Source: an uncultured Chloroflexia bacterium
GTDB taxonomy: Bacteria > Chloroflexota > Limnocylindria > QHBO01
Length of the DNA stretch: 64,000 bases
Reading direction: 5' to 3'
Assembly (NCBI GenBank): GCA_963750025.1
Contig: CAVVPF010000007.1
Location: forward strand, 95,661 to 159,660
The notes below the pieces were generated by a model. The model saw only the letters and a program-made list of their open reading frames with translations, was not told the DNA's origin and made no database searches. Shown here piece by piece: positions 1 through 64,000 of this stretch. The translations under genes and the position numbers were made by a program. The first letter of the stretch is position 1, and each line of letters opens with the position of its first letter.

Positions 1-149
1 GCTCAGCCAGCTGCTGCTATGACCGCAGCCCAGACTTCGATCCAGAGCCCGATGCCGACGAAGGCCCACCCGATGCCGACGAGCCCCCGCAAGTTCTTCA
101 CGGTGCATCGCAGCAGGCCTCGACAACGGGATTCAAGAGCATGCAGCTG

Positions 150-905
150 CTAGACACGATCGACTGCCTCGGACCGCTTGGCGGCGTACTCGTCGTCGGT
201 CAGTAGCCCGGCGCCGTGCAGATCGGCTAGTTCGCGGAGCCGATCTCCAGCGGGTGTGGAGTCGCCAGTCGTCAGCATGAAGCTAGTCACGGTCGCGGTG
301 ATCGCACTGAACAGGCCGATGCCCAGCAGCATCAGGACGCTGGCCGCCACTTTGCCCTCGGGCGTGATCGGGGTGACGTCACCGTAGCCGACTGTGGTCA
401 GGGTCACGATCCCCCACCACAGGGCATCCAACGGGGAGCTGATCGCTTTGTTGATGCCGACCTCGGCGGTATACAGGAAGGCCGAGCAGATGATCATGAC
501 TGCCAGCCAGGCCACGAACAGCCAGGCCAGCCCGCGGTGGCGCGCCATGCGCTCGAAGTTCTGCATCGCCCGATACAGGCCGGCGAAGGCCCGCACCAGG
601 CGCAGTAGGCGGAGCAGCCGCAGCACACGGACCCCGCGAGCGACCGGGATGAGGGCGAACAGGTCGATCCAGTGGCCGCGCAGGTAGGCGACCCGATCAA
701 AGGTCGCGGCGAACCGCGAGGCAAACTCCGCTACGAAGATGATGGTCAGGCCGAGGTCGATCGCCTCTAGGTAGGTGCGCACGGCTCCAGTGGCCGCATC
801 GCCGGCGAAGCCAATGCCGACGTAGGCAATCGCCAGCATGGCCATTACCAGCTCCCACGCCACCTCGTGGCGCGCGACGAAGGTATTGAAACGGGTTCGC
901 AGCAC
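150..905 (-). CDS. Voltage-gated-type K+ channel (ion transport family) with C-terminal SHOCT-like tail
   Basis: 251-aa ORF. K+ selectivity filter 'TLTTVGYGDVTP'; S4-like Arg-repeat helix 'VRVLRLLRLLRLVRAF'; C-terminal 'GLLTDDEYAAKRSEA' SHOCT-like motif. Confidence 0.85.
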   Translation of the reverse strand: MLRTRFNTFVARHEVAWELVMAMLAIAYVGIGFAGDAATGAVRTYLEAIDLGLTIIFVAEFASRFAATFDRVAYLRGHWIDLFALIPVARGVRVLRLLRLLRLVRAFAGLYRAMQNFERMARHRGLAWLFVAWLAVMIICSAFLYTAEVGINKAISSPLDALWWGIVTLTTVGYGDVTPITPEGKVAASVLMLLGIGLFSAITATVTSFMLTTGDSTPAGDRLRELADLHGAGLLTDDEYAAKRSEAVDRV

Positions 906-944
906 AGTCAGCCCGTATCGCGAGTCCCGGCGGGACTCGCGCGG

Positions 945-1403
945 TCAGCCGCTCTCACACCCGATGCCGTCATTGTCCCCGTCGAATCCGTGCGGGTCAG
1001 GAGGAAGGACGGTGAACCGCCGGAACGATATGTCTCCGCAGTCAAGGTCTGGCGGCGGCGGCGGAATGCACACCCCTGGGTACGACGGATCGCAGTTCCC
1101 CGGTGGGGGCGGCGGTGGGGGCGGGGGTACTGGCGTCGGTACCGGAGTCGGCACCGGTGTGGGCTCCGGCGTCGGAGATGGTGTCTCCGTAGGCGTCGGT
1201 CTAGCCGTAGGAGACGGCGTCGGCTCCGGAGTTGGGCTGATATCTACCGTTCTGCTGGCCGATGGCGACGGTGATCGATCCGGCTCGCCTGCGCCCGAGT
1301 TGCTCAGGACAGCGAGGGCGCCGAGAAGAACCAACGCGGCGATTCCGACGACGACCTTCTGTCGTCCGGACGCCTGGCCCCAGGCTGTTCGCAGCCAGTT
1401 CAT
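945..1403 (-). CDS. Membrane-anchored Excalibur calcium-binding domain protein with Pro/Thr-rich linker
   Basis: N-terminal TM 'VVVGIAALVLLGALAVL'; PT-rich linker including a run of 10 Pro; C-terminal 'CGDISFRRFTVLPPDPHGFDGDNDGIGCE' matches the Excalibur DxDxDGxxCE pattern. Confidence 0.7.
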   Translation of the reverse strand: MNWLRTAWGQASGRQKVVVGIAALVLLGALAVLSNSGAGEPDRSPSPSASRTVDISPTPEPTPSPTARPTPTETPSPTPEPTPVPTPVPTPVPPPPPPPPPGNCDPSYPGVCIPPPPPDLDCGDISFRRFTVLPPDPHGFDGDNDGIGCESG

Positions 1404-1481
1404 CGTCGACCCCCCGCGTCATACATGGTGCCAGCGTAGCGTCCCACTGTGGGAAGTAGCCGTCAATGGGCAAACGCCGCT

Positions 1482-2372
1482 TCACGGAGCGAAGACGACG
1501 GGCATTCGTTCGTCGGGACAGCTGACGATAAGCGAGGCGAGCGCGCTTCGCTCTCCGGTGTCAACGGCGAGGCTCCAGCGCACCTTCACCGCGATCCATG
1601 CAGATAGGTACGGGCATAGGTAGCTGGACGTGGGAGGCAGCCAGTCTGCCGGGTCCTGGTCCGACTTGCTCCGGTTCGACGAGGCCGAGACAGCAATCAG
1701 GGACCACGAGACCCCCAGGTCGTTGGCGAAACGTTCACGGCGGTCCGCATTCCAGCCGTATGCGCCCGAGTCCCAGGCTTCGGCAAGGGCGACGACGTGG
1801 TCGATGTCGAGACCACTCGGATCGGTGAAGAAGAGCTCGTCGTAGAGGCTCACCCATGAGCCGCCGGAGATGCCGCACGTCACGCTCACGGTCACGGCAG
1901 TCAGCGATTCCTCGATGAGCACCTCGCGGCGCGTGTCGCAGCCGTCGCCGTCGGCGTCGATCCAGTGACGGAACAGAGAGCGGTCATAGCCCGCCCGTTG
2001 TTCTGGAGCGGTCGGCAGGATGGCCAAGAGCTCGGCGAGGGTGAGCCATCCCGTGGACGCGGTCGCTGAGGGCGACGGCGAAGGGGTGGGCTTGGTGCTC
2101 GGCGCTGGCGAGGAAGCCATCGTCGGCATCGGCGTGGCGGTGGCGACATCGCTCGGGCTCGGCGGGGGCGTGACAGACGGAGGCGCAGATAGTTGGCGCG
2201 GTGAAGGAGTCGGCGAATCGGCGGGGGACGCTTCCGGGGACTCTGCGCTCTGCGACGCCTCCGCGGTTCCGGTCGGCATGCCGACCCTCGCCAGTCCAGC
2301 CGCAGATGACAGGAGCACGGCCAAGGCCACTGCCACGAGGACCAACTGGCTGGACGGCGAGAGGCGGCGCAT
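1482..2372 (-). CDS. Secreted DUF1524 / HNH-type (GmrSD C-terminal-like) nuclease domain protein
   Basis: Signal/TM 'LVLVAVALAVLLSSAAG', then an S/P/T-rich linker. Motifs 'HWIDADGDGCDTRREVL', 'DIDHVVALAEAWDSGA' and 'NRSKSDQDPADWLPP'. Confidence 0.7.
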   Translation of the reverse strand: MRRLSPSSQLVLVAVALAVLLSSAAGLARVGMPTGTAEASQSAESPEASPADSPTPSPRQLSAPPSVTPPPSPSDVATATPMPTMASSPAPSTKPTPSPSPSATASTGWLTLAELLAILPTAPEQRAGYDRSLFRHWIDADGDGCDTRREVLIEESLTAVTVSVTCGISGGSWVSLYDELFFTDPSGLDIDHVVALAEAWDSGAYGWNADRRERFANDLGVSWSLIAVSASSNRSKSDQDPADWLPPTSSYLCPYLSAWIAVKVRWSLAVDTGERSALASLIVSCPDERMPVVFAP

Positions 2373-2406
2373 CCGATGGGATCCCCAATTAGAGTGCCTA
2401 GCAGGC

Positions 2407-2784
2407 CTATGGGCGGAAGTCCGAGCTCAGGACGTAAAGGGACGCCGCCACTTCCGCGACCTTGATGCCGATCTGGTCCTCTCTGCAAACGTCATTGATC
2501 GACGCACGGAAAAGATCGACCAGCGAATCGGCGGGCAAGCCCGAGTCGCCATCCCCTTCGCGCGCCGCGTATAGCATGTCCCCGGCCATGACCCACTGCT
2601 GCTTGGCGGTCATGTCGTCGTTCCACTGCGGGCACGTGGTATCGGTGTACAACACTGTCCACGTCTGTGTGTATTTCCCCTCGGTAGGCTCGGGCGTGCT
2701 ACTTGCTCCGTCGCCTTCTGCACCATTCCCGGTGCAGGCGATCAGCAGCACGACGATCGCCGCCACAGCTGAAAGGCTTCGCAT
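2407..2784 (-). CDS. Hypothetical lipoprotein
   Basis: Internal ATG at 2784 gives 'MRSLSAVAAIVVLLIACTGNG' (signal peptide plus lipobox Cys). The upstream part of ORF 2407..2874 is Arg-rich junk. Confidence 0.5.
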   Translation of the reverse strand: MRSLSAVAAIVVLLIACTGNGAEGDGASSTPEPTEGKYTQTWTVLYTDTTCPQWNDDMTAKQQWVMAGDMLYAAREGDGDSGLPADSLVDLFRASINDVCREDQIGIKVAEVAASLYVLSSDFRP

Positions 2785-2856
2785 CAGCTCCCTCCCTCGC
2801 GCGGTCGATCCTGCGCCGACATGGTAGGGCCGGGGTCGCCTGCACGCTACCGACTG

Positions 2857-2944
2857 CCGCGGGCGTCGCCGCACGAGCTCTTCGCGCCGTCAACGTCGCC
2901 CCGGCCCTGCCAGCCTACGCCCCGGCACCTATCAGCGGCTTACT
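2857..2944 (+). repeat. Left arm of an ~85-bp inverted repeat (partner 5161..5240)
   Basis: Core 'gctcttcgcgccgtcaacgtcgccccggccc' matches the reverse complement of 5190-5220, 'gctcttcgcaccgtcaacgtcaccccggccc' (2 mismatches). Flanking similarity 'ccgcgggcgtcgccg' and 'gcggcttact'. Both translate as 'LFAPSTSPRP' in spurious ORFs. Confidence 0.8.
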
Positions 2945-3002
2945 CGCGCAGGTCACGAACTCGTGCGTCGGCCGTCTTGACCGCTGGGACTACCGTAGCC
3001 GG

Positions 3003-3224
3003 GTGAAGAGACGATCAATCGCACTCGCACTCGCAGTCCTACTCCTACTGGTGGCAGCTTGCGAGTCCCGGCCGCCGCTATCGGATCAAGATGCGTGGGT
3101 CCTAGAGCAAGACTGGAGCTGCCAACTGAACGGTCGACCGACCGAAGAGGCCGAGCGCCTTGGGATCCCAATCACCGACTGCGATTACTACGTTGAAGAG
3201 GCCAAGAAGATTCGAGCCCGATAA
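3003..3224 (+). CDS. Small hypothetical lipoprotein
   Basis: GTG at 3003 gives 'VKRRSIALALAVLLLLVAACES' (lipobox). The protein-like sequence continues to the stop at 3224. Confidence 0.45.
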   Translation: MKRRSIALALAVLLLLVAACESRPPLSDQDAWVLEQDWSCQLNGRPTEEAERLGIPITDCDYYVEEAKKIRAR

Positions 3225-3725
3225 GTGCCATCACGCTTCGTGACGATTCGCGCCCCAATCATGGTCCTCGTCCTCGCCCTGGCCGGTTGCGGCGGCTCCA
3301 TCGCCCCGGGTGGCGCCGGCACTCTTACGGCGGCGGCGGAAGCAACAGGCACGCCCACCGAGCGACCGCCGACGCCAACACCCGCCCCGCTCGACTGTGG
3401 GCCGGAGCTTGCTGCCTTCGTGGAGAAGCTGGCCGACCTGGATTCGCGGCTGACGATCGGTCTGACCTTCGCGGACTACGGCGAGCGGGTTGGCGATGCG
3501 AACGTGGCGCACGACCGCATCCTGGTCACAGACCTATCGCTCGACTGTCTGAACGTGGGCGTTGACGCGGAGCACGCGCTGCAGGCCTACGTGGACGCCC
3601 ACACCACCTGGAACGACTGTATCCAGGACCCGGCGTGCTCCAACGACTCGATTACGACAGAGCTCCAGGCGAAATGGGCCGAGGCCACCGAGCTCATTGA
3701 GAAGGCGCAACGGGCGCTCGAGTGA
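3225..3725 (+). CDS. Hypothetical lipoprotein
   Basis: 'MVLVLALAGCGG' lipobox, PT linker, four Cys in the mature part. Stop overlaps the next start. Confidence 0.5.
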   Translation: MPSRFVTIRAPIMVLVLALAGCGGSIAPGGAGTLTAAAEATGTPTERPPTPTPAPLDCGPELAAFVEKLADLDSRLTIGLTFADYGERVGDANVAHDRILVTDLSLDCLNVGVDAEHALQAYVDAHTTWNDCIQDPACSNDSITTELQAKWAEATELIEKAQRALE

Positions 3726-4390
3726 CCGAGGTCGCTTTCTGTTCACAGTGCGGCACGCGCCGCCAAGCCGGGTCTCGATTCTGTGTGTCGTGCGGTCACC
3801 GCTTCGAGGGCGTCCTCACGCAGCTGGGTCGGCAAGCTATCCGCCCAGTGGATGAACCCCGTCGATCCCCGCCGGTAGACATGGAACCGGCCACCCCGCC
3901 AACGAGTGAGGCGGCGGCTGACCGTAGCTCGACCATCAGCCTGATCGCGGGCCTGGCGTGGATCGGCGCCGCCCTGTGCTACGGCTACCTGGCCTTCCTG
4001 CAGCTGACATATGCCCCGCTGCTCGGCGGCCAAGCGGACCATCTGCGCGAGCTCGCCGTCGGCAACGGTATCGGCGCCGCCATTACCCTCTTCTTTGGCG
4101 CGCGGCTGATCTTGGGCACGACCCGCGGCACCCTGACGGGGTCTGCCATCTGGGGCGGGCTGGGTGTCGCCTATGGCGTGTGGCAGATCAGCCAGGGCGT
4201 CACCCACGAGGTGTTTCTGCTCGGCACCCTGCTGGCCGGGGCCGCCGGCGTGCTATCGCTCGTGGCGGCGCAGGGAGCACCGATGGCTGCTGACGAAGGG
4301 CCGCTGCTCAGCCCTATCGCCAAGGGGTTCCTCGTCATCATCGGGGTGGTGGTCCTCCTGGGCGCCATCGGCCTCTATGTGAACCGATAG
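3722..4390 (+). CDS. Zinc-ribbon domain membrane protein
   Basis: N-terminal 'FCSQCGTRRQAGSRFCVSCGHRF' double CxxC zinc ribbon, then about 5 predicted hydrophobic helices. Confidence 0.6.
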   Translation: MTEVAFCSQCGTRRQAGSRFCVSCGHRFEGVLTQLGRQAIRPVDEPRRSPPVDMEPATPPTSEAAADRSSTISLIAGLAWIGAALCYGYLAFLQLTYAPLLGGQADHLRELAVGNGIGAAITLFFGARLILGTTRGTLTGSAIWGGLGVAYGVWQISQGVTHEVFLLGTLLAGAAGVLSLVAAQGAPMAADEGPLLSPIAKGFLVIIGVVVLLGAIGLYVNR

Positions 4391-4475
4391 CGGGCCGTCG
4401 GATCTACCCGCTCGGGTCCCCCTCCGCCGCCTCCACGCTCGTTCGGTCCAAAAGGACCACCTTTCGAGTCGGGTT

Positions 4476-4826
4476 TCAGTAGCCTGGTCGGATGAGGAGC
4501 ACCATTCCGGGGTCCTCGGGGGGACCTGCCACGCAGCCTCCCGAGATCTTGTCCCCGGCCCGGAATACCGTGGTTCCCGACGCGTCATGGACTTCGAGGT
4601 GGGGCGTAAATCGGGCGCTGAAGCCGGGCGGCCACACGATCTCTTGACGCCCGCCACCAGATGAGAGGAGCCACGCGACGCGCGGGTCCGCCGGGCTTCC
4701 AGCGAGCGTGGCGTCGAGGCCAACACCCCGGCACCCGCCGTTGTCCGAAGCAAGGGTTGGGAGCGTTCGGGTGACGCTGCACGCCGTCTGCATGATGAGG
4801 ATCGCAACCACCGCGAGTGCACGCAT
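4476..4826 (-). CDS. Hypothetical lipoprotein
   Basis: ATG at 4826 gives 'MRALAVVAILIMQTACS' (lipobox). Only the last 116 aa of ORF 4476..5693 look protein-like. Confidence 0.5.
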   Translation of the reverse strand: MRALAVVAILIMQTACSVTRTLPTLASDNGGCRGVGLDATLAGSPADPRVAWLLSSGGGRQEIVWPPGFSARFTPHLEVHDASGTTVFRAGDKISGGCVAGPPEDPGMVLLIRPGY

Positions 4827-5160
4827 CGCTGCGACGATACAACCTCGCACCAGGCATTGTGCGAGCCATTTTGAGTGAGTCAGCTGCGACGATTCAGCAT
4901 CTTGGGATAGACGGGCGAATCTACGCGCCCCGACCGAAACGACCTCCTTCTGATCGGCCCAAGACCGGGACCGCGCGAAGCACGAATCGGACGGTCTTCG
5001 GGGGGCTCCTCTTTTGGGACGGGTCTGCGCGGGTCGGCGCGGGCCGGCGCGGCCGCTCGGACCTCCCGGCCAACTCGTCGGCCCTCGAGTCTCGGGAGTC
5101 GCTGACCGGACCGTCGGAGAGGGTGTTCGCCCCGTCGCCCCGACCAGTCTGGTAAGCCGA

Positions 5161-5240
5161 CAGTAAGCGGCGCTGCATAGGCTGCCAGCGGGCCGGGGTG
5201 ACGTTGACGGTGCGAAGAGCTTGAGCGGCGACGGCCGCGG
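5161..5240 (-). repeat. Right arm of the ~85-bp inverted repeat (partner 2857..2944)
   Basis: Reverse complement aligns to 2857-2944; see the partner entry. Confidence 0.8.
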
Positions 5241-5598
5241 CTCGCGTTCTACCAGGGAGCCGAGGAACAGTCCTGGCGAGGAATGGGTCGAGGACTGACT
5301 TCTGAGGAGTTGGAGCACGTCACCTCTCGACTTCCCGCGCTCGGTCGGTAGTTGCCTCCGCGCACCAGAATCTGTGGACAAGTGAGTATCATCCCGCCCG
5401 CCGGCGCGCATACTCAGCCACAGGCAGGGAGGCGCGGGACCCAGCGAGTTCCAACAGCGCGGTGTCCAACTCGGTCGCCCGTCCGGCGCGTTGTGCCAAT
5501 GGCGAGACCGACCCGCCTTGATCACCCTTCGCGGGACGACAACGGTTCGACCACGGAGGGGACTCGCTCGCGCCGAAAGGCAGAAAGGGACCTCGCTC

Positions 5599-6363
5599 AT
5601 GCGACGTCTGTCCATCTTGGTCGCGCTGATCGCGACCTTCGCTCTCTCAGGCAGCGCCCTCGCAGCGCCGACCACCGTCAAGATTGGCGCCACGCAGCCG
5701 ACATGGGCTCTGGGCGTCTACGCGCTGTACGCCGGGCCGCCCAACTACGACTGGGTTTCGCCGGGCCTCACCGCCGCGTACTTGGGCCGCGAAGCCGGCC
5801 TGATCAAGGCCGGACTGACGGCGGACCCCACCGGCTGCGCACCCCTCAACTACTGCGACGAGGGCCTCTTCGCCTTCAGGCCCGCGGTGTCGATCGATAC
5901 GTTCGCAGCCAGTGCTCTGACCTACGACGTGGTCAACCAGTACGGCGCGAACCCGGTGTGGATGACGATCGAGATCGACACCGGTGTGGTTGGCGATCGC
6001 AGCGACAACGTCGCGTTCCAGATGGTGCCGGCCCCGTATGGGTTAGCAGACTACGTCACGGTGAATGCCGCGACCGCTGCGAACTGGCTGCAGTGGGTAG
6101 ACAACAGCGGCACCACCACGGGTGCCGAAAGGACACTGGCTAGCATCGCCGCCGATTCGGCGTACACGGGCCTGACCGTCGTCCGCACCTACCTCCGTCT
6201 CGGCATGGGCGACTCCTACGGACCCAGCCCCGACGGCACGCAGGCGTGGGTCGACAAAGCCTCCATCGGCGGCGTGACCTACGACTTCGTCGTCAAGGGA
6301 AGCGGCTACGCCCAGAAGGATTGGACCACCAATCCTGGGTACCACGGTTTCAAGACCCCGTAG
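5599..6363 (+). CDS. Secreted hypothetical protein
   Basis: ATG at 5599 preceded by 'gaaaggga'. Signal peptide 'MRRLSILVALIATFALSGSALAAP'. No recognisable domain. Confidence 0.55.
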   Translation: MRRLSILVALIATFALSGSALAAPTTVKIGATQPTWALGVYALYAGPPNYDWVSPGLTAAYLGREAGLIKAGLTADPTGCAPLNYCDEGLFAFRPAVSIDTFAASALTYDVVNQYGANPVWMTIEIDTGVVGDRSDNVAFQMVPAPYGLADYVTVNAATAANWLQWVDNSGTTTGAERTLASIAADSAYTGLTVVRTYLRLGMGDSYGPSPDGTQAWVDKASIGGVTYDFVVKGSGYAQKDWTTNPGYHGFKTP

Positions 6364-6380
6364 CCGCGCACTCGACGGGA

Positions 6381-6416
6381 AAAGGGGCCGGTCCGAAGAC
6401 CGGCCCCTTTCTGTTT
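6381..6416 (+). terminator. Rho-independent terminator
   Basis: Perfect 10-bp stem 'ggggccggtc'/'gaccggcccc' with loop 'cgaa', followed by 'tttctgttt'. Starts about 20 nt after the stop at 6363. Confidence 0.7.
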
Positions 6417-6586
6417 GAGCTCGACGGCCCGGTCGCCCGCCGCTTATTTGGCCCGTTGCCGGGGAACGCGGGCGAAGGCGCGGTGGGCGACCGGGGCCGT
6501 TGTGTGTTTAGGGCAAACGTTGTGAGTGACGTCGGTGGCCCGCCAGTCCTGAGCCCAACGCAGAACTGATCGGAGGCTGGGTCTCC

Positions 6587-6623
6587 GCCATCCGTCTGGC
6601 GTTATTCACGCACACTCGCGCAT
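6587..6623 (+). repeat. 37-bp direct repeat, copy 1 (partner 7786..7822)
   Basis: 'gccatccgtctggcgtTattcacgcacactcgcgcat' versus copy 2 'gccatccgtctggcgtCattcacgcacactcgcgcat'; 36/37 identical. Confidence 0.9.
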
Positions 6624-6711
6624 GCCAGAAGGCCGTCCGCTGAGATAGGATGGCCGGGGCTGGCCACAGGCGGTGCTCGCCTGTGTGCGCGTCTATCGAT
6701 GAACGAGAGCT

Positions 6712-7476
6712 GTGTTCGACGTGGACGGAGGCGTCATCGTGGCTGCGGTGGTCCATCGGTTCTGTCCAAGCTGCGGCACGTCCCGGAGCGCTGATCTGCG
6801 CTTCTGCGGATCGTGCGGCTTCGACTTAGAGGCCACAGGAGCGCCGACAGTATCGAGCGACCCGGTGGATCGGACTTTGCCAGACGCCCCCAATACCGAT
6901 CCCCGGGCCATCACCTGTCCCAGCGGCGGTCATCCTCAGGCAGTTCAGAAAGTGAGCGCCGTGTTCGCCGCGGGAGCATCGGTATCGCAGGGTGTGGGCA
7001 GCGCGAGTACGACCTCGATTCGCTACAGCCAGAGAGGGGGCATCGGGGTTGCATCCGGTGGAGGGCCCACCGAGTACCACGAGACACGCTACACGGCTCT
7101 CGCGGCGATGCTCGCGCCGCCCGACGAGCCTCAGTACGAGAGCCCATGGGGCTGGCGCTCGCGTTTGTGGGTTGGTTTTTGGCTCCTGGCGATTCTCGCT
7201 GTGCCCGGTGGCGTCAGCCGGGCGCCGGCAGACATCGCCGTACCCGTACTGCTCGTCGACGTGGCATCCATTGCGATCCTGATCTGGATTCCGGTCTGGC
7301 ACAAGCGACGGACCGCGGCACGCCGGCGGGAAATCCTCGGCGAGCGCCACCCTCGGTGGGAGACGCTGATGACTCGCTGGGACCGGTCCTTCTACTGCCA
7401 TAAAGATGGGATCGTCTTCTTACCAGATGAGCCTGGCATCCCGGCACCCGCGTTCGCTGAGTCGATGGTCGTCTGA
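6712..7476 (+). CDS. Zinc-ribbon domain membrane protein
   Basis: 'FCPSCGTSRSADLRFCGSCGF' zinc ribbon; two TM helices ('LWVGFWLLAILAV', 'VLLVDVASIAILIWIPVW'). Same architecture class as 3722..4390. Confidence 0.55.
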   Translation: MFDVDGGVIVAAVVHRFCPSCGTSRSADLRFCGSCGFDLEATGAPTVSSDPVDRTLPDAPNTDPRAITCPSGGHPQAVQKVSAVFAAGASVSQGVGSASTTSIRYSQRGGIGVASGGGPTEYHETRYTALAAMLAPPDEPQYESPWGWRSRLWVGFWLLAILAVPGGVSRAPADIAVPVLLVDVASIAILIWIPVWHKRRTAARRREILGERHPRWETLMTRWDRSFYCHKDGIVFLPDEPGIPAPAFAESMVV

Positions 7477-7785
7477 GGCCGCACACGGCCGCGCGCAGTA
7501 TCCATAAGGGCCGATCCCGGCGCAGGAGTGACGGTCGCCCATACCGGGATACTGGCAGGCTGAGTCCATTCGGAGGAGCGCCAAATACTGAGGATGCTGG
7601 ATGGCCAACTGCCCCGACATGCAGCCGCTGGGAGCCCCTCACCAGCCTTGTCTGCGGCGGCTGCAGATATGGCTTTGCGGGTGAGTTCTAGGGCGTCCAA
7701 CTCGCGCGACCCTGAACCGAGGACATCGACCGTGACCAGCACCGGGCCCGAGCGGTGAGCCTACTACACGCAAGATAAGCCTCTG

Positions 7786-7822
7786 GCCATCCGTCTGGCG
7801 TCATTCACGCACACTCGCGCAT
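7786..7822 (+). repeat. 37-bp direct repeat, copy 2, overlapping the comM truncation point
   Basis: See 6587..6623. Its last ~12 nt encode 'TLAH', the first ComM-like residues. Confidence 0.9.
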
Positions 7823-8431
7823 CGCGGCGTGCTGCTGCTCGACGAAACCCTCCAGTTCCGCAGCGACGCTCTGGAAGCATTGCGCCAGCCGATGGAGGCG
7901 GGCAGCGTGACCATCGCCCGGGTGGACGGATCACTGTCGCTGCCGGCCAGCTTCTCGCTGCTGGCGGCCTTCAACCCGTGCCCGTGCGGCTGGCGTGGAA
8001 CCCGCCGGCGCGCCTGCACCTGCGACGAAGCGGTGGCGCGGCGCTACGCCGCCCGGCTCTCCGGCCCACTGCGTGACCGGATCGACCTGTGGGTCAGCAT
8101 GGATGAGCCGACCAGTGGTCGTGGTGGCGGCCGCTCGCAGCCGAGCTCGGTGGTCGCGCCGCGGATTGCCGCAGCACGGCGGCGGCAGCTCGAGCGACAG
8201 GGGATCGCCAATGGAGATCTGTCGCCGCGCCAGTTCGACGCGGCACACGGCATCACCCCATCCGCGCTGGCGCACCTCGCCGGGCGTGGCCGCAGTTTCG
8301 GACTTTCACCCCGGCGCCTGCACCGCGCGACCCGCGTGGCTCGCACCATCGCCGACCTTGCGGAAGCGGAGCAGGTCTCCATCGAGCACCTCGATGAGGC
8401 GCTCGTCTACCGAACGGGGATGCAGCCGTGA
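7811..8431 (+). pseudogene. comM: 5'-truncated Mg-chelatase-like ATPase ComM/YifB (C-terminal ~200 aa only)
   Basis: 'LAHRGVLLLDE' (Walker B region), 'LRQPMEAGSVTIAR', 'LLAAFNPCPCGW', 'RLSGPLRDRIDLWV', 'RVARTIADLAEAEQVSIEHLDEALVYR'. No N-terminal Lon-like or Walker A part on either strand upstream. Confidence 0.8.
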
Positions 8432-9672
8432 TCGGGATCGGCGAGGCCGGACCACGCGGCGAGACAGTCCGGCCGGTGCTGGCCGCCCTCCCGGTCGAGC
8501 ATGGCGGCTGGTCGGCGCTCGATCTCGCCGCCATCGATCCTCAAGACGACCGACCGTTTTGGATCGCCGTGTCACTGGTGCCGGGCGTTGGCCCGGTCGG
8601 CTTCGCACGCCTGCTGCGACGCTTCGGCAGCGCCCGCGCGGCCTGGGCGGCAGGGGCGGGCATCTTCGACGAGCTGCCTCGGGTGCCCGACGACGCTGCG
8701 GCCGGGTTGCGCCGGCTGCGACGTCGCAGCGCCACCTCGATCGCACGGGCGGTTGAGGCAGCCACTCGGCAGGCGGGCGGCCGAGTAGTGACCGTCCTCG
8801 AGAGCGGCTATCCCACCGCGCTCTCCGAGGTCGACCCGCGCCCTCCGGTCCTCTACCTGTCCGGCGACCCGCAGGCCCTCGAGGCGACCTGTGTGGCGGT
8901 GGTCGGGACGCGGCGTGCCACCGGGTACGGGCGCGCGTGCGCCGCCGAGATCGGCGACGAGCTTGCCCGGGCCGGCGTGACGGTGGTCAGTGGCCTGGCG
9001 CTGGGGATCGACGGAGACGCGCATCTGGCAGCGGTCGTCGCCGGCGGTCGTAGCGTGGGAGTGCTCCCGTCGCCGCTCGACCGGGTCTATCCGCCGCGAC
9101 ACCGGGAACTGGCCGCCCGACTGGTGGCGACCGGCGGGGGACTGGTATCTGAGCTTGCGCCGGGCCAGGCACCAGGTCGGCCGGACTTTGCGCGTCGCAA
9201 TCGGATCATCGCCGGATTGGCCCGGGCCGTGGTGGTGATCGAGGCGCCGGACCACTCCGGCGCGCTGCTCACCGCCGCCGCCGCGGTCGATTACGGAAGG
9301 GACCTGTTCGCCGTTCCCGGGCCGATCGACGCGGCCGCCTCGCGTGGCTGCAACCGCCTGATCGCCGATCACCTGGCCACGCTGGTCACCTCGCCGGCCT
9401 CGCTGCTGCACCGCATCGGAGCTGTCGCGGACGGGCGCGCGGTGAGCGTGGCGAGCCTGTCGGAATCCGAAGGGCTGGTCCTCGGCCGGTTGCTCCAACG
9501 GGCCGGGTCGATCGAAGAGTTGATGGAGAAGACAGGGCTGGCGACGGGTCCGCTGGCCAGTACACTGACCCTGCTCGAGGCTCGTGGGCTTGTCGATTCC
9601 TACGGTGGCGCGACCTTCCATCCGACCCTCACCGCGCGTCGAATCGGCCGCCAGAGGGAGCACGCTGGCTGA
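8428..9672 (+). CDS. dprA: DNA processing protein DprA (Smf)
   Basis: 'VAVVGTRRATGYG', 'VSGLALGIDGDAH', 'GRPDFARRNRIIAGLA', 'VVVIEAPDHSGALLTA', 'FAVPGPIDAAASRGCNRLI'. Start overlaps the comM stop. Confidence 0.9.
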   Translation: MIGIGEAGPRGETVRPVLAALPVEHGGWSALDLAAIDPQDDRPFWIAVSLVPGVGPVGFARLLRRFGSARAAWAAGAGIFDELPRVPDDAAAGLRRLRRRSATSIARAVEAATRQAGGRVVTVLESGYPTALSEVDPRPPVLYLSGDPQALEATCVAVVGTRRATGYGRACAAEIGDELARAGVTVVSGLALGIDGDAHLAAVVAGGRSVGVLPSPLDRVYPPRHRELAARLVATGGGLVSELAPGQAPGRPDFARRNRIIAGLARAVVVIEAPDHSGALLTAAAAVDYGRDLFAVPGPIDAAASRGCNRLIADHLATLVTSPASLLHRIGAVADGRAVSVASLSESEGLVLGRLLQRAGSIEELMEKTGLATGPLASTLTLLEARGLVDSYGGATFHPTLTARRIGRQREHAG

Positions 9673-9753
9673 CGCCGGGTATACTCGGCCCGCCACTCGG
9701 CAGCCGAAACCCGTGCCCGGGAGTCGGTCCGCCCGTGACAGGAGTCTTGTCTA

Positions 9754-11295
9754 TTGCGTTCGATTCGCAGCGCCCGCGCGGCGTCCCGCGCCGCGTTCGC
9801 GAGGTTCAGTCTGGAGCTGCGCCGCCATCGCAGCGTGACCCACGTGCTGGCAGGCGCCATCTGCCTGGCCGTCGCCGTCTCGACCGGTGGAACGGTGCAG
9901 GCGGACCTCGAGTCTCTCGTCCCAGCCACCACCTCGATCCTCCCCGAGAGCGTCGGGATCGGGATCCATTCCGGCAGCCCGGTGACCCTGGAGTTCGGCG
10001 AGCCGGTGGACCCGGTGGCCGTCCAGTCCGCCCTGGCGATCAGCCCCGTTCAGCAATTCCGCCTGCAGTGGAGCGCGGACCGCCGCAGCGTCGAGGTTTC
10101 GCCGGTGCGCCGGTGGCTGACCGACCAGCGTTACGTGGTCGCGGTCGGCGAGCGGCACTTCACCTTCACCACCCAGACCGCCCCGCGCATCACCGACTTC
10201 GGGGTGCGCCAGGTGGACACCGCCCCGGGCAACCTTCGCCAGCTCGGCGAGGCTGAGATCCCGCCGGACACGGTGGCCGATGCCAGCGCGCGCACCGCCA
10301 TCCAGGTCACCTTCGGCGCAATCATGGACCGCGACGACGTGGAGCGCGCCTTCGTGCTCAGCCCCTCCGTTCCCGGCGCCTTCAGCTGGCGAGGCACGGT
10401 CATGACCTTCACTCCTGCCGAGCGCTTCAGCTCGGACGCGCGGTACGCCGTCTCGCTGTCGGGCGCCCAAGACGCCGATGGCAATCCGCTTCGCGGCGAC
10501 AGTTCGTTCTCGTTCACCACGCGCGCCGGGGCGCAGTTGGTCCGGGTCAGTCCGGCCATCGGCGCCACCAAGGTCACCGACACGCAGGTGCTGCTCTGGT
10601 TCAGCCAGCCGATGCGGGCCAATCTCTCCGGCGCGGCACTATCGGTCACCGACCTCGTCACCGGGGCGAAGCTGCCGGGCAGGAAGACCTGGAATGCCAC
10701 GGACACGCAACTGCGGTTCGCCCCGAGCCGTGCCTTCGCGATCGGCCATCGGTTCCGCGTCCGGCTGTCCGACGGTGCCGTAGATGCGGACAACAATCCG
10801 GTGACCGCTGAGTGGACGTTCAGCACGCCGAGCCCGGTGGCCCGTGCAACGGCCAAGCCGAGCGGTCAGGTGCCGGCCACGCGATCGGGCCTGGTGGCCT
10901 ACGCCCTCAACCAGGTCAACGCCGCACGGGCCTCCTACGGCCTGAACGCGCTGGTCATCGACCCGGCCATCTCGGCGGTGTCGGCGGCGCACGCCTGGGA
11001 CATGATGAACAACAACTACTTCAGCCACACCAGCCTGGACGGACGCACCTACCAAGACCGATTGCGCAACGCTGGGATCAGCTTTGGCTACTCCGGCGAG
11101 AACATCTGCTCCTATGGCGGGCAGTCCGATCCCTACGCCGTGCTCGACTGGTGCCACTCCACCTTCATGGCCGAGCCGTACCCCGGCTACGCCAACCACA
11201 AGGGCAATATCCTGGGCGCGCACTTCCGTCGGATGGGCGTCGGCGTGGCCCAGGTCGGCTCGAAAGTGATCGTGGTCTGGGACTTTACCGACTGA
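9754..11295 (+). CDS. Exported protein with Ig-like (SbsA/Big_5-type) repeats and a C-terminal CAP/SCP (YkwD-like) domain
   Basis: N-terminal TM/signal 'VLAGAICLAVAVS'; repeated 'SP..GA..V' beta-rich modules; C-terminal 'NQVNAARASYGLNALVIDPAISAVSAAHAWDMMNNNYFSHTSLDG' and 'HKGNILGAHFRRMGVG'. Confidence 0.7.
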   Translation: MRSIRSARAASRAAFARFSLELRRHRSVTHVLAGAICLAVAVSTGGTVQADLESLVPATTSILPESVGIGIHSGSPVTLEFGEPVDPVAVQSALAISPVQQFRLQWSADRRSVEVSPVRRWLTDQRYVVAVGERHFTFTTQTAPRITDFGVRQVDTAPGNLRQLGEAEIPPDTVADASARTAIQVTFGAIMDRDDVERAFVLSPSVPGAFSWRGTVMTFTPAERFSSDARYAVSLSGAQDADGNPLRGDSSFSFTTRAGAQLVRVSPAIGATKVTDTQVLLWFSQPMRANLSGAALSVTDLVTGAKLPGRKTWNATDTQLRFAPSRAFAIGHRFRVRLSDGAVDADNNPVTAEWTFSTPSPVARATAKPSGQVPATRSGLVAYALNQVNAARASYGLNALVIDPAISAVSAAHAWDMMNNNYFSHTSLDGRTYQDRLRNAGISFGYSGENICSYGGQSDPYAVLDWCHSTFMAEPYPGYANHKGNILGAHFRRMGVGVAQVGSKVIVVWDFTD

Positions 11296-11342
11296 TCCGC
11301 CTCGCCGAAATGGCCGGAACCGGGTGCTACACTCCCTGACCG

Positions 11343-13544
11343 ATGCCCCCCAAGAAGCGTTCCAACGGCGATCTGGTCATCGTCGAGTCACCCGCCAAGG
11401 CCAAGACCATCGAACGGTACCTGGGGGACGGCTACACGGTGATCGCCTCATACGGCCACGTCCGTGACCTTCCCGAGCGCAGCCTGGGGGTCGATGTCGA
11501 CGGCGACTTCGCCCCGCGCTACGAGCCACTCAAGGATCGACGCAAGGATCTGGATCGGCTCGCCGAGCTGGCCAGGCGGGCGGACATGGTCTGGCTGGCC
11601 ACCGACCTGGATCGCGAAGGCGAGTCGATCGCCTGGCACATCGCCCAGTTCGCCGGGCTGGCCGATGACCGGGTGCGCCGGGTCACCTTCAGCGAGATCA
11701 CCAAGTCGGCTATCGAGGCCGCTTTTGCCCATCCGAGGGCCATCAACCTCGACCTCGTCAACGCCCAGCAGGCACGCCGCGTGATCGACCGCCTGGTCGG
11801 CTACAAGCTGAGCCCTCTGGTGAGCAGCAAGATCCGCCGCGGTCTCTCAGCCGGGCGGGTGCAGAGCGTGGCGGTGCGGCTGGTGGTGGAGCGCGAGCGC
11901 GAGATCGAGCGCTTCAACCCCGAGGAGTACTGGAGCCTGGCGGTCGAGCTGACGAGGCGCGGCGAGTCCGGCCGCTTCACCGCCGAGCTGACCCGCATCG
12001 ACGGCAAGAAGGCCCGCGTCGCCAGCGCGGAAAAGGCCGCCGAGCACGAGGCCGCGCTGCGCGCAGCGCAGTACCGGGTGGCCGCGGTGACTCGCACCCA
12101 GCAGCGCAAGGCTGCACCGCCGCCGTTCACCACCAGCACCCTCCAGCAGGAAGCCTCCCGCAAGCTGAGCTTCGGGGCCAAGCGGACGATGAGCGTGGCG
12201 CAGTCACTGTACGAGGGGATTGCCCTGCCCGAGGGGCAGGTCGGCCTGATCACCTATATGCGCACCGACTCGCTGTCGATCGCTTCGGGGGCGGTCAGCG
12301 AAGCACGCGGGGTGATCGCCGAGCGCTTTGGCGTTGACTTCGTGCCGGATCGGCCCAATGCCTTCAAGAATCGCAGCCGCGGGGCGCAGGAGGCGCACGA
12401 GGCGATCCGTCCGTCGAGCTTCGCCCGGTCGCCCGAATCGGTGCGCAGCCACCTCAAGCCCGACGAGTACCGGCTCTATGAGCTGATCTGGAAGCGGGCG
12501 ATCGCCAGCCAGATGAGCCCGGCGCGCTTCGACCAGGTGGGGGTCGACGTCTCCGCCGGCCGCTACACCGTGCATGCGGGGGCGCGCAAGCGCGTCTTCG
12601 ACGGCTACCAGGCGGTCTACATCGAGGGGCGCGACGACGAGGAGGACGAGCGTCTGACGGTGCTGCCCGACCTGCGGCAGGACGAGCCGCTGGACCTGGC
12701 GTCGCTCACCTCCGAGCAGCACTTCACCCAGCCACCGCCACGCTACACCGAGGCGACCCTCATCAAGGCGCTCGAGGAGCACGGTATCGGCCGCCCGTCG
12801 ACCTACGCCCCGACCATCGACACCATCCGCCAGCGTGGCTACGTGGCCATCAAGGAGCGGCGCCTCTCGCCGGAGGAACCCGCCTTTCGGGTCACCGACC
12901 TGCTGGTCGAGCATTTCCCAGAGGTCGTCGACCTGGAGTTCACGGCGCGCATGGAGGAGCAGCTCGACGAGGTGGCCGCCGGGCGGCAGGAGTGGGTGCC
13001 CATGGTGCGCAGCTTCTGGGATCCCTTCAGCGCCAAGGTGGTCGAGGGGCGTACCAAGATCGCCAAGCAGGTCGAGATGACCGATATCGACTGCCCGCTG
13101 AGCGGCCACAAGATGATGAAGCGCTACGGGCGCAACGGCTGGTTCCTGGGCTGCTCCGCCTACCCAGAGTGCAAGCACACCATGCCGATCCCCGGCGAAG
13201 AGCCGGTGATCCCTCCCGATATGCCGGGGGTTGGGGAGAAGTGCCCCGCCTGCGGGGAGGGGACGCTGAGCGCGCGAACAGGCCGCTTCGGCCCGTTCGT
13301 CGGTTGCGACCGGTACCCGGAGTGCAAGCACATCGTCCGCCAGGAGCGCGCCAGCGAGCGGTTCGGCGTCTGCCCCAAGTGCAGCACTGGCACGGTGGTG
13401 ACCAAGCATGCCCGCCGCGGGCGACGGCCGTTCTGGGGGTGCGATCGCTATCCGGAGTGCGACTACTCCAGCTGGACGCGCCCTGCCTCCGGTGACGGAG
13501 CCGATGGGCCGGCGGCCGGGGTGGCCGGCCGCGCCGGTGGCTGA
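11343..13544 (+). CDS. topA: DNA topoisomerase I
   Basis: Toprim 'LVIVESPAKAKTIERYLG'; 'DLDREGE'; active-site region 'LITYMRTDS'; three or four C-terminal Cys4 zinc ribbons ('CPACGEGTL..CDRYPEC', 'CPKCSTG..CDRYPEC'). Confidence 0.95.
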   Translation: MPPKKRSNGDLVIVESPAKAKTIERYLGDGYTVIASYGHVRDLPERSLGVDVDGDFAPRYEPLKDRRKDLDRLAELARRADMVWLATDLDREGESIAWHIAQFAGLADDRVRRVTFSEITKSAIEAAFAHPRAINLDLVNAQQARRVIDRLVGYKLSPLVSSKIRRGLSAGRVQSVAVRLVVEREREIERFNPEEYWSLAVELTRRGESGRFTAELTRIDGKKARVASAEKAAEHEAALRAAQYRVAAVTRTQQRKAAPPPFTTSTLQQEASRKLSFGAKRTMSVAQSLYEGIALPEGQVGLITYMRTDSLSIASGAVSEARGVIAERFGVDFVPDRPNAFKNRSRGAQEAHEAIRPSSFARSPESVRSHLKPDEYRLYELIWKRAIASQMSPARFDQVGVDVSAGRYTVHAGARKRVFDGYQAVYIEGRDDEEDERLTVLPDLRQDEPLDLASLTSEQHFTQPPPRYTEATLIKALEEHGIGRPSTYAPTIDTIRQRGYVAIKERRLSPEEPAFRVTDLLVEHFPEVVDLEFTARMEEQLDEVAAGRQEWVPMVRSFWDPFSAKVVEGRTKIAKQVEMTDIDCPLSGHKMMKRYGRNGWFLGCSAYPECKHTMPIPGEEPVIPPDMPGVGEKCPACGEGTLSARTGRFGPFVGCDRYPECKHIVRQERASERFGVCPKCSTGTVVTKHARRGRRPFWGCDRYPECDYSSWTRPASGDGADGPAAGVAGRAGG

Positions 13545-14517
13545 GGCGCCGGTCGGCGACGCCGCGCTCGCCCTGGAGCGATTCCTGGGCCACCTGTCGA
13601 GCCGCAACGCCTCGCCGCGCACGATCGTCGAATACCGACGCCACGCCGCCGAGTTCCTTGCCTTCCTGGATCGCAGCCACGTCGCGTGGGGCGCCCCTGA
13701 CCACGCCACGGTGCGCGCCTACCTCTCCTGGCTGGCCGATCGGGAGCTCTCCGCCTCCGCCGTGGGTGGACGCCTGGCGGCAATCCGCTCACTCTACCGC
13801 CACGCCACCCGGCAGGGCTGGCTGGCCGCCGACCCGTTGGCCGGTGTCCGGTCACCGAAGCGTCCCGGGCGCCTGCCCAGGATCCTTTCTGTCGCCGACG
13901 CCGCGCGCCTGGTCGAGGCACCGCGCCAGATGGTGCTGGTCGGCCGGCGCAGGCGCGATCCGCTGGTCGCGGATGCGGCCGCTCGCCGCGATGCCGCCCT
14001 GCTCGAGCTGCTGTACGCCACCGGGATGCGAATCAGCGAGCTGGCCTCGCTGTCGATCGACCGGGTCGATCTGGCGCGCCGCCGGCTGCGGGTGGTGGGC
14101 AAGGGCAACAAGGAGCGCGAGCTGCTCTTCGGCGATCCGGCGGCCCGCGCGGTGCGGGCGTACCTGGCCAGTGGGCGGCCGACCCTGGCGGCGCGCGCCT
14201 CGCGACCGACCGCCGCGCTCTTCCTGAACGCCACCGGCGGGCCGCTCACCGCCCGAGGAGCGCGGATGGTGGTCGACCGCTGGGTGATCGCCAGCGGCGC
14301 TCCGGCCAACACCTCGCCGCATACCCTGCGCCACAGCTTCGCGACCCACCTGCTCGAAGGTGGCGCCGACCTGCGCACCGTGCAGGAGCTGCTCGGCCAC
14401 GTGTCGCTGGCCACCACCCAGATCTACACCCACCTCTCCGACGCCTCGCTGCGCAGCGCCTACCGCTCCGCGCACCCACGCTCCGGTCGGGTCGCTCCCG
14501 GCCGGTCGGATCGGTGA
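13504..14517 (+). CDS. xerC: Site-specific tyrosine recombinase XerC-type
   Basis: 'RTIVEYRRHAAEFLAFL', 'ATGMRISELASL', 'GKGNKEREL', 'HTLRHSFATHLLEGGADLRTVQELLGHVSLATTQIYTH'. Start uncertain (ATG 13504; ORF opens at 13408 and overlaps topA). Confidence 0.85.
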   Translation: MGRRPGWPAAPVAEAPVGDAALALERFLGHLSSRNASPRTIVEYRRHAAEFLAFLDRSHVAWGAPDHATVRAYLSWLADRELSASAVGGRLAAIRSLYRHATRQGWLAADPLAGVRSPKRPGRLPRILSVADAARLVEAPRQMVLVGRRRRDPLVADAAARRDAALLELLYATGMRISELASLSIDRVDLARRRLRVVGKGNKERELLFGDPAARAVRAYLASGRPTLAARASRPTAALFLNATGGPLTARGARMVVDRWVIASGAPANTSPHTLRHSFATHLLEGGADLRTVQELLGHVSLATTQIYTHLSDASLRSAYRSAHPRSGRVAPGRSDR

Positions 14518-16121
14518 CCCCGCTGTCCGCGGGCGCGGCCTCCTCGGGGCGCGTGCTGGCCCGGGCGGGCCTGATCCTGACTATTGCCGCGCTGGCCAGT
14601 CGCCTGCTCGGTTGGGTGCGCCTGCTGGTGATCGGCTCGCAGTTCGGCGCATCGCGTGAGCTGGACGCCTACTTCGCCGCCTTCCGCATCCCCGATGCCA
14701 TCTTTCAGCTGGTGATCGCCGGCGCGCTGAGTGCAGCGCTCATCCCGGTATTCAGCGGCTACCGGGCGCGCGGCGAGGAGGACGAGGCCTGGAAGCTGGC
14801 CAGCAGCGTCATCAACCTGGTCCTCATCGCGCTCGCCGGCTTCAGCCTGGTGATGGCCATCCTGGCGCCGCTGGTGGTGCCGTTCGTGGCGCCGGGCTTC
14901 GACGCGCCGACCACCGAACTGACGATCCGCATGACCCGCGTGATGCTGCTCAGCCCGGTCTTCATCGGCATGGGGGCGGTGGTCAGCGGGATCCTCAACA
15001 GCTACGAGCGCTTCACCGTGCCGGCCATTGCGCCGCTCGTGTACAACCTGGCGATCATCGGGTCGGCAATCGTGCTGGCGCCGATCATGGGCGTGGAGGG
15101 GCTGGCGGTCGGGGTGGCGCTCGGCTCGCTGCTGCACCTGGCCATCCAGCTGCCGCAGCTGCGCAAGGTGGGGCAGCGCTATGACCTCACGATCGGGCTG
15201 TCGCACCCCGGCGTCCGCAAGGTGGCCTGGCTGATGGGCCCGCGCATGCTCGGCTTGGCCGCTGCCCAGATCAACTTCATCGTCAGCACGGTGCTGGCCA
15301 GCGGCCTGCCGCGGGGCAGCCTGACCTCGTTCAACTACGCCTTCCAGCTGATGCAGGTGCCGGTCGGCGTGGTGGGCGTCAGCGTGGCGGTGGCGCTCTT
15401 CCCGCGCCTGTCGCGCGAGGCGGCGCTCGGCAGGCTCGCCGACGTGCGCCGCTACGTGGCCCAGACGCTCCGCATCCTCCTCTTCGTGGCGGCGCCGCTG
15501 ACCGCGATCATGACCGTCCTGCGCGGGCCGCTGACCGCGGTCTTCTTCCAGTACGGCCTGTTCAGCGCCCGCGCGACCGCGCAGACCGCAGATGCGCTCC
15601 TCTTCTTCACCCTGGGGCTTGCTGCCTATACCGTGGTGCACGTGCTGGCGCGCGCCTTCTATGCCCTGCAGGACACCCGCACCCCCGTGCTTTGGGCGGT
15701 GCTATCGGTCGTCCTCAACGTGCCCCTCATGATCTGGCTGGTGAGGCCGATGGCCGTCAACGGCCTGGCGCTGGCCATGTCGATCACCGCCACGGTGGAG
15801 GTGCTGGGCCTGGTCTGGGCGCTGCACGACCGGCTCAACGGCCTGGAGCTCGGCGAAGTGCTCACCTCGCTTGGCCGCTCGGCCGCGGCGGCGACCGGGA
15901 CCGGGCTGCTCATCTTCGGCGGGCTGCAGGTGGTCGACCTGTGGTTCGGCGGTGCGCTCGCCAATGGGCTCGGCCGGTTGATCGTGCTGCTGGCACTATC
16001 GGCGATCGGGTTGCTGGCCTACGCGGCCTTCGCGCTGGCCCTCCGTTCGCCCGAGCTTGGTGAGCTGCGGCGCCTGTTGCGGCGACGGCTGACGGGCGCT
16101 CCCGGACAGGAGCCGACATGA
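14514..16121 (+). CDS. murJ: Lipid II flippase MurJ (MviN)
   Basis: 535-aa polytopic protein. 'RLLGWVRLLVIGSQFGASRELDAYFAAFRIPD', 'FAPGF', 'LAAAQINFIVST'. Confidence 0.9.
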   Translation: MTPLSAGAASSGRVLARAGLILTIAALASRLLGWVRLLVIGSQFGASRELDAYFAAFRIPDAIFQLVIAGALSAALIPVFSGYRARGEEDEAWKLASSVINLVLIALAGFSLVMAILAPLVVPFVAPGFDAPTTELTIRMTRVMLLSPVFIGMGAVVSGILNSYERFTVPAIAPLVYNLAIIGSAIVLAPIMGVEGLAVGVALGSLLHLAIQLPQLRKVGQRYDLTIGLSHPGVRKVAWLMGPRMLGLAAAQINFIVSTVLASGLPRGSLTSFNYAFQLMQVPVGVVGVSVAVALFPRLSREAALGRLADVRRYVAQTLRILLFVAAPLTAIMTVLRGPLTAVFFQYGLFSARATAQTADALLFFTLGLAAYTVVHVLARAFYALQDTRTPVLWAVLSVVLNVPLMIWLVRPMAVNGLALAMSITATVEVLGLVWALHDRLNGLELGEVLTSLGRSAAAATGTGLLIFGGLQVVDLWFGGALANGLGRLIVLLALSAIGLLAYAAFALALRSPELGELRRLLRRRLTGAPGQEPT

Positions 16122-17635
16122 GCGCCGCTGAGCTCGGCCCACCGGGCGGCACACTGGGCCTCGGCTCGCTCACCGACCGGATCGCGCCGGAACGGGTGGT
16201 GGGCGTGCCCGTTGGCGAGATCCGCTCGCTGGCCTACGACTCGCGGCGGGTCGGCCCCGGGGCGCTCTTCTTTGCGGTCCCCGGCGAGCACACCGACGGA
16301 CATCGCTTCGTGCCCGATGCGATAGCGACCGGAGCTGCCGCCGTGGTGGTGCAGCACGAGCTGCCCGACGCCGGTGTGCCGCAGTTGGTGGTGACCAATG
16401 CGCGGCATGCCCTGGCCGATGCCGCCGACCTGTGGTTCGGTGAACCGTCGCAGCAGCTCGCGACGATCGGGGTCACCGGAACGAATGGGAAGACCACGGT
16501 CGCCACGCTCTGCGCCCAGCTGCTCGCCGCCGGCGGCTGGCGCCCCGGCCTGGTCGGCACCGTCTCGCTGCAGATCGGCGACCGGTTGACCGACAACCCG
16601 ACTCGCTCGACCACCCCCGAGGCGCTCGAGCTGCAGGAGCTTCTCGCGCGCATGGTGGCGGCCGGCAATGACAGCGCGGTGATCGAGGCGAGCAGCCATG
16701 GGCTGGCGCTCGGTCGGGTGCGCAACTGCCGGTTCCGGGCCGGGATCATCACCAACCTGACCGCCGAGCACCTGGAATTTCACGGCAGCTGGGAGGCCTA
16801 CCGCGACGCCAAGGCGCTGCTGGTCGAGGAGGCACCGCTCGCTGTCCTCAACCGTGACGATCCCAGCTATCCGTTCTTCCACGAGCGAGCGCGGGATCGG
16901 GTCGTCAGTTTTGGCTTCCACCCCGAGGCCGATCTCCATGCTGGCAACGTCGAGGAGGGGCGCGACGGCTCGACCATCACCATGGCGGGGCCGCTGTGGA
17001 GCGGAACGATCGCGATCCCGCTGATTGGGCGGGTCAACGTCGAGAACGCGCTGGCGGCCCTTGCCCTTGCCATCGGCTGGGGGATCGAGCCCGAGGTGGC
17101 GCGCGGTGCTCTGGCAGCGGTGCGCGGCGTACCGGGGCGGATGCAGCGGATCGAGGCCGGGCAACCGTTCACGCTGGTGGTGGACTACGCCCACACGCCC
17201 GATGCGCTGGAGAAGGCGTTGCGCAGCCTGCGGCGGCTGACCGCCGGACGCCTGCTGGTGGTGACCGGCTGCGCCGCCTGGGGCGACCTGCCGAAGCGCC
17301 CGGCGATCGGCCATTTGGCGGCCGCTCTGGCCGACGCGGTGGTGATCGCCAACGAGGACCCGCGCGACGAGGATCCCGACCAGATCAACCGCCAGGTGGC
17401 CGACGGGGCACGGGCGGCAGGGGCGCGGGATGGGGAGACCCTGTGGGTCATCAACGACCGGCGCGCGGCGATCGCGCATGCCATCGGCCTCGCCCGAGCC
17501 GGCGACACGATCCTGCTGGCCGGCAAGGGGCATGAACGATCGATGCTGGTGGCCGGCGGCGCGATCCCATGGAACGAAGCGGAAATCGCGGCGCAGTTGC
17601 TCGCCGCGGCCGGCTTCGTCTCCCCGGCCCGATGA
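16118..17635 (+). CDS. murE: UDP-N-acetylmuramoyl-L-alanyl-D-glutamate--2,6-diaminopimelate ligase
   Basis: 'IGVTGTNGKTT', 'EASSHGL', 'VVDYAHTPDALEKAL', 'DPRDEDP', 'LLAGKGHE'. Confidence 0.92.
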   Translation: MSAAELGPPGGTLGLGSLTDRIAPERVVGVPVGEIRSLAYDSRRVGPGALFFAVPGEHTDGHRFVPDAIATGAAAVVVQHELPDAGVPQLVVTNARHALADAADLWFGEPSQQLATIGVTGTNGKTTVATLCAQLLAAGGWRPGLVGTVSLQIGDRLTDNPTRSTTPEALELQELLARMVAAGNDSAVIEASSHGLALGRVRNCRFRAGIITNLTAEHLEFHGSWEAYRDAKALLVEEAPLAVLNRDDPSYPFFHERARDRVVSFGFHPEADLHAGNVEEGRDGSTITMAGPLWSGTIAIPLIGRVNVENALAALALAIGWGIEPEVARGALAAVRGVPGRMQRIEAGQPFTLVVDYAHTPDALEKALRSLRRLTAGRLLVVTGCAAWGDLPKRPAIGHLAAALADAVVIANEDPRDEDPDQINRQVADGARAAGARDGETLWVINDRRAAIAHAIGLARAGDTILLAGKGHERSMLVAGGAIPWNEAEIAAQLLAAAGFVSPAR

Positions 17636-18705
17636 GCATCCGCGTCCGTCCAGCGACCTCGGCCGATCGACGCGCCTGGGACGCCTTCGTGGCGGCCCGT
17701 CCCGAGGGGGACCCGCTCCAGTGCTGGGCCTGGGGGGAGTGCTCAGCCCTGGCCGGCGAGGTGCCCCAGCGCCTGATCGCCGAGGAGGCCGACGGGCGGC
17801 TGCGGGGCGTGGCGCAGGCGCTCGTCCGTCCTGCCGGCTTCGGTCGCCAGGTCGCCTACGTGCCGCACGGCCCGGTCTGGGAACGCGAGGCGCCCGACGC
17901 TGGCAACCTCCTGGCGGCCCTGGTCGAGGGTCTGCGTCAGATGGGGCGCCGGGAGCGAGCGATCGTCGTCAAGCTCGATCCGCGCACCACGCTGACCGAG
18001 GACCGCGAGGCCCTGGCGGCAGGCCTCCTCTCCTTCGGCGCGCGTCGCTCGCGGGACCACCTCCAGGCTCCTAGCACGCGCATCCTCGATCTGACGGTCA
18101 GTCGTGAGGCCCTGTGGGCGACCTGGGATCCCGATGCCCGCAACAGCGTCCGGCGCGCCGCGAAGGAGGGAGTGACGGTCGTACTGGATCGCACCGGCGA
18201 CCCCGCGGCCGTCGAGATCCTCGCCGCGCTGCACCAGCGCACCGCCGAGCGAGCCGCCTTCCGCGGGCGGTCGGCCGCCTTCCTGGGCGAGGCGGCGCGG
18301 CGCTTCGCTGCCAGTGGCGGCTGGTACCTCGGCCAGGCGATCTTCGAGGGTCGGCCGATCTCGGCGATGGGCTTCCTGCGGGTCGGCGATCGCGCCTTTT
18401 ATCTTTGGGCGGGCTCACTGCGCGACCCCGCGCTCAACGCCGCGCGCGGCCCGTATGCGGCGCTCGCCGCCGCGATCGACGCCCTGGCGGCCGATGGCTG
18501 CCGAAGCCTCGACCTGTGGGGCGTGACCGAGTCGGGCGACACCCAGGCCGATCCGGGAGCGGCCGGCTACAGCCGCTTCAAGCGCAAGTTCGGCGGCGCC
18601 TCGCTGCACCACCCCGGCCTCTTTGACCTGGTGATCGATCCGTTCTGGTACCGCGCCCGGCAGGCCCGTGGCCTGCTGCTCGGTCGTCTCCGTCCTGCCG
18701 GCTGA
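17632..18705 (+). CDS. FemAB-family peptidoglycan bridge-forming aminoacyltransferase
   Basis: ATG overlaps the murE stop (ATGA). 'WDAFVAARPEGDPLQCWAWGE', 'LDLWGV', 'GYSRFKRKFGG'. About 357 aa, typical FemAB/MurM length. Confidence 0.75.
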   Translation: MSIRVRPATSADRRAWDAFVAARPEGDPLQCWAWGECSALAGEVPQRLIAEEADGRLRGVAQALVRPAGFGRQVAYVPHGPVWEREAPDAGNLLAALVEGLRQMGRRERAIVVKLDPRTTLTEDREALAAGLLSFGARRSRDHLQAPSTRILDLTVSREALWATWDPDARNSVRRAAKEGVTVVLDRTGDPAAVEILAALHQRTAERAAFRGRSAAFLGEAARRFAASGGWYLGQAIFEGRPISAMGFLRVGDRAFYLWAGSLRDPALNAARGPYAALAAAIDALAADGCRSLDLWGVTESGDTQADPGAAGYSRFKRKFGGASLHHPGLFDLVIDPFWYRARQARGLLLGRLRPAG

Positions 18706-18709
18706 GGGC

Positions 18710-18836
18710 GCTCGGCATCCGAGCCTATCGACCGGGATAGGCGCTCGGGACCTCCGAATCTCAGCCGGTGTGCTCCGATGCCGAGGATTCGGCCGCGATT
18801 CGGCCAGATCCCGGTTCATGCGCTCGGATACCGAGC
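18710..18836 (+). promoter_or_regulatory. Pair of near-identical 15-bp palindromes upstream of relA (candidate operator or hairpins)
   Basis: 'gctcggCATccgagc' at 18710-18724 and 'gctcggATAccgagc' at 18822-18836. A third half-site 'gcgctcgg' sits at ~18741. Extra hairpins 'cctatc..gatagg' and 'ccgaatc..gattcgg'. Confidence 0.3.
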
Positions 18837-18924
18837 AGCGAGCTCCGGAAAGAGGCCCGCCGGGCCCGGCCATCCCATCGGTCCATCCTGATCTTCTGAC
18901 CGTGCGTGCTACCATCGGGCGACC

Positions 18925-21145
18925 ATGGACCTGGCACGCCTGCGGGCGGCCCCGGCCGCCGTGGCGAAGCGCATCTCACGGTCCGCGGAGCAGGCGGCCA
19001 GGACGCCCACCATCGAATCTGTCGTCGCCGAGGCGCGACGCCATCGGCCGAGCATCAACGTCGGCCTGATCGAACGCGCCCACGAGGTGGCGACGGCCGC
19101 CCACGAGGGGCAGCTGCGGGCATCGGGCGAGCCGTACATCACCCACCCGGTGGCGGTCGCCTACGAGCTGGCGGCGCTCCAGATGGACGCCGAGAGCATC
19201 GCCGCGGCGCTCCTCCACGACGTCCCCGAGGACACCGACCTGACCATTGCCGGACATCGAGAAGCGCTTCGGGCGCGAGGTGGCGCAAGGCTGGTCGACG
19301 GGGTCACCAAGCTCAGCAAGTTCGGATCGGCCCGCTCCATGGAGGAGCAGCAGGCGGAGAACATCCGAAAGATGTTCCTGGCCATGGCCGAGGACGTGCG
19401 GGTGGTCATCATCAAGCTCGCCGACCGGCTCCACAACATGCGCACGCTCGGCGCCCTGCCGCCCGACAAGCAGATTCGCATCGCACGCCAGACGATGGAG
19501 ATCTACGCGCCGCTGGCGCATCGGCTGGGGATCTGGCAGTGGAAGTGGGAGCTCGAGGATCTGGCGTTCAAGTACACCGAGCCGGAGAAGTTCCGCAAGC
19601 TGGTCGAGATGCTGGCCGACCGTCGCAAGGAGCGCGAGTCGTTCATCAACAAGAGCATCACCATCCTGCGCAAGGAGCTGGCCAAGGTCGGCATCGAGGC
19701 GGAGATCAGCGGCCGGCCCAAGCACCTGTACAGCATCTCCCGCAAGATGGAGCGCAAGGGCGCTGAGTTCAGCGAGATCTACGATCTGCACGCCATCCGG
19801 CTGATCGTCGAGGAGGTGAAGGACACCTACGCCGCCCTGGGCGTGGTGCATTCGCTGTGGCGACCGATCCCGGGGCAGTTCGATGACTACATCGCCATGC
19901 CGAAGGCGAACCTCTACCAGTCGCTGCACACCGCCGTGATCGGTCCCGATGCCAAGCCGCTCGAGGTCCAGATCCGGACCCGCGAGATGCACGAGGTGGC
20001 GGAGGCTGGGATCGCCGCGCACTGGCGCTACAAGGAGGGCTCGCGCGGCGACCGGCGTTACGACGAGAAGCTGGCCTGGGTCCGCCAGCTGATCGAGTGG
20101 CAGCGCGAGGTGGTCGACGCCACCGAGTTCGTGGAGGGGCTCAAGCTCGACGTCTTCCAGGACCAGGTCTTCGTCTTCACCCCCAAGGGCGACGTCAAGG
20201 ACCTGCCCAACGGGGCCACCCCGCTCGACTTCGCCTACCGGATCCACACCGATGTCGGCCACCGCACCATCGGCTCCAAGGTCAACAACCGATTGGTGCC
20301 GCTCGACTACCGGCTGCGCAACGGCGACATCGTCGAGATCATCACCACCAAGGCGGCCCACGGGCCGTCGCGGGACTGGTTGTCGATCGTGCGCACCAAC
20401 CAGGCGCGCGAGAAGATCCGTGCCTGGTTCAAGCATCAGCAGCACGACGAGAACATCGACGCACGGCAAGGAGATGCTCGATCGCGAGCTGCGCCGCCTG
20501 GCCCACGAAACGCTGGCCACCATCCACGCCGAGAAGCTGCTCGAGATCGTGCAGCGCGCGCACTACAAGGAGCTGGACGACTTCTACGCCGCCATCGGCT
20601 ACGGCGCGGTCTCGGCGGCGAGCGTGGTCGGCAAGCTCGAGATCCACGACGATGCGGCGATCACCCTGCCCGAGGTCGCGCCGCCCACCGCCGCGGTCAC
20701 CTCAAGCGGGATCCGGGTCAAGGGGGTGGGCGACCTGCTGGTGCGCTTCGCGAACTGCTGCACGCCGATCCCCGGCGACGAGATCACCGGCTACGTGACC
20801 CGCGGCAAGGGGGTCACGGTGCACCGCGCCAGCTGCCCGTCGGTGCTGTCGGAGAAGGACATCGAGCGGCTGATCCACGTCGACTGGGAGGCGATCGACC
20901 AGCAGACCTACCCGATCACGGTGCGCATCACCGCCCTCGACCGCGCGGGCCTGCTCAACGAGATCACCAACGTGGTCGCCGAGGACAAGGTCAACATCGT
21001 GGCGGCCAGCATCGGAACGCACGACGATGGGACGGCCGTCATCACCGCCACGCTCAAGGTGACCAGCCTCCAGCAGCTGGCCAAGGTCCTGTCGCGCATC
21101 GAGCGAGTGCGCGACGTGATCAGCGTCGCTCGCGAGGCGCGCTAG
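18925..21145 (+). pseudogene. relA: Bifunctional (p)ppGpp synthetase/hydrolase RelA/SpoT homolog, one frameshift near 20461
   Basis: HD 'HPVAVA..HDVPEDT'; synthetase 'RPKHLYSISRKM','DLHAIRLIV'; TGS 'VFTPKGDVKDLPNGATPLDFAYRIH'. After 'WFKHQQHDENID' the protein continues in the +1 frame as 'HGKEMLDRELRRL...' (ORF 20252..21145) through the ACT domain. Confidence 0.9.
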
Positions 21146-21240
21146 GGGCTTCGCGGCGGGGCCTGGCCGGCGGAGCCGATCGACGCCGGGATAGGCAGAT
21201 CTTGGCGGTCATCAGCGCGTCACAGTTATCGCCGTCGTGG

Positions 21241-21387
21241 GTTATCTCTCAGTTGCGGGGGCTTATTGCACGCGGGTGAGCTGCATCCGCGGCCCGCCGG
21301 AGCGTAATTCTCCCTGGCTGAGAGGTAGGTTACCGGGGCGGCAGCCGGCAGCCGCTTCCAAGGTGTAAACGTCCGAGGGGGAGAATT
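21241..21387 (-). repeat. 146-147 nt structured repeat element, copy C (inverted relative to copies A and B)
   Basis: Its reverse complement aligns with 54532..54677 and 56040..56185. Shared blocks: 'aattctc', 'ctctc-N7-gagaa.tacgctc.ggcgggccgcgga', 'ataagccccc', 'ctgaga.ata'. Confidence 0.8.
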
Positions 21388-21416
21388 ACGAATGCGCGCG
21401 CATCGACGGGCTTACA

Positions 21417-21560
21417 CGGCCTACCATACGGCCTACCATTCGGCCTGCCATTCGGCCTGCCATCGGGCCTGGCTCTGCGGCCCGGCTCTACGGCCCGGCT
21501 CTGCGGCCTGGCTCTCCGACCCGGCTCTGCGACCCGGCTCTGCGGCCCGGCTCTCCGGCC
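21417..21560. repeat. Two adjacent tandem arrays: ~12-bp unit x4, then ~13-bp unit x7
   Basis: 'cggcctaccata/cggcctaccatt/cggcctgccatt/cggcctgccat', then 'cggcccggctctg'-type units (7 copies with point variants). They abut the 'aattctc' end of copy C. Confidence 0.85.
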
Positions 21561-21610
21561 CGGGCCGAGAGATGGCTCGCGTGGCGTAGCCGGCTCGGTA
21601 CACTCCGCGC

Positions 21611-22876
21611 ATGTCCCGCCCGATCTCCGCCCCTCGCGGCACCCGTGACCTCCTCCCCGAGGACGGAGCCGCCTGGAACCGCGTCGAGGCGATCGCGCGG
21701 GAGCTGAGCGCGCGGTACGCCTTCGGGCGCATCGAGACGCCGCTCTTTGAACGGACGGAGCTCTTTGCCCGCGGCCTGGGCGAATCGTCCGACGCCGTCG
21801 AGAAGGAGATGTTCCGCGTCTCAGGCGCCGCCGGCAGCGAGGAGGAGCGTGCCGAGTGGGCGCTGCGCCCTGAGCCGACCGCGGGGATCGTCCGCGCGTT
21901 CGTCGAGCACGGCATGCACGTGCGCCCCGGCCCTCTGCGCCTGTGGATGCTCGGCCCCATGTTCCGGTACGACCGGCCGCAGGCCGGACGCTTCAGGCAG
22001 TTCAGCCAGTGGGACGTCGAGGTCATCGGCGACCCAGGACCGATGGTCGACGCCGAGCTGATCGAGCTGGGGCACCGCTTCTACGCCGAGGCCGGCCTCA
22101 CCGATGTGGTGGCGTATGTCAACTCGATCGGCGATGCGAATTGCCGGCCGGCGTACCGCCAGAAGCTGGTCGACTACTTCGGCGCGCACGAGGACCGCCT
22201 GACCGATGACTCCCGCCGCCGGCTGCGCATCAACCCGCTGCGCGTGCTCGACGACAAGGATCTCGACGCCGAGCTGGCTGCCGGCGCGCCACGCTCGCTC
22301 GATCACCTGTGCGATGCCTGCCGCACCCACTTCGACGGGGTCAGGGGGCTCCTCGATGCGCTCAAGGTGCGCTACGAGATCGACCATCGGCTGGTCCGCG
22401 GGCTCGACTACTACACCCGCACCACCTTCGAGTTCTTCATCGCCGGGCGACGCGGGCAGCAGCAGGCGCTCGGCGGCGGTGGCCGCTACGACGGCCTGGC
22501 CGAGCTGCTGGGCGGCCAGTCAACGCCGGGGATCGGCTTCGGTATCGGCATCGATCGGACCGTGCTGGCAGCCGCCGAGCAGGGCGTTGAGGCACCGGCC
22601 GGCACGCCGCTGGTGGCGGTGGTCTCCGCTGACCCAGAGGCCCTCAAGCCTCGGCTGCGCGTGGCGGCCGCTCTACGCACCGACGGCCTGCGGGTTCGTG
22701 CCGATGGCAGCAGCCGAAAGCTTGGCAGGCAGCTCGAATCGGCCGCCAAGCTCGGCGCGCGCTGGGCAGTGATCGTCGGCGAGGAGCTGCACCGCGGGAA
22801 CGTGATCCTGCGGGATCTCGACGGGCACGAGCAACGCGAGCTCCCACTCGGCGAGGTGGCGGGCGCCATCGGCTGA
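21611..22876 (+). CDS. hisS: Histidine--tRNA ligase
   Basis: 'PRGTRDLLPED', 'MFRYDRPQAGRFRQFSQWDVEVIG', 'GGGRYDGL', C-terminal anticodon-binding domain. Confidence 0.95.
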   Translation: MSRPISAPRGTRDLLPEDGAAWNRVEAIARELSARYAFGRIETPLFERTELFARGLGESSDAVEKEMFRVSGAAGSEEERAEWALRPEPTAGIVRAFVEHGMHVRPGPLRLWMLGPMFRYDRPQAGRFRQFSQWDVEVIGDPGPMVDAELIELGHRFYAEAGLTDVVAYVNSIGDANCRPAYRQKLVDYFGAHEDRLTDDSRRRLRINPLRVLDDKDLDAELAAGAPRSLDHLCDACRTHFDGVRGLLDALKVRYEIDHRLVRGLDYYTRTTFEFFIAGRRGQQQALGGGGRYDGLAELLGGQSTPGIGFGIGIDRTVLAAAEQGVEAPAGTPLVAVVSADPEALKPRLRVAAALRTDGLRVRADGSSRKLGRQLESAAKLGARWAVIVGEELHRGNVILRDLDGHEQRELPLGEVAGAIG

Positions 22877-23146
22877 CGGCGACCCAGTCGGTCGCGAGAT
22901 TGTCAAATCGCAGCGGGGTTGCGGGTAGACCGCGCCGTCCGCGAGGCTTGGTCGCCCCGCCGCCAGGCCTGAGCGTGACCAGCGCATACCGCGCGGCTCG
23001 TTTGGGCCCTGAGGCTGGCCAACAGCAACCAGGTTGCGATCTGACGGCGCCAGACCGCCAGGGGTCGCGCCGTGTCGGGTTACGGGTCCGGCCAGGATCA
23101 TCCTCGCCGGCGGGCGGAGGCTGCCCTCCGTTACCATGCGTTTCTC

Positions 23147-24950
23147 ATGGGCCAGACCTTCCGGAGCCATACCTGCGGCGAGCTGCGCGCCTCCCACGTG
23201 GGGGAGCGGGTGACGCTGGCCGGCTGGGTGCATCGGCGCCGAGACCACGGGCATCTCGCCTTCTTCGACCTGCGCGACCGCTATGGGATCACCCAGCTGG
23301 TGACCAACGCCGAAGAGGCAGCGGACGCGCACGCCGCCGCCGAGCCGGCACGCAACGAATGGGTGGTGCAGGCAGAGGGCGTCGTCCGTGAGCGTCCGCC
23401 GGGGACCGCCAACGCCGACCTGGCGACCGGTGCGGTGGAGGTGGCGGTCGATCGGTTCGTGGTCCTCAACCCCAGCAAGGTGCCGCCGTTCTACCTGAAC
23501 GAGGAGCAGCCGGGGTTGGATGAGTCGATTCGGCTGGAGCACCGCTACCTGGACCTGCGCCGCCCGAGCCTGCAGGGTCGGATCCTGCTGCGGGCCCGCC
23601 TCTCGGCGGCGATCCGCCGCGCGATGGAGCAGGCCGGCTTCGTCGATATCGAAACGCCCACGTTGATCCGCAGCACGCCCGAGGGAGCGCGCGACTTCGT
23701 CGTGCCGTCTCGCCTCCAGCCCGGGAACTTCTACGCGCTGCCGCAGAGCCCGCAGGTGCTCAAGCAGCTGCTGATGGTGGCCGGTTACGACCGCTACTAC
23801 CAGCTGGCGCGTTGCTATCGCGACGAGGACCTGCGCGGGGATCGGCAGCTGGAATTCACCCAGCTCGACCTGGAGATGAGCTTCGTCGCCGAGCACGACG
23901 TGATGGACGCGGTCGAGGCGGTCGTGCTGGCGGTGACGCACGAGGTGCTTCCGGATCGGCCGATCCTGCACGAGCCGTTCCCACGTTTCACCTACGAGCA
24001 GGCGTTTGACCGATTCGGCTCGGACAAGCCGGATATCCGCTTCGCCATTGAGCTGATCGACTTGACCGATGCGGTGGCCGGCGTCGACTTTCGCGTCTTC
24101 GCCGATGCGCTCGAGGCCGGTGGAACGGTGCGCGGCGTGGTGGCGCCCGGTTGCGCCGACTGGTCGCGCCGCCAGCTCGACGAGTTGACCGAGCTTGCCC
24201 GCCGCCACGGCGCGGCGGGGCTGGTCCACCTGGCGGTGCAGACCGATGGCTCGCTCCACGGGCCGGCCGCCAAGTTCTTCGACGATGCGGCCCAAGGTCG
24301 GGTGCGGGCGGCAAGTGGCGCGAGAGCCGGCGACCTCCTGCTGATCGTGGCCGACGCCGATGCGCATCGGGCCCTTGACGTGCTGGGCCGGCTGCGCCTG
24401 GAGCTGGGGACGCGGCTGGGACTCCGCACTCCGGGCGTGCTGGCCTACGTCTGGGTCTACCGCTTCCCGATGTTCAGCTGGGACGCCGAGGCGCAGCGCT
24501 GGGATGCCACCCACAACCCGTTCAGCGCCCCGGTTTGGGAAGAGGCCGATCGCATGGAGGCCGATCCAGGATCGATCCACGCCCAGCAGTACGACCTGGC
24601 GCTGAATGGCTGGGAGCTGGGGGGCGGGTCCGTGCGGATCCACCGCCGCGACCTGCTGGAGCGTGCCTTCGCGCTGATGGGCCACACCGTCGAGGGGATG
24701 CGCGACCAGTTCGGCGCGCTGCTCGACGCCCTCGAGTACGGCGCGCCGCCCCACGGTGGGATCGCGCTGGGGCTCGACCGATGGGCGGCGCTGCTCGCCG
24801 ACCAGGACAACATCCGCGAGGTGATGGCCTTCCCCAAGACCCAGGCCGGGCAGCGACCTGATGATGGGCGCCCCTGCGCCGATCGCCCTCAAGCAGCTCG
24901 ACGAGCTGGGGCTGCGCCTGGAGAAGCCCGCGGGCGACGGGAAGGCGTAG
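23147..24950 (+). pseudogene. aspS: Aspartate--tRNA ligase, one frameshift near 24850
   Basis: 'LAGWVHRRRDHGHLAFFDLRDRYG', 'LPQSPQVLKQLLM', 'FTQLDLEMSF', 'GWELGGGSVRIH', 'PPHGGIALGLDR'. After 'MAFPKTQAGQ' the conserved tail 'DLMMGAPAPIALKQLDELGLRLEK' is in another frame and ends at TAG 24948-24950. Confidence 0.9.
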
Positions 24951-25054
24951 GCACGCCGCTCCCCGGAGGCCTTTTTTGGGGTCGGCCGTCACCTGGTGCC
25001 TACAACGGCCACCCTGAGGTTGCAACTTGGCTGGCGAGGTCAGGAGATGACCAA

Positions 25055-25114
25055 GCAGCCACGCAGACCGCTTGATCCGCGCTTCGTTGGTCGTTGTAGC
25101 CGCTGCGTGGCTGC
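25055..25114. repeat. Perfect 12-bp inverted repeat with 36-nt spacer between convergent aspS and ectC-like genes
   Basis: 'gcagccacgcag' (25055-25066) and 'ctgcgtggctgc' (25103-25114). Possible bidirectional terminator hairpin; no U-tract. Confidence 0.4.
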
Positions 25115-25134
25115 GGGCGCAGGGCCGCCAGCCG

Positions 25135-25527
25135 CTAGTCCGCGTCGCTCGTCGGTGGGAAGCTCCCGGATGCATCGTGAGTCTCTCCGCCGGTCAGCGC
25201 AGGGGCGAAGACGCACACCAGCCGTAGCTGCGAGATGACCCGCATGGTGTGTCGGTCGTGTTGGTCTAGGGCATACATGCTGCCCGGTGCAATGCGATGC
25301 CGCTCCCCGGTGGCCAGATCGGTGATCTCGGCCTCGCCCTCAAGGCAGTAGCAGGCCTCGAGGTGGTGCCTGTACTCCATCTCCAGCACCGCGCCGGTCG
25401 CGACCGTGGTGTCGTGCAGCGAGTAGCCCATCCCATCGGCGCGCAGCAGGAGACGGCGGCTGCGCCATCCCTCGCTGGCCACGTCGCGCTCGGTGCCGAT
25501 CACTTCATCGACGGTCCGTACGATCAT
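25135..25527 (-). CDS. ectC: Ectoine synthase-type cupin (solitary EctC-like)
   Basis: 'MIVRTVDEVIGTERDV', 'GWRSRRLLLRADGMGYSLHDT', 'YRHHLEACYCLEGEAEI', 'MYALDQHDRH'. Start taken at the internal ATG (25527). Confidence 0.75.
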   Translation of the reverse strand: MIVRTVDEVIGTERDVASEGWRSRRLLLRADGMGYSLHDTTVATGAVLEMEYRHHLEACYCLEGEAEITDLATGERHRIAPGSMYALDQHDRHTMRVISQLRLVCVFAPALTGGETHDASGSFPPTSDAD

Positions 25528-25568
25528 CGGTTTCACCTCCATCTCGTTCGCGTCGTAGACTGCCCGCC

Positions 25569-26990
25569 GTGGCATCCCGCATGATCGGGGCCGTGCGGCG
25601 ATCGGCCGCGCTGGCCGCTCTCCTCTCGTTCGTCTGGCCCGGCCTGGGACAGGGATGGGTCGGGAAGCGGCTGCGCGCCTTCCTGTTTGCCGCGCCGATG
25701 ATCCTCCTTGTGGTGGTCGGTCTGTTGCTCGTCGTCACGCAGGGGAAGGCGCGCACAGCAGGGCTGCTCCTCCAGCCCCAGGTGCTGCTGGGCCTGCTGG
25801 CGCTGAATCTCGGGATCCTGTTGTATCGGCTGATTGCGATCGTGGATGCCTACCGGCTGGCTCGCGGCCGTTGGCCGGGGGCCTCGACCGGTGGTGGCCG
25901 ATGGGTGGCCGCCGGGCTTCTGGTGGTGATTCTGGCGGGCACGCTTGGGATGCACGCGGTCTTTGGCTATGTCGGCTACAAGGCCTACGACACGATCGAG
26001 ACCGTCTTCCACACGCCCGAGCCCACCCCGACGCCGGTGCCGCAGACCCTCGCTCCGGGGGCGACCCCGACGCCGCTCCCCACCCCCACCCCGCTGTCGC
26101 GCTGGTCGGCCGATGGCCGGCTCAACGTGCTGCTCATCGGCGGGGACGCCGGGCCGGGACGATGGAGCCTGCGCACCGACACGATGGAGCTGCTCAGCAT
26201 CGAGATCAGCACGGGCCGGGCGGCGCTCTTCGGCATCCCGCGCAACATGTTCAACACGCCGCTGCCCCCCGGCCCGGCCGATGCCTTCACTTGCCGCTGC
26301 TACCCGGACCTCCTGAGCTCGCTCTTCGTGTATGCCATCGCGCACCCGGAATGGTTCCCGGGGAGCATCCAGGAGCGGGGCTACCGCGCCGTCCAGGAGG
26401 CGATCCAGGAGATGATCGGCATGCAGATCGATGGACAGGTGGTGGTGACCCTCAACGGTTTCGTGCGCCTGGTAGACGCATTTGGCGGGCTCAATATGAC
26501 GACACCCGTCTCAGTCTCCGACTCGCACTACCCGAAGCCGGACGGCACCGGCAGCATTCGGCTGTGGATTCCGGCCGGGAAGCACCATTTCGACGGGCTC
26601 ACGGCATTGGCCTACGCCCGATCGCGCCACCAGGACAACGACTACAGCCGCATGGACCGCCAGCAGCTCGTCCTGCTGGCGCTGCGCCGCCAGATCAACC
26701 CATGCTCCGTGATCGAACGCATCCCGGAACTGCTCGATATCGCCAAGGACACGCTGTGGACCAACCTCCCGCTTGATGAGCTGCCGAACCTGCTCGAACT
26801 GGGCTCTCGCGTCCAGGCCAAGTCCATTGCGCGCTACCAGTTCTGGCCACCGGACATCAACGAGTACCTCGACACGCGCTCGCTGATGCTGATCCGACAG
26901 ATGGTGGCGCACCCATTCAAATCGCTTCCCGTCGCCACGCCCGTCCCTTCTGGCGTGACGCCGGCGCCCTCGTCGGGTGGGGGTTGCTAG
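25569..26990 (+). CDS. LytR-CpsA-Psr (LCP) family cell-envelope phosphotransferase
   Basis: N-terminal TM helices; 'LNVLLIGGDAGPGRWSLRTDTMELLSIEISTGRAALFGIPRN', 'ALAYARSRHQDNDYSRMDRQQ'. Confidence 0.85.
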   Translation: MASRMIGAVRRSAALAALLSFVWPGLGQGWVGKRLRAFLFAAPMILLVVVGLLLVVTQGKARTAGLLLQPQVLLGLLALNLGILLYRLIAIVDAYRLARGRWPGASTGGGRWVAAGLLVVILAGTLGMHAVFGYVGYKAYDTIETVFHTPEPTPTPVPQTLAPGATPTPLPTPTPLSRWSADGRLNVLLIGGDAGPGRWSLRTDTMELLSIEISTGRAALFGIPRNMFNTPLPPGPADAFTCRCYPDLLSSLFVYAIAHPEWFPGSIQERGYRAVQEAIQEMIGMQIDGQVVVTLNGFVRLVDAFGGLNMTTPVSVSDSHYPKPDGTGSIRLWIPAGKHHFDGLTALAYARSRHQDNDYSRMDRQQLVLLALRRQINPCSVIERIPELLDIAKDTLWTNLPLDELPNLLELGSRVQAKSIARYQFWPPDINEYLDTRSLMLIRQMVAHPFKSLPVATPVPSGVTPAPSSGGGC

Positions 26991-27003
26991 GCAAGGAGCG
27001 CGC

Positions 27004-28191
27004 ATGACGATCTACCTCGACCACGCCGCCACCACCCCGCTGCGCCCGGAGGTCCTGGAGGCCATGCTCCCGTACCTGACCCAGCACCACGGCAACCCGT
27101 CGAGCCTCCACGCAGCGGGGCGTCGAGCTCGCCAGGGGCTCGACGAGGCCCGAGAGGCGGTGGCCGGTATCCTGGGAGCCCAGCCCCGCGAGATCGTCTT
27201 CACCGGGGGCGGCAGCGAATCCGACAACCTGGCGATCAAAGGAGCTGCCTGGGCGTCCAGCGCCCGCGGCCGGCACATCGTCACCAGCCGCGTGGAGCAC
27301 ATGGCAGTGCTGCACACCTGTGCGATGCTGGAGCGTCAGGGGTTCGAGGTGACCTACCTGCCGGTGGACCGATATGGGCGGGTCGACCCGTCCCAGCTGG
27401 CCGAGGCCATTACCGACCACACCACCGTGGTCTCGATCATGTACGCCAACAACGAGGTCGGCACCATCCAGCCGATCGCCGAGATCGGGGCGATCTGCCG
27501 CCAGCGCCGGGTCATCTTCCACTCTGATGCCGTCCAAGCGGGCGGCTTCCTGCCGCTGCAGGTGGATCGCCTGGGGGTCGACCTGCTGAGCCTGGGAGCC
27601 CACAAGCTGTACGGCCCCAAGGGGGTCGGCGCGCTCTTCGTGCGACAGGGGACGGCGCTGCTGCCACAGCTGCAGGGCGGCTCGCAGGAGCGTCAGCGGC
27701 GAGCGGGGACCGAGAACGTGGCGGGGATCGTGGGCTTCGGGCGCGCCCTCGAGCTGGCGCAGGCGAATCCGGCGGCGCGCGACGCGGAGAACGCCCGACT
27801 GGCCGCCCTGTGCGACCAGCTGAGCGCCGGCCTGTTGCAGATCGGAGGAGCGGAGCTGACCGGGCACCTCACCGAGCGGCTGCCGAACAACAGCAGCATC
27901 CTGCTCGACGGCCTGGAGGGCGGCGACCTGGTGGCCGCTCTCGACCTGGAAGGGGTGGAGGTCAGCACCGGCAGCGCTTGTACCAGCGGATCGACCGAGC
28001 CAAGCCATGTCCTGCTGGCAATGGGGATCGACCCGCTGCGTGCCCACGGCTCGCTGCGGCTCACCGCCGGTCGCGACACCACCGGGGCCGATATCGGCCG
28101 TGTGGTCGAGGCGACCCGCGCGGTGGTGGCCCGCATGCGCGGGGTGCTGCCGGCCACGGTGCCGCAGCCCGCTGCGGGGACCTCGGGGTGA
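27004..28191 (+). CDS. Cysteine desulfurase (NifS/IscS family)
   Basis: 'IYLDHAATTP', 'GNPSSLHAAG', 'FTGGGSESDNLAIKG', 'SLGAHKLYGPKGVGALF' (PLP Lys), 'SGSACTSG' (active-site Cys). Confidence 0.9.
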   Translation: MTIYLDHAATTPLRPEVLEAMLPYLTQHHGNPSSLHAAGRRARQGLDEAREAVAGILGAQPREIVFTGGGSESDNLAIKGAAWASSARGRHIVTSRVEHMAVLHTCAMLERQGFEVTYLPVDRYGRVDPSQLAEAITDHTTVVSIMYANNEVGTIQPIAEIGAICRQRRVIFHSDAVQAGGFLPLQVDRLGVDLLSLGAHKLYGPKGVGALFVRQGTALLPQLQGGSQERQRRAGTENVAGIVGFGRALELAQANPAARDAENARLAALCDQLSAGLLQIGGAELTGHLTERLPNNSSILLDGLEGGDLVAALDLEGVEVSTGSACTSGSTEPSHVLLAMGIDPLRAHGSLRLTAGRDTTGADIGRVVEATRAVVARMRGVLPATVPQPAAGTSG

Positions 28192-29287
28192 GTCGCATCG
28201 TCGTCGCCATGAGCGGAGGGGTAGATTCGAGCGTGGCCGCGGCGCTGCTGGCCCGCGAGGCCCGGCAGCAAGGTGGCGGCGACGAGGTGATCGGCGTCTG
28301 GATGCGCCTCCATCCTGACGGCGGGGAGGGATACGAGCAGCGGCGGAGCTGCTGCTCGCCTGACGCCCACGACGACGCGCGGCGGGTCGCCCAGCTGCTC
28401 GGGATCCCGTTCTTCGCCCTGAATCTCGAGCAGAGCTTCGGCGAGCGGGTGATCGATGCGTTCGTCGATGGCTACCTGGCCGGCTCGACCCCCAATCCAT
28501 GCCAGGCGTGCAACCAGTACATCAAGTTCGATGAGCTGCTGCGCCGCGGCCTGGCGGCCTACGGTGCCGACCGGGTGGCGACCGGCCACTACGCTCGGGC
28601 CGAGCACCGCGACGGACGCTGGCGCCTGCTGCGCGCCGCGGATGCGGAGAAGGACCAGACCTACTTCCTGTGGGTCCTCGACCAGGCCCAGCTGGCGCAC
28701 ACCCGCTTTCCACTGGGCGAGCTGACCAAGCCCGCGGTGCGTGGCATCGCGGCGGAGCTGGGCCTGCCGACCGCCGACAAGCCGGAGAGCCAGGAGATCT
28801 GCTTCGTGCCGGCGGGCGACTATCGCGAGCTGCTCGCCGAGCGCCGCGGCTACCGGGGCGAGCCGGGTCCGATCGTCGATGGCGGCGGGGCGCGCATCGG
28901 CACGCACACTGGATACGCGCACTACACCGTTGGCCAGCGCCATGGGCTCGGAATCGCGGCTCGGCGAGGCGGTCTACGTGCGAGAGATCGACGCCCGAGA
29001 CCAACACGGTGGTGGTCGGCGCAGCGGGAGGAGATCGCCGCCGAGCGGTTTGTACTGGACGGCCGTCGATTCGTGGCCGGCGAGCCGCCGGGCCGAGCGT
29101 TTCGACGCAGCGGTGCGCATCCGGCACCGTGGCGCCGAGGCGGACTGCGAGGTGACCCTGGTCGGGGATGATCGCCTGCTGATTGAGACCGCCAGCCCGG
29201 TCTGGGCGCCGGCTGCCGGGCCAGGCTGCGGTGCTGTATGACGGCGAGGAGTGCCTGGGCGGGGGACGAATCGTCCGCGCCGCATGA
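28188..29287 (+). pseudogene. mnmA: tRNA 2-thiouridine(34) synthase MnmA, about 5 frame switches in the last ~330 nt
   Basis: PP-loop 'VAMSGGVDSSVAA'; 'NPCQACNQYIKF'; 'DQTYFLW'. The C-terminus must be read across three frames: '..GQRHGLGIA|LGEAVYVREIDAR|TNTVVVG|REEIAAERFVLDGRRFVAGEPPGRA|ERFDAAVRIRHRG..APAAG|QAAVLYDGEECLGGGRIV'. Confidence 0.85.
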
Positions 29288-29604
29288 CCCCCTGGCTGGT
29301 GCTGGTGGTGTTCATCTCGGCCATCAACCTGGCAGCCTTCATCGCCCTGCGCGGGCGCTGGGATCGACTCCTGCCGACCCTCGCTGCGGCTGCCGTGGTG
29401 GGCACCATGGCCGGCAACGCGATCGGCGGCAGGACCGGTCTCGAGCTGTTCCGCATCGGCGACTTCAACGTGGTCGCGGCGTCGGTGGTGGCGCAGCTGG
29501 CGATGCTGGTGGTGAGCCTGCTGGCGCACCTCGGACCGTCGGCGCCGGACGAACGGAGGCCCGCCGGTCGGTCCGGCCGAGACGGGTCGGAGCCGGATCG
29601 GTAG
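29284..29604 (+). CDS. Small hypothetical membrane protein
   Basis: 'MTPWLVLVVFISAINLAAFIAL' plus two further hydrophobic helices. ATG overlaps the reconstructed mnmA stop (ATGA). Confidence 0.4.
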   Translation: MTPWLVLVVFISAINLAAFIALRGRWDRLLPTLAAAAVVGTMAGNAIGGRTGLELFRIGDFNVVAASVVAQLAMLVVSLLAHLGPSAPDERRPAGRSGRDGSEPDR

Positions 29605-29641
29605 AATCATCCGACGCACACGCAGGGGACGGCTGGTTCGC

Positions 29642-29902
29642 ATGAAAGACTCAAGCTTCGGCAGCTTCCTGGCCGGCATGGTGATCGGTGGCCTGGTGGG
29701 GGCGGCGATCGGGCTGCTGCTGGCACCGGCCTCGGGCGACGAGATCCGCGAACAGGTGGGCGAATTCGTTGGCGAGAAACGCGCATCGTTTGAAGAGGCG
29801 ATCGGCGAGGGACGCGCGGCCGCGGAGAAGGCACGCGCCGAGATGCTGGCCGCGTACGATGCCCCGCAGAGCGGCCAGGCGTCGGAGAGCACCGCCACCT
29901 GA
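29642..29902 (+). CDS. YtxH domain-containing protein
   Basis: 'FLAGMVIGGLVGAAIGLLLAPASGDEIREQV', then a charged helical region. Confidence 0.7.
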   Translation: MKDSSFGSFLAGMVIGGLVGAAIGLLLAPASGDEIREQVGEFVGEKRASFEEAIGEGRAAAEKARAEMLAAYDAPQSGQASESTAT

Positions 29903-29929
29903 TCGGTTCCGGGCGGATCAGCCAGGAGT

Positions 29930-29955
29930 CGAGAGCCGGTGGTCGCCGGCTCTCG
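29930..29955 (+). terminator. Perfect 10-bp stem hairpin downstream of the ytxH-like gene
   Basis: 'cgagagccgg' / loop 'tggtcg' / 'ccggctctcg'. No U-tract, so terminator function is uncertain. Confidence 0.4.
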
Positions 29956-29977
29956 CCATGAGTGAAGGGCACACCGA

Positions 29978-32637
29978 TTGCAGCCGATGAGCGCGGCCGA
30001 GATCCGAGAGCGCTTCCAGCGCTTCTTCGAGGAGCGCGGGCACACCCGCGTGCCCGCTGCGCCCCTGCTTGCCCGTGACGACCCGACCCTGCTCTTCACC
30101 AATTCGGGGATGGTCCAATTCAAGCGGGTCCTGACCGGTGAGGAGCAGCGCGACTATCGCCGGGCGGTCGATGCGCAGCCGTGCCTGAGGGTGGCCGGCA
30201 AGCACAACGACTTCGAGGAGGTGGGCCGCACGCCGCGCCACCAGACCCTCTTCGAGATGCTCGGCAACTGGAGCTTCGGCGACTACTTCAAGCGCGAGGC
30301 GATCCACTGGGCCTGGGAGTTCCTGACCACCGAGCTGAAGCTGGATCCCGACCGCCTGGCGGTCACGGTCTACACCGATGACGACGACGCGTGGCGGATC
30401 TGGACCGAGGAGATCGGCGTGCCGCCCGAGCGCATGGCGCGCTGGGGGAACATTGCGGCAGGCGACGACCACAACTTCTGGCAGATGGCCGAAACCGGGC
30501 CCTGCGGCCCATGCAGCGAGATCCACTACGACCGCGGCCCCGAGTTCAGCGAGGGACCGCACTGCCTCCCCGACCACTCCGAGACGTGCCCGCGCTACCT
30601 GGAGTTCTGGAACCTGGTCTTCATGCAGTACGACCGAGCGGCAGACGGAACGCTGACGCCGCTGCCATTCCAGAGCGTCGACACGGGCATGGGCCTGGAG
30701 CGGACCGCATCGATCGTGCAGGGGGTCGACAGCAACTACGGGACCGATCTGTTCGTGCCGATCATCGACCGCCTGGCGTCACACCTGGGGCATCGCCCCG
30801 AACAGGTCGAGGCGGAGCGGTTCAGCTACCAGGTGGTGGCCGACCACTCGCGCGCCATGACCTTCCTGATCGCGGAGGGGGTGAAGCCCGCGAACGAGGG
30901 CGCCGGCTACGTACTGCGCCGGATCATCCGTCGGGCCGTCCGTCACCTGCGCCTGATGGGCATCAGGGAGCCCGTATTGGCGGAGACGTGCGCTGCGGTG
31001 GTCGAGCTGATGGGGGCGGCCTATCCGTTGCTGGCGCAGGAGAGCGAGCGGATCCTGGGCGAGGTGCAGGCCGAGGAGGCGAAGTTCGCGCGCACGCTTG
31101 AGGCGGGCACCGAACGGCTCGCGGCGCTCGTCGAGGCGGCCGGGGCCGGCGGGACGATCAGCGGCAACGATGCGTTCCGGCTGCACGACACCTTCGGCTT
31201 CCCGATCGACCTGACCGTGGAAATCGCGGCGGAGAGCGACGTTGCCGTCGACAGAGCCGGCTTCGACGCGGCGATGGATGAGCAGCGGCAGCGATCGCGC
31301 CGCACCGTCTCGGCTGCGCTGGCGATGGACCCCGCGATGGAGCAGGAGGTCGAGCGCCTCGAATCGAGCTTCATGGGCTATCCGAACCAGACCCGCTTCG
31401 AGGACGCGCTGGTGCTCGGCATCTTCCCGCTGGCCGATGGTCGCTGGGCGATGATCCTCGATCGCACCCCGTTCTACGCGGAGGGTGGCGGGCAGATCGG
31501 CGACCAGGGTCGCATCGTGGGTCCGCACGGGCGTTTCAGCGTGGAGGACACGCAGCGACGGGCCAATGCCATCGTGCACCTGGGACGCGACATCGACGGC
31601 CGAATCCAGGTTGGCGAGACGGTCCAGGCGCTGGTCAACGAACGGCGCCGCGCGGCGGCGGCCCGCAACCACACCGGCACCCACCTCCTGCATCGCGCCC
31701 TGCGCGAAGTGCTCGGTGAGCAGGCCAAGCAGGCCGGCAGCTGGGTCGGCCCGGAGGGGCTGCGCTTCGACTTCCCGGCCAGCGGCCCAACCCCGCGCGA
31801 GGCACTGCGCCAGGTGGAGCGGATCGTCAATGCCCAGATTCGGCGCAACGCCGCGGTGATCCCGACCCAGATGAGCCTGACCGATGCCCAGACGCTGGGT
31901 GCCGACATGTTCTTCGGCGAGAAGTACGCCCCCGAATCGGTGCGTGTGGTGCGCGTCGACGGATTCAGCAAGGAGCTGTGCGGAGGGACGCACGTCGCCG
32001 CCACCGGGCAGATCGGCGCCTTCCGCATCACCGGCGAGTCGAGCATCGGGGCCGGGCTGCGGCGGATCGAGGCGGTCACCGGCGAAGCGGCCGAAGAGCT
32101 GGTCGCCGGACGATTGGAGTCGCTGCACGCCGCCGCGCAGTTGCTCGGCAGCTCGGAGGAGCAGGTGCCGGCGCGGGTCGAGGCGCTGCTGGCCCGCCTG
32201 CGGGAGGCGGAGCGCTCAAGCCGGACCCCGCGCGAGGGACAGGAGGCGGCGCGCCTCGACGCGGCCGGGGCGCTGGCAGGCGCTCAGCAGGCGGGGGAGA
32301 CAAAGGTGATCATCCAGCACTTCCCTTCAGCCGATGCCGCCGCGCTGCGCTCGCTTGCGGACGAGCCTTCGTGTCGATCAGCGGGCGGTTCGTGGCGGTG
32401 GCATCGGGCGACGGTGGCGGGCCGGCGATCATGGTCTCGGCCAGCCGCGACCTCGCACGCGAAGGCTTCGATGCGGTCGCCATCGTGCGACAGGTGGCGC
32501 CGATCATCGGCGGCGGAGGTGGCGGACGCCCCGAGCTGGCACAGGCCGGTGGCAAGGACGCGACGCGCCTTGACGAGGCGCTGCGCGAGGGCGGTCGGCT
32601 GGCACTCGAGGCGTTGGCCCGGCTCGAGTCGAGTTGA
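29978..32637 (+). pseudogene. alaS: Alanine--tRNA ligase, one frameshift near 32362
   Basis: 'FTNSGMVQFK', 'RHQTLFEMLGNWSFGDYFK', 'FWNLVFMQY', editing 'HTGTHLLH..CGGTH'. After 'AAALRSLADE' the conserved tail '..ISGRFVAVASGDGGGPAIMVSAS..IIGGGGGGRPELAQAGG' lies in ORF 31978..32637. Confidence 0.92.
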
Positions 32638-33941
32638 TGATGCAGGCGGGGCTGGGCCGGCTGGCCGGATGGCTCCGACGCGCGAGCGGTCAACCCGGGG
32701 GTCCATCGGGGTTGGTCGCCCTCGACGTGGGAACCGAGTTCGCCAAGGCCCTGGTAGTAGAGGTCGCTGCCGACGACGAGGGGCGACTGGTGGGGGTCGT
32801 GCGCGGCTCGGGCCGCCAGCGGCAGGGATTGACGCACATGCAGTCCGGGACGGTCAGCGACATTGACGCGGTGGTGGCCAACTGCGCGGAGGCGTTGTCA
32901 CAGGCCCGAGACGCAGCCGGCCTGCGCGCCACCACCGCGGTGATCGGGATCGCCGGGGAGCTGGTCAAGGGGACCACCTCGAGCGGCACCGTCCGTCGCG
33001 CGGACCCCCGCGCCCCGATGACCGACGCGGAGCTGCAGCGGATCGTCGAGCAGGTGCAGGCCGAGGCGCTGGCCGAAGCGGAGCAGCGGATCGCCTGGGA
33101 GAGTGGCGTCGAGCGCCTCGACGTGCGCCTGGTGCACGCCGCGGTGGTCGAGATGAAGATCGATGGCTACCCCGTCAGCAACCCGATCGGCTTCACCGGT
33201 GCCCAGGTCGAGCTTGCCGTTTTCAACGCCTTCGCGCCGATGGTTCACCTGGGCGCGCTGCAATCGGTGGCGGGACAGCTCGGCCTGGAGCTGCTGGGCG
33301 TGGTGGCTGAGCCATACGCGGTGGCCACCTGCCTCGATCCCGGCGAGATGGGCGACGCAGGGGCGGTCTTCGTGGACGTGGGCGGCGGCACGACCGACGT
33401 CGCCCTGGTCCGCCACGGCGGGATCGCGGGCACCAAGATGCTGGCGCTCGGCGGGCGCGCCTTCACCCGCGGGCTGGCGGAGCGGTTCGGCCTCTCGTTT
33501 GCGCGCGCCGAGGCGCTCAAACTCGGCGCCAGCCGGACCGACGACCTGCCGGAGCCGATCGAGCGCGCGACCCTCGAGGCGGCCCTCACCGAGGACGCGA
33601 CGATCTGGCTCGGCGGTGTCGAGCTGATGATCGGCGACCTGGCCGAGGGTGAGCTGCTGCCCGCCCGGGTCTACCTGTGCGGCGGCGGGGCCCAGCTGCC
33701 GCAGATCATGCAGGTGCTCGACGACGACGCTTGGTGGCGGCGCCTGCCATTCGCCCGCCGCCCGCAGGTCCGCGCCCTCGCGCCCGACGACGTGGTCGGG
33801 ATCCGTGACGCAAGTGGGCGGCTCACCACACGCCAGGACGTGACGCCGATGGCCCTTGCCCACCAGGCGCTGATCATCGACGCGAGCAGCGGCGCCGCAG
33901 AGCGCGCGATGCGGGGCGCGGTACGCGCCATGGAGCTGTGA
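32634..33941 (+). CDS. FtsA/PilM-like actin-superfamily ATPase
   Basis: 'LVALDVGTEFAKALVVEV' (phosphate 1), 'VIGIAGELVKG', 'VFVDVGGGTTDVALVRHGG' (phosphate 2), 'LGGRAFT', 'VYLCGGGAQLPQI' (adenosine motif). Confidence 0.7.
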   Translation: MMMQAGLGRLAGWLRRASGQPGGPSGLVALDVGTEFAKALVVEVAADDEGRLVGVVRGSGRQRQGLTHMQSGTVSDIDAVVANCAEALSQARDAAGLRATTAVIGIAGELVKGTTSSGTVRRADPRAPMTDAELQRIVEQVQAEALAEAEQRIAWESGVERLDVRLVHAAVVEMKIDGYPVSNPIGFTGAQVELAVFNAFAPMVHLGALQSVAGQLGLELLGVVAEPYAVATCLDPGEMGDAGAVFVDVGGGTTDVALVRHGGIAGTKMLALGGRAFTRGLAERFGLSFARAEALKLGASRTDDLPEPIERATLEAALTEDATIWLGGVELMIGDLAEGELLPARVYLCGGGAQLPQIMQVLDDDAWWRRLPFARRPQVRALAPDDVVGIRDASGRLTTRQDVTPMALAHQALIIDASSGAAERAMRGAVRAMEL

Positions 33942-35548
33942 GCGAGATGGCCGACGACCCGCAGCTTCTCTACCTGGAGCCCGATGACGAGATCACCTCG
34001 GTGATCCGGCGCTTGCGCGGGGCAGCGCCGGGACCGATGGTGGTGGTCGCGCCCGGCCGTAGCCGCGCCACGTCGAGCGTTATCGCTCTGCGCCTGCTGG
34101 CTCGCGTGGCCCAGGCCGAAGGACGCGAGCTGACGCTGGTGGCCGATGCTGCCACGCGTGCCCTGGCGACCGACGCTGGGATCTCGGCCTTCGCCACGGT
34201 TCCCGAGGCCACCTCCGGCCAGCCGGCGGCTCCCAGCCCAGCGGCCCGTGCGCCGATCCACGTGGTGCGCGGCGCCGATCCGGTCGGCAGCGGGCAGCCC
34301 CCGGTCGCTCGCTCCGGGTCGACCGATGAGACCATGGCGGTGCGCCTGCCGCCTCAGCCCGTCGCCCCTCGCGGCGGGGGAGCGGCCAGGCGGCCGACCT
34401 GGTGGCCGAGCCAGCCGTGGTCGATGCGCAGCCGCCTGCCGCTGCTCGCCGTGCTGGTGGCCATCGCCCTGGCGGTCGCAGCGGCGCTGCTCCCCGGGGC
34501 CACGATCCGGATCACCCCGGTCTCCACGTCGGTCGGGCCGATCCAGTACCAGCTTCCCGCCGCCATCGCCGGGCACCAGTCGGCTCGCCTGACCACCACC
34601 CAGGACGGCACGGCCACCGGCGAGCGGCTCGAGGAGGTGGCGGCCACCGGAACGGTGGTCTTCTACAACTGGACCTATGTTCGTGTCGAGGTGCCGCAGG
34701 GGACACAGGTCTCGGTGCCGGGCGGTCCGGCCTTCACCACCGACAAGCGCATCGTGGTGCCGGTAGGCCACCTCAAGGGCCGCATCGAACCGGGCCAGGG
34801 CAGCGTGGCCGTCACCGCCGCCCAGGGTGGACCCGCCGGGAACGTGGCGGCCGGCGCCATCACCAGCATCGACGATGCCTCGGTGCGCGCCTTTCTGCGC
34901 GGCTTCCCCGACAATACGGGCGGGCTGGTGAGCAACCCGGAGCCGACCGCCGGCGGATCAGAGACGAAGCACCCGGTGATCCAGCAGTCGGACGTCGACG
35001 CGCTGGTCGCGGCGATCACCGCCGAGCTGCAGCAGCACCTCGCCGACGCACTCTCCGGCCATCTGGATCGGATCTACAGCGGCCCGACTGCCGACGAGAA
35101 GGTGGTGGTGGAGATCCCACCCGACCTGGTCGGCAAAGAGGACACTGCGACCTTCTCGCTGACCGGCGTCCTTGACTTCAACCGGGCGTACGTCATGCGC
35201 CTCGATATCGAGCAGGCGGCTCGCAAAAGGTTGCTGGCCGATACGGTGGCAGTACCGGTGGGCAAGGCCATCCTGGCCAACTCCATCACCATGGAGATCG
35301 GGACCGTCACGACGGTCGCTGACGGGCTTCAGGTCGAAGTCTCGATGCGCGCGGCGGCAGCGGCCGCCATCGACGAGGCGGACATCCGGGATCGAGTTGC
35401 GGGCCTATCGGCCGCTGAAGCGAAGGCCGAGCTGGCCGACCTCGGGAAGGTCGAGGTGGATCTGTGGCCCGTCTGGGTCGACCATGTGCCGCGGCTCGGC
35501 TTCCGCATCTCGGTGCAGACCGTCGCGCCGGTGCCGGGCGACTCGTGA
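33938..35548 (+). CDS. Single-pass membrane protein of unknown function (possible baseplate-J-like ectodomain)
   Basis: 536 aa. Cytoplasmic N-domain 'LYLEPDDEITSVIRRLR..VVVAPGRSRATSSVIALRLL'; TM 'LPLLAVLVAIALAVAAALL'; ectodomain contains 'VAVTAAQGGPAGNVAAGAITSI'. Start overlaps the upstream stop. Confidence 0.5.
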   Translation: MSEMADDPQLLYLEPDDEITSVIRRLRGAAPGPMVVVAPGRSRATSSVIALRLLARVAQAEGRELTLVADAATRALATDAGISAFATVPEATSGQPAAPSPAARAPIHVVRGADPVGSGQPPVARSGSTDETMAVRLPPQPVAPRGGGAARRPTWWPSQPWSMRSRLPLLAVLVAIALAVAAALLPGATIRITPVSTSVGPIQYQLPAAIAGHQSARLTTTQDGTATGERLEEVAATGTVVFYNWTYVRVEVPQGTQVSVPGGPAFTTDKRIVVPVGHLKGRIEPGQGSVAVTAAQGGPAGNVAAGAITSIDDASVRAFLRGFPDNTGGLVSNPEPTAGGSETKHPVIQQSDVDALVAAITAELQQHLADALSGHLDRIYSGPTADEKVVVEIPPDLVGKEDTATFSLTGVLDFNRAYVMRLDIEQAARKRLLADTVAVPVGKAILANSITMEIGTVTTVADGLQVEVSMRAAAAAAIDEADIRDRVAGLSAAEAKAELADLGKVEVDLWPVWVDHVPRLGFRISVQTVAPVPGDS

Positions 35549-35970
35549 GCCGCTTCATCGGTCTTGATCATGGAAGCCGTCGGGTCGGGGTGGCGGTCGG
35601 AGATTCCGAGACCGGGCTCGCCTTCGCGCGCCCAGCGCTGCGAACCCCTGATCCGGTAGCCGTGCTGGCCCTGGCGCGAGCGGAGGGTGCCGATGCGGTC
35701 ATCCTCGGCCTGCCACGCAACATGGACGGCAGCGAGGGAGCGCAGGCGGCGACCGCCCGCCGATTCGGGGACCGGCTCATCGCCCTCGGGCTGAGCGTCA
35801 CGTATCACGACGAGCGTCTGAGCAGCTGGGAGGCGGGACGCGAGCTTGCCGCCGCGGGTCGCCAGCCCGATCGGCGCTCCGGTCAACTCGACTCGGCGGC
35901 GGCTCGCCTGATCCTGCAAGATTACCTGGACGCCCACGCCTCTCCCCGGTCGCAACAGGAGACCCGATGA
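35545..35970 (+). CDS. ruvX: Putative pre-16S rRNA nuclease / Holliday junction resolvase-like RuvX (YqgF)
   Basis: GTG at 35545 overlaps the upstream stop. 'FIGLDHGSRRVGVAVGD', 'ILGLPRNMDGSEG', 'VTYHDERLSSWEA'. Confidence 0.85.
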   Translation: MSRFIGLDHGSRRVGVAVGDSETGLAFARPALRTPDPVAVLALARAEGADAVILGLPRNMDGSEGAQAATARRFGDRLIALGLSVTYHDERLSSWEAGRELAAAGRQPDRRSGQLDSAAARLILQDYLDAHASPRSQQETR

Positions 35971-37304
35971 CCCGTCGACCGACGCCCAACCGCGACCGCG
36001 ACCGGGATGACGCCCGCGACGCGCGCATTCGTGCCATGCGCAAGGAGCGTGAAACGCCGAAGCGCAGCCTGCGCACCTTCCAGCCACTGGTGCTGATCGG
36101 CTGGTTCGCCGGAGTGATCGCGCTCGTCGGAGTCCTCCTCTTCATCGGCCTGCTGACGCTCGCACCACGGCTCATGGATTGGGTCGGGGCGCATCCCGGG
36201 ACGGTCGACAACGGCCTGGTGCAGAGCTTCGTGGACTGGTACCGACCCGACGAGCTTGCCGATCTGCCGGCCGGTGAAAACGGGCCACGGATCACGATCG
36301 AGGTGGTCGGCGGGGCGACCGATGCTGAGATCGGCGCACTGCTCTTCGAGAAGGGATTGGTTCGCAGCGAGCTGGCCTTCCAGTACGCCGTGCTTCAGGC
36401 CGGCCGCTCCGGTGACCTGCAGGCGGGCGTCTATGACCTGTCGCCGTCGCTCACACCCTCGCAGATCGTGTCGGCCCTGCGCCAGCAGCCTGGCGTCGAG
36501 GTCACGATCACCATTCGCGAGGGCCTGCGCCTGGAGGAGATCGTCGCCTACCTGGCCACCACCAAGCTGACCATGAACCTCGACGAATTCGCCGATTTCG
36601 CGCGCCGGCCACCGGCCGACATGCTGGCGTCCTACGACTTCCTGGCGGCTCTGCCGCCGGGTCGTACGCTGGAAGGCTACCTCTATCCCGATACCTACCG
36701 GGTCGACGCCAATGCCACGGCGCGCGGGCTGATCGACAAGCTGCTGGGTACCTTCGACCTGCGCTTGACGCCCGAGATCCGCGACCAGATCGCGGCCACC
36801 ACGATTGCCGGCAAGCCGATGACCATCGACCAGGCGGTGATCCTCGCCTCGATCGTCGAGCGCGAGGCGGTGCTCGACACCGAGCGCCCGACGATCGCGG
36901 GCGCCTATCTGAACCGCCTGAACACGCAGAGCTGGCGGCTCGACGCCGATCCGACCCTGCAGTACGGAGCCGCCACCCTCGACCACGGCGGCGCGCCGGT
37001 GAGTCAGTGGGGCGACATCACGTGGTGGGCGCCGCTCGAGGTGCGCGGCGTGGATCTGCAGCTACCCGATGCGTTGATCGGCTACCAGACCTACCTCCAC
37101 GACGGCCTGCCGCCGGCGCCGATCTCCGCGCCGCGGATCGCCTCGATCATGGGCGTGGCGGCGGCCGACATCGCCAAGGGGTACTTCTTCTTCGTGGCCG
37201 GCTGTCCCAACGGCGTGCGCGACGGGTCGCACTATTTCGCGGTAACCCTGGGCGAGCACAACGCCAACGTGGCCAAGGCGAACGGCGAATGCCCAGCGTC
37301 GTGA
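35967..37304 (+). CDS. mltG: Endolytic murein transglycosylase MltG (YceG-like)
   Basis: N-terminal TM; 'LEGYLYPDTYRV', 'ILASIVEREA', 'NRLN..MRLDADPTLQYG', 'YQTYLHDGLPPAPISAP'. Confidence 0.88.
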   Translation: MTRRPTPNRDRDRDDARDARIRAMRKERETPKRSLRTFQPLVLIGWFAGVIALVGVLLFIGLLTLAPRLMDWVGAHPGTVDNGLVQSFVDWYRPDELADLPAGENGPRITIEVVGGATDAEIGALLFEKGLVRSELAFQYAVLQAGRSGDLQAGVYDLSPSLTPSQIVSALRQQPGVEVTITIREGLRLEEIVAYLATTKLTMNLDEFADFARRPPADMLASYDFLAALPPGRTLEGYLYPDTYRVDANATARGLIDKLLGTFDLRLTPEIRDQIAATTIAGKPMTIDQAVILASIVEREAVLDTERPTIAGAYLNRLNTQSWRLDADPTLQYGAATLDHGGAPVSQWGDITWWAPLEVRGVDLQLPDALIGYQTYLHDGLPPAPISAPRIASIMGVAAADIAKGYFFFVAGCPNGVRDGSHYFAVTLGEHNANVAKANGECPAS

Positions 37305-38401
37305 TCGGCGCGGCGACCCGACTCGAGCGGGTACGCGCCCTGCTTGATGCGCACGACCTGGATGCGATCCTGCTGTCGCGGAGTGCCAACAAGCGCTGGC
37401 TGGCGGGCTTCGTCCAGCAGCGTGGCGAGGAAGCCACCTCGGGATACGCGGGGACGCTGCTGGTGACGCGTGACCGGCAGCTGCTGCTGGCCGATGGCCG
37501 ATATATCGAGCAGGCGGCCACCGATGCCCCGGACTGGGAGCTGATCCGCACCAGCGGCTCGATCGACCACGAGCTGGCCGGTCTCTGGCCGAACCTGGGG
37601 GTCCGCCGCTGCGGCGCAGAGGCCGAAGTCCTCAGCCACGGCAAGTGGCAGGCGATCGCGGGGGCCGCGCCACGGGTCGAGCTGGTCGCCCTCGACCCCG
37701 AGCTGGCGGAGCTGAGGGCCATCAAGGATCAACCTGAGCAGGAGGCGGTGGCGCGGGCCTGCGCGCTGACCGACGGCTGCTTCGCCCATCTGCTGGGCAC
37801 CGTGCGGCCCGGCTTGACCGAGCGGCAGATCGCCTGGGAGATCGAGGATTGGTTCCGCGCCAATGGGGCCGAGTCGCTCGCCTTCGACTCACTCGTGCTG
37901 GTCGGGGCTCGGGCCTCCATGCCGCACGGACACCCCTCCGACGCCCAGGTCGAGGTCGGGAAGGTGCTGCTCATCGATTTCGGCTGCCAGGTCGACGGCT
38001 ACCGCTCGGACATGACCCGCACTGTCTTCGTTGGCGAACCCGACGATGAGGCGCGCCGGCTGTATCGGCTGGTGGCCGATGCGCAGGCTGTCGCCTTCGC
38101 ACTTTGCGCCCCGGGCGTCCCAGGGGTCGCCGTGGATGCCGCCGCACGTGAGATGATCTCGGCCGGCGGCTTCGGCGAGGCATTCAGCCACGGCCTGGGC
38201 CATGGCATCGGCCTCGAGACGCACGAGGCGCCGTCGCTGCGGCTCTATCCCGGGCCGCTGCAGGTCGGCATGACCTTCACCCTGGAGCCGGGCATCTACC
38301 TGCCGGGCCGGATCGGCATCCGGATCGAGGACGACATCCTGTTGAGCGAGGCGGGGCCGCGCTATCTCACCACCTCACCGCGCGATCTGATCGTCATCTG
38401 A
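37289..38401 (+). CDS. pepP: Xaa-Pro aminopeptidase (M24 family)
   Basis: Creatinase-like N-domain; 'LAFDSLVLVGARASMPHG', 'LLIDFGCQVDGYRSDMTRT', 'HGLGHGIGLETHE', 'LEPGIY..GIRIEDD'. Confidence 0.85.
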   Translation: MPSVVIGAATRLERVRALLDAHDLDAILLSRSANKRWLAGFVQQRGEEATSGYAGTLLVTRDRQLLLADGRYIEQAATDAPDWELIRTSGSIDHELAGLWPNLGVRRCGAEAEVLSHGKWQAIAGAAPRVELVALDPELAELRAIKDQPEQEAVARACALTDGCFAHLLGTVRPGLTERQIAWEIEDWFRANGAESLAFDSLVLVGARASMPHGHPSDAQVEVGKVLLIDFGCQVDGYRSDMTRTVFVGEPDDEARRLYRLVADAQAVAFALCAPGVPGVAVDAAAREMISAGGFGEAFSHGLGHGIGLETHEAPSLRLYPGPLQVGMTFTLEPGIYLPGRIGIRIEDDILLSEAGPRYLTTSPRDLIVI

Positions 38402-38429
38402 ATCGGCCGCAAGGAGCGACGCACACCGC

Positions 38430-38990
38430 ATGATCAGCACCGGGGATGTCAAGAAGGGCGTCATCATCGAGCTCGACGGGCAGTTGATGAAGGTTCTCGA
38501 CTGGACCCACATCAAGATGGCCCGCGGCTCCGCCCAGGTCCGCATGAAGCTGCAGAACGTGCGCAAGGGGGACATCGTGGAGCGCACCTTCCAGGCCGGC
38601 ACACGCTGGCCACGGGCTCGGGTCGAGCAGCGCAAGGTGCAGTACCTGTACTCCGACGGCGACGTCTACCACTTCATGGACAACGAGACCTACGACCAGT
38701 TCGTCATCGGCGCCAATCAGCTGGGCGACGACGCCAAGTTCCTCAAGGAGACGATTGAGGTCTTCGTCAGCCAGTATGAAGGCGAGGTGCTGGGGGTCGA
38801 TCTGCCGGTGACGGTCGACCTGGTCGTCACTCGCACCGATCCGGGCTTTGCCGGCGACACCGCGGCCGGCGCCAAGAAGGCCGCCACGGTCGAGACCGGG
38901 CTGGTGGTGCAGGTGCCACTCTTCGTCAATGAAGGCGACCTGCTGCGCATCGACACCCGCACCGGCGAGTACGTGACCCGGGTCCAGTAG
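38430..38990 (+). CDS. efp: Elongation factor P
   Basis: 'MISTGDVKKGVIIELDGQL', 'KMARGSAQVRMKLQNV', 'YHFMDNETYDQ', 'DPGFAGDTAAGAKKAATVETG'. Confidence 0.95.
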   Translation: MISTGDVKKGVIIELDGQLMKVLDWTHIKMARGSAQVRMKLQNVRKGDIVERTFQAGTRWPRARVEQRKVQYLYSDGDVYHFMDNETYDQFVIGANQLGDDAKFLKETIEVFVSQYEGEVLGVDLPVTVDLVVTRTDPGFAGDTAAGAKKAATVETGLVVQVPLFVNEGDLLRIDTRTGEYVTRVQ

Positions 38991-38994
38991 GCCG

Positions 38995-40258
38995 ATGGGC
39001 GGCGATCCGGCGGACCAGGCGATGCTCTGGGAGGCGCCGCGCACCGCACCCCGCATCTTGCGCGTCAGCGACGTGAACCGGCGCGTCCGAGCCCTGCTCG
39101 ACGGCGACCCCGGTCTGGCCGATGTGTGGGTCGAAGGGGAGGTCAGCCAGCCGGCCTATCCTCCGTCGGGGCACTGCTTCTTCACCCTCAAGGACGCTGC
39201 CAGCCAGCTGAAGGCGGTCTTCTTCCGCGAGGAACTGGCTCGCTCGGCGATCCGGCCCGAGCACGGCACGCAGCTGATCTGCCACGGCAAGCTGCGGGCC
39301 TACGAGCCGCAGGGGATCTACCAGCTCTACGTCGAGTCGGCCACCCCGGCGGGCGCCGGCGACCTCCACCAGCAGTACGAGGCGCTCCGGGCAAAGCTCG
39401 CCGCCGAGGGCCTGTTCGATGCGGCACGGAAGCGGGAGCTGCCGCGCTGGCCGCGCCGGATCGGGGTGGTCACCTCGCCGGTGGGGGCGGTCTGGCGCGA
39501 TATCGGCAACGTCATGCGCCGTCGCTACCCGATCGGCGAGCTGGTCCTGTCGCCGACCATCGTGCAGGGCCCCACCGCCGCGGGCGCGGTGGTGCGCGCC
39601 CTTGCCCGCCTGCATGCGGAGCCGGGGATCGACCTGGTGATCATCGCGCGTGGCGGCGGATCGCTCGAGGACCTGTGGTCGTTCAATGATCGAGCGGGTG
39701 GTGCGTGCGATCGTGGCTTCGCCGGTGCCGGTGGTGGTGGGCGTCGGCCACGAATCGGACGTGACCCTGGCTGATTTTGCCGCCGACCTGCGCGCTCCGA
39801 CCCCCTCGGCGGCCGCCGAGCAGGCGGTGCCCGACCTGGCCCAGTTCCCGACCATCCTGGCCCGCCTGCGCGACCGAGGATCGGCCGCCCTGCTGGCCCG
39901 CCTGGCGGATCGCCAGCGATTCCTGGCCCAGGAAGAGCGGGCGCTCGCTCGCCTGGTTCCTGATACCGCCGCCGCCCGCCAGCGAGCCGGCGAGCTGCTC
40001 GACCGCGGGCATCGCTCGCTTGCGGCGCGGCTGGAGCGCCAGCGCACCTCCGTCGCCGGCCTGGCCGATGCGGTGCGGGCGCTCTCCCCGGCTGCCACCC
40101 TGGAGCGGGGATACGCGGTGGCTCGCCTGGCTGACGGGACGATCGTCCGCGATCCGACGCAGACCCGCGTGGGCGAGCCGCTCAAGGTGGTGGTCGCCCG
40201 AGGTACCGTGAGCACCCGCGTCGAGGGTATCGCCAACACTGAGGAGCCGCTGCAATGA
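38995..40258 (+). pseudogene. xseA: Exodeoxyribonuclease VII large subunit, one frameshift near 39690
   Basis: OB fold 'VWVEGEVSQPAYPPSGHCFFTLKD'; 'IGVVTSPVGAVWRDI'; '[15 protein letters not shown]', then '|[23 protein letters not shown]' in ORF 39650..40258. Confidence 0.88.
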
Positions 40259-40512
40259 CCGATTCGAAGCCGACCGACGAGCTGGCCGGCCGTCCCTTCG
40301 AAGACCTGGTCGGCGAGCTGCAGCGAATCGTGCTGGCCCTGGAGGCCGGCAACCTGCCGCTGGAGGAGAGCATCGCCCGCTACCGGGAGGCGCTTCTGCT
40401 GCATGCCGCGGCCGAGGCCCGCCTGCGCGACGCCGAGCTGGCGATCTCGCAGCTTGGGCGCGGCCTCGACGAGGCAGCCCACGAGGCGGGCCCCGCCGAC
40501 AGCGAGGCCTGA
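40255..40512 (+). CDS. xseB: Exodeoxyribonuclease VII small subunit
   Basis: 85 aa. '[32 protein letters not shown]'. Start overlaps the xseA stop. Confidence 0.85.
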
Positions 40513-40517
40513 GCCGC

Positions 40518-40738
40518 GTGGCCGATGCGGTGCGCGTGCGCCCGCCGCTGCCCTCTGACGCGGCTGCGCTCGCCGGGCTGGCCGCAGAACTGGGCTACCC
40601 GACCAGCTCGGAGGCGCTGCTTGGCCGACTTGCCGCGCTTCATCCGACCGATGCCGCCGGCGCGCGCATCGGTTCTATGCGCGCGAAGGGTACGTGGTGA
40701 ACAAGACGTCGTACTTCCTGACCAAGTCCCTCGACTGA
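40518..40738 (+). pseudogene. GNAT acetyltransferase remnant (N- and C-terminal ends only; core deleted and frameshifted)
   Basis: N-terminus 'VRVRPPLPSDAAALAGLAAELGYP'. The typical GNAT C-terminus 'ARHRFYAREGYVVNKTSYFLTKSLD*' is in a different frame and ends at TGA 40736-40738. About 70 codons in total. Confidence 0.5.
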
Positions 40739-40773
40739 CCTGGAGCCCGCCCTGGCATATACTTTCGCCCGCC

Positions 40774-42747
40774 GTGACGATCCTTGAGAGACTGACCGAT
40801 CCGGCCCAGCTGCGGGGCATGGCGCCGGACGACCTGGCAGCCCTGGCCACCGAGCTGCGCGAGAAGATGATCCGCACCGTGCAGCGCACCGGCGGGCACC
40901 TCGCCAGCTCGTTGGGAGTGGTCGAGATCACCCTTGCCCTCCACCGGGTGATGGACTCGCCGCGCGATCGGATCGTGTGGGACACCGGGCACCAGGCCTA
41001 TGCCCACAAGCTGCTCACCGGGCGGCTGGAGCGCTTCCACACCCTGCGCCAGTTGGATGGGGTGAGCGGCTTCCCGCGCCGCTCCGAGAGCGAGCACGAC
41101 GTCTTCGACGGGGGGCATGCCGGGACCGGTGTGAGCATCGCCGTCGGGCTGGCCGCGGCGCGCGATCTGCTCCCCGTCGGCGACCCGGGGCGACGGCAGC
41201 GGATCGCGGTCTGCGTCGGCGATGCAGCCCTGCAGAGCGGCCTCACCCTGGAGGCGCTCAATCACCTGGGCGACATGCGAAATCGACTCCTGATCGTGCT
41301 CAACGACAACGAGATGAGCATCAGTCCCAGCGTCGGCGGCCTGGCGACCAACCTGAACAAGCTGCGTCTCAGTCGTGCCTACCAGGAGACAAAGTCCGCC
41401 ACCGCTCGCCTGCTCCCGCGCGTGCCCCTGGTCGGGGGGCCGCTCTATCGTGGCCTGGCTTTCGCCAAGGAGGGCTTCAAGCGCTCATGGGCCAAGGTCG
41501 GCTTCTTCGAGGACATTGGCATCACCTATATCGGCGTTCTCGACGGCCATGACGTCGACGGAGATGGAGGAGGTCTTTGAGCGGGCGTTCGCGCTGCACG
41601 GGCCGGTGCTGGTGCACGTCAAGACGACCAAGGGCAAGGGTTATGGTCCCGCCGAGCTGGACAGCGTCAGCTTCCACGGTGCCTAGCTGCCGCCGATCGA
41701 CCTGTGCCTGATCGATCCGACCGAGGAGCCGCTGCCGCCGGTCAGCGAGCCGCGCCGTCGGCCCAAGACCTACACCGCCGCCTTCGGCGAGGAGCTGGTG
41801 CGCCTGCCGCAGCCGATGACGACGGATCTGCGCCATCACCGCCGGCATGCCCACCGGGACCGGCCTGTCGCGCTTCGCGGCGCGTTTCCCGTCGCGCTTC
41901 TTCGACGTGGGGATCGCCGAGCAGCACGCGGTCACCATGGCCGCCGGCCTGGCGCTGGGCGGCAAGCGGCCGGTGGTGGCGCTCTACTCGACCTTCAGCC
42001 AGCGCGCCTTCGACCAGCTGGTCCACGACGTCTGCCAGAACGACCTGCCGGTCCTGCTGGCGATCGACCGCGCCGGCCTGGTCGGCGAGGACGGGACGAG
42101 CCACCAGGGGATGTTCACGCTGCCCGCGCAGCGCGCCCTGCCGAACCTGGTGATCGGCTCGCCCAAGGACGAGCAGGAGCTGCGCGACATGGTGCTGACG
42201 GCGTTGCTGCATGAAGGGCCGGTCTCGCTGCATTACCCGCGCGACCCCGGCGAGGATCTCCCGACCGGGAAGGGGTGCGGCTCGAGATCGGGCGTGGGGA
42301 GGTGCTGCGGCCCGGCGGCGGACCTGCTGCTCGTCGGCTTCGGGCCGATCGTGCAGCGCCTGCTGGCGTGGCGGACGCCCTGCTGCGCCAGCACGGACTG
42401 CATGCCGGCGTGATCAACGCTCGCTGGGCCAAGCCGCTCGACGAGGCCCTGCTGGCCGCCAGCGCCTCCGGCTGCCGGCTGGTGGTGACCGCCGAGGAGA
42501 GCGCCGCCATGGGCGGCTTCGGCGACGGCGTGCTCGACGCGCTGAACCGGGCAGGGGTCCAGGGTTCCGCTGCTCAAGATGGCGCTGGCGGAAGGGTTCG
42601 TCCACCACGGCGCGGTCGACGACCTGCGGCGCCAGCAGCGGATCGACGTGCTCGGGATCCTGGCGCAGGTCCGCGAGGCGCTCGGGCCTGGCCCGCCCCG
42701 CAGCCGAGTCCCGCGGCCGAGCACCGTCGAGCGCCAGCGCCGCCTGA
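40774..42747 (+). pseudogene. dxs: 1-deoxy-D-xylulose-5-phosphate synthase, at least 6 frame switches and one in-frame TAG
   Basis: 'GGHLASSLGVVEITLALH', 'WDTGHQAYAHKLLTGR', 'GDAALQSGLTLEALN', 'DVGIAEQHAVTMAAGLA', 'DRAGLVGEDGTSHQG', 'INARWAKPLDE'. Pieces lie in ORFs 40525.., 41375.., 41847.., 42275.. and 42579... TAG at 41684-41686 follows 'SFHGA'. Confidence 0.88.
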
Positions 42748-42752
42748 CGGGC

Positions 42753-43543
42753 GTGACCCGCGTCCGCCTCGACCAGCTGCTCGTCGAGCGCGGCCTGGCC
42801 CCGAGCTCGCGCCGCGGCGCAGGCCCTCCTGCTCGCCGGGCGAGGTGGAGCTTGCGGAGCCGGCAGCCGGACCCTGAAGCCCGGCCAGCTGGTCGCCGGC
42901 CGATGCCGAGCTCGTCCTGCGACCGCGGCCGCGCTGGGCCTCCGCGCGCGGCGACAAGCTCGAGGCGGCGCTCGATGCGTTCGGCGTCGACCCCGCCGGA
43001 CTCGCCTGCCTGGACGCCGGCGCGTCGACCGGAGGCTTCACCGACGTGCTCCTGGAGCGTGGCGCTCGGATCGTGTACGCGGTCGACGTGGGTCGCGGCC
43101 AGCTCCTCGACCGGCTGCGACGCGATCCGCGGGTGGTCAGCATGGAGCGCACCAACCTGCGCGAGCTGCAGACGCTTCCGGAGCCGATCGACCTCGCCAC
43201 GCTCGACCTCTCGTTCATCTCACTGCGCCTCGTGCTGCCCGCGGTCCGCCGCCTGCTCGCGCGCGAGGGGCGGGTGATCGCCCTGGTCAAGCCGCAGTTC
43301 GAGGCCGGCCGCGAGGCGGTCCCGCGCGGCGGCGTGGTGCGCGATCCGGCGGTCCACCGGCAGGTGCTGGCGCAGTTCGGCGTCGACGCCGCCGGTGCAG
43401 GCTTCTCTCCGCTGGCGCTGATCCGCTCGCCGATCAACGGGTCGGACGGCAACGTCGAGTTTCTGGCGCTGCTCGCCCCCGCAGGGCCCGCCGAAGCCGG
43501 CTGGGGCGACCTGGTCGCACGCCTGATGACCTCGTCGCCCTGA
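42753..43543 (+). pseudogene. tlyA: TlyA-family 23S/16S rRNA (cytidine-2'-O)-methyltransferase, about 2 frameshifts
   Basis: S4 'RVRLDQLLVERGLA'; 'SRAAAQALLLAG' and 'LKPGQLVA' in a second frame; 'ARGDKLEAALDAFGV..LDAGASTGGFTDVLLERGA..VYAVDVGRGQL..LVKPQFEAGR' in a third (ORF 43046..43543). Confidence 0.8.
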
Positions 43544-43556
43544 GCGGCGTACTACG

Positions 43557-43886
43557 ATGCGGTCGATGAAGCGAAAGAGCCCCACGACCGGGGAGCAGCT
43601 GAGCGCCTTCGAGGAGCTGGCCGCGGTGCCGCCGGTGGTGCACGAGCTGGCCCCCGACACGATGCGCCAGATCGTCTCGCTGCGCATGCCCGATGCTCTG
43701 CTGGCGCGGGTCGAGGAGGTGGCGCACGCCCGCGGCGTCTCGCCATCGGGGCTCATGCGGGCGCTGATCGCCGCCGGACTGGATCGTTCCTACGCGGCGG
43801 TGACGCCCGACGAGCTGGCCGCCGAGCTGGCCGCGCTGCGCCGGTCGATCGAGGAGGTCGCTACGCGGCTTCGGAACGGGGGCTAG
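43557..43886 (+). CDS. Ribbon-helix-helix (CopG-like) domain protein
   Basis: 'VSLRMPDALLARVEEVAHARGVSPSGLMRALIAAGL'. Confidence 0.55.
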   Translation: MRSMKRKSPTTGEQLSAFEELAAVPPVVHELAPDTMRQIVSLRMPDALLARVEEVAHARGVSPSGLMRALIAAGLDRSYAAVTPDELAAELAALRRSIEEVATRLRNGG

Positions 43887-44720
43887 GTGCGCCTCGGATT
43901 CGCCTACAACCTCACCAACCCGGACGCACGTGACGTCCTGGGGCGGGCGCTGGCCTGGTGCGCCGCGCACGGCGCGGAGGCGTGGCAGTCGCCGGCCGAT
44001 GACCGGGCGCAGATTGCCGCCGGCTGCATCGGCAGCGATCTCGTGTGTGTGCTCGGTGGCGACGGGACCTTCCTGCGCACCGCGCGGGCGATCGGTGACT
44101 CCGGGGTGCTGACGCTCGGCGTGAACCTCGGCCGCATCGGGTTTCTGGCCAAGGTGGAGATGGGTGACCTGGAGCGCGCGCTCGACCAGGTGGCAGCGGG
44201 CGACTACGCGCTCGAGGAGCGGTTTCGGATCGCGGCCACCCTGCTGCGCGCCAATGGTGAGCGCGAGGAGCACGCCTGCCTGAACGACGTGGTGGTGGCT
44301 CGCGGCGGCCGAGTGCGGCTGATCCAGGTGGAGGTGGAGATCAGCGAGAGCCACCTGACCACCTATGCGGCCGACGCGGTGGTGGTGGCCACCCCGACCG
44401 GGTCGACCGCGTACTCCTTCAGCGCCGGCGGCTCGATTCTCGACCCGCAGCTGCGCAACATGATCGTCACCCCGGTGGCCGCCTACCTGTCGCCGATCCG
44501 CAGCGTGGTGGTCGGTGAGCAGCACGTGGTGCGGCTGACCCTGCGGCTCGCCGCGGCGGCGGCGGTGATCAGCCTGGACGGGCAATGGGAGATCCCGATG
44601 CAGGTCGGGGAGACGCTGGAGGTACGTGCCCTGCCGGTCCCCCTGCGCATGGTGCAGCCGACTGGCAGCACCCCGTTCTACGACCTGCTGCGCACCAAAT
44701 CCTCGCTCCTCCCGTACTGA
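43887..44720 (+). CDS. nadK: NAD kinase
   Basis: 'VCVLGGDGTFLRTAR', 'GVNLGRIGFLA', 'NDVVV', 'VVVATPTGSTAYSFSAGGSIL'. Confidence 0.9.
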   Translation: MRLGFAYNLTNPDARDVLGRALAWCAAHGAEAWQSPADDRAQIAAGCIGSDLVCVLGGDGTFLRTARAIGDSGVLTLGVNLGRIGFLAKVEMGDLERALDQVAAGDYALEERFRIAATLLRANGEREEHACLNDVVVARGGRVRLIQVEVEISESHLTTYAADAVVVATPTGSTAYSFSAGGSILDPQLRNMIVTPVAAYLSPIRSVVVGEQHVVRLTLRLAAAAAVISLDGQWEIPMQVGETLEVRALPVPLRMVQPTGSTPFYDLLRTKSSLLPY

Positions 44721-44723
44721 CCG

Positions 44724-46383
44724 ATGTCGCTCGTCGAGCTGTCGGTCGAGAACCTGGCGGTCATCGAGCGAGTGCGGCTGCCCCTGGTCCGCGGCTTCAC
44801 GGTGCTCACCGGGGAGACCGGCGCCGGCAAGTCGCTCCTCGTCGACGCCCTGGCGCTGGCGCTGGGCGCGCGTGCCTCTGTTGACCAGGTGCGAAGCGGG
44901 GCAGACGCCGCGCGGGTGGAGGCGGTCTTCGACGGGGTCGAGCCGCTGCCTGATGACCCTCTCGCTGAGCTGCTGGCGGCAGGCGACGGCCTGGCCATCC
45001 TGCGGCGGGAGGTGAGTGCCGATGGGCGCTCCCTCGCCCGGGTCAACGAGCGGACGGTCACCATCGGGAGCCTGGCCGAGCTCGGCACGCGGTTGGCCGA
45101 GATCCACGGACAGCATGAGCAGCAGCGGCTGCTGGTGCCGGAGCGTCAGCTGGCCCTTCTCGACCGGTTTGGAGGACACCAACCGGCGCTGGCCGCGGTG
45201 GCGTCCGATTTCCGCGCCTGGCGTGCCACTCGGGCCGAGGCGAGCGAGCTGCTGACCGATGCCCACGAGCTCGCCAGACGCGTTGAGTTGCTCAGCCACC
45301 AGGTCGATCGAGCTCACTGCGGCGGGCCTGCGTCCCGGGGAGGACGAGGAGCTCGAAGGAAAGCTGCGCAGCGCGACCAACGCCGAGGAGATTGCGAGGG
45401 CGGCCGATGCCGCGTCCCACGCCCTCGTCGATGAGGGAGGCGGCCTGGACGCGTTGCGAAGCGCCAGGTCGGCGCTGGCCGGCGCGGCGCAGCACGACGA
45501 GCGCTTCGGCGAGCTGCTGGAGCGCGCCCGGTCGCTCGAGGCAGAGGCGACCGAGCTGGCTCGCGACGCTGCCGACCTCGCGGAGCGGGTTGAGCTCGAC
45601 CCGCGTGCCCGTGCCGCGGCCGAGGAACGGCTGGCGCTCATCTATGACCTGAAGCGCAAATACGGGGAGACGATCAACGGGGTGCTCGCCTTCGGAGCGA
45701 CCGCGCAGGCAGAGCTGGAGCGTCTCGAGGACCAGGAGGGTCTGCGGGAGCGTCTGCGCACAGAGGAGGAGCAAAGGAGGGCCGCTCTCGAGGCCTCTGC
45801 GACGGAGCTGACCGCGGCCCGGCGCCGGACGGCCGCCCTGCTGGCTGAGCGGGTCAACCTCGAGCTTCCGCCGCTGGGGCTCCCCGGCGGCGCTTTTGGG
45901 GTCGAGGTCAGCCCGTTCGAGATCGGCGCCAGCGGCGGCGATCGGGTCGAGTTCACCTTCGCCCCGAACCCCGGCGAGCCACCGCGACCCCTGGGCCGGA
46001 TCGCGTCGGGAGGGGAGGCGAGTCGCCTGTCGCTGGCGCTCAAGGTGGTGCTGGCGGAGGCAGACGAGACGCCGGTCCTGATCTTCGATGAGGTTGACGC
46101 CGGGGTGGGCGGCCGCAACGGCGCAGCGCTTGGCGAGCGGCTCAAGGCGCTGTCGAGGTTTCACCAGGTGCTGTGCGTGACCCACCTCGCCCAGGTGGCA
46201 GCCTTCGCCGATGCCCATCTCCACGTCGGCAAGCGCGTGGTCGATGGGCGGACCATCGCCGATGCCACCCTGCTCGACGCCGATGGGCGCAGGACCGAGC
46301 TGGCGGCGATGCTGGCTGGCGAGGGAGCCGGCAGCGAGGCCCAGGCGGTGGCGCAGGCGCTGCTGCGCGCCGCGGCGCGATGA
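44724..46383 (+). pseudogene. recN: DNA repair protein RecN, one frameshift near 45308
   Basis: Walker A 'LTGETGAGKSLLVDAL'; 'IHGQHEQQ'; after 'LLSHQVD' continues as 'IELTAAGLRPGEDEELE' in ORF 45259..46383; 'SGGEASRLSLALK', 'LIFDEVDAGVGG'. Confidence 0.9.
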
Positions 46384-47276
46384 ACGCAACTGCGGATCCC
46401 TCGCTGCTCGCCGCCATCGAGGGATTCCTTGGCGAGATCCGGGTCGAACGCGGCCTCTCGCCGTTGACGGTGGCTGCCTACCGACGTGACCTCGCCCAGT
46501 TCGCCGCGGGCGCCGGAGGGGGCTGGCGCAGCGACCCGGAGCCGGTCCGCGACTTTGTCAACGGGCTGCGGCGGGCGGGCAGGCGGCCGAGCACCCAGGC
46601 GCGCAAGGTGGCGGCGATTCGCAGCTTCTACGGCTTCGCGCTGCGGGAGGGGCTGGCGCAGCGGGATGTGGCCGCGCTGCTCGACGCGCCGCGGCCGGGG
46701 AGCTACCTGCCGGACGTGCTGGCCGCCGATGAGGTGGCCCGCATCCTCGACGTGCCACCACCCGATCAGCCAGTGGGGATTCGCGATCGCGCCATCCTGG
46801 AGCTGCTCTACGCCTGCGGTCTGCGAGTGAGCGAGCTGACCGGTCTCGAAACCGATCGCCTGGATCTGCCCGGGCTCCAGGTGCGGGTGATCGGGAAGGG
46901 GAATCGCGAGCGACGCGTGCCGATGGGCGAGGAGGCGCGCGAGCGTCTGCACCGGTACCTGTCCGGCCCACGCGTCGCGTGGACTGCCGGGCGGCCATCC
47001 GGGGCGGTCTTCGTCAGCCAGCGTGGGGCGCGGCTGGCCCGCGAATCGGTCTGGCGGCTGGTCCGGCATTGGGCGCAGGTGGCGGGTATCAGCGCCCGGG
47101 TGACGCCGCACACCTTCCGGCACAGTTTCGCGACGCATCTGCTGGAGGGCGGAGCCGACCTGCGGGTGGTCCAGACCCTGCTCGGCCATGCTAGCATCAG
47201 CACGACCCAGCTTTACACTCACCTGACCGGCGAGCGTCTCCGCGAGGTCTACACGCGGGCGCATCCACGAGCCTGA
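46380..47276 (+). CDS. xerD: Site-specific tyrosine recombinase XerD-type
   Basis: ATG overlaps the recN stop. 'ERGLSPLTVAAYRRDL', 'ACGLRVSELTGL', 'GKGNRERRVP', 'HTFRHSFATHLLEGGADLRVVQTLLGHASISTTQLYTH'. Confidence 0.88.
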   Translation: MNATADPSLLAAIEGFLGEIRVERGLSPLTVAAYRRDLAQFAAGAGGGWRSDPEPVRDFVNGLRRAGRRPSTQARKVAAIRSFYGFALREGLAQRDVAALLDAPRPGSYLPDVLAADEVARILDVPPPDQPVGIRDRAILELLYACGLRVSELTGLETDRLDLPGLQVRVIGKGNRERRVPMGEEARERLHRYLSGPRVAWTAGRPSGAVFVSQRGARLARESVWRLVRHWAQVAGISARVTPHTFRHSFATHLLEGGADLRVVQTLLGHASISTTQLYTHLTGERLREVYTRAHPRA

Positions 47277-47295
47277 CCATCAGCGGAGCATTCCG

Positions 47296-48096
47296 ATGAG
47301 TTACGCGCGAAACCTCCTCAGCCGCGGCGAGGAGGTCGTCTTCGAGAGCCGCCAGCACTGGTTCGCGGTGCTCGGCGTGACATGGCCGTTCGTGCTGGCC
47401 ACGATCCTGGCCTTCGCCATCCTGATCTGGCAGACCACCTCCGCGGCGACCAGCCTCACCGGGTTCCTCCAGGTGGTCTCGCTGCTCGTCGCTGGTCGGG
47501 TCGCTGGCCCGCATCGGCCTCAAGATCTGGGCCTGGCGCAACCAGGAATATTTCGTCACCACGCGGCGCCTGATCAAGGCAGAGGGGATCTTCAACAAGG
47601 AGATGGCCGACTCGGGCCTCGAGAAGATCAACGATGCGCACCTGACCCAGAGCTGGCTCGGGCGCATCTTCGACTACGGCACTCTGGACATCCTGACCGC
47701 GGCGGACGAGTCGGCCGGGATCCAGGACTACGCGATGCTGGCGGATCCGATCAAGTTCAAGATCGCCATGCTCAACCAGAAGGAGCGGCTCGAGCGGCCC
47801 GACCTGGCGCCACCGCCGCGCATGCAGGGCTCGTCCGCCATGCCCTCGATGCAGCGCGCCGAGCCGATGCCGCCCAGGGCCGGTTCGGATCGCGTTGCCG
47901 AGGTGCCGTTCCACGAGCCGCCGCCGCCATTCGCCCCGGCCCCTGCTCCGCGGCTGCGCCTGCAGCCGCACCGGCCATGTCAGTGGGGGAGCAGCTGGCA
48001 GCCACCCTTGAGAGCCTGGCGGCGCTGCGCGACAAGGGGCTGATCACCCCCGAGGAATACGAAAGCAAGAAGCGCGACCTGCTGGAGCGCATGTAG
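47296..48096 (+). pseudogene. bPH_2 (YdbT-like PH) domain membrane protein with C-terminal SHOCT, two frameshifts
   Basis: 'LLSRGEEVVFESRQHWF' plus TM in frame 1; 'LARIGLKIWAWRNQEYFVTTRRLIKAEGIFNKEMADSGLEKINDAHLTQSWLGRIFDYGTLDI' in frame 2; returns to frame 1 for 'LAALRDKGLITPEEYESKKRDLLERM'. Confidence 0.6.
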
Positions 48097-48130
48097 GTGG
48101 AGCGGCCCCGCCGCCGCCCTCGCCGACGGG

Positions 48131-48983
48131 GTGTACGGGGCAGAGCTGGAGCGGAGGGTCGACGAGGCCGCGGCGGCGATCCGCAACCGACTGGCGGTCG
48201 TCCCCGAGCTGCATCAGCCCGCGCCTGGCTTTCGTGCTGGGCTCCGGGCTGGGCGGCGTGGTCCAGCTCCTGGATCGCGATCCCCGGGTATGGATCCCGT
48301 ATGGGGAGATCCCGAATGTGCCGGGCGCCACGGTGGAGGGGCATGCCGGCGAGCTGGTCGCCGGCCTCGCGAGCGGAATCCCCACGCTGGTCCTGTCCGG
48401 GCGGGCGCATCCCTACGAAGGCTGGTCGCACCGGGAAGTGACGGTGCTGCTGCGCGCCTGCCTGAGCCTGGGGATCGAGACCGTGGTGGTCACCAGTGCC
48501 GCCGGCGGCATCAACCCGTCCTTCGAGCCAGGCGACGTGATGCTGATCACCGACACCATCAACCTGTCGGGTGATAGCCCCTTGCGCGGACCGAACCTTG
48601 ACCGCTTCGGCCCACGCTTCCTGGCCATGACCGATCCGTTCGACCGCGCACTGCTGGCCGACACCCGCGCCGCGGCCGGCAAGGCTGGCGTCACCCTGCG
48701 CGAAGGCGTCTACCTGATGCTCTCCGGCCCGAGCTACGAGACCCGGGCCGAGCTGCGCATGCTGCGCACGCTGGGGGCCGATGCGGTCGGCATGTCGACC
48801 GTGCCCGAGGTGATGGTGGCCCGCCACCACGGAGCCCGGGTCCTGGGCTTCAGCCTGATCACCAACAAGGCGACCCCGGAGATGGAGGGCGAGGTGACCC
48901 ACGAGGAAGTGCTGGCCATGGGACCGATCGGCGCCGCCCACCTCCTGGCGCTCCTGCGGGAGCTGCTGCCGGGGCTGGCCTGA
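48131..48983 (+). pseudogene. punA: Purine nucleoside phosphorylase (PunA type), one frameshift near 48215
   Basis: '..AAAAIRNRL..HQP|RLAFVLGSGLGG', 'VEGHAGELV', 'SGRAHPYEGW', 'TSAAGGIN', 'SGPSYETRAE', 'GADAVGMSTVPE', 'SLITNKA'. Confidence 0.85.
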
Positions 48984-49616
48984 TGCTCTTCGGCAACGCG
49001 TCGCTGCCGGTCCTGATCGGGGTCGCGATCGCGCTGGTGGTGGGGATCACCTTCCACGAGTTCAGCCACGCCTTCAGCGCCGATCAGCTCGGCGACCACC
49101 GTCCCAGGGCGCTGGGGCGCGTCAGCCTCAATCCGCTGCGGCACCTCGACCCGCTGGGCTCCCTCTTCGTCCTGATCGCCGGATTCGGCTGGGGCAAGCC
49201 GGTTCCGGTCAACGCCTACGCCCTGCGACCGGGCCGCATCGGCATGACCGTGGTCGCGATTGCCGGGCCGATCGCCAACTTCACGGTGGCGGTGCTGGCC
49301 GCGCTGCTCTTCCGCGGGTTTGATGCCGCCGGCCTGCTCGGCGGCGAATTCGGCCGCACCGTCGTCTTCTACGTCGTCTACGTCAACCTGGCGCTGGCGA
49401 TTCTTCAACCTGATTCCGATTCCGCCGATGGATGGGTACAACGGCTTGCTGCCGCTCCTGCCACCGCGCCAGGCGTTCACCGTGCAGCGCTATGCGCAGT
49501 ACGGGTTCCTGGTGCTGTTGGCGTTGGTGGTCCTCTCGTATGGCAGCTCGGGTGGGCCACTGAACTGGCTCTTCGGACTGGTCGGCGATCTCACGGCGGT
49601 GATGACCGGTGCATAG
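48983..49616 (+). pseudogene. Site-2 protease family (M50) membrane metalloprotease, one frameshift near 49400
   Basis: HExxH 'FHEFSHAFSA'; 'NPLRHLDPLG'; after 'VYVNLALA' continues 'FFNLIPIPPMDGYN' in ORF 49260..49616. Confidence 0.75.
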
Positions 49617-50095
49617 GGTCGTGCAGTTCTTCGGTCATCTCACCGCCCGGGTCAGCCCGCTGGAGGCCGAGCTCGCCCGGCGCATCCTGTCCGCCGACAG
49701 CCGGCCCCTCTTCGAGGCGATGCCAGTGGCGGATCGGCGGCATGCCCTCGACGTCGTGCAGCGGCTGCTGGCCGGCGGCCACGACGACCCTGATCTGCTG
49801 GCCGCCGCCCTGCTGCACGACGCCGCCAAGGGGCCTCGTCTGCGACTCTGGCATCGGGTCGCCGGGGTCCTGCTGCAGGCGGTGGCCCCGCGCCTGCTGG
49901 CCCGCCTCGGATCGGCCGATCGAGCGCTCGGCGCGCTATCCGTTCCACCTCTACCTGCACCACGCCGAGATCTCGGCGAACGCCGCGATGGCGGCCGGCT
50001 GCTCCGCCCGGACCGCGGCCATGATTCGCGGGCAGGCGAGCCCGGGGGACCTCGGGTTGGCGGCCGCCCTGGCCGCCGCAGACGAGGCAAGCTAG
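49609..50095 (+). pseudogene. HD domain protein, one frameshift near 49915
   Basis: 'RRHALDVVQRLL', 'AALLHDAAKG'. The C-terminal 'ERSARYPFHLYLHHAEISANAA' lies in the frame of ORF 48983..50095. Confidence 0.55.
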
Positions 50096-50099
50096 CCCG

Positions 50100-50874
50100 A
50101 TGCCGCTCGAGCCGATCCCGATGGCGGTTCCCGAACCGCCGGTCGCCGTGGCAATCAACCCCGGCGAGTCTGCGTTCGAAGTTCGCCTGCCGGTCTTCTC
50201 CGGCCCGCTCGGCCTGCTCCTGCACCTGATCGAATCGCGCCAGCTGGAGATCCTGACCGTGCCGCTGGCGGAGGTGGCCGATGCCTACGTCGCCTACCTC
50301 GCCGCGAACCCGGTCGACGCGAAGGAGCTGTCCGAGTTCGTGGCGATCGCCGCCCAGCTGATCCTGCTGAAGTCCCGCCGTATGCTGCCCGGTGAACCAC
50401 TCCCGCCATCGTCCGAGCCGGCGGACGAGGCAGATGAAGAGGAGCTGCGCCGCCGCCTGATCGAGTACCGCTCGCTGCGGGATGCCGCTCGATCGCTCGG
50501 CGAGCGTGACCTGGTCTCGCCGCTGCATCCGTCGTCAGCCGCGCCCGTCGGACCTGCCGGAGATGCCGGCGCCGCCGCTCGACGTGGCGCTGCTGGTGGA
50601 AGCCATGGCCCTGCTGGCGGCGATCCGCGAGCCGGAGGAGCCGGCTCCGGAGATCGTGGCGCGCGAGATCACCATCGGGATGCAGATCACGGCACTGCGC
50701 ACCGCGATGGCCCGCACCGGCCGGGTGGTGCTGCAGCAGCTCCTGGCGACCTGCCGATCGCGGACCGAGGCCACGGTCACCGTGCTGGCCACCCTGGAGC
50801 TGGTGCGCCGCCGCCAGGTGCGGGTCGAGCAGGATGAGCTGTTCGGCCCGATCCTGATCGAGGTGATCGGATGA
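50100..50874 (+). pseudogene. scpA: Segregation and condensation protein A, one frameshift near 50520
   Basis: 'FEVRLPVFSGPLGLLLHLIESRQLEILTVPLAEVADAY', 'FVAIAAQLILLKSRRMLP'. C-terminal 'TVTVLATLELVRRRQVRVEQDELFGPILI' lies in ORF 50482..50874. Confidence 0.85.
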
Positions 50875-51390
50875 GTGTCGATCGAGCTACGCGCCTTCCT
50901 CGAGGCGCTCCTGTTCGTCGCTGAACGGCCATTGACCACGGCGGAGATGGCGGAGCTCGGCGGCGTGTCCGCGCCTTCAGGCGGAGGCGAGCCTGGCAGG
51001 GCTCGCCGAGGAGATGGTCGATGCCGGTCGCGGGCTGCGCCTCCAGCGCCTTCATGACGCCTGGCAGATGGTCACCGCGCCGGAGGTCGGGGAGCGGCTG
51101 GCCGCCTACGCCTCGCGTGCCGAGGCGAGGCTGACGCCCGCTGCCCTGGAAGCGCTGGCGGTGGTCGCCTATCGGCAACCCTGCACCCGCGGCGAGGTTG
51201 ATCGGGTACGCGGCGTCGATTCCGACTACGTCATGCGCTCGCTGCTGCATCGGCGCCTGATGGCCAGGAGGTTGGTCGGCGCGACACGCCCGGCCGGCCC
51301 ATCCTGTACGGCACCAGCTTCGCCTTCCTGGAGCGCTTCGGGCTCACCTCGCTCGACAACCTGCCGGTCCTGGCGGCCGATGCCGGCTGA
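50875..51390 (+). pseudogene. scpB: Segregation and condensation protein B, about 2 frameshifts
   Basis: 'LRAFLEALLFVAERPLTTAEMAEL' | '[71 protein letters not shown]' | '[25 protein letters not shown]' in a third frame. TGA at 51388-51390. Confidence 0.8.
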
Positions 51391-52822
51391 GCGTCTCCAG
51401 AAGCTTATGGCCCGTGCCGGGGTCGCCTCGCGGCGCGGCGCGGAGGCGCTCATCGAAGCCGGCCGGGTGATGGTCAACGGACGTGTGGCCACCATCGGGG
51501 AGAGCGCCGATCCGGCCAGCCAGAGGATCGAGCTGGACGGAGTTCCGCTGGGCGCGGCGCAGGCGACGGTGCACTACGCGGTCCACAAGCCGCGCGGCTA
51601 CCTGTCCTCCGCGCAAGCGGAGCGTGGGCACCGCTCCGTGGTCGAGCTGGTCGGTCCCCATGGCGGATCACGGCTGTGGCCGGCCGGCCGCCTCGACCTC
51701 GATTCGGAGGGGCTCATGATCCTGACCAACGACGGGGCCTGGGCGAACCGCGTGCTGCATCCGCGCTACGGCCTGGAGCGTGAGTACGCCGTGCTGCTGG
51801 ACGCCATGCCATCCGACGCTGAGCTGAGAACCTTGTTGGACGGGGTGGAACTCGACGACGGCACGGCGCGCCTGCTGGCCGTTGAGCGCCGCGCTCCGCC
51901 GCCCGAAATGGCACCTCCTTCGCTGCTGGGGGGCGCCTGGCTGCGGACACGGGTGGGGGAGGGTCGCAAGCGAGAGGTGCGCCGTCTGTTCGCCGCCGTC
52001 GGACGACAGGTCGAGCGACTGGTCCGCACCCGGCTCGGGCCCCTGACCCTCGACGGGCTCACCGAGGGAGCCTGGCGCCCGCTTCGATCCGAGGAAGTGG
52101 AGGCGTTGGCCGGGAGGCGGCCGCGGGTTGCCGCGCCTGCCGCCCGACGCGCGCCGTTGACGGTCGCCATCGACGGACCATCGGGCTCTGGCAAGAGCAC
52201 CATCGGCCACGCCCTGGCGCAGCGCATCGGCGCGACCTTCGTCGACACCGGGCTGATGTACCGGGCGCTCACCCTGGCCGCGCTGGAACGCGGCATCGAC
52301 CCTGATGACGAGGCCGGGTTGACGCGCCTGGCGCGCGCCGTGCGGATCGAGGTGCGGAAGCCCCGCCGCGACCAGGCCGACCGTCGCGAAACGGTCCTGC
52401 TCGACCGCGACGACGTGACAGCCCAGGCTCGCACGCCGCGCATCGACCGGGCGGTCTCGCGAGTCAGCCGGCATGCCGCCGTGCGTGCGGCCATGCTGAC
52501 CGTGCAACGTGCCGCGGCGCGACGGCGCGACACGGTGATGGTCGGCCGTGATATCGGTACGGTGGTTGTGCCCGACGCCATGCTGAAGGTCTTCCTGACC
52601 GCCTCTGCCGTTGTGCGCGCCGCGCGGCGGGCAGCCGAGATGGGACGCCCCGAGCGCGGCGACCGCTACCTGGCCGAGATCCTCGAACGCGACGCGGCCG
52701 ACACCCAACGCCCGGTGGCCCCGCTGCGCAAGGCGAGCGGCGCCCTGGTGCTCGACACCGGCGAGTTGGATGTCGCCGCCTGCGTCAGCGCCATCGTCGC
52801 CGTGCTGTCCGGCCCGCGATGA
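51380..52822 (+). CDS. Single ORF fusing an RluB/RsuA-type pseudouridine synthase to cytidylate kinase
   Basis: S4 '[30 protein letters not shown]'; '[18 protein letters not shown]'; 'REYAVLL'; then with no stop '[35 protein letters not shown]' and '[13 protein letters not shown]', 'FLTAS..RA.RR'. Confidence 0.8.
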
Positions 52823-53493
52823 CCACCTGGTTCTTCCATCCCGGCGCGATCATGACCAACTGGCTGAAGTGGCTGCTGGGCGGCGGGCAGGTGGAGGGGA
52901 TCGAGCACGCGCCGCGCAGCGGGCCGTACATCCTGGTCGGCAATCACTGCTCGAATCTCGACCCGCCCTTTATTGGGGCGGCGGTCGGGCACGCCACTGG
53001 GCGAGTGATCTACTTTCTGGCCAAGGAGGAGATTCGACGCTGGCCGTTGGTCGGCTGGCTGGCCCGTTCGTCGGGGGTCTTCTTTGTGCGGCGCGGCGAG
53101 GGTGATCGGACCGCCCAGCGGATCGCGCTCTCCCATCTGGCCGCCGGTCGGCCGATCGGCATCTTTCCGGAAGGAACGCGCTCGCGCGACGGGCAACTGC
53201 GCGAGGCGAAGTCCGGGGTCGCCCTGCTGGCCATGCGCAGCGGCGTGCCGCTCGTGCCGGTCGGCATCAGCGGCAGCGGACGGATCTTCCCCGGACACAG
53301 CCGCTGGCCGCATCGATCGAGGGTGGATATCCGCATCGGTGAGCCGTTCTCGCTTCCGGCGCAGCCGGATGGACGCCTCGACCGCATGGACCTCGAACGC
53401 GGCACCGAGCGGATCATGCGCGAGATCGCAGCCCTGCTGCCGGAGGGCCAACGGGGCCGATATCGGTCCGCACCGATAGAATCGGACCCATGA
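52819..53493 (+). CDS. plsC: 1-acyl-sn-glycerol-3-phosphate acyltransferase
   Basis: 'LVGNHCSNLDPPFIG' (HX4D), 'IGIFPEGTRSRDG', 'VPLVPVGISG'. Confidence 0.85.
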   Translation: MTTWFFHPGAIMTNWLKWLLGGGQVEGIEHAPRSGPYILVGNHCSNLDPPFIGAAVGHATGRVIYFLAKEEIRRWPLVGWLARSSGVFFVRRGEGDRTAQRIALSHLAAGRPIGIFPEGTRSRDGQLREAKSGVALLAMRSGVPLVPVGISGSGRIFPGHSRWPHRSRVDIRIGEPFSLPAQPDGRLDRMDLERGTERIMREIAALLPEGQRGRYRSAPIESDP

Positions 53494-54368
53494 CCACCGT
53501 CACGCGAGCACGTCCCGAGGTCCGCATCGCCGAGCGCGCCGGCTTCTGTTACGGCGTGCGCCTGGCGATCGACAAGGCCAAGCACGCGCGCGACGAGGGC
53601 AAGGAGGTCACCACCCTCGGGCAGCTCGTTCACAACCCCGGGATCAAGGCCGACCTGTCCGACCGCGGCATCAAGACCGCAGACCTGGCCGACCAGATCG
53701 AGGGCGGCACCCTGGTGATCCGCGCCCACGGGGTGCCGGCGACCGACCTGGAGAAAGTGCGCGGCAAGCCCCACCTGGAGGTCATCGACGCCACCTGCAC
53801 CTGGGTCCTCCAGTCGCAGAAGGCCGCCAGGGAGTTGTCCGAGGCAGGCTATACGGTGTGCATCATCGGTCACGAGGACCATCCCGAGGTCAAGGGTGTG
53901 CGCTCATATGCGGGCGACAGGCACGTGGTGGTCGACGACATGGACCGATCCACCTGGGATCGCGTTCCGCACACCAAGAAGATCGGCGTCCTCTCGCAGT
54001 CGACCATCCTGCCCTACAAACTGGAGGAGTTCGCCGCCTTCTGCCTGCGCCGCTGCCACGACCTCCGCGTGGTCAACACGGTCTGCCCGGTGACCCTCAC
54101 CCGGCAGGCCGATTCGGTCGAGCTGGCCGCGAGCGTTGACGCCGTGATCGTGGTCGGCGGCAAGAACAGCTCCAACACCAAGGAGCTGGCCGTGAAGTGC
54201 GCCGATGTCTGCTCCGAAACGATCCACATCGCCGATGCTGACGAGCTGGAGGCCGACTACCGCGGCTGGCTGGCCGGCAAGGCCCGGATCGGGATCACCG
54301 GCGGCACCTCGACACCCGAGGTCGACCTCGAGGCGGTACGCGAGCGAATCTACGCGCTGGTCGGCTAG
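53490..54368 (+). CDS. ispH: 4-hydroxy-3-methylbut-2-enyl diphosphate reductase
   Basis: 'AGFCYGVRLAI', 'LGQLVHNP', 'VIRAHGV', 'DATCTWV', 'IIGHEDHPEV', 'LSQST', 'NTVCPVT', 'VVGGKNSSNT'. Confidence 0.92.
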   Translation: MTTVTRARPEVRIAERAGFCYGVRLAIDKAKHARDEGKEVTTLGQLVHNPGIKADLSDRGIKTADLADQIEGGTLVIRAHGVPATDLEKVRGKPHLEVIDATCTWVLQSQKAARELSEAGYTVCIIGHEDHPEVKGVRSYAGDRHVVVDDMDRSTWDRVPHTKKIGVLSQSTILPYKLEEFAAFCLRRCHDLRVVNTVCPVTLTRQADSVELAASVDAVIVVGGKNSSNTKELAVKCADVCSETIHIADADELEADYRGWLAGKARIGITGGTSTPEVDLEAVRERIYALVG

Positions 54369-54400
54369 GCGCCGTACCGGATGGCAGGCTCGTGTAAGCC

Positions 54401-54527
54401 TGCCGATGCCTGCCGATGCCTGCCGATGCCTGCCGATGCCTGCCGATGCCTGCCGATGCCTGCCGATGCCTGCCGATGCCTGCCGATGCCTGCCGATGCC
54501 TGCCGATGCCTGCCGATGCCTGCCGAT
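54401..54527. repeat. Perfect tandem decamer array (tgccgatgcc) x12 plus a 7-nt partial unit
   Basis: Read directly: 12 identical 10-bp units from 54401 to 54520, then 'tgccgat'. It abuts the 5' end of repeat element copy A. Confidence 0.97.
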
Positions 54528-54531
54528 CCGC

Positions 54532-54677
54532 AATTCTCAGCCTCGGAGGCTTACGGACAAAGAGCTGCGGCCGGGGGCCTCTCCGATAGACTGGCTCTCG
54601 GCCAGTGAGAAATACGCTCTGGCGGGCCGCGGAAGTGCTGACCCGCCTGCCATAAGCCCCCACGGCTGAGAAATAGC
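54532..54677 (+). repeat. 146-nt structured repeat element, copy A
   Basis: 'aattctcagcctcggaggcttacgg...ctctcggccagtgagaaatacgctctggcgggccgcggaagtgctgacccgcctgccataagcccccacggctgagaaatagc'. Same length and block structure as 56040..56185. Confidence 0.85.
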
Positions 54678-54716
54678 GCCATGACGGCGATGGGCCGGTG
54701 GCGTCGCGCCACTCAG

Positions 54717-55970
54717 TCACTGCGCCTGGCCGTTCGGCTCAATCAGTCGCCGCAGCCGGCGCCGCAGGACCTTGTAGGAGAGGCGCCGCCGGGCGATGTC
54801 GTAGTTGCGACGCGCAATCCGCGCCTGGCGCTGCGGGCTGGCCAGTACCGCGCGGACCGCCGCGACCGTCTCGTCGGTGATGCGCCCGTCGATCTCGATG
54901 AACTCCAGGCCAAGCGTTGCGATGTCCGCCACGAACACCGGGTATCGGTTCACCACCACCGGCCTGCCGTAGAAGATGGCCTCAATCAGCGCGTTGCCAT
55001 AGCCCTCGTACAGGCTGGGGTAGGTGACCAGGTCCGCGGCCAGGTAGGCGTCATGAAGGGTGTGCGCCGGGCCGAGGCGCTTGCCCTCCAGGTCCGGCTC
55101 GAAGCGATCGGCGGCGTAGCGGAGCCGCACCCCCGCGTACTCCGCCTGGCGCTCGAGCTCCACCAGGTAGTCCAGGCCCTCGTCGCCGGCCGGGCTGGTG
55201 ATGAGCAGGACCGCGTCGGGATCTCGCAGCCGCCCCACCAGCTCGATCGCCAGCTCGATGCCCTTGCGTGGCACCACCCGCGTCGGCTGGACGACCAGTA
55301 GGCCGCGGTCGCCCATGCCCAGCTCGGCGCGCATCCGGCGCCGCATGGCCGGATGGGGGCGTGGCCGCGGCCGCTCGAAGTCGAAGACGTTGGGCACGAC
55401 CATCGAGTCCAGACCGCGGCGCACGCGCAGCTGGGCTGCCGCCAGGCTGTTGATGCTCACGTGGCGGACGTTGGGCAGATCCGGCGGAAAAGCCTCGTCC
55501 AGGAGCTCCGGCACCACGCAGTCCTTGAACCGCTCCCGCTCCCACCAGTAGTCGTGGTGGTGGCCGATGGCCGGGATCCCGCGCCGCTCGACGATCCGTC
55601 GCAGCGCCAGGCCGAGCGGAATGTGCATCGGGATGGCCCACGCGTTCTCGACGATGAGCTGCTCGAGGTGCTGCGACTCGATCCAGCTGTCCAGCACGGG
55701 AATCAGCAGGTCGGCCAGTCGCTCGATCTCCGCCCGGACGGCCACCGCGTCGCTGTCCGGGTCGAAGGCGGCGGCGGTGACGCGGGCGGCGGGCGGCCAG
55801 GAGAAGTGCATCGGCGGCACCAGGCGTGCGCTGGCGCGCAGGGCGTCCACCTCGCCGGCGCACAGGCGGATCTCGTGGCCCATGCGCTCGAGCGCCATCT
55901 CCCACTTGGAGGTCTCGAAGGTGACGCCGTCGACCCCGGCCAGGCGGGTGGACACGATCCCGATGCGCAT
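54717..55970 (-). CDS. GT-B fold glycosyltransferase (GT4 / group-1-like)
   Basis: ATG at 55970. 'MRIGIVSTRLAGVDGV', 'GHHHDYWWERERF', 'VQPTRVVPRKGIELAI', 'YPSLYEGYGNALIEAIFYGRPVVVNRY'. Acceptor specificity unknown. Confidence 0.8.
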   Translation of the reverse strand: MRIGIVSTRLAGVDGVTFETSKWEMALERMGHEIRLCAGEVDALRASARLVPPMHFSWPPAARVTAAAFDPDSDAVAVRAEIERLADLLIPVLDSWIESQHLEQLIVENAWAIPMHIPLGLALRRIVERRGIPAIGHHHDYWWERERFKDCVVPELLDEAFPPDLPNVRHVSINSLAAAQLRVRRGLDSMVVPNVFDFERPRPRPHPAMRRRMRAELGMGDRGLLVVQPTRVVPRKGIELAIELVGRLRDPDAVLLITSPAGDEGLDYLVELERQAEYAGVRLRYAADRFEPDLEGKRLGPAHTLHDAYLAADLVTYPSLYEGYGNALIEAIFYGRPVVVNRYPVFVADIATLGLEFIEIDGRITDETVAAVRAVLASPQRQARIARRNYDIARRRLSYKVLRRRLRRLIEPNGQAQ

Positions 55971-56000
55971 CGGGCCGATACTAGCCGGGACCCGAGCCCA

Positions 56001-56030
56001 CCGGTGCCCGCCGGTGCCCGCCGGTGCCCG
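56001..56030. repeat. Tandem decamer (ccggtgcccg) x3
   Basis: Three exact units, 31 nt upstream of the glycosyltransferase start and immediately 5' of repeat element copy B. Confidence 0.9.
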
Positions 56031-56039
56031 CCGACCGAT

Positions 56040-56185
56040 AATTCTCACGCTCGGAGGCTTATGCCGAAGGCGCGGTCGTCAGCGACCTCCGCGACAGCCT
56101 GCCTCTCAACCTGTGAGAAGAACGCTCCTGCGGGCCGCGGATCAGCTCACTCGCTTGCCATAAGCCCCCGCAGCAGAGAAATAGC
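56040..56185 (+). repeat. 146-nt structured repeat element, copy B
   Basis: 'aattctcacgctcggaggcttatgcc...ctctcaacctgtgagaagaacgctcctgcgggccgcggatcagctcactcgcttgccataagcccccgcagcagagaaatagc'. Confidence 0.85.
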
Positions 56186-56275
56186 GGCCAGTCGCCCGCG
56201 AGTCGACAGGATCCCGATACCCATCGCGCCGACGTCGCCCGGGACCCGAGCCCGCTGAAGGCTACACTCGGAGTC

Positions 56276-57727
56276 ATGCCCTCCCTGCCCGTCGTCGCCA
56301 TCGTCGGCCGCCCAAACGTCGGCAAGTCGACCCTCTTCAACCGCCTGGTCGGTCAGCGCGTGGCGATCGTCGAGGACATCCCGGGCACCACCCGCGACCG
56401 CGTCTACGGCACCGGCGAGTGGAACGGTCGGCGCTTCACGCTGGTCGACACAGGCGGCCTTGAGCTGGAGCCGGGGAGCGATCTCGAGTCGCGCGTCCAG
56501 GACCAGGCTCGCGTGGCGATCGAGGAGGCGGACCTGGTCATGTTCGTGGTCGACGCCGCGGTCGGCATCGCCCCGCTCGACCACGAGGTGGCCGACCGTC
56601 TGCGCCGGGCCGGCAAGCCGACCATCCTGGTCATCAACAAGGCCGACAACCCTCGTCGCGAGCACGAGGGGGCCGAGTTCTACGCCCTCGGCTTCGAGCC
56701 GACGATCACCGTCAGCGCCCAGCATGGCCGGAGCACCGGCGACCTGGCGGACTTGCTGGTCGACATGTTGCCGCCCGCGCAGCCGGACGAGGCAGAGCCG
56801 GAGGCATCGGTCTATGACGATCGGGATCTCGGCGAAGGCGACCTTGCGGAGCTGGCCGAGACGGAGATGGGGCCGCCCCGGGTGGCCGTCGTTGGGCGGC
56901 CCAACACGGGGAAGAGCACCTTCGTCAACCGCGTGCTCGGCGAAGACCGGATGATCGTCTCGAAGCTGCCCGGCACCACGCGCGACCCGGTCGACTCGGC
57001 GGTCATGGTCGACGGCGAGCCAATGATCCTGATCGACACTGCCGGCATCCGACGGCGCGGCTCGATCGACCGAGGGATCGAGCGCTACAGCGTGCTGCGG
57101 GCGATGAAGGCGATCGAACGGGCCGACGTGGCGGTGGTGATGACCGATGCCGTCGAGGGCTACACCGCGCAGGACGCCCACGTGGTCGGCCACGTGCTGG
57201 AGGCGTTCAAGGGGATCGTCCTCGTCATCAACAAGTGGGACGCCCTCGAGAAGGATGGCCACACCGCCGACGAGTGGCTCCACAAGCTGCGCCGCGAGGC
57301 GCCCTACCTGGCCTGGGCCGACATCGTCTTCGCCTCGGCGCAGACCGGGCAGCGCGTCGATCGCATTCTGCACGAGGCGCGCCGAGTCGCCGAGGAACGC
57401 TATCGGCGCGTCTCAACCGGTGAGCTCAATCGGCTCGTCAGCGATGCGGTGCGCGAACACCCGCCGGCGCATGTGCGCAATCGGCTGCCGAAGGTGCTGT
57501 ATGCCACCCAGGTCGCGGTGGCGCCCCCGACCTTTGTGATCTTCGTCAACGACCCTGAGCTGATCCACTTCAGCTACCGGCGCTACCTGGAGAACCGGAT
57601 CAGGGCCGAATACGGCTTCCTGGGGACACCGCTCAAGCTCATCTTCCGGGCGCGGGTGTCCGAGGAGTCCGCTCGGCGCCCCTCCCGACCGCGCCGTGCA
57701 TCGCGTGCGTCCCGCTCCCGCCGCTAA
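56276..57727 (+). CDS. der: Ribosome biogenesis GTPase Der (EngA)
   Basis: Two G domains: 'VAIVGRPNVGKSTLFN', 'DTGG', 'NKAD' and 'VAVVGRPNTGKSTFVN', 'DTAG', 'NKWD'. C-terminal KH-like domain. Confidence 0.95.
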   Translation: MPSLPVVAIVGRPNVGKSTLFNRLVGQRVAIVEDIPGTTRDRVYGTGEWNGRRFTLVDTGGLELEPGSDLESRVQDQARVAIEEADLVMFVVDAAVGIAPLDHEVADRLRRAGKPTILVINKADNPRREHEGAEFYALGFEPTITVSAQHGRSTGDLADLLVDMLPPAQPDEAEPEASVYDDRDLGEGDLAELAETEMGPPRVAVVGRPNTGKSTFVNRVLGEDRMIVSKLPGTTRDPVDSAVMVDGEPMILIDTAGIRRRGSIDRGIERYSVLRAMKAIERADVAVVMTDAVEGYTAQDAHVVGHVLEAFKGIVLVINKWDALEKDGHTADEWLHKLRREAPYLAWADIVFASAQTGQRVDRILHEARRVAEERYRRVSTGELNRLVSDAVREHPPAHVRNRLPKVLYATQVAVAPPTFVIFVNDPELIHFSYRRYLENRIRAEYGFLGTPLKLIFRARVSEESARRPSRPRRASRASRSRR

Positions 57728-57772
57728 CGCGCGTACCGAGCCTTGCTGCCGACGGCTGCTATCGTGCCCCAC

Positions 57773-59017
57773 ATGACCGGACAGAACGGCAACGCCAAGG
57801 CGTTGCCGCGGATCCTCGTGTACACCGGCAAGGGTGGGGTCGGCAAGACCAGCGTGGCGGCGGCCACGGCGCTGGTCTGCGCTGCGCGTGGCTATCGGAC
57901 GATCGTGCTGTCGACCGACATTGCGCACAGCCTTGGCGACGTCTTCGGGGTCGAGCTGGGGCCCGAGCCGATCGAGATCGCGCCGAACCTGTACGGCCAG
58001 GAATCGGACGCCTTCTTCAACGTGGCGCGCTACTGGGGGCAGATCCAGCAATACGCCAGCAGCGTGCTGCGCTGGCGCGGCCTGGACGAGGTGCTGGCCG
58101 AGGAGATGACGGTGCTGCCGGGCATGGACGAGGTCGGCAGCCTGCTGTGGATCGCCGAGCACCATGACTCGGGTAACTACGACGTGATCGTGGTCGACGC
58201 GGCGCCGACCGGCGAGACGCTGCGCCTGCTCTCGCTTCCTGAGGCAGGCAAATGGTGGATGGAGAAGATCGAGCCGATCGGGCGGCGCATCAGCAAGCTG
58301 ACAGGCCCGTTGATCCAGCGGTTCGTGGGGATGCCGATGCCCGGCGACGACGTCTTCAACGCCGGTGAGGAGCTGTTCCGCAAGCTGGAGCACATGCATG
58401 ACCTGCTGACCGATCCCGATCGGAGCTCGGTCCGCGTGGTGCTCACCCTGGAGCAGGTGGTGATCAAGGAGGCGGAGCGCTCGTTCACCTACTTCCACCT
58501 GTATGGCTATCCGACCGATCTGGTCGTCGCCAACCGGGTCCTGCCCGACGAGGTGGGTCCCTATTTCCGCGGCTGGTACGAGGCGCAGCAGCGTTACGGT
58601 CCGATGGTCGAGCAGTCATTCGCGCCCATTCCGGTGCTGCAGGCACCCTTCTTCGACCGCGAGGTGGTCGGCGTGGCGATGCTCAGCCAGTTAGGGGCGG
58701 CCCTGTATGGCGATACCGACCCGACGGTACACTTCTACCGCGGGCGACCCTACTCGGTGGTGCGGGACGGTGAGGAATTCATCCTGTCGGTGGAGCTGCC
58801 GTTCGCCATGAAGGAGGAGATCTCGCTGACCCGTCATGCCGACGAGGTGATCATCGAAGTCGGCAGCTGGCGGCGCAACGTGGTGCTGCCGCGCGTGCTG
58901 GTCGACGCACCGACGCGTGGCGCCAGATTTGATGACCAGGTCCTGAGGATTCGGTTTGCGGCTCCGCCGCGGACCACGACTGGAGGTAAGGCACATGGAC
59001 GAGAAGACCACCGTTGA
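57773..59017 (+). CDS. ArsA/GET3-family ATPase with C-terminal HSP20-like domain
   Basis: 'ILVYTGKGGVGKTSVAAA' deviant Walker A; 'STDIAHSLGD'; 'VVDAAPTGETLRLL'; C-terminal 'FILSVELPFAMKEEISLTRHADEVIIEVGSWRRNVVLP'. Confidence 0.85.
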   Translation: MTGQNGNAKALPRILVYTGKGGVGKTSVAAATALVCAARGYRTIVLSTDIAHSLGDVFGVELGPEPIEIAPNLYGQESDAFFNVARYWGQIQQYASSVLRWRGLDEVLAEEMTVLPGMDEVGSLLWIAEHHDSGNYDVIVVDAAPTGETLRLLSLPEAGKWWMEKIEPIGRRISKLTGPLIQRFVGMPMPGDDVFNAGEELFRKLEHMHDLLTDPDRSSVRVVLTLEQVVIKEAERSFTYFHLYGYPTDLVVANRVLPDEVGPYFRGWYEAQQRYGPMVEQSFAPIPVLQAPFFDREVVGVAMLSQLGAALYGDTDPTVHFYRGRPYSVVRDGEEFILSVELPFAMKEEISLTRHADEVIIEVGSWRRNVVLPRVLVDAPTRGARFDDQVLRIRFAAPPRTTTGGKAHGREDHR

Positions 59018-59264
59018 TCTTGAGGCGCGCATCGAGGAGCTCGAGCGCCGCACGCGCCGCGGTGACAGCCGCGAGAGCATGGAGACCGCCTTCTGGGCGG
59101 TGATGCACAACGTCCTCCCGGAGGAGACGCGTCGCCACATGAAGGCCGCCGGCCGAGAGCAGCTGCTGGCCGCCCGCAGCTACCTCGACCACTGGATCGG
59201 CAAGATGGGCGACAAGCCGGCGACGGCGGCGCAGCCAGAACGCGAAACGATCGAGGTCGAGTAG
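58995..59264 (+). CDS. Small hypothetical helical protein coupled to the ArsA-like gene
   Basis: ATG at 58995 preceded by 'ggaggt'; overlaps the ArsA-like gene by 23 nt. 'DLEARIEELERRTRR' coiled-coil-like. Confidence 0.45.
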   Translation: MDEKTTVDLEARIEELERRTRRGDSRESMETAFWAVMHNVLPEETRRHMKAAGREQLLAARSYLDHWIGKMGDKPATAAQPERETIEVE

Positions 59265-59273
59265 CTGCTGGGC

Positions 59274-60282
59274 ATGACCGACCAGATCGGGGTGATCGGG
59301 GCCGGAGCGTGGGGCACCACGCTGGCCGTCAAGCTGGCGGCGGCCGAGCGCCCGGTCACCATCTGGGCGCACCGTGCGGCGGTCAACTCGGAGCTGGCCG
59401 CCTCGCGTCAGAACAGTCGTTACCTGCCCGGGGTCAGCGTTTCCGCCGAACATCCGGGTGGCCACCGATGACGCCTACCTGGCCGAGCCGCATCGGCTCT
59501 TCGTGCTGGCCGTGCCGTCCGCTCATCTGCGCGCGACACTGGCCCGTCTGCGCCCGCACCTGTACCCAGAGGCGACCCTGCTGAGCGTGGTGAAGGGGAT
59601 CGAGGAGGGGACGCACCTGCGCATGAGCGAGGTGATCGATCAAGAGCTACCCGGCAGACAGGTGGCGGTCCTCTCCGGCCCGAACCTGGCCAGGGAGATC
59701 GCGGCCGGCCTTCCCGCCGGCACCGTCATCGCTGCCCGTGACGGCGTAGTGGCCGCAGAGATGGCGGCGCTCTTCGCGTCGGATCGCTTCCGGGTCTACA
59801 CCAATCCCGACGTGGTCGGTGTCGAGCTGAGCGGCGCGCTCAAGAACGTCGTGGCGCTGGCGGCGGGCTTCGTGGATGGGCTCGGCCTGGGAGACAGCGC
59901 CAAGGCGGGGATCATTACCCGCGGGCTGGCCGAGATGACCCGGCTGGGCGTGGCGGCGGGCGCCCATCCACTCACCTTCGCCGGGCTGGCCGGAGTCGGC
60001 GACCTGATCGCGACCTGCATGAGCCCGCTGTCGCGCAATCGCCGGGCCGGCGAACTGATGGCCTCCGGCCTCTCCTGGACCGATGCCTCCGCACAACTGA
60101 ATGGCGTGGCGGAGGGAGTCTTCACCGTGCGCGGCGCCCTGGAGCTGGCTGCCAAGCACGGCGTGCAGCTACCGATCGCTGAGCAGGTCGACGCGGTGGT
60201 GCACGGCGGGCGTCCGCCGATGCAGGCGGTGGCGGAGCTGATGGCACGTGCGCCGCAGGACGAGCTGAGCCGCTCGGACTGA
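59274..60282 (+). pseudogene. gpsA: NAD(P)H-dependent glycerol-3-phosphate dehydrogenase, one frameshift near 59436
   Basis: 'IGVIGAGAWGTTLA', 'NSRYLPGV|AFPPNIRVATD', 'VVKGIE', 'LSGPNLAREIA', 'GALKNVVALAAG', 'GDLIATCMSPLSRNR'. Confidence 0.9.
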
Positions 60283-60299
60283 TGTCGAGCGCCTGAGGC

Positions 60300-62021
60300 T
60301 CAGCCCGGCTCGAGCGGGAGGTAGGCGGGCCACCACATGGCGCGGTCGACCGCCGGCTCGATCTCCTCGTCGCGGTACTGTCGCCCGTACCCGCTCTCCT
60401 GCGCATGGCGCACCAGTGCGATGGCGATGGCGCGGGCGCATGTCCGTAACTCGGCGATCGGCGGATAGAGGGCGCCCGTGGCGAGCCGTTCCGGCGCCAG
60501 CAGACCGGCCAGCTCGCGAGCGGCGATCAGGAAGGCATCGTCGGTCAGTTCGCGCGCCTCCGCGACGATCGCTCCGAGGCCCACTCCGGGGAAGATGAAG
60601 ACGTTGTTCGCCTGCCCGATCGTCTTTCGGCCGGCCGGGCCATCGACGTCGTTGAAGGGGCTGCCGGCGGCAACGAGGGCGCGGCCCTCGGTCCAGGCAA
60701 GGATTTCGTCCGGCCGCGCCTCCGCCCGATCGCCCGGGTTCGAGAGGGGGAGGAAGATCGGCTCTCGGTCGTGGCGGGCCACCTCGCGCACGAGCGCCTC
60801 GGAGAAGGCGCCGCGCGAGCCCGTGGTACCGATCAGGATGGTGGGCCGGAACGCCGCCGCCACCGCCACGGGGTCGCGCCGCGCCTCGTCGTCGAGTCCC
60901 AGCGCGACCGCCCGAGCAGCGTCCATAGCGCACGGGCGTTGATCGTCGGCGAGGTCCGGACGCGAGGTCTCGACCAGACCGTGACTGTCGAGCAGTGCGA
61001 TCGCCTCGGCGGCGGCCGCTGGGTCGACCCCCTCGTCGGCGAGCTCCCGCAGGAAGAGCCGTGCGATGCCGAGCGCGGCCGCCCCGGCACCAAGGAACAT
61101 GACCCGTTCGCCGGACAGGCCGCCCCTTGACGCTCGCGCTGCCAGCAGCCCAGCGAGCACGACCGCGCCGGTTCCCTGCACGTCATCGTTGAAGGTCGGC
61201 AGCCGGTGGCGATAGCGCTCCAGCACGCGCAGTGCGTTGTGCTGCTTGAAGTCCTCCCACTGCACCAGCGCTCGCGGGAAGACGCGCCCCACGGCATCGA
61301 CGAAAGCCTCGACCACGTCGTCGTACGCCTCGCCGCGCAGGCGCCGCTCGCGGTAGCCCAGGTAGAGCGGATCGGCCAGCAGCTCCTCGCGATCGGTCCC
61401 GACGTCGAGTGAGACGGGGAGCGTCTGGGCGGGGTAGATGCCGGCGGCCGCGGTATAGAGCGCCAGCTTGCCGACCGGGATCGCCATGCCGCCGGCTCCC
61501 TGGTCGCCGAGTCCCAGGATGCGCTCGTTGTCGGTGACCACGATCAGGCGCACGTCGCGATCGGTCGCCGAGCGGAGGATGGCGTCGATCCGACCAACGT
61601 CGGCCGGCGTGATCCATACCCCACGGGGCCGCCGAAAGATGTGGCTGAACTCCTGGCAGGCACGACCGACCGTCGGCGTGTAGACGATCGGCAGGAATTC
61701 CTCGAGGTTATCGAGCAGGAGCCGATAGAAGAGCGTCTCGTTGCGATCCTGGAGGGCCGCCAAGCCGATGTAGCGCTCGAGGTCGTCCGACTTGCGGCGC
61801 ACGTGCTCGAGCTCAAGAGCCAGCTGCTCCTCGATTGTCGAGACGCGCGCCGGCAGCAGGCCGCGCAGACCGAACTGGTCACGCTCCTCGTCTGAGAAGG
61901 CCGTGCCCTTGTTGAGCAGCGGGTGAGCGATCAGCTCCGGACCGCGGCGGCGTACGACGACTGGGCCTCGCGGCGCCTCGAGCGCCGGGGGCGCGGCCGA
62001 CCGTGTCGTCACCCTCTCCAT
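60300..62021 (-). CDS. NAD(P)-dependent malic enzyme (oxaloacetate-decarboxylating malate dehydrogenase)
   Basis: 'LLNKGTAFSDEERDQFGLRGLLP', 'IVYTPTVGRACQ', 'VVTDNERILGLGDQGAGGMAIPVGKL', 'FNDDVQGTGAV', 'FLGAGAAALG', 'IFPGVGLG'. Confidence 0.92.
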   Translation of the reverse strand: MERVTTRSAAPPALEAPRGPVVVRRRGPELIAHPLLNKGTAFSDEERDQFGLRGLLPARVSTIEEQLALELEHVRRKSDDLERYIGLAALQDRNETLFYRLLLDNLEEFLPIVYTPTVGRACQEFSHIFRRPRGVWITPADVGRIDAILRSATDRDVRLIVVTDNERILGLGDQGAGGMAIPVGKLALYTAAAGIYPAQTLPVSLDVGTDREELLADPLYLGYRERRLRGEAYDDVVEAFVDAVGRVFPRALVQWEDFKQHNALRVLERYRHRLPTFNDDVQGTGAVVLAGLLAARASRGGLSGERVMFLGAGAAALGIARLFLRELADEGVDPAAAAEAIALLDSHGLVETSRPDLADDQRPCAMDAARAVALGLDDEARRDPVAVAAAFRPTILIGTTGSRGAFSEALVREVARHDREPIFLPLSNPGDRAEARPDEILAWTEGRALVAAGSPFNDVDGPAGRKTIGQANNVFIFPGVGLGAIVAEARELTDDAFLIAARELAGLLAPERLATGALYPPIAELRTCARAIAIALVRHAQESGYGRQYRDEEIEPAVDRAMWWPAYLPLEPG

Positions 62022-62123
62022 CGGACTCGACGTTAGCTGTTCGGCCGATACAAGGAAAGGGCCGTTGGGACCCCCCGGCGAAGGTCGGATGGCCCGCGTG
62101 TCGTAGACTTGCGGCTGCTCGGT

Positions 62124-62200
62124 CGGGGCGTAGCGCAGTCTGGTAGCGCACCTGAATGGGGTTCAGGAGGTCGAAGGTTCGAATCCTTTCGCCCCGACCA
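62124..62200 (+). tRNA. tRNA-Pro (anticodon GGG)
   Basis: Manual cloverleaf: acceptor CGGGGCG/CGCCCCG, D-stem GCGC/GCGC, anticodon stem CCTGA/TCAGG with loop 'ATGGGGT', T-arm GAAGG-TTCGAAT-CCTTT, discriminator A, encoded CCA. 77 nt. Confidence 0.9.
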
Positions 62201-62702
62201 TACTTCTGAGCACGAAATGGCCCCTCCGAGGCGATCCCGGAAGGGCCATCGTTTGCCCCGTACCCCCGTTCGTACCCCTAACCGTCGGCCGTACCCCCAA
62301 GATTCCGGACATCCGTTCGGCAGTCCTGGTCGCCATTGCGTCGGTGTAGTGCGCGTACACGTTGGCCGTGGTGGACAAGTCGGCGTGGCCGAGCGCCCGA
62401 GAAACTTCGAACAGCTCGGCGCCAGCCTCGAGTTGCAGAGTGGCGAAGGCGTGCCGTAGATCGTGGAACCGCTGGCGGGGGAGTTCGGCCGTGGCCAGGA
62501 TTGTCTGGAGCTGCCGCGTCACGTTGCGCGATTCGAGCGGGCCGCCCGTCCGGTTCGCGAACACGAAGCCGCGCACGTCCCAGCGCCTCGAACGCTCGCG
62601 GGCCGTCGCCTGCTGGCGCTCTAGGCGTCGCAGGGCCGCCGTGACCGGTAGCGGCAGGTGGAGCGTCCGGCGTGAGCGCTCCGTCTTCGGCTCGGCCAGC
62701 AC
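62163..62702 (-). pseudogene. Tyrosine integrase, C-terminal catalytic part only; its 3' end runs antisense into tRNA-Pro
   Basis: 'LAEPKTERSRRTLHLP', 'FVFANRTGGPL', 'RFHDLRHAFATLQLEAGAELFEVSRALGHADLSTTANVYAHY'. No N-terminal SAM-like or core-binding domain in frame upstream. Confidence 0.7.
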
Positions 62703-62911
62703 GCCCGGTGGGCGGGTCCTGCCCGGAGGTGCTGCACTTGGCGCTCGGCGACAACGATCGTCGCTGGGACCAGCTGTGCGACCGCGCCATCGCGCGGGTC
62801 CTGCCCGAGGTAGCGGCCCTGCTCGACGCCGCCATCGCCGCGGAGTGGGAGAAGACCCCGATCAAGGTCGAATGGCATCGGGTGCCGAGAGCGGTGGCCG
62901 CCGATGCCTGA
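62672..62911 (+). CDS. Hypothetical small protein (island gene)
   Basis: 'RWDQLCDRAIARVLPEVAALLDAAIAAEWEKTPIKVEWHRV'. Stop overlaps the next ATG (ATGCCTGA). True start uncertain (possibly GTG ~62730). Confidence 0.35.
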   Translation: MSAPSSARPARPVGGSCPEVLHLALGDNDRRWDQLCDRAIARVLPEVAALLDAAIAAEWEKTPIKVEWHRVPRAVAADA

Positions 62912-63089
62912 TCCGCAAGCCGTGGCGGCGCTGATCGACCGGGCGGAGGAGCTGGCCAGTCGAGTCCGTGGGCCGCTCATGCGGCTCCCGAGCCTCCACA
63001 GGCGGCGCCTGCTGGCCGAAGGCGTCCTGGAGGCGCTGAGGCGCGATACGCCGCCGCTCCTGCCGGCCCTGGAGCCAGTCCCGGCCTGA
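62904..63089 (+). CDS. Hypothetical small protein (island gene)
   Basis: 61 aa, translationally coupled to the upstream ORF. No recognisable domain. Confidence 0.3.
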   Translation: MPDPQAVAALIDRAEELASRVRGPLMRLPSLHRRRLLAEGVLEALRRDTPPLLPALEPVPA

Positions 63090-63153
63090 ACGCATGGGGC
63101 CGGTGGGTCGTCCCCCCGCCTGCCGGCCTCGCCCCACAGCACAAGAGAACGAG

Positions 63154-63414
63154 ATGGCGATGATCGGGAGCCTGCACTTCAAGCTCATCCCGCCGCCGCT
63201 GATCACCGAGGATCTGGCAGAGGCCATGGTGGAGACCGCCGACGCGATCGTGGACCGCATCGACCGTCGCAAGGCTTGCCGCGGCGGTACGCTTGAGCAG
63301 CAGACCGCGTTGGCCGATGCCCTCGACCTCGCGTACTTCGTGCTCGGCACGACGAGCCCCATGTCAAAGGCGGAGATGGCTGCCCGGGCGCGCGTCATCG
63401 TGTGCACGTCCTGA
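63154..63414 (+). CDS. Hypothetical small protein (island gene)
   Basis: ATG at 63154: 'MAMIGSLHFKLIPPPLITEDLAEAMVETADAIVDRIDRRK'. Non-repetitive, balanced composition. Confidence 0.4.
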   Translation: MAMIGSLHFKLIPPPLITEDLAEAMVETADAIVDRIDRRKACRGGTLEQQTALADALDLAYFVLGTTSPMSKAEMAARARVIVCTS

Positions 63415-63672
63415 TCGCCGCGTCCTACGCTGGGGAGCCTGTAGGGCCGTCCCACGGGCTCGCGGGCGGGCTTGCGCGTCCTACGGCGGGCGACATTGAC
63501 GGGCGCGAGAGCTCGAGCGGCCATCTGCGTTCTAGCGGTGTAGATCGCAGATCCGCGGCGATGGCAAGGTTGCGCGCAAGGCGGTGGTAGTACGATCTAC
63601 CCCGCTATCATCCACGAGCGAGCAGGGTTACTGTAGGCCCAACCACGTCAGCAGCGCGGGGGGTTCTGAGCG

Positions 63673-63942
63673 ATGGACCACGAGCCAGCATCGCCGTTCG
63701 ACGTCTACGTCAACGGCGTCCAGATCAACAGTGCCGCATGGGACTTCACGGTAGAGTTCTATGTCAAACGTGACGCTGACCCGAAGACGCCAGCCGAGCT
63801 GTTGGGCCGTGTACGCATGTCGCCGCAGCACGCATTGATCTTCGCGAGGTTGCTTCAGCGCCAGGTGGATGGCTATCAGTCGACCATCGGGCCGATCAAG
63901 TTGCCCCCCAAGATGTACAACGATCTCGGGCTCAAGGAGTAG
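63673..63942 (+). CDS. DUF3467 domain-containing protein
   Basis: 'YVNGVQINSAAWDFTVEF', 'GRVRMSPQHALIFARLLQRQVDGYQSTIGPI'. Typical DUF3467 pattern and ~90-aa length. Confidence 0.65.
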   Translation: MDHEPASPFDVYVNGVQINSAAWDFTVEFYVKRDADPKTPAELLGRVRMSPQHALIFARLLQRQVDGYQSTIGPIKLPPKMYNDLGLKE

Positions 63943-63947
63943 CGATC

Positions 63948-64000
63948 ATGGTCTCCACACTCATTCTGAAGCTGAAGACGACCATCGGTAAGCCCACCTG
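63948..64000 (+). CDS. 5' end of an unidentified gene running off the window
   Basis: ATG at 63948, 6 nt after the upstream stop: 'MVSTLILKLKTTIGKPT'. Visibly lower GC than the core. Confidence 0.3.
   Translation, partial: MVSTLILKLKTTIGKPT

Follow-up and report, generated by a model that had tools for sequence, protein, structure and literature searches.

A probable large serine recombinase element splits comM in a soil Candidatus Limnocylindria genome

The comM fragment and its repeats

Why does the competence gene comM of this Candidatus Limnocylindria genome lack its 5' half, and why does the remnant begin at one copy of a repeat? In the window, by which we mean the whole 64-kb stretch of DNA that was analysed, a pattern search recovers exactly two direct copies of a 37-mer on the forward strand, at 6587-6623 (copy 1) and 7786-7822 (copy 2). 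The copies are identical at 36 of 37 positions, the sole mismatch being T/C at position 17, and 100 shuffles indicate that none is expected by chance. Copy 2 runs into the 3' part of comM (7814-8431, forward strand; LAHRGVLLLDE... in translation), whose frame, TLAHRGVLLLDE..., comprises the C-terminal ~205 codons and reaches its stop at 8431 with no internal stop codon. A Pfam search of 7811-8428 matches positions 103-201 of the 207 positions of the Mg_chelatase profile and the entire Mg_chelatase_C domain, and the start of dprA (8428-9672, forward strand), the host gene downstream, overlaps the end of comM by 4 nt. The original prediction, which had described both repeat copies and the survival of only about 200 C-terminal codons of ComM, is confirmed on these points by the pattern search, the Pfam matches and the stop-free frame.

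That prediction took the repeat at 7786-7822 for an att-type junction of a genomic island. The evidence presented below makes it very probable that this copy is the attR of an integrative element of the large serine recombinase (LSR) type, probably ~11 kb in length, which lies in comM and has a further module stacked at copy 1.

Intact comM in relatives and in the same species

One genome per species was scanned, which provided 30 Candidatus Limnocylindria/Chloroflexota loci with a ComM that is 55-69% identical to the fragment. In these loci a comM frame of ~435-550 codons reads ...RPGEASLAHRGVLFLDE across the break point, barring four exceptions, three of which are cut by a contig end and one of which reads through as a 914-residue frame. 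Such an alignment had been proposed in the original prediction, under which a 37-mer lying whole within an intact comM would have pointed to a local duplication; the alignment places the break point, and the motif is absent from all 30 loci.

An intact allele is also found in the same species. Soil sequencing runs examined at 98% stringency yielded a 145-nt contig in X1 (depth 9.2) and a 110-nt contig in X3 (depth 9.3), which match window positions 7817-7909 at 100% over 93 nt, and in which the sequence upstream, CCGCGAGTCCGCCCGGGTGAAGCGTCGTTG, encodes PRVRPGEASL, followed by AHRGV. These contigs are the empty site in the same species, and the intact allele at the insertion point reads ...GAAGCGTCGTTGGCGCA|TCGCGGCGTG. 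The insertion point is fixed because intact comM and the motif have only GCGCA in common. The first 28 nt of the 37-mer are unlike comM, and its last 9 nt, CTCGCGCAT, are the sole comM-like DNA in it. Compared with the same-species intact allele, true comM DNA begins at 7817 (GCGCAT), which makes the final 6 nt of the repeat comM DNA (9 nt with the Leu codon included), and T7822 completes the His codon of comM at copy 2. The ComM-like sequence does start inside the repeat, as had been proposed, but its extent had been put too high, at ~12 nt. Split and intact alleles occur together in at least one run (X1), and the island looks polymorphic in the X1 population. In that run the island contigs have depths of ~2-4 and intact comM one of ~9.

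Both junctions and the recombinase in related islands

Looking up a relative's ComM fragment led to a contig (L099) that contains, in this order, the comM 5' half, a 464-aa LSR, a divergent HTH gene, cargo genes, the motif and the comM 3' half. The comM 5' half encodes 303 aa (ChlI and Mg_chelatase positions 1-107), and the LSR gene begins 9 nt later. The LSR (N-terminus IYARISSDRYGQQ) displays the Pfam domains Resolvase (E 2e-28), Recombinase (8e-11) and Zn_ribbon_recom (2e-9), and the cargo comprises an M10 peptidase, an ECF sigma factor, RE_XamI and a DEAD helicase. The attL of this element reads ...GGCGAGGCGTCGCTGGCCCA|TGCCAGTATGTGCTAATGTTCCCTG ATG and its attR ...TCTGGCGTCATTCACGCACACTCGCGCA|CCGCGGGGTG; the element measures 9,801 bp, and joining its flanks yields a stop-free ORF of 503 aa whose identity to an intact database ComM is 91%. 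Both junctions are also present in a second contig (L111), which matches the downstream gene order of the window, comM-dprA-Big_5/CAP protein-topA, at 73% nucleotide identity. A response-regulator/AAA_31 gene precedes the comM 5' half in L099, L102 and L111.

The same arrangement recurs in a family with more than 2,400 LSR homologues. Five LSR protein variants (P0001, P0002, P0004, P0006 in comM), 86-100% identical to the query, have genes that immediately follow a comM 5' half coding for 262-306 aa and precede the divergent HTH gene and cargo; besides the LSR of L099, three variants that are 86-88% identical to it (L102, L108-L110 and L111) adjoin a comM 5' half. Of the 120 ComM clusters nearest the N-terminal half from the relative, the majority are intact, with ~503 aa and up to 94% identity, and in four the protein ends in ...SLAH followed by four residues, which together with the stop codon are encoded by the P' arm. 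The presence of both intact and SLAH-truncated ComM clusters therefore implies that insertion is polymorphic and recurrent. One of these comM islands (L108, 5236-10608) encodes defence-like cargo, namely a 1,200-aa MmeI-type methyltransferase-nuclease fusion, a TIR-domain protein and an Mrr-like nuclease.

Taken with the same-species intact allele, the junctions of the relatives bear out the att-type nature of the repeat, as well as the view that DNA to its left belongs to an island, with the comM 5' half beyond the window. The suggested analogy to AbaR-type islands did not survive, as the recombinase of the relatives is an LSR and is neither of the AbaR/Tn7 type nor a tyrosine recombinase.

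The repeat as a P half-site of attP

In Logan contigs of soil metagenomes the segment ~7780-7822 alone reaches a summed depth of 500-900, with 28-54 contigs per run, in which the flanks vary on both sides and the shared segment ends abruptly on the right at 7821/7822. When JGI metagenome contigs were scanned with a 21-nt core of the motif, 15 loci were detected, and a scan of viral contigs gave no match. Three pairs of loci with a common left flank diverge directly after ...CGCRCA. A sequence logo built from 31 distinct instances gives 1.2-2.0 bits at the 28 positions that precede the crossover, save for a degenerate R position; to the right, conservation ends at the CA and only a weak NSCNAG is seen. 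Because conservation covers 28 nt left of the crossover and stops at the CA, the 37-mer is most naturally understood as the P half-site of an attP, with exchange at the CA at window positions 7820-7821; it consists of element DNA plus only ~5 nt common to comM. In copy 2 the P half-site is 7794-7821, and in copy 1 it is 6595-6622, with its crossover CA at 6621-6622. The sites attL (...CTGGCCCA|TGCCAG) and attR (...CTCGCGCA|CCGCGG) share CA only. As to whether attP forms an imperfect inverted repeat around the crossover, P and the reverse complement of P', compared by eye, have GWCATTMGC and ACGC blocks in common, with an offset of 2 nt.

An intact attP is available from a related element. The 3,586-nt ENA contig k127_28507 (L107) is read as a 3,459-bp circle or tandem because its first and last 127 nt are identical. 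At its junction the motif meets the P' arm, which immediately precedes the LSR start codon; apart from the LSR, the circle encodes just a rolling-circle-type Rep (PF23343) and a 182-aa ORF. The integrated form of the element (3.46 kb; L104-L106) lies just downstream of sodN-sodX in other samples, of like sediment. Its LSR is 83% identical to the comM LSR and uses a different attB, next to sodX. This related element is the only source of a free attP; no excised form of the island in the window was seen, and no recombination directionality factor was identified for the LSR element.

These features suggest the following mechanism. The LSR would pair attB, within the codons for PGEASLAH|RG, with an attP that reads ...TCTGGCGTCATTCACGCACACTCGCGCA|TGCCAGTGTGTGCTAATGTTCC... 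and is followed ~20 nt further by the recombinase start codon, cut both at the central CA and swap the halves. One product, attL, would comprise the comM 5' half, the P' arm and the LSR gene, and would lie beyond the left edge of the window; the other, attR, would be the 28-nt P half-site followed by the comM 3' half, at 7794-7822. Split just before the Walker-B DE motif, ComM should be inactive, and precise excision would be expected to restore it. For the window genome an LSR, an attL and any current activity are presumed from the junctions and the LSR observed in relatives and from the empty site in the same species. Understood in this manner, the truncated competence gene is explained as a reversible-looking mobile-element insertion that predicts the content of the DNA left of the window, and a large LSR family gains candidate attP and attB sequences.

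The island to the left of comM

The right-hand ~7.8 kb of the island corresponds to window positions 1-7821 (forward strand) and extends beyond the left edge of the window, as delineated by GC content, synteny, Pfam matches and a leftward extension (L001). The GC content rises from 65-68% before 7.8 kb to 69-75% beyond it, and no synteny was found between 1-7821 and the genes upstream of comM in relatives. Pfam searches identify as cargo a K+ channel, an Excalibur-domain protein, a secreted GmrSD_C/DUF1524 nuclease, lipoproteins and two zinc-ribbon membrane proteins; look-ups for exact protein matches found nothing for the K+ channel ORF or for one ORF from L092. The conserved right-end module of the main island (6527-6622, forward strand), which ends in the P half-site of copy 1, is 95% identical over 97 nt to the island end of a relative (L089/L099, 17112-17208), in which the adjoining host genes are only ~70% identical. 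Since the elements are closer to each other than their hosts are, the insertions may be independent and recent, and for that reason dN/dS on the comM 3' half would not discriminate.

The Logan contig L001 reaches 1,460 nt past the left edge of the window and stops inside an HTH gene, the start of which, MSQPPVARDQAILGLLRERGPAGSVE, has the counterpart MSEPPPARDEAILGLLRERGPAGSAE in the related contig L103. Over 382 nt, L001 is 90% identical to L103 DNA located just right of the LSR and HTH genes. If the register of L103 applies, the LSR gene and attL of the window genome would be located ~1.9-3.3 kb to the left of the window; by this homology the left junction is probably ~3.3 kb to its left and the island ~11 kb long. 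At that far junction the P' arm and the recombinase gene are to be expected in place of a third 37-mer. The junction is expected to consist of the comM 5' half ending in ...GGTGAAGCGTCGTTGGCGCA, followed by the P' arm T[GAC]CCAG[TC]G[TC]GTGCTAATGT...

Module B and arrays of half-sites

The two crossover points delimit a recombinase-free unit of 1,199 bp, here termed module B (6623-7821, forward strand), which is absent from the island of the relative. Its only credible gene (6712-7476, forward strand) encodes a 254-aa protein with weak zinc-ribbon matches (Zn_Ribbon_1/DZR, E 8e-5 to 2e-4, under the Pfam cut-offs) and a hydrophobic stretch that looks membrane-spanning; this is the gene bracketed by the repeats that the original prediction had described as one for a zinc-ribbon membrane protein. 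A tblastn search with the LSR detected no similarity to it in the window. In L089, L093 and L099 the left flank of copy 1 joins the comM 3' half directly, with no module B; in L089 and L093 there is one motif copy, with the left flank of copy 1 (97 nt, 95%) on one side and the comM 3' half (~70%) on the other. Because these contigs join the copy-1 flank straight to comM, the 1.2 kb between the copies is an insertion relative to the island of the relative, in agreement with the earlier suggestion that the second copy marks a stacked module. The P half-site of copy 1 marks where the main island truly ends. Copy 1 is followed by the left end of module B, TGCCAGAAGG..., which has just TGCCAG in common with the P' arm.

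With no LSR and with two direct P half-sites flanking it, module B has the make-up of a CIME/pseudo-SCC-like satellite, and might be what is left of an earlier element, or else a satellite mobilised in trans. In the first history, an older comM element would have lost its recombinase end, and the main island would later have entered the attL of that element. In the second, a small unit would have integrated in trans at the attR of the main island. In both histories the relative timing of the insertions is our inference.

Arrays of half-sites occur elsewhere. The JGI contig Ga0153915_10027799 (L085) has seven direct half-sites in 5.6 kb, with ends at 394, 1465, 1983, 2499, 3229, 4847 and 5442; L086, L090 and the comM island of L102 have three copies apiece, and L084 and L096 have two. 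Small ORFs for lipoproteins and membrane proteins lie on both strands of the arrays, in which there are no recombinase remnants. One module is common to L085 and L096 at 70%, these contigs being otherwise alike only in their motif copies. The simplest reading, by analogy to the tandem ssrA islands of Dehalococcoides and to SCC composites, would be accretion and decay of elements. In these soil Limnocylindria the P half-site ends many modules of 0.36-1.6 kb, and a bolder, rather improbable reading is that such modules are exchanged in trans by the serine recombinase, as a functional analogue of integrons that relies on a serine enzyme in place of a tyrosine one and in which module B would be one cassette. 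The half-site modules usually possess one secreted or membrane protein gene, are stacked up to seven deep, and have differing neighbours in different arrays when homologous. If any part of this locus goes beyond what is already described, it is possibly these half-site arrays and nothing else.

Several other identities of the repeat were considered and dropped. An integron cassette array is disfavoured by the missing GTTRRRY (copy 2 has GTCATTC), by folds of 16 instances that show no consistent hairpin, and by the ORFs of L085 in both orientations. The same 16 folds have no common structure as expected of a hairpin attC-like site or a MITE, and ARAGORN located no tRNA nearby that could account for a tRNA fragment. 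A dif/Xer site, promoter, CRISPR repeat, DNA uptake sequence or transposon inverted repeat was set aside as the copies are all direct and not palindromic as a whole; the 0.36-1.6 kb spacing and the serine recombinase at the matching junction also speak against these identities.

Alternative origins of the truncated comM

With regard to the break in comM itself, the gene might have been cut by a deletion or rearrangement in which the 5' half was lost, the repeat being an unrelated intergenic motif. This would suit the fact that the 5' half was not observed in the window genome and that the motif is present at many other loci; however, the breakpoint falls on exactly the base at which the LSR crossover of the relatives takes place and the conserved half-site ends, and an HTH gene of the integration module sits at the expected place to the left of the window, which makes such an origin unlikely. 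A secondary deletion of attL after integration is conceivable.

Still less probable is an island mobilised by a tyrosine integrase or an AbaR/Tn7-like transposon, with the 37-mer as a duplicated att core or a transposon end. Although comM is the classic target of the Tn7-like AbaR islands of Acinetobacter, and direct repeats at island ends are typical of tyrosine integrases, the neighbour of attL is a serine recombinase in every relative with the same junction, and the gene tables of the relatives' islands contain no Phage_integrase or Tns families. Furthermore, attL and attR share CA plus a few neighbouring bases and no long core, there is no 5-bp target duplication, and the joined flanks restore the frame exactly.

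An equally slim chance attaches to the two-copy layout being an assembly artefact, i.e. a mis-join of this metagenome-derived genome via a motif that recurs in many elements of the same soils. Coverage inside module B is almost nil in the soil runs examined, and the Logan contigs break inside the shared 31-mers of the motif, so that the chain from module B through the P half-site to comM is taken from the assembled window; but the difference at position 17 leaves longest exact shared words of 16 and 20 nt, too short for assemblers with k >=21, and the junction of P half-site and comM 3' half was independently recovered in JGI and ENA assemblies of a relative. Intact comM and the motif share only the GCGCA noted above, and the join to comM is therefore real. 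We accordingly retain insertion by an LSR as the preferred explanation of the locus.

Comparison with known systems

Insertion of LSR elements in comM is already documented, and the island of the window is a new case in soil Candidatus Limnocylindria. In the catalogue of Durrant et al. 2022 (PMC10083194), Mg-chelatase/ATP-dependent-protease genes are the most common target, being the target of 12.4% of predicted site-specific LSRs, and competence genes are enriched among the targets. The elements in ComM/YifB genes of that catalogue resemble the present one in the insertion within the comM coding sequence, the hybrid sites around a 2-nt crossover, the exact restoration of the gene that excision would bring about, and the LSR beside attL, which here is seen in relatives and predicted for the window genome; they differ in the host lineage, here soil Candidatus Limnocylindria. 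The cut site of the present LSR clade, SLAH|RG, is just before Walker B.

The tandem serine-recombinase elements of the SCC composites (rlmH, staphylococci) and the ssrA islands of Dehalococcoides (McMurdie et al. 2011, PMC3146451), which also belongs to Chloroflexota, offer a parallel in their recombinase-free units between direct att repeats and in CIME accretion. The repeat here, in contrast, is the element-side P half-site and not the end of the target gene, and the modules are 0.36-1.6 kb.

As in the Listeria phages A118/phi10403S (comK), SPbeta of B. subtilis (spsM) and skin (sigK), a serine integrase probably splits a gene that precise excision could rebuild. Unlike these, the island in the window has no phage genes that were seen, and its cargo consists of secreted and membrane proteins (with defence genes in relatives); no evidence of regulated excision of the comM island was seen. 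The AbaR/AbGRI islands have the same target gene, comM, in Acinetobacter, and probably a similar reduction of transformation, whereas they use TnsABC-type transposition with a 5-bp duplication at a different position in comM. According to the literature comM is a hot spot for other elements too.

The splitting of comM should lower transformation with divergent DNA. Lowered transformation is thought to shield mobile elements from removal.

Other repeats and a terminator

An intergenic repeat of ~90-130 nt, with the core GGGCCGGGGYGACGTTGACGGYGCGAAGAGCTYG.GCGGCGACG.CCGCGGC, is present in the window at 2813-2943 (reverse strand) and 5152-5241 (forward strand), and also at L099 16460-16594, L086 1202-1263, L088 182-242, L103 2930-3008 and L108 10723-10797. 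It is 78-91% identical across islands of relatives whose genes are otherwise unrelated, and could represent a promoter, an operator or a small RNA.

Just after the gene for a 290-aa secreted protein, positions 6375-6412 form a strong GC-rich hairpin that leads into a T run (aaaaggggccggtccgaagaccggccccttt), which is likely to be a terminator; one Logan-contig end of L001 falls at this point. With respect to a structured RNA, which was also rejected as an identity for the repeat, Rfam reports only sub-threshold matches at 6380-6448 (SorX/mir-128), which are chance matches caused by the terminator hairpin.

Finally, tandem repeats of 10-13 nt (GCCTGCCGAT x14; CGGCCCGGCTCTG-like x7) are found at window positions 54368-54537, 21450-21576 and 55996-56186, where they adjoin a shared module of ~130-190 nt with ATTCTCACGCTCGGA that occurs in the window in three copies and in both orientations. 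A similar copy is located at L001 7525-7760, just left of the window, beside the HTH gene of the island.

Follow-up and report, generated by a model that had tools for sequence, protein, structure and literature searches.

The window analysed here, a stretch of 64 kb, belongs to the metagenome-assembled genome of an uncultured soil bacterium of Candidatus Limnocylindria (Chloroflexota). The nearest named homologues of its Der and HisS proteins belong to MAGs labelled Chloroflexota / Candidatus Limnocylindria. Three copies of a non-coding repeat are placed in it between housekeeping neighbours. The gene order cmk-plsC-ispH is followed by copy A, a GT4 gene on the minus strand, copy B and der, and copy C is found between relA and hisS. 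A sequence-only reading of the window had located these copies at 54532-54677 (plus strand), 56040-56185 (plus) and 21241-21387 (minus) and had described them as intergenic; they were found there, each with a length of ~146 nt, with pairwise identities of ~75% (blastn), and were recovered by a covariance model with E-values of 1e-33 to 1e-36 and scores of 148-160 bits. The mean column identity was 84% over the ~146 nt of the three-copy alignment, flanks counted. The 5′ block pattern AATTCTCNNNCTCGGAGGCTTA, allowing up to three mismatches, had exactly three matches in the window against 0.00 expected, and all of them were the copies. Orthologous copies, designated A′, B′ and C′, were observed at all three sites in a sister species (loci L001-L004 and L023; the species includes GCA_031370085.1).

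All three copies are intergenic. Copy C is overlapped solely by a mechanical open reading frame (18925-21279) that continues past a frame change in relA, and alignment with a relative placed the true relA stop codon at TAG 21143-21145. The sequences of the units, which reach ~190-330 nt when their tandem arrays are included, contain no open reading frame common to the copies. A small protein was considered for a 42-codon frame on the minus strand of copy A, and this frame was found to be absent from copies B and C.

Some features of the neighbouring genes may be recorded beside this. Several housekeeping genes have a split or fused appearance at 18925-21279, 20252-21145, 51014-52822 and 40525-42413 of the window, where relA changes frame, rluB-cmk continues the frame of the 3′ part of scpB and dxs is split into two reading frames, a pattern that suggests assembly indel errors or pseudogenes. 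A single gene of 479-480 aa, in which S4 and RluB-like pseudouridine synthase parts are fused to cytidylate kinase, was present in all fetched relatives. Moreover, TACACT/TAGTAT boxes stand 7-9 nt upstream of the start codons of der (~56262-56267), hisS (~21597-21602) and GT4 (55979-55984, minus strand), and no Shine-Dalgarno sequence was visible at these three starts. This arrangement looks like leaderless mRNAs, with promoters placed back to back in the 50-nt GT4-der spacer of relatives.

When the six distinct copies (A, B, C, A′, B′ and C′) were parsed, the core was found to consist of three copies of a module of ~25 nt, of which M1 is in forward orientation and M2 and M3 are inverted, and the module ends in an AT-rich box, TGAGAAWTA. 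With one mismatch allowed, this box occurs eight times in the 64 kb, always within the elements, against 2.1 expected. The features are collected in Table 1.

Table 1. Positions and composition of the repeat copies, their adjoining features and one neighbouring gene fusion.
Feature	Location	Positions	Strand	Sequence, basis or remark
Module M1				TAATTCTCA...GGAGGCTTA
Variable part				~37 nt, between M1 and M2
Module M2				inverted M1 copy, GCCTCTCAG..GTGAGAATTACG
Sub-block				between M2 and M3; holds invariant GGGCCGCGGA
Module M3				second inverted M1 copy, CATAAGCCCCC...TGAGAAATAGC
Copy A head, motifs x-y	window	54377-54397	+	CCGGATGGCAGGC / TCGTGTAA; homology to heads of C and A′
Copy A z-array	window	54398-54527	+	10-nt unit GCCTGCCGAT x13, 100% identical; TRF
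Copy A core	window	54530-54677	+	alignments; covariance-model score 147.7 bits
Copy A core parts	window	M1 54530-54556; variable 54557-54592; M2 54593-54615; sub-block 54616-54650; M3 54651-54677	+	sub-block with GGGCCGCGGA
Copy A tail	window	54678-54716	+	core to GT4 stop codon (54717-54719); has GACGGCGAT box
Site B left target-duplication copy	window	55938-55999	+	includes GT4 start codon and likely -10 box
Copy B z-array	window	55996-56033	+	10-nt unit GCCCGCCGGT x3.8; TRF; resembles z units of A and A′
Copy B core	window	56038-56185	+	alignments; covariance-model score 158.2 bits
Copy B core parts	window	M1 56038-56064; variable 56065-56100; M2 56101-56123; sub-block 56124-56158; M3 56159-56185	+	
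Site B right target-duplication copy	window	56186-56253	+	directly after ...GAGAAATAGC; region of expected der -35
Copy C tail/flank	window	21155-21240	-	relA stop to core; conserved with L023 2162-2246 (score 109, z=33.7)
Copy C core	window	21241-21389	-	alignments; covariance-model score 160.4 bits
Copy C core parts	window	M3 21241-21267; sub-block 21268-21303; M2 21304-21326; variable 21327-21362; M1 21363-21389	-	
Copy C head, one z and one y motif	window	21390-21416	-	...CGTCGATGCG..., GTGTAAGCC
Copy C x-array	window	21417-21471	-	12-nt unit x4.6 (AATGGCAGGCCG, element strand); TRF
13-nt array adjoining copy C head	window	21466-21563	-	x7.5; TRF
A′	L001	8173-8315		orthologue of copy A
B′	L001	9748-9888		orthologue of copy B
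C′	L023	~2250-2396	-	orthologue of copy C
RluB-like/cytidylate kinase fusion	window; L001; L005; L017	51014-52822; 5111-6553; 5730-7169; 3949-5391		

The cores are well conserved between the two species. Core identity was 77% for A/A′, 90% for B/B′ and 87% for C/C′, with at most one indel per pair and none in B/B′, whereas the four-fold degenerate sites of four flanking genes were 63-69% identical between the window and L001, and the tails and arrays adjoining the cores showed large indels between orthologues. Conservation above the level of four-fold sites indicates that the cores are probably under constraint. Since decaying selfish DNA would be expected to look otherwise, the cores, as far as these alignments tell, are either functional or recently exchanged between the two species. 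The paralogues are ~75% identical and so predate the species split.

The folding potential of the core is extensive. In copy A, fold energies were -74.5 kcal/mol for the plus strand and -82.4 kcal/mol for the minus strand (z of -4.8 and -6.6), and copy C contains a perfect 12-nt complement between M1 and M2 (CGTAATTCTCCC/GGGAGAATTACG). RNAalifold favoured, on either strand, M1:M2 pairing together with a separate 3′ hairpin. Across the six sequences, 87.7% of the M1:M2 cells were paired, with four compensatory pairs, a result reached by 12-15 of 500 shuffles, whereas M1:M3 had 78.7% of cells paired and no compensatory pair and was equalled by all 500 shuffles; both pairings exceeded slid controls. 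Thus, the complementarity between the 5′ and 3′ ends that the sequence-only reading had stressed does exist (23 nt at 83% in copy A, 29 nt at 72% in copy B), and yet it is M1:M2 that is better supported as the preferred fold. The two GAGAAWTA boxes were likewise present, and of these the internal one was the better partner for the 5′ end. The proposal that both compete for this end in mutually exclusive folds received some support from the folds and the pairing counts. The CTCTC-N7-GAGAA block was invariant in all six known copies, and the GGCGGG/CCCGCC stem was partly kept, being broken or shifted in the sister-species copies according to the alignment.

The covariation that had been proposed as a check was not convincing, with its four compensatory pairs in M1:M2, none in M1:M3, and six sequences. 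Moreover, the substitutions between orthologues in the stems broke a pair in 17 cases and kept one in five, no better than slid controls, which weighs against the earlier claim of RNA or DNA secondary structure, even though the potential to fold is real. Paired columns had a substitution rate about half that of unpaired columns in all three orthologue pairs. The conserved feature therefore appears to be mainly the module sequence, and a secondary structure of the core is plausible as a model. The repeat is supported as a genuine, previously uncatalogued family that is able to fold extensively.

These observations bear on a first alternative, in which the repeat would be a structured non-coding RNA family, either an sRNA gene in three paralogues or an RNA acting in cis within transcripts of the neighbouring genes, with a fold that switches between M1:M2 and M1:M3 and an insertion history that merely tells how the genes arose. 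Core sequence and length are conserved far above four-fold sites, unpaired blocks such as GGGCCGCGGA and ATAAGCCCCC show little or no variation, and one of the four compensatory M1:M2 pairs changes from A-U to C-G in copy C. In addition, the minus strand folds better (consensus -44.7 versus -35.9 kcal/mol, with single-sequence energies also lower), and in this reverse orientation the copies are co-directional with the adjacent genes, GT4 for A and B and both relA and hisS for C. However, the stem changes between orthologues resemble slid controls, the six sequences are three orthologue pairs and so carry little statistical power, and Rfam holds no relative. No sigma-70-like promoter was found at the elements, and the terminator search returned one weak terminator-like site, so that a role as intrinsic terminator or promoter was set aside. 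Furthermore, a gene precedes A and C, which lie on its downstream side, whereas B lies upstream of GT4 with no gene upstream of it, which makes a single cis role hard to frame. An RNA family is rather unlikely.

The core is not the whole unit. Tandem arrays were called by TRF, and every core was found to have a short-unit array on its M1 (5′) side, within a head composed of a series of motifs x-y-z of 10-13 nt each. The length of 146-147 nt given previously therefore holds for the core, and the full unit is larger, a variable tandem-repeat head plus the core. The head of copy A starts 9 nt past the stop codon of ispH (lytB). With the expansions set aside, the heads of A and C share a local alignment of ~33 nt (z=11.3) and those of A′ and C align with z=7.7; the homology between copies reaches ~45 nt upstream of the core. 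The amplified motif differs, since x was expanded in C and z instead in its orthologue C′ (x3.9), and the z-array at site A counts 13 units in the window, four in L001 and three in L004, the latter two loci being otherwise 99.7-100% identical. This head homology between copies, together with the motif-specific expansion, indicates that the head belongs to the element and behaves as a VNTR, and replication slippage is inferred as the simplest cause of the arrays. The z-array of copy B is degenerate in L001, and its first ~4 nt in the window overlap the end of the left target duplication described below, the inserted DNA starting from ~56000. By comparison with the sequence upstream of hisS in L020, the 13-nt array that adjoins the head of copy C may be expanded native hisS-upstream sequence and not element DNA.

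Short-unit expansions seem to be common in the spacers of this lineage. Away from any element copy, tandem arrays with units of 10, 24 and 21 nt occur in the window at 5020-5052, 15980-16027 and 18253-18296, and a 7-nt array (GAGCCGC, ~5 units) was observed at ~9935-9975 of L001, where it has arisen within the right-hand copy of the target duplication at site B.

The prominence of sequence over pairing is also what would be expected if the repeat were a cluster of protein-binding DNA sites, serving nucleoid organisation, recombination or the regulation of adjacent promoters. Candidate sites would be the three AT-rich 9-mers, which are exclusive to the elements, the palindromes CCGCGG and GAGCTC, and the repeats phased at 10 bp, a period equal to one helical turn; as read from the sequence, the arrays abut the expected -35 regions of GT4 and hisS. 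Against this, no candidate protein is known, and both the sequence and the number of the array units differ between orthologues, which leaves this explanation improbable.

The history of the copies was examined in syntenic loci of relatives whose Der protein is 92-96% identical to that of the window. The three sites were filled in the window and in L001-L004/L023, with spacers of 305-670 nt, whereas five other relatives (L005, L016, L017, L018 and L019) had compact sites without the element. Thus, at site A, ispH and GT4 overlap in L005 and are separated by a 19-nt gap in L017; at site B, the GT4-der spacer is 50 nt in L005, L016, L017 and L018; and at site C, the relA-hisS spacer is 92 nt in L019. 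GT4 was orthologous in every relative compared, with 87-93% amino-acid identity. Given these compact sites and the orthology of GT4 throughout, the copies represent insertions in the lineage leading to the two species; the alternative, losses in all other relatives, would be less parsimonious. As judged from this synteny, the units are shown to have entered the three spacers (ispH/GT4, GT4/der and relA/hisS) in the common ancestor of the two Limnocylindria species. The three copies are real, old insertions that stayed conserved.

Two of the sites showed further changes. The last ~7 residues of GT4 read EPNGQAQ or EPNGLAQ where element A is present and EPYPVSA or EPIVDVR where it is not (window 54717-54740, L005 8697-8720, L017 6957-6980), and the 3′ end of GT4 was probably exchanged for new sequence when the element inserted at site A. 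In L020-L022 and L024, which have no element, a different gene of 399-403 aa lies between relA and hisS (L020 1786-2985, L021 1790-3001, L022 705-1916, L024 1472-2671). It was considered as a possible transposase and gave a sub-threshold match to the GT-C-type glycosyltransferase family GT87 and nothing transposase-like. With this gene in some relatives, nothing in L019 and element C in the window and L023, the relA-hisS spacer is a hot spot of rearrangement.

The clearest insertion boundaries were found at site B. A direct repeat of 56 nt, ungapped and 79% identical, brackets the insert (55944-55999 and 56198-56253), with a score of 53, where shuffled sequences averaged 19.2 (sd 2.7), which gives a z of about 12, and the corresponding 58-60 nt are single in the four empty sites of L005, L016, L017 and L018 and double in the window. 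The order is the left duplication copy, the 10-nt array and the core, so that the inserted DNA comprises ~56000-56185, and the right junction is exactly the 3′ end of the core (...GAGAAATAGC). The duplication covers the GT4 start codon and, as read from the sequence, the probable GT4 -10 box and the expected der -35 region; since the start signals of both genes are spanned, GT4 and der each retained their own copy. The inverted repeats M1/M3 measure 23-29 nt at 72-83% identity, and M3 ends at the right junction, while on the left the insert begins with the z-array, ~40 nt outside M1. No target duplication was demonstrable at sites A and C, as local alignments over-extended or lacked overlap, and TA dinucleotides flank several cores inconsistently in the sequences read.

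Downstream of the cores, the tail of copy A is unstable, being 74 nt longer in L001, and its minus strand contains a small hairpin followed by CTATTTCTC. Its GACGGCGAT box is common to A′, C and C′, and the tail of copy C ends in a ATCGCCGTC box adjoining M3. Homology of the tails between copies was considered and found not to be significant outside the short GACGGCGAT box. In L023, a pseudo-copy of the last ~22 GT4 codons plus the A′ tail (1950-2147; ~70% identical, score 80, z=25.5) lies between relA and C′, ~100 nt from the latter, indicating that flanking DNA of one copy moved next to another. This pseudo-copy holds a 9-nt array (CCTGCACCG x4.6), apparently derived from a repetitive LRRRLRRL coding stretch. 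The idea that copy C was copied from A along with the GT4 end was not adopted, and is kept as a lead, because the GT4 fragment in L023 is non-contiguous with the C′ core.

Such a moved flank is what local segmental duplication would produce, by illegitimate recombination or template switching and without dedicated mobility machinery. A hairpin- and slippage-prone segment would then have been copied a few times within a neighbourhood of ~35 kb and have drifted since. All known copies do lie within 35 kb, two of them flank one gene, the unit boundaries differ from those of the inverted modules, and tandem expansions are frequent in these spacers. However, the clean duplication of 58-60 nt around an insert that ends exactly at the core end resembles staggered-cut insertion, no significant similarity links the proximal tail of C/C′ to the A′ tail, so that the copied flank is non-contiguous with the core, and conservation is left unexplained. 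Segmental duplication is an unlikely account of the family.

The same fragment near C′, being the 5′-truncated 3′ end of GT4, could also recall a SINE-like retroposon, in which a transcript running from M3 to M1 to the head would be copied in by target-primed reverse transcription. This would predict a long target duplication, a 3′-terminal simple-repeat array and, now and then, host sequence carried along from upstream; the arrays do lie at the 3′ end when the element is read in reverse, and the duplication at site B is long. Nevertheless, no reverse transcriptase was found in the window or the fetched loci of relatives, the host-gene fragment is non-contiguous with the core, and ordinary slippage between near-identical strains accounts for the variation of the arrays. 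We know of no SINE-like retroposon system in bacteria, and this origin is very improbable here.

The search for relatives of the repeat was carried out at several levels. At gathering scores, Rfam returned only tRNA over the whole window; a search of the surroundings of A and B at E<=10 came back empty, and that of C gave mere noise, at 13-16 bits and so well short of gathering scores, in agreement with the previous remark that the repeat matches no known RNA family. A scan of a genome collection for GCGGGCCGCGGA...ATAAGCCCCC gave no match. A relaxed core signature retrieved from 185,579 species representatives the sister-species contig alone, besides five chance matches dissimilar to the element, and from a metagenome collection four chance matches, none of them similar to it; the exact core signature had a single match in one representative genome of the sister species. 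No match was obtained in viral contigs scanned with the core signature or in plasmids by blastn. In 248-287 kb of related DNA, nhmmer (--max) and the calibrated covariance model recovered the known copies only. The covariance-model search that had been suggested thus yielded the orthologues of the sister species and, in ~290 kb of related DNA, none besides. The family is tiny and confined to one clade, and such a scarcity of further copies is part of what the sequence-only reading had said would speak against it. With regard to machinery, a Pfam scan of 43 window ORFs revealed no transposase and no reverse transcriptase, only two Xer-type recombinases. The literature searched on repeats in this clade offered nothing.

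These results altogether lead us to favour, tentatively and at somewhat less than an even chance, a small, clade-restricted family of low-copy, MITE-like or BOX-like insertion elements that are modular, non-coding and non-autonomous. Insertion relative to the relatives and the one target duplication of 58-60 nt point to descent from a mobile element and away from an RNA gene of the classical kind. Movement would be catalysed in trans by an enzyme encoded outside the window, for which the inverted modules would serve as recognition ends, and the arrays would have grown by slippage during replication. The surviving copies would have been kept since the inverted modules now serve the host, by which the elements have probably been co-opted. 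The likeliest roles may be the formation of long M1:M2 or M1:M3 hairpins in read-through transcripts from the neighbouring genes, or the spacing and insulation of closely packed neighbouring promoters. Several observations stand against insertion elements. First, the left edge of the insert at site B is the z-array and not M1, so the inverted modules are not both at the insert termini. Second, a target duplication is demonstrable at B and not at A or C. Third, there are three copies in 64 kb and none besides in the ~290 kb of related DNA, with no known autonomous partner, and neither transposase nor reverse transcriptase was found among the 43 window ORFs. Fourth, conservation above the neutral level is unexpected of purely selfish DNA, and the core itself could instead be a functional RNA or a protein-binding site. 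There is also a slight chance that the element moved by a mechanism undescribed for bacterial non-autonomous repeats, one that makes long duplications, leaves a short-repeat array at one terminus and possibly carries host flanks; target-primed reverse transcription of a read-through transcript and a staggered-cut or one-ended system would be examples.

This is the first small repeat family described for Candidatus Limnocylindria, an abundant class of uncultured soil Chloroflexota. The 10-13-nt arrays vary between strains that are otherwise 99.7-100% identical and are therefore possible strain markers in metagenomes. The copies adjoin essential genes (ispH, der, relA/hisS) at their starts or ends, with a degree of conservation like that of coding sequence, and thus may shape the expression of these genes. 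Should the single target duplication of 58-60 nt prove typical, the mode of insertion would be an uncommon one. The family is tiny and touches no long-standing open question, and so its value is moderate.

Among known systems, integron attC sites, of 60-140 nt, are also imperfect inverted repeats whose centre varies, and the arrangement A-GT4-B recalls a gene with such a site on both sides. However, GT4 occupies the same place in relatives without elements, the element ends, as read from the sequence, are unlike the attC end consensus RYYYAAC/GTTRRRY, and no integrase of that type lies nearby. REP and BIME sequences are likewise palindromic repeats of intergenic regions, able to combine into mosaics and to influence the ends of mRNAs, and REPs are linked to RAYT transposases. 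REPs are units of 20-40 nt in high copy, many of them with a GTAG or CGTC tag (PMC3733652). Yet unit size, copy number, tag and RAYT link are all inapplicable to the present family.

The long target duplication recalls the IS1634 family, whose members IS1549 and IS1634 produce long, variable duplications, from 8-514 bp in size (PMC2266710), a range that contains the 58-60 nt of site B, at that one site only. The family consensus has C as its first letter (PMC2266710, table), which says little about the present ends. Its members are of 1.5-2 kb and encode a DDE transposase, and the search around the repeat turned up neither such a gene nor a terminal sequence in common. To our knowledge, IS1549 and IS1634 are the sole bacterial elements known to make duplications this long.

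With MITEs the repeat has in common a short (<~600 bp), non-coding sequence and presence/absence polymorphism, and it lacks their fixed short target duplication. Correia elements duplicate TA and occur in many copies, whereas the present copies are very few, are conserved between species and display one clear duplication, of 58-60 nt, with the left inverted module off the insert edge. The likeness to Correia, ERIC and MITE sequences lies in a size of ~100-160 nt, in inverted repeats of a terminal type that measure ~25 nt, in intergenic insertion with filled and empty sites, and in the potential for a long hairpin upon read-through (PMC2649163, PMC10969869, PMC2229807). Correia elements supply promoters and RNase III sites (PMC2649163).

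Of the features of a composite repeat, conserved end modules and a tandem module of variable number are present, the arrays being outside the core on the M1 side. In the BOX elements of Streptococcus, which are far more numerous per genome than the handful of copies found here, the variable module (boxB, ~45 nt) stands between the paired modules, whereas here it measures 10-13 nt and lies outside the paired core; moreover, there are three copies of the end module instead of two, and the sequences are unrelated, those of the present family being from a high-G+C Chloroflexota bacterium and without a match in the annotated collections searched. BOX elements are composed of boxA-(boxB)n-boxC with a variable number of boxB (PMC3049150). 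Like the present family, they are small, non-coding, intergenic and modular, their conserved end modules can pair into a stem-loop, their tandem module varies in number between strains and loci, and they are sited near promoters and gene ends (PMC3049150). The layout of the Limnocylindria repeat thus appears closest to that of BOX elements, and it resembles Correia-type MITEs too (PMC2649163, PMC10969869).
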